Shown here: in pieces, positions 1 to 32,449 of the stretch
Numbering within the stretch: the stretch's first letter is position 1
Layout of the letters: each line of letters begins with the position of its first letter
Assembly: GCF_001194135.2 (NCBI RefSeq)
Contig: NC_068992.1
Span: 12,123,915 to 12,156,363, forward strand
Direction of reading: 5' to 3'
From: Octopus bimaculoides
Lineage: Eukaryota
DNA: 32,449 nucleotides
Notes under the pieces: generated by a model
The model's database searches: none
Seen by the model: only the letters and a program-made list of their open reading frames with translations
Told to the model about the DNA's origin: nothing
Made by a program: the position numbers and the translations under genes

Positions 1-21989: not shown

Positions 21990-24700
21990 TTGAAAGCCTT
22001 GAAAACTTGCTCAGAAACTTCCAGCTGTCTGAGAGATACCGACTGGATTTCCTTGATGAGCCAATGTGGACATGGAGTAACCACAACGAGGTATCCAGAT
22101 CTTATCGGGATAGAGACTTTGTTAGGTAGGAGAATAGGAGTAGCGTAGGTTGTCCATAATTCAAATTGATCGGCTATACAGACCACAAATTTATAATCTG
22201 CACAGTCAATGTAGATAGGACTGGTAGACAGAGATCCGGTTACTGGAAGTTGTACACGTACTTACGTGTACGCAAACACTACTGGGACCAGATTAGCAAA
22301 GCAGATAAACCACAGTTGACATGGTCAATCGTCAACAACCAGTGATGATTGCTTTGAAGAGGGCGAATAAAGTAGAATCGATAGTGTTTAGCAAAGAAAT
22401 AGCTATAGAAAGAAATAGATTAGAGAGAGAACTAGTTGACAAACTAAGGCATCGCAACCGACGTGCTAGCCGCGAGAATGGCCCTTCACCATTTCTTTGA
22501 GGCAAACGCTGGGTTGTTAGAGCGAAGGCTCGTGCACCCAAATGCAAATGAACTGAAACCTTCCGATGGTCCCAAACTGTGAGGATGCGATGTGGCAACA
22601 AGACCACGATCAGAGCTTTGACGGATCAGTTACAAGTAGATATGTGCAACTTTCCCCGTAGCACTTCGCGCAGCTGTTTGAGGAAAACAAAGGGTCGACG
22701 GTAGCGAAATGTTGTTGTTACCTGGACGGCCTACCTCGGCTGTTGCCAGCGGATGCGAGGTGCTGCGCAAAACCAATAACGGCCTCTGAAATACGGGACG
22801 CGATGAGAGATTGCACAAATCGTAAATATCCCGGTTTGGATGGTGTGCCTTATGAATTCTCTGTGTTCGTGCCAGAGTTTTCACGACCTCTTGGCAGACG
22901 TCTACTGTAACTCGCAACGGAGCGCGAACATTCTTACTGCTATTAGCCGGTGTGTAGTATCAATACTGAGGAAGGACGCCAACAATAGGTACATTCCAGG
23001 ACATTTTCGGCCCATAAGTCTGCTAGATAGAGTGTAAGATTATGTTGACGGCGTTAGCGAAAAGGTTAGCGTTTGTAGTCGGTAGTCTGGGCAAAAAAGC
23101 GTAAACGTGCTCAATCACACATGTCCAATCACAACAACCTCCACTTTATGCGATATATCATAGTGAGGGCTGGGACTAAACCTGGCTTTGGTAGGGTGCT
23201 GATCAATTTGGATCGGTCGAAGCAATCGACAGGATCGACCATCGCTACTTGGAAGCCGTTCTGAAAGCGACCAGTTTTGGACCTGTTTTAGTGAGTGCAA
23301 TACACACCTATCAGGACCGTTTCGCATTTCACGCTCAGTCTATCAAAGCTGCCCGCTATCACCTCTTCTGCACATAGTGGCTGTCGAACCACTGCTGCGG
23401 AAGTTGAAACAGTTGAGGTGTTATTCCTTTCAAACAGGAACACGAGAGGGCAGTGTCGGAATACGCGGACGACGTCACTGTAATGGTGTCGGACGCCCCC
23501 GAAATGGAAACAGTCAGCTCCATTCTAAAGGAATATGAGTTGTTTGCAGGGGCCAAAATCAACGTAGACAAGTCGGTGAACTTGCGACTAGGAGAGACAG
23601 ATCGATGTTGTCGAACGACAGCGGCGGGCACTGGACTGACGGACCAATTAAACTGCTCGGGGTCTGGTTCGCTCCCGACTTCCAAGTAGATAAGAACTAG
23701 GACGAGGTGACGTGCAGGTTCAGCAGTCTTACCCAGAAATGGACAGAGAGGAAGCAGTTCCTGAAAGGTCGGGCAGAGGTGGCGAATGCTTACTTCCCCT
23801 CCGTCATCATTTATCGCCTGACCGTCATGTTGTGCTCCAGTTACTGCTTGATCAGGCTGGAGCGTATCTTATTTAATTTTTTTGTGGAGGGAAAGCGTTC
23901 CAATCGTCAGACGGTCAGTCTGCCACCAGCACCATCTACCTAGTAGCTTAGGTTTCTTATTCGCATACATGCACTAAGGTTGTGCCATCTGCAACGATTT
24001 TTGGACAGTGAACGCGCGTGGGTTCCGTTTGTGAGGCACGTCTTGGTGCAGTTGATCTCTTTGAAAGAGCTGCAGTCGTGGTGAAGAAAGACCGAGAGAC
24101 TGAGCGCTTAGTACCTCGAGTGTAGCTAGGCGCTCACAGTCGAGGAATGGGATCGGTGGATGTTCCACTGTAGCAAACTACATAGGAGTAGTGGTGGAGA
24201 AGTGCGATGACGTCCTCGTGGAGACACTGAGTGCCGACAAAAACGAACCGTTTGGTTGTTCTGGAAGACTTTCCAGTCGGGGAATACAATGCATAAATTT
24301 CAGATGTTCTTAGCCTGGCAGTGCTACCGACGGTCTATATCGGTTCGAGATAAACTCAACAGAATGGATATGCTGTCAAACCGGCCTGTCTCAAGTGCGT
24401 GCTGAACGGCGAAACCGTTTTGCACAGTTTCCTGGCATTGCTGTCTCTGGGCTTATGTGGGACAGCTGGTCTTGCGCATGGAATGGACCAGTCTATCGGC
24501 CGAGTCTATACTGATGTCTAGCTCGCCACGCTCCTTAAGTCGGGCAGGTAGGTAATGCACTTTTCCTTTGCCTGGTGGCTGTGGTGTAAAAGGTAGTCTG
24601 ATGTATGAGGCCTAGGCTGTGTTCCTCGTCCGTTGCTGTGGGTGGGCATGCCACCACAGCAACGGAGGGGAAAAAATTCTTCGTGAAATTTGGTGTGGCA
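21990..24700 (+). pseudogene. Decayed L1/Tx1-clade LINE ORF2 (partial APE endonuclease, reverse transcriptase, C-terminal CCHC)
   Basis: Motif remnants across shifting frames: WTWSN..SRSY.DR, DHKF, GYWKL, PGLDGVPYEF, FRPISLL, EYADDVTV (23462-23473 = YADD), GAKINVDKS, LKGRAEVAN, C..C...ETV.H. Many stops and frameshifts. Confidence 0.85.
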
Positions 24701-25126
24701 TTTTTGCCAATTTAATTCTACATGTGAATTTACTATTACGGAGAATGTGAACTTTTGAATTGTTTCAATTTTCGTGAAATTTGATGTGGCATTTTTTGCC
24801 AAATTTGAACATTCTCTGTGGATTTACCCTGCATTGCGGAGTGTGTCAAGAAGAGAACTCAGACAGCTGGAATACCGGTTGAAGTGAACTTTTTTGTTCA
24901 GAAAATAGGATTCCAGCCGGAACTTTTCTTTTTTCTCATTTTTTAAATTTCTTCTTCTTCCAATTTTGGTTTTCCTTTTGTTCTTTTTTCCTTTTCCTTT
25001 TCTCTTTTCTCATTTCTTCTTTCTTATTTTTTCTTTTATACGAACTGTGTTTATATTCCTTTGAACTTTTTGAACTTTTGAACTTTTTTAAATGCATGGC
25101 AAAGGAACGCTGCCCTGGAGTGAGAA

Positions 25127-25724
25127 TTGTGCCCACCCAAGCAGTGGTTGGATGAGATGGAGAAGAGGGCAGTGGTCATGCGGACCTATTGTAGGTCACG
25201 CAATACCATTGCCCTCTTCAACAAAGAGGTTGTTGAAAGAGAGCTGGCAATTTGTTTGCCAGCGAAGAAATTTTTTGTCTCGAGTGGGGGAGGAGTCAAG
25301 TTCGCAACGGTGTGGTTCCCCTGAGGAAGCTGCAAAAGCGGTCAGCCGGCCTCTGCAGGGGGAGGAAATTTTGTCCCTCCCCTCTTACTGCGGAAGGAGA
25401 ACAATTAGAGCCTGGGTTTATAGACTACCCCCATGGGCCAAGGCCGAGTGGATCACTGATACCATCCGGCAGGGCTTGGGGGACAGTGGACCCTGGCTCC
25501 TTAATGTTCACATGTCACCTGCGGTCTACTGGGAGGGCGCCAAGTCGACATTGACTTTGTGGACTCCAGTGGCCGTAGAGGACATGTGCTTCCCTGATTT
25601 CCTGAAGATGGCCGGGTCCAGCTACTCCATGATAATTGAGGGTCCCCCCCACCAATGTCATCTGTGCCTGGAACTTGGCTACATAAAAAAGAACTGCCCC
25701 GAGGGCCAAGGTAAGGCCCCGTAG
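25127..25724 (+). pseudogene. Frameshifted gag-like ORF1 of an L1/Tx1-type element
   Basis: ORF 25127 (...VKFATVWFP) joins the ORF 25092 frame (EEAAKAV...WVYRLPPWAKAEWI...CHLCLELGYIKKNCP). Ends in a CX2CX4(H>Y)X4C zinc-knuckle remnant. Confidence 0.65.
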
Positions 25725-26703
25725 CAAAAGAAAAAAGAAAAGGTGCCCTGGATCTATTTCAAAACGGGGGCACCAGTATTTTCTTAACGAAACACTAACG
25801 AAACACTTTGAAACTTGGGACACTGGTAGAATGTGTCATATAAAACATCTTTTACTCTTAGTCTTCTTAACAAAAAAGCGTACATCGCAAGTTATTCCAT
25901 GTTAAAGTTGTCGTATTTCTGTGATTTCAACCAATCACTGACGTCTATTCAGCTGAATAGTGTTACTGCTGGGTGGTCATAAAAAATGTTATTCCCTGTG
26001 ACATATTTCATCCGGTTTAATCGTAATTTATACGCATATATTGTTTATATAATAAATTATGCTGTGCGTATCTATGTGTGTAACAATTTTAGAGTTCGGA
26101 TTCTAGAGNNNNNNNNNNNNNNNNNNNNNNNNNNNNNNNNNNNNNNNNNNNNNNNNNNNNNNNNNNNNNNNNNNNNNNNNNNNNNNNNNNNNNNNNNNNN
26201 NNNNNNNNNNNNNNNNNNNNNNNNNNNNNNNNNNNNNNNNNNNNNNNNNNNNNNNNNNNNNNNNNNNNNNNNNNNNNNNNNNNNNNNNNNNNNNNNNNNN
26301 NNNNNNNNNNNNNNNNNNNNNNNNNNNNNNNNNNNNNNNNNNNNNNNNNNNNNNNNNNNNNNNNNNNNNNNNNNNNNNNNNNNNNNNNNNNNNNNNNNNN
26401 NNNNNNNNNNNNNNNNNNNNNNNNNNNNNNNNNNNNNNNNNNNNNNNNNNNNNNNNNNNNNNNNNNNNNNNNNNNNNNNNNNNNNNNNNNNNNNNNNNNN
26501 NNNNNNNNNNNNNNNNNNNNNNNNNNNNNNNNNNNNNNAGGCAGGTGCCTCCACAAAAAGAAAAGGAAAGGTGAGCAACGACAGTTGCACACCAGTAAAG
26601 ACTGCGGGAGAAGAGGAGGGCCCCTCAGGCGTGGTCATTTTCAAGTGTCAAAATGCTAGCTTCTCCATTCAGCACTGAGACAACATAAAGTAGTGTCGTA
26701 ATA

Positions 26704-26877
26704 ATGGCGAAAAGTAAAGAACTCACAAGTTCAGTGAAAAACTTAATTATTGAACAGTGGAAAGCAGGTAAAAGTTACAGGAAAATATCAGAGACCCTTT
26801 GTATTCCATTTTCTACCATATCTTCATTTATTCAAAGATATAAAAAATCGGGAACTGTTGAAAACAGAATGAGATCC
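26704..26877 (+). mobile_element. Tc1/mariner transposase N-terminal paired-like HTH fragment
   Basis: MAKSKELTSSVKNLIIEQWKAGKSYRKISETLCIPFSTISSFIQRYKKSGTVENRMRS matches the Tc1 M.KSKEL...GKSY..I...L....ST...I..Y...G.V.N..RS pattern. No DDE domain follows. Confidence 0.85.
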
Positions 26878-26899
26878 AATACTCGGGATATTCCGTTAT

Positions 26900-27030
26900 C
26901 AAAATATGGGAAATTCGAAATCTTATAGCTGTTTCTGGGATATCCCCGAGGATGGGATACTCCGTCATCTGATGACGGAATATCCAATACTCGAAGATAT
27001 TCCAGAAACGACTGTAAGATTTTCAATTTC
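26900..27030. repeat. Head-to-head inverted pair of a ~60-nt motif with a hammerhead-like core
   Basis: Palindrome TCCGTCATC-T-GATGACGGA centred on 26970. Each arm reads C(T/A)GATGA-C-stem-loop-A-GAAAC..T.TAAGATTT. Confidence 0.7.
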
Positions 27031-28049
27031 TTCCCTATAATAATATTGTATATGACTGAGATGTTTGCCTCGCCTTAATGTTTGACGTCGTGTTAAACAA
27101 TTACATAAATGTGTGTGTGTGTGTATGTGTGTATGNNNNNNNNNNNNNNNNNNNNNNNNNNNNNNNNNNNNNNNNNNNNNNNNNNNNNNNNNNNNNNNNN
27201 NNNNNNNNNNNNNNNNNNNNNNNNNNNNNNNNNNNNNNNNNNNNNNNNNNNNNNNNNNNNNNNNNNNNNNNNNNNNNNNNNNNNNNNNNNNNNNNNNNNN
27301 NNNNNNNNNNNNNNNNNNNNNNNNNNNNNNNNNNNNNNNNNNNNNNNNNNNNNNNNNNNNNNNNNNNNNNNNNNNNNNNNNNNNNNNNNNNNNNNNNNNN
27401 NNNNNNNNNNNNNNNNNNNNNNNNNNNNNNNNNNNNNNNNNNNNNNNNNNNNNNNNNNNNNNNNNNNNNNNNNNNNNNNNNNNNNNNNNNNNNNNNNNNN
27501 NNNNNNNNNNNNNNNNNNNNNNNNNNNNNNNNNNNNNNNNNNNNNNNNNNNNNNNNNNNNNNNNNNNNNNNNNNNNNNNNNNNNNNNNNNNNNNNNNNNN
27601 NNNNNNNNNNNNNNNNNNNNNNNNNNNNNNNNNNNNNNNNNNNNNNNNNNNNNNNNNNNNNNNNNNNNNNNNNNNNNNNNNNNNNNNNNNNNNNNNNNNN
27701 NNNNNNNNNNNNNNNNNNNNNNNNNNNNNNNNNNNNNNNNNNNNNNNNNNNNNNNNNNNNNNNNNNNNNNNNNNNNNNNNNNNNNNNNNNNNNNNNNNNN
27801 NNNNNNNNNNNNNNNNNNNNNNNNNNNNNNNNNNNNNNNNNNNNNNNNNNNNNNNNNNNNNNNNNNNNNNNNNNNNNNNNNNNNNNNNNNNNNNNNNNNN
27901 NNNNNNNNNNNNNNNNNNNNNNNNNNNNNNNNNNNNNNNNNNNNNNNNNNNNNNNNNNNNNNNNNNNNNNNNNNNNNNNNNNNNNGAGAGAGAGAGAGAG
28001 AGAAAGAGTGAAGATGGAGAGTGTACATATACAGGAACACACACATATA

Positions 28050-28082
<33 letters not shown>

Positions 28083-28499
28083 ACACACGCACGTATATAT
28101 TTATACTTCTAAGTAATTTAGCTCTTCCATCATTTAGGAAATTCCAGTATTTTCTCTTATGTGCTACACTCCCTGAACTCAAATTTATCTTTCGTTAGTT
28201 TACACTGCCACCAGAAGTCCATTTCATCTATGCCTTCTCCTAAAGACTATAGTCTACATTAGTATTCGCTCTCTACTTGCATACTTTTGCTTTTTTGTCT
28301 TTAACATTAATAAGTTTACTTAGCATCCACCTATACCAATGCGTTGTTATCTCCAATATTTCCATGGCTAAATAACTGGGTATGTGCTGGTGTGTAACAG
28401 CCCGACCACCGAGAGACAGATGTTCACCAGAGACTAATTTATACAGTTTTTGCTTCAATCACAATTTGAGCGACGCACAGAGCAATACATATTCACAAT

Positions 28500-28956
28500 C
28501 TCTAACTCTTTTATTTGCTTCAGTGATTTGGCTGCGGCCATGCTAGAGCGCCACCTCAAAGGAGTATTTTTCTTGGTTCATCAAATTAACCCCAGGACTT
28601 ATTCTTTCAAAACCTTGTACTAATACTACCGGTCTATTTTGCCGAACCGCTAACTTACGAGGATGTAAACACACCAAAATCGGTTCTCAAGCGATGGTGG
28701 TGGTGTGTGTATGTGGGGGGGGGGGACAAACATATACACACAGACATACACACAAATATATGACCGTTGACTGAACACTATTCAATTCTTTTTCTCCGTG
28801 TTTTTCTCCTTGTCTCCGTATTCTTTCTGTTAAAGAGCGTAGCTCGAAACATTAAAGACTTTCCGTATTCCCGAGCGTCATACTAATACACCCTTTTGTT
28901 GTTTACACCACCTGTCCTCGTCTGTTGTTGTTTTTTCGTACATTCTCCCCCCCCCC

Positions 28957-28999
<43 letters not shown>

Positions 29000-29160
29000 T
29001 ACGGATTTCTTCCAATTTCCATCTACCAAATTCGCTCATAAGGCTTTGGTCAGCTGAAGTTATAGTAGAAGACACTTGCCCAATGTGCCACGAAGTGTGA
29101 CTGAACCCGGAACCATGTGGTTGGGAAGCAATATTCTTACCACACACCCACGTCTGCACC
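28500..29160 (-). mobile_element. tRNA/core-type SINE interrupted by a nested repeat at ~28765-28960
   Basis: Minus strand head GTGTGGTAAGAATATTGCTTCCCAACCACATGGTTCCGGGTTCAGTC, core GGCACATTGGGCAAGTGTCTTCTACTATA, and 3' body ...GCTCTAGCATGGCCGCAGCC. Related fragments occur at ~15097-15140 and ~18821-18906. Confidence 0.65.
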
Positions 29161-29237
29161 TATATACGCAGAAACATACGCAGGAACACACGTAGACACA
29201 TGCATACCGAGACACACACTCTCAAACATATGCTTAC

Positions 29238-29460
29238 TCACATACATACATACATACACACATACATACATACATACATCTATACATACATCTATACATA
29301 CATACATATATACATACATACAGACATACATACATACATACGTTCATACATACATACATACAAACATACAATCATAGATACGTACAGAAATACATGCTGA
29401 CGTATATACATACAACTATACATGCATTACATACATACATGCATGCATACATACATAGAT
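29238..29460. repeat. (TACA)n microsatellite upstream of paralog C
   Basis: Direct reading. Confidence 0.9.
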
Positions 29461-29559
29461 ACATACATATGCATCGAAGCACACTTACAGGCAGACAGAC
29501 AAACTAAAATGAGCAAGACGGTAAGTTTTGTGTATGATTTGTTATTATTTTGTCACTTA

Positions 29560-29690
29560 GAAAAGACGCTGTTGTTGCTATTTACCATAGAAGCGGCATT
29601 CTTTAAACGCTAACGAAAGAAATGTTCCTGCTATAAACGGAAATTGCAAAATAACACAAGTGAAAGCTTCGAAAATATTCGAGAAGAAAT
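29560..29690 (+). promoter_or_regulatory. Conserved upstream / 5'UTR block of paralog C
   Basis: Homologous to 8532-8652; homology stops abruptly 5' of GAAAAGACG. Confidence 0.4.
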
Positions 29691-32449
29691 ATGAAACATT
29701 TACGTTTACTTTTTATACTATTCAATTTTTTGCCTTCAAATAATGGGAAATATTTTATTAGGTTTAAAGGAGAGCATTTCCCCCCACGTAGCATTCCTTC
29801 TAATCCACTAGATCTCTACTATTCTGTCCCATTAAATCAAACGATTAGCAAACCAATAATTGCCGTGATACATTATGAGAACGGGAATCTGTTACCACCA
29901 AAACCACCATCAAACCTAACAGCAAAGGTGACATCATTGGATGTTAAAACAGCTGAAAACAGTTCTCATTCAGACACTTGGGCTGAGAGTGGAGGTAGAT
30001 TGTGTCAGAAAACAGCATGGTGGCTGGGTTATCCGGAGAGATTAAATAGAGAGTATGCGAAAACCCGATGTGGATCACCGAATTCTAAAGTTGAATTGAA
30101 CATTGAAATATTCAAAGGAGAAATAATAATTGACTGGATCTACCATGAACATACAATATTACCGCCTGGCCCACGTTTGCTGAGAATTGAGGTCCCCAAA
30201 TATCATGCAAAAACTGACACTAATCCAATACGTATTACAGTTCCTGCACATCATTTGCGAGTTACCAAGCAACCGCCTGCATCAGTAAAGGCGAACCATA
30301 ATTTCGATGTTGAGGTCGAAATTCGCGATAGCAGCGATGAACGAGTAGAAGACGGTCTTGATTCGGTGGCTTTTGTTATATTAACAGTTCCGTATGACTA
30401 TAAGAAATTCTATGCCGACAAAAAGAAAGAAATGATTTTAGCTGTGACAGAAATTACGCTGGACGCTGATGAATTTTTGTTACATCTCAACACACGAGAT
30501 TTGTCAATTCGTAAACAAGCGGAGAAGGGTAAAGTTGCTTTCCGAACTGTTCGAATTTTAGAAGCAGTCTATCATTTTCAGTTAAACATAACGATGACAA
30601 TGGCACGTGATCCTTTTACTAGAATTCCATCTTGTCCGTCTTGCTATATCGATTTTGATCACTATAAAATTTCAGATGATCGCAAATATTATCTGTTCAC
30701 TCGCGTGACAGGTGCGAAACAGGTGCATATATTACCTATGGTTTTCACGTCTCTAATGAGAATCGAGGTTCAGCGTATAAAGAAATTAGTTCTCGATGAA
30801 AACGTGATGGAAAGATGGGATAAAATTCGAGATCACGCAACGAATAGAATCCCTATATTACTAAGTACCTTCATCCCTGGTAGATTTTCTCTTATTGCGT
30901 TGGATAGCGATGGGCGTCGAGTATATTCTGAGCCAGATTCAAATCAACATTTAGTGCTTGATAGTATCCCAACTGGAGTTTGTATATCTCCTGACAGTGT
31001 TACTGAATTAAAAAGGGGAAGGTCGCTAATATACATATCAATATGCCACATAATTGACAAGGTGCAATTAAAATTTTCACTTGAAAACAATTTCCAAATT
31101 TCATATACAACACCAGAGTTTACCGTCCTAGGTAATATTTCAATTGTCCACCTTGGAGATCTTCACTACAGTGGGTCTGGAGAAAACGTTGATTCTCACG
31201 TAAATACTTTCATTCGACTTGCTGTAAATGACATCAACAATGGAATAATAGCTCCGTATTTGAAAAACAAGGGCATATGGTTCAGTGTAAAAAGCGTTGA
31301 TACCAAGAACGATATATCGACTGCTTACAAAAAATTAATGGATTTGACTTCAGAAACTAATTTACTTCGTTATGATAGTATACGCTTAGTGATAAGTAGT
31401 GTGTCAACAGATATCTCTGAAGCAGTGTACCCATTACTTCTGAAAGGGCGTATACCATTTATTTCAACAGCTAACATTGGACTTGATAACACCTTTCACA
31501 AAAAGTACAGATATCTCAACAGAGTTTGCTGGACAGAAGATGCACTAATTAACTCAGTACTTCTGGCCTCGAAAGAACGCAGATGGTTTAAGATAATAAT
31601 GATCCGTTATGAAGAAACTCGTGTGAGCCCTCGGTTTTACGTCTACATGAAAAGATATGGAATTAAACGTGTCGGACTTATTGTCCTACCGATTGTTAAA
31701 CCTAATCAAAATATTAGAGCGGCTGACAGATATTACTCATCACAAATGGTACGCGTTTCAACTATGGGTGGTAAAATAATATTTTTTTTTGCCCCAAGGT
31801 CTATTCAACCCATTGTTTTACACGGAGCATTTTTGAGTGGCATCTCTTCGATGCATGGTTTTCAATGGGTGTTATTTGGTGAACATGTCTGGCATTTCCC
31901 TTTTGATAATGAAGGTATATGCAGCAAGACAAAAAAATGTACTGAAGCATTTGCAGGCACGTATTTATTTAGTGAACAATATAATATAAGCGGCTATAGT
32001 TCATCGGACTGGTTTCGAGTATTCGGTAATTGGTTTGCAGCCGACAAAACTATGTACAAAGGCGGAAGTGTAAGCTACAGACCCAACTATATTGGTGCAA
32101 GAATGGGGCTTGGATACGATGCTGTGCATCTTTATGCAGACATGCTGGCAAAAATCCTTCGTCAACATCTGACAGCAACCGGTAGACTACAAGCAGATCA
32201 ATTACGAAATCTAAAGATCCATGGTTTGACTTCTGACCTTGAACTTGATAAGAATGGAAACCGCATTGGTTACTTTGGATTTTTAGCGCAAATTAATCCC
32301 AAAACTAATCGAACAAGTTCAGGTGAAGAAAGAGTCCTAGAATTTATAAGGTTCTTCCGGCGACTCAACCATTCTGCTCAGCTAGAAATACCATATTTTG
32401 CAAAAGGAGATTACGAAAGCTTTGACACTGAGGCTCTGTCTGCACTACC
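29691..32449 (+). CDS. Receptor guanylyl cyclase paralog C, intronless, truncated by the window edge after 919 codons (extracellular region only visible)
   Basis: Uninterrupted frame from ATG 29691 (MKHLRLLFILFNFLPSNNGKYF...) to the window end. Collinear with paralog B with no indels seen outside B's gap. Contains DSHVNTFIRLAVNDINNG and MGLGYDAVHLYA (ANF-receptor-like hallmarks). TM and cyclase lie outside the window, so identity rests on paralogy. Confidence 0.9.
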   Translation, partial: MKHLRLLFILFNFLPSNNGKYFIRFKGEHFPPRSIPSNPLDLYYSVPLNQTISKPIIAVIHYENGNLLPPKPPSNLTAKVTSLDVKTAENSSHSDTWAESGGRLCQKTAWWLGYPERLNREYAKTRCGSPNSKVELNIEIFKGEIIIDWIYHEHTILPPGPRLLRIEVPKYHAKTDTNPIRITVPAHHLRVTKQPPASVKANHNFDVEVEIRDSSDERVEDGLDSVAFVILTVPYDYKKFYADKKKEMILAVTEITLDADEFLLHLNTRDLSIRKQAEKGKVAFRTVRILEAVYHFQLNITMTMARDPFTRIPSCPSCYIDFDHYKISDDRKYYLFTRVTGAKQVHILPMVFTSLMRIEVQRIKKLVLDENVMERWDKIRDHATNRIPILLSTFIPGRFSLIALDSDGRRVYSEPDSNQHLVLDSIPTGVCISPDSVTELKRGRSLIYISICHIIDKVQLKFSLENNFQISYTTPEFTVLGNISIVHLGDLHYSGSGENVDSHVNTFIRLAVNDINNGIIAPYLKNKGIWFSVKSVDTKNDISTAYKKLMDLTSETNLLRYDSIRLVISSVSTDISEAVYPLLLKGRIPFISTANIGLDNTFHKKYRYLNRVCWTEDALINSVLLASKERRWFKIIMIRYEETRVSPRFYVYMKRYGIKRVGLIVLPIVKPNQNIRAADRYYSSQMVRVSTMGGKIIFFFAPRSIQPIVLHGAFLSGISSMHGFQWVLFGEHVWHFPFDNEGICSKTKKCTEAFAGTYLFSEQYNISGYSSSDWFRVFGNWFAADKTMYKGGSVSYRPNYIGARMGLGYDAVHLYADMLAKILRQHLTATGRLQADQLRNLKIHGLTSDLELDKNGNRIGYFGFLAQINPKTNRTSSGEERVLEFIRFFRRLNHSAQLEIPYFAKGDYESFDTEALSAL

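Follow-up and report, generated by a model that had tools for sequence, protein, structure and literature searches.

The window that we analysed is a 32,449-nucleotide stretch of the Octopus bimaculoides genome (contig NC_068992.1, forward-strand positions 12,123,915 to 12,156,363), and it carries three paralogs, A, B and C, of a receptor guanylyl cyclase (rGC); the octopod members of this family are intronless genes and tandem duplicates. Paralog C lies in a single open frame of 928 codons (29664-32447, + strand) that leaves the window at its end, the gene being cut at 32449 before its transmembrane (TM) helix and kinase-homology region. An in-frame stop was found just 5' of 29664, and the ATG at 29691 opens a predicted signal peptide (residues 1-19, MKHLRLLFILFNFLPSNNG, 29691-29747), over which the AlphaFold2 (AF2) model has a helix of low pLDDT. 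The N-terminus of paralog C aligns with those of paralog B and the homologues described below. Pfam places an ANF_receptor domain, of the type I periplasmic-binding-protein (PBP) fold, at residues 508-859 (PF01094, E-value 1.4e-9, 31170-32267, + strand), and a weaker match to PF13458 (Peripla_BP_6) starts at residue 494. As an earlier note on this DNA had claimed, the ANF-like domain is preceded by a long extension: residues 1-490 had no Pfam match at an E-value of 1 or less, nor did NCBIfam match the extension, and since the ANF match begins at about residue 494 this leaves an extension of ~465 mature residues, of which the interval proposed in that note (29760-31130) covers residues 24-480. 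In paralog C the sequence passes from the extension into the ANF domain without a break or gap. The extension is predicted to be extracellular from its signal peptide, from five N-X-S/T sequons and from six cysteines that fall into three conserved pairs.

All three paralogs bear the extension, as the note had said; it is complete in C and gap-interrupted in A and in B. The draft assembly of the window has seven N gaps, and two of them break these copies within the extension. Paralog A (3-3749, - strand) is an open frame of 1250 codons that runs off the start of the window and encodes a signal peptide, the extension (from 3749 to ~2313, broken by an N gap at 2853-3091), the ANF domain, EGF-like modules, a TM helix and the start of a kinase-homology domain (Pfam ANF_receptor PF01094, E-value 8.5e-12; EGF_TEN; PK_Tyr_Ser-Thr, E-value 3.9e-14). 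Its extension is 32-51% identical to that of paralog C, and overall it shares 54% identity with the Argonauta hians protein P0001. Paralog B (+ strand) begins with 411 residues of extension (8653-9885) that are cut by an N gap at 9886-10378, across which the reading frame shifts, and resumes at 10379-13670 with everything from a partial ANF domain (PF01094, E-value 2.5e-4, shortened by the gap) to the stop codon. This remainder includes three EGF-like modules (~11556-11807, Pfam matches to EGF_TEN and JAG1-like_EGF2), the TM helix (11811-11879, the hydrophobic segment VGYIVLITVAVILISSFFMYLIV), a kinase-homology domain (~12018-12845, PK_Tyr_Ser-Thr, E-value 4.1e-32) and a cyclase domain (~13041-13592, PF00211 Guanylate_cyc, E-value 3.7e-63, 212.9 bits). 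The frames of B run for 411 and 1053 codons without interruption. Its extension is 86% identical to that of C in amino acids, and at the DNA level the two copies are 92.3% identical (8532-9885 in B against 29560-30923 in C).

These features identify the proteins as rGCs. The extracellular ANF/PBP domain was matched by PF01094 in C, A and, in part, B; a single TM helix (VGYIVLITVAVILISSFFMYLIV in B, IIFPILFGAFLLIGILYFMGGI in A) is followed by the kinase-homology domain; and the predicted C-terminal class III cyclase domain is visible in paralog B alone, A and C leaving the window. The full order is signal peptide, three Ig-like domains, ANF/PBP domain, three EGF-like modules, TM helix, kinase-homology domain and cyclase domain. 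The rGC ectodomain is usually described as one design, an ANF/PBP-type dimer, and in canonical rGCs it consists essentially of the ANF domain only. NPR-type rGCs (GC-A/NPR1 and invertebrate rGCs) share with the octopus proteins the order of ANF domain, single TM helix, kinase-homology domain and class III cyclase, but in the octopus proteins the ANF domain is flanked by ~465 residues of Ig-like domains on its N-terminal side and by three EGF-like modules on its C-terminal side. In NCBI the homologues from Argonauta are named 'atrial natriuretic peptide receptor 1-like'; 'ANP receptor' is here purely a label from automatic annotation.

Homologues show the extension to occur outside octopus as well. 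Proteins joining it to an rGC were found in Argonauta, a bivalve and a centipede, with short models in a gastropod and another bivalve: P0001 (Argonauta hians), P0002 (from an ENA contig), P0018 (Sinanodonta) and P0019 (Strigamia) each have the extension together with ANF, EGF and kinase domains, and all but P0018, a partial model, also have the cyclase domain. The same fusion is encoded by an independent ENA contig (L001) as a gap-free single open reading frame of 1694 codons, and there is a 23%-identical relative in a eukaryote with EGF and kinase ORF fragments downstream. Several motifs are strongly kept from cephalopods to bivalves (YSVPLNQxISxPII, the LCQ...C pair and RILD..LNxTM). Searched exhaustively with HMMER, 1.84 billion representatives gave 107 matches, with none to the rGCs of vertebrates, insects or nematodes and no other metazoan protein family recognised among them. 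The earlier note's statement that canonical rGCs lack the extension thus holds in this survey, where it turned up in no more than a few protostome proteins and corresponds to no Pfam family. A word-index protein search returned nothing for the paralog C extension alone and P0045 only for an alignment of 18 sequences; this index was effectively blind to homologues that are present. A literature search, mainly outside subscription journals, found no rGC with Ig-like or EGF ectodomain modules and no such cephalopod family, which is weak evidence of absence. We conclude that this is an old protostome rGC subfamily present in cephalopods, bivalves and a centipede, and probably in gastropods, and that domain shuffling, if there was any, was ancient. 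For paralogs A and C dN/dS is 0.29 (residues 1-219), so the region has been constrained over the long term; for B and C it is ~1.15. Among the octopod paralogs non-synonymous changes show an apparent excess at residues 306-411.

The fold of the extension was predicted with AF2 as a 486-residue model on an alignment of 18 homologues, and the result was confident and mostly strands (pLDDT 89.1, pTM 0.82). A model built from the window's three paralogs alone reached a pLDDT of 29.3 and was discarded. With the whole model Foldseek gave 193 PDB matches at an E-value of 1e-3 or less. The top ones were to NUP210 (7r5k_10, 4e-8), invasin (1cwv, 8e-8), SbsC, the Ig-like domains of PrgB, FdeC (4e9l, 1e-6), MG domains of the A2M family and DIP/Dpr, the strings of Ig-like domains among them (4e-8 to 1e-6) at probability 1.00. 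EA1 and mastigoneme also scored well; EA1, like SbsC, is an S-layer protein, and mastigoneme belongs to flagellar hairs. Filamin and the Calx-beta domains of NCX1 were matched too. Normalised to the query, the TM-scores were low (0.13-0.25), since no more than portions of the multi-domain chains superpose, so the finding of tandem Ig-like beta-sandwich domains of ~100 residues comes from a whole-model comparison at a TM-score of ~0.2. In sequence-profile searches of the PDB neither the extension nor a bacterial repeat protein of the kind discussed below matched anything meaningful, and no curated Ig-like model (Big_1-13, Invasin_D3, I-set) scored above its gathering threshold. The extension is accordingly predicted, from the model, to fold as three elaborated Ig-like beta-sandwich domains. 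The note had proposed tandem Ig-like sandwiches from the letters alone and named a structure prediction among its checks, which the idea passed.

Module 1 (residues 20-185, 29748-30245, + strand) is a large beta-sandwich with an inserted loop bounded by cysteines; AF2 gives it a pLDDT of ~90 and strands at residues 21-25, 56-62, 77-84, 103-108, 124-127, 135-139, 144-147, 150-153, 162-168 and 173-176. The loop runs from Cys105 to Cys127 (LCQKTAWWLGYPERLNREYAKTRC, 30003-30071, + strand). C105 is kept in all 14 homologues that cover the position and C127 in 11 of the 14, with the cysteine one column off in two exceptions. On the conservation of this pair we regard the loop, which the earlier note had suggested to be pinned by a disulfide, as a candidate disulfide-closed insert. 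Module 2 (residues 186-305, 30246-30605, + strand) is Ig-like, with strands between residues 188 and 303 at a pLDDT of 90-97 and an internal insert of ~35 residues; it is the best conserved of the three and the one with a bacterial-repeat homologue across its length. A connector follows (residues 306-365, 30606-30785, + strand), for which AF2 predicts a helix at 316-323 and short strands at 325-327, 333-336, 350-352 and 356-359, and which contains the motif CPSC (C315, C318), a CxxC found in cephalopods only (9 of 15). It had no significant hhalign profile match to the other modules. In the fold the connector would be an insert preceding the final strand of module 2, or else a small separate subdomain: its placement as that last strand was collinear but not significant in a local hhalign comparison (P 0.6), and in a global alignment the last strand of the bacterial repeat fell on RDPFTRIP and not on the connector. 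Module 3 (residues 366-485, 30786-31145, + strand), also Ig-like, abuts the ANF domain, has AF2 strands between residues 386 and 480, and carries the pair C431/C452, kept in 9 of 10 homologues. The canonical disulfide between strands B and F of an Ig domain spans ~55-70 residues, and the pairs here, spaced by 22 (C105/C127), 3 (C315/C318) and 21 (C431/C452) residues, are too close for it; nor were there Pfam matches in the extension to place it in the Ig superfamily proper (V-, I- or C2-set).

The strings from which the note had drawn its modules are all present in the window, with differences in their distribution among the paralogs. SVPLNQTISKPII, GEIIIDWIY, LLRIEV and TNPIRIT occur in paralogs B and C, as does HLRVTKQPPASVKANHNFDVEVEIRDSSDERV; HRLVISQQPPLKVVANSDFDVEVEIRDEDGKIL is found in paralog A; and LIALDSDGRRV, GRSLIYISI, VQLKF and YTTPEFTV are in paralog C. 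The loop string LCQKTAWWLGYPERLNREYAKTRC is shared by B and C and reads LCQKSAWW...KTRC in A. The quoted GKVVFRTIRIL and LELNITM are those of paralog B, paralog C having GKVAFRTVRIL and FQLNITM in their place.

The self-similar pattern that the note had described among the modules could not be recovered from the raw sequence, where local alignments between modules gave z-scores of -0.4 to 1.0 against 300 shuffles and a BLASTP search of the extension against itself found no match; it emerged only when homologue profiles were compared. By hhalign, modules 2 and 3 matched at 80.8% (P 1.3e-5), modules 1 and 3 at P 8.5e-5 and modules 1 and 2 at P 4.7e-3, with sixteen control comparisons against blocks of the ANF region at E-values of 0.029-0.88. 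Support for a homology of module 1 to modules 2 and 3 is on these figures marginal. A further relationship came from the 107 HMMER matches, ~85 of which match in 2-21 stretches, always at profile positions ~173-235, with E-values down to 2.7e-32. The ~10 repeat proteins that we inspected have tandem repeats of ~100 residues and come from metagenomes or metagenome-assembled genomes (MAGs), e.g., of Bdellovibrionales. Module 2 matched this bacterial repeat at 96.4% (hhalign P 1e-9) over both halves of the domain, module 3 at P 4e-4, and module 1 not significantly (P 0.07). In the opposite direction, an HMM built from the bacterial repeats alone matched residues 185-225 of paralog C (25.7 bits); it detected module 2 in cephalopod proteins and, in bivalve proteins, module 3 as well as module 2, the direct match to the module 3 equivalent being confined to bivalves (P0018, i-E-value 5.8e-5; P0014, i-E-value 1.1e-3).

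By these profile comparisons modules 2 and 3 share a sequence family with an uncurated bacterial tandem Ig-like repeat of ~100 residues. The resemblance to bacterial surface repeats that the note had proposed (L..QP....A..F.V.V..D..G and G..F..L) proved to be the signature of this repeat, significantly so for module 2. Its members (MCB0421093.1 from a Bdellovibrionales MAG and the metagenomic P0007, P0009 and P0023) have the common motif LvvtxQPPxxVxAGxxFxlxVxxeDxxGN ... GvAxFxgLxl...GYxL, and module 2 aligns across the entire unit. Nothing in Pfam or NCBIfam matched the repeat above threshold, and its weak sub-threshold Pfam matches were to Invasin_D3, Big_3_3, Big_13 and Ig_CFAP74. In the giant bacterial proteins 5-21 near-identical copies, rich in Ala, Gly, Thr and Ser, lie head to tail, whereas the animal modules are single and mutually diverged, have inserts and cysteine pairs, and sit on a signalling receptor.

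We think it probable, with some reserve, that the extension is the outermost ectodomain of a single-pass rGC and that its three predicted Ig-like domains have an accessory binding or positioning role, most likely, we infer, as a module acting on the ANF domain. Its partner would be a protein, a glycan or the matrix, or else the module would present ligand to the ANF dimer; partner binding may alter the geometry of that dimer and so change cGMP synthesis, and the fast amino-acid divergence of the recent copies B and C might tune recognition specific to each paralog, although relaxed constraint on a redundant copy would account for a B-C dN/dS near 1 just as well. Known systems offer partial parallels. 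The Big domains of invasin, intimin and FdeC and the NUP210 string, to which the closest Foldseek matches belong, are rod-like beta-sandwich arrays with a distal binding surface, but they have no sequence-level match to the extension (Pfam Big and Invasin models stay below threshold), and invasin terminates in a C-type-lectin-like integrin-binding domain, whereas the octopus array terminates on the ANF domain. Single-pass receptor kinases with Ig-like ectodomains are dimeric and have a distal Ig array whose binding is coupled to an intracellular catalytic domain. The distal Ig-like array of the octopus proteins resembles theirs as a functional analogy only, differing in having no I-set, V-set or C2 Pfam match, a cyclase as its output and a retained ANF domain as a probable second binding site.

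The extension could instead be a passive rigid spacer that sets how high and in what orientation the ANF domain stands over the membrane and glycocalyx, with no binding specificity of its own, which we judge unlikely. The pTM of the 486-residue multi-domain model, 0.82, points to a fixed arrangement of the domains, many of the Foldseek matches are structural domain strings (NUP210, the S-layer protein SbsC, filamin), and the B-C dN/dS would fit weak constraint on surface residues; however, the extension lies beyond the ANF domain as seen from the membrane, a distal position in which a spacer has no obvious role, the EGF modules already supply a stalk, and the strong motif conservation between cephalopods and bivalves argues for more than filler. 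Rather less probable still is that a bacterial adhesin-type repeat was acquired by horizontal transfer and shuffled onto an rGC, bringing adhesin-like binding to microbes or matrix. Such an origin is suggested by the whole-domain match of module 2, by the lack of any other metazoan family among the 107 matches, and by the fact that nearly all matches outside the rGC subfamily are multi-repeat proteins that, where looked up, were of metagenome or MAG origin and apparently bacterial, although with ~10 of them inspected some may be eukaryotic. Against this, Ig-like folds are universal, an identity of 15-20% establishes neither transfer nor its direction, and since molluscs and a centipede share the extension any transfer must be very old. 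We give a shade less credence to the most elaborate version of events, in which an adhesin-type repeat captured early in protostomes would have turned a peptide-type rGC into a contact receptor for surface-bound, matrix or microbial ligands, and octopods, through retroposition, tandem amplification, gene conversion and positive selection acting on the membrane-distal modules, would have made of it a cGMP-coupled family of chemotactile or immune recognition receptors not recognised before.

It is very improbable that the extension is beta-rich but not strictly Ig-like (MG, Calx-beta, cadherin-like or carbohydrate-binding), with a number or boundaries of modules other than the three given here. 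The Foldseek matches do include MG domains of A2M, C3 and CD109 and the Calx-beta domains of NCX1, modules 1 and 2 have at least 10 predicted strands each against 7-9 in a plain Ig-like domain, and no Ig-family Pfam model matched; yet the sandwiches of MG and Calx-beta domains are Ig-like in their own right, the best structural matches, the S-layer and mastigoneme proteins apart, are mostly Ig-like strings (invasin, FdeC, PrgB, NUP210), and the weak sub-threshold Pfam matches of the bacterial repeat to Invasin_D3, Big_3_3, Big_13 and Ig_CFAP74 also speak against it. That an upstream ORF was fused by misassembly, or that these are decaying pseudogenes, we reject as scarcely credible despite the gapped draft and the frame change over the gap in B, because the junction in paralog C is gap-free and the fusion recurs in the Argonauta proteins and the independent contig L001, the frames have no stops over 900-1250 codons, and the A-C dN/dS is below 1.

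Two sequence families described here, the N-terminal extension of these rGCs and the bacterial repeat of ~100 residues, are new to the curated libraries that we searched. The ordinary reading, of a lineage-specific accessory ectodomain without dramatic consequence, is a likely one. A conserved protostome subfamily that adds three Ig-like domains and a stalk of EGF modules implies a different mode of ligand recognition from the ANF-only design, whether the ligand is a protein, matrix or surface-bound or a co-receptor takes part. Invertebrate rGC expansions such as the C. elegans GCYs act as sensory receptors, and the tandem intronless cephalopod copies make a tractable candidate for a sensory or recognition family.

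A Pfam search of the window's paralogs identified the canonical parts of a receptor guanylyl cyclase (rGC), an ANF_receptor domain and a kinase-homology domain, with a strong Guanylate_cyc match in paralog B (E 3.7e-63). As all the defining domains are present we consider these proteins members of the rGC family, and not canonical NPR-type receptors because the ectodomain is more than an ANF domain alone. Ahead of the ANF domain lies an N-terminal extension of ~465 residues, which the earlier note had placed at 29760-31130; these coordinates correspond to residues 24-480 of paralog C, and the order was confirmed, with the ANF match beginning at residue 494-508 and residues 1-490 having no Pfam match. 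The extension starts with a plausible signal peptide, and its sequence includes six cysteines as well as five N-glycosylation sequons. The subfamily departs from the canonical rGC plan in a second respect: three EGF-like modules (Pfam EGF_TEN, JAG1-like_EGF2, and EGF_2; ~11556-11807 in B and residues ~973-1056 of the minus-strand ORF in A), with the ANF domain on one side and the transmembrane helix on the other, a feature common to the Argonauta, Sinanodonta, and Strigamia homologues.

The 32.4-kb window, which has the look of a draft eukaryotic assembly, has three long intronless reading frames, all mutually paralogous: A on the minus strand (from 3749 to 3, ORF 3-3752), running off the window; B on the plus strand (8653-9885, an N gap at 9886-10378, then resuming to 13670, with the stop codon at 13668-13670); and C on the plus strand (29691 to the window end at 32449), also running off the window. 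The length of the gap in B is arbitrary, since the reading frame differs on either side of it. Two of the window's seven N gaps (2853-3091, 5977-6051, 9886-10378, 15844-15853, 16271-17040, 26109-26538, and 27136-27985) fall inside the extension, one in A and one in B. Microsatellites are abundant in the window, and many spurious ORFs stem from long (CA)n, (TACA)n-like, and (ATT)n-like tracts. A degenerate reverse-transcriptase fragment at 23417-23686 (+) scored below threshold (RVT_1, E 0.0026); the ORFs around it (22335-25835) matched no Pfam family, and a CCHC-like zinc-knuckle string lies at 25092-25721 among these neighbours. A decayed retroelement probably separates paralogs B and C.

A word-indexed protein search with the extension returned no match, but this type of search overlooks homologues with E-values of 1e-140 that are representatives in the same collection, and a null result on a eukaryotic query does not equate to absence. 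When a profile built from the copies in the window was searched exhaustively with HMMER against 1.84 billion cluster representatives, 107 proteins matched. P0001-P0006 matched the whole extension (E 1e-92 to 1e-140); P0001-P0004 are full-length (1619-1694 residues), and the models of P0005 and P0006 are shorter, at 677 and 436 residues. Argonauta hians accounts for two of the six, under the NCBI name "atrial natriuretic peptide receptor 1-like", and the rest come from ENA contigs; these matches place the window in an octopod or a close relative. Weaker single-stretch matches were to the gastropod Gigantopelta aegis, the bivalves Sinanodonta woodiana and Tegillarca granosa, and the centipede Strigamia maritima. 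The extension occurs together with ANF, EGF, and kinase domains in P0001 (Argonauta), P0002, P0018 (Sinanodonta), and P0019 (Strigamia), and a cyclase domain is present in all of these except P0018, a partial model. On an independent contig of 144 kb, P0002 is encoded by one unbroken ORF (L001 10001-15085). The spread of these relatives indicates that the extension is conserved within a subfamily of protostome rGCs, and is neither an octopus novelty nor an assembly artefact. In a 23%-identical eukaryotic relative (L002/L003 10001-18900), downstream ORF fragments matched EGF and protein-kinase domains, which suggests a gene built to the same plan but split by introns. Genes of the octopod cluster are single ORFs of ~1650-1700 codons, and the L002/L003 relative is in many ORF fragments, presumably due to introns. 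A retroposed origin of the octopod cluster is suggested.

When AF2 was run with the window copies alone the extension was modelled at a pLDDT of 29; with an 18-sequence alignment it reached 89.1 (pTM 0.82, 324 residues ≥90). The model is nearly all strands, grouped as residues 20-185 (module 1), 186-305 (module 2), a 60-residue connector (a single helix plus four short strands), and 366-482 (module 3). A Foldseek search of the PDB with the whole model gave 193 matches at E ≤ 1e-3, the top ones being to NUP210 (a chain of Ig-like domains), invasin, the S-layer proteins SbsC and EA1, and PrgB Ig-like domains, as well as FdeC, A2M-family MG domains, DIP/Dpr Ig domains, and phage Hoc. Their low TM-scores (0.13-0.25) are expected when a model of four parts is fitted onto chains whose domains meet at other angles. 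The predicted structure agrees with the beta-sandwich repeats proposed earlier. C105 and C127, which flank the LCQK..WW...RC insert, are kept in 14/14 and 11/14 homologues (two of the C127 exceptions have a Cys one column off), making a disulfide-closed loop here a plausible candidate. C431 and C452 of module 3 are kept in 9/10, and the CPSC pair of the connector is found in cephalopods only.

The strings quoted in the earlier note are all present, although GKVVFRTIRIL and LELNITM are spellings of B and not C. The self-similarity of the modules that it described was not detected in the raw sequence: inter-module local alignment scores were within 1 SD of shuffles, and self-BLASTP found no match between modules. 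When the 18-sequence alignment was split by module and the profiles compared with hhalign, module 2 matched module 3 (80.8%, P 1.3e-5), module 1 matched module 3 at 60% (P 8.5e-5), and module 1 matched module 2 at only 7.4% (P 4.7e-3), against ≤1.7% (P 0.029-0.88) for 16 controls from ANF-region blocks of the same proteins. The motif put forward in the earlier note proved real, and is that of a bacterial Ig-like repeat without a curated model. Of the 107 HMMER matches, about 85 are to long proteins in which 2-21 stretches match, every one at profile positions ~173-235, the start of module 2. Those inspected (e.g., P0007, P0008, P0009, P0011, P0012, P0023, and P0029), from metagenomes or MAGs such as that of a Bdellovibrionales bacterium, consist of a ~100-residue unit (ATQLVVTTQPPxxVxAGxxFxLxVxxEDxxGN ... 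GVAxFxGLxLxxAGxGYTL ... SxAFxVT) repeated head to tail, a widespread bacterial repeat. No Pfam or NCBIfam model matched the repeat above threshold (weak sub-threshold matches were to Big_3_3, Big_13, Invasin_D3, Ig_CFAP74, and DUF7348), and no relative was found in the PDB by sequence; it is a candidate for definition as a new domain family. Module 2 aligned to the repeat over both domain halves (96.4%, P 1e-9) and module 3 at 35% (P 4e-4); an HMM from bacterial repeats alone matched C residues 185-225 (25.7 bits), and both modules 2 and 3 in less diverged bivalve proteins. These matches make modules 2 and 3 homologues of one another and of the bacterial repeat; for module 1 the sequence support as a related module is marginal. 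The fold of the extension is Ig-like and its place is with this uncurated family; it qualifies for none of the curated Ig-like Pfam families, nor for the classical immunoglobulin superfamily. A recent bacterial origin is excluded by the taxonomic spread; an ancient one is possible.

Paralogs B and C are mosaic. Their 5' 1364 nt (8532-9885 vs 29560-30923), a tract that takes in ~130 nt ahead of the ATG, share 92% identity (dS 0.06), whereas their ANF regions (10379-11343 vs 31472-32436) are 77% identical (dS 0.65, dN/dS 0.32), which suggests gene conversion or a partial 5' duplication. Over the young tract dN/dS is ~1.15, no different from neutrality (P 0.36). Within it, 33 of the differences in residues 306-411 are non-synonymous and 2 are synonymous (P 0.009), in an interval picked post hoc that adjoins an assembly gap. 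Between A and C dN/dS is 0.29 over residues 1-219, and the extension is constrained over the longer term. A is closer to Argonauta P0001 than is C (54% vs 40% identity), so the separation of the A and B/C lineages probably predates the divergence of the octopod genera.

The ANF domain of an rGC normally dimerises and passes a ligand-induced rotation to the cyclase. The architecture and predicted fold are shown, with three Ig-like domains at the membrane-distal end of the receptor; the mechanism is inferred. Most economically, they would form an accessory recognition or positioning module, whose partner would be a protein, a glycan, or the matrix, or which would keep a ligand in place on the ANF dimer, with conserved core motifs keeping the fold and variable surfaces differing among paralogues. 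The main rival, a passive spacer, is less attractive, as the extension lies farther from the membrane than the ANF domain, and a stalk is already provided by the EGF modules. In the literature searched we found no description of an rGC of such design, and the sequences are already in databases but under automatic names only. For so well known a receptor family the architecture is a solid novelty that can be tested, with accessory recognition or positioning as its proposed function.
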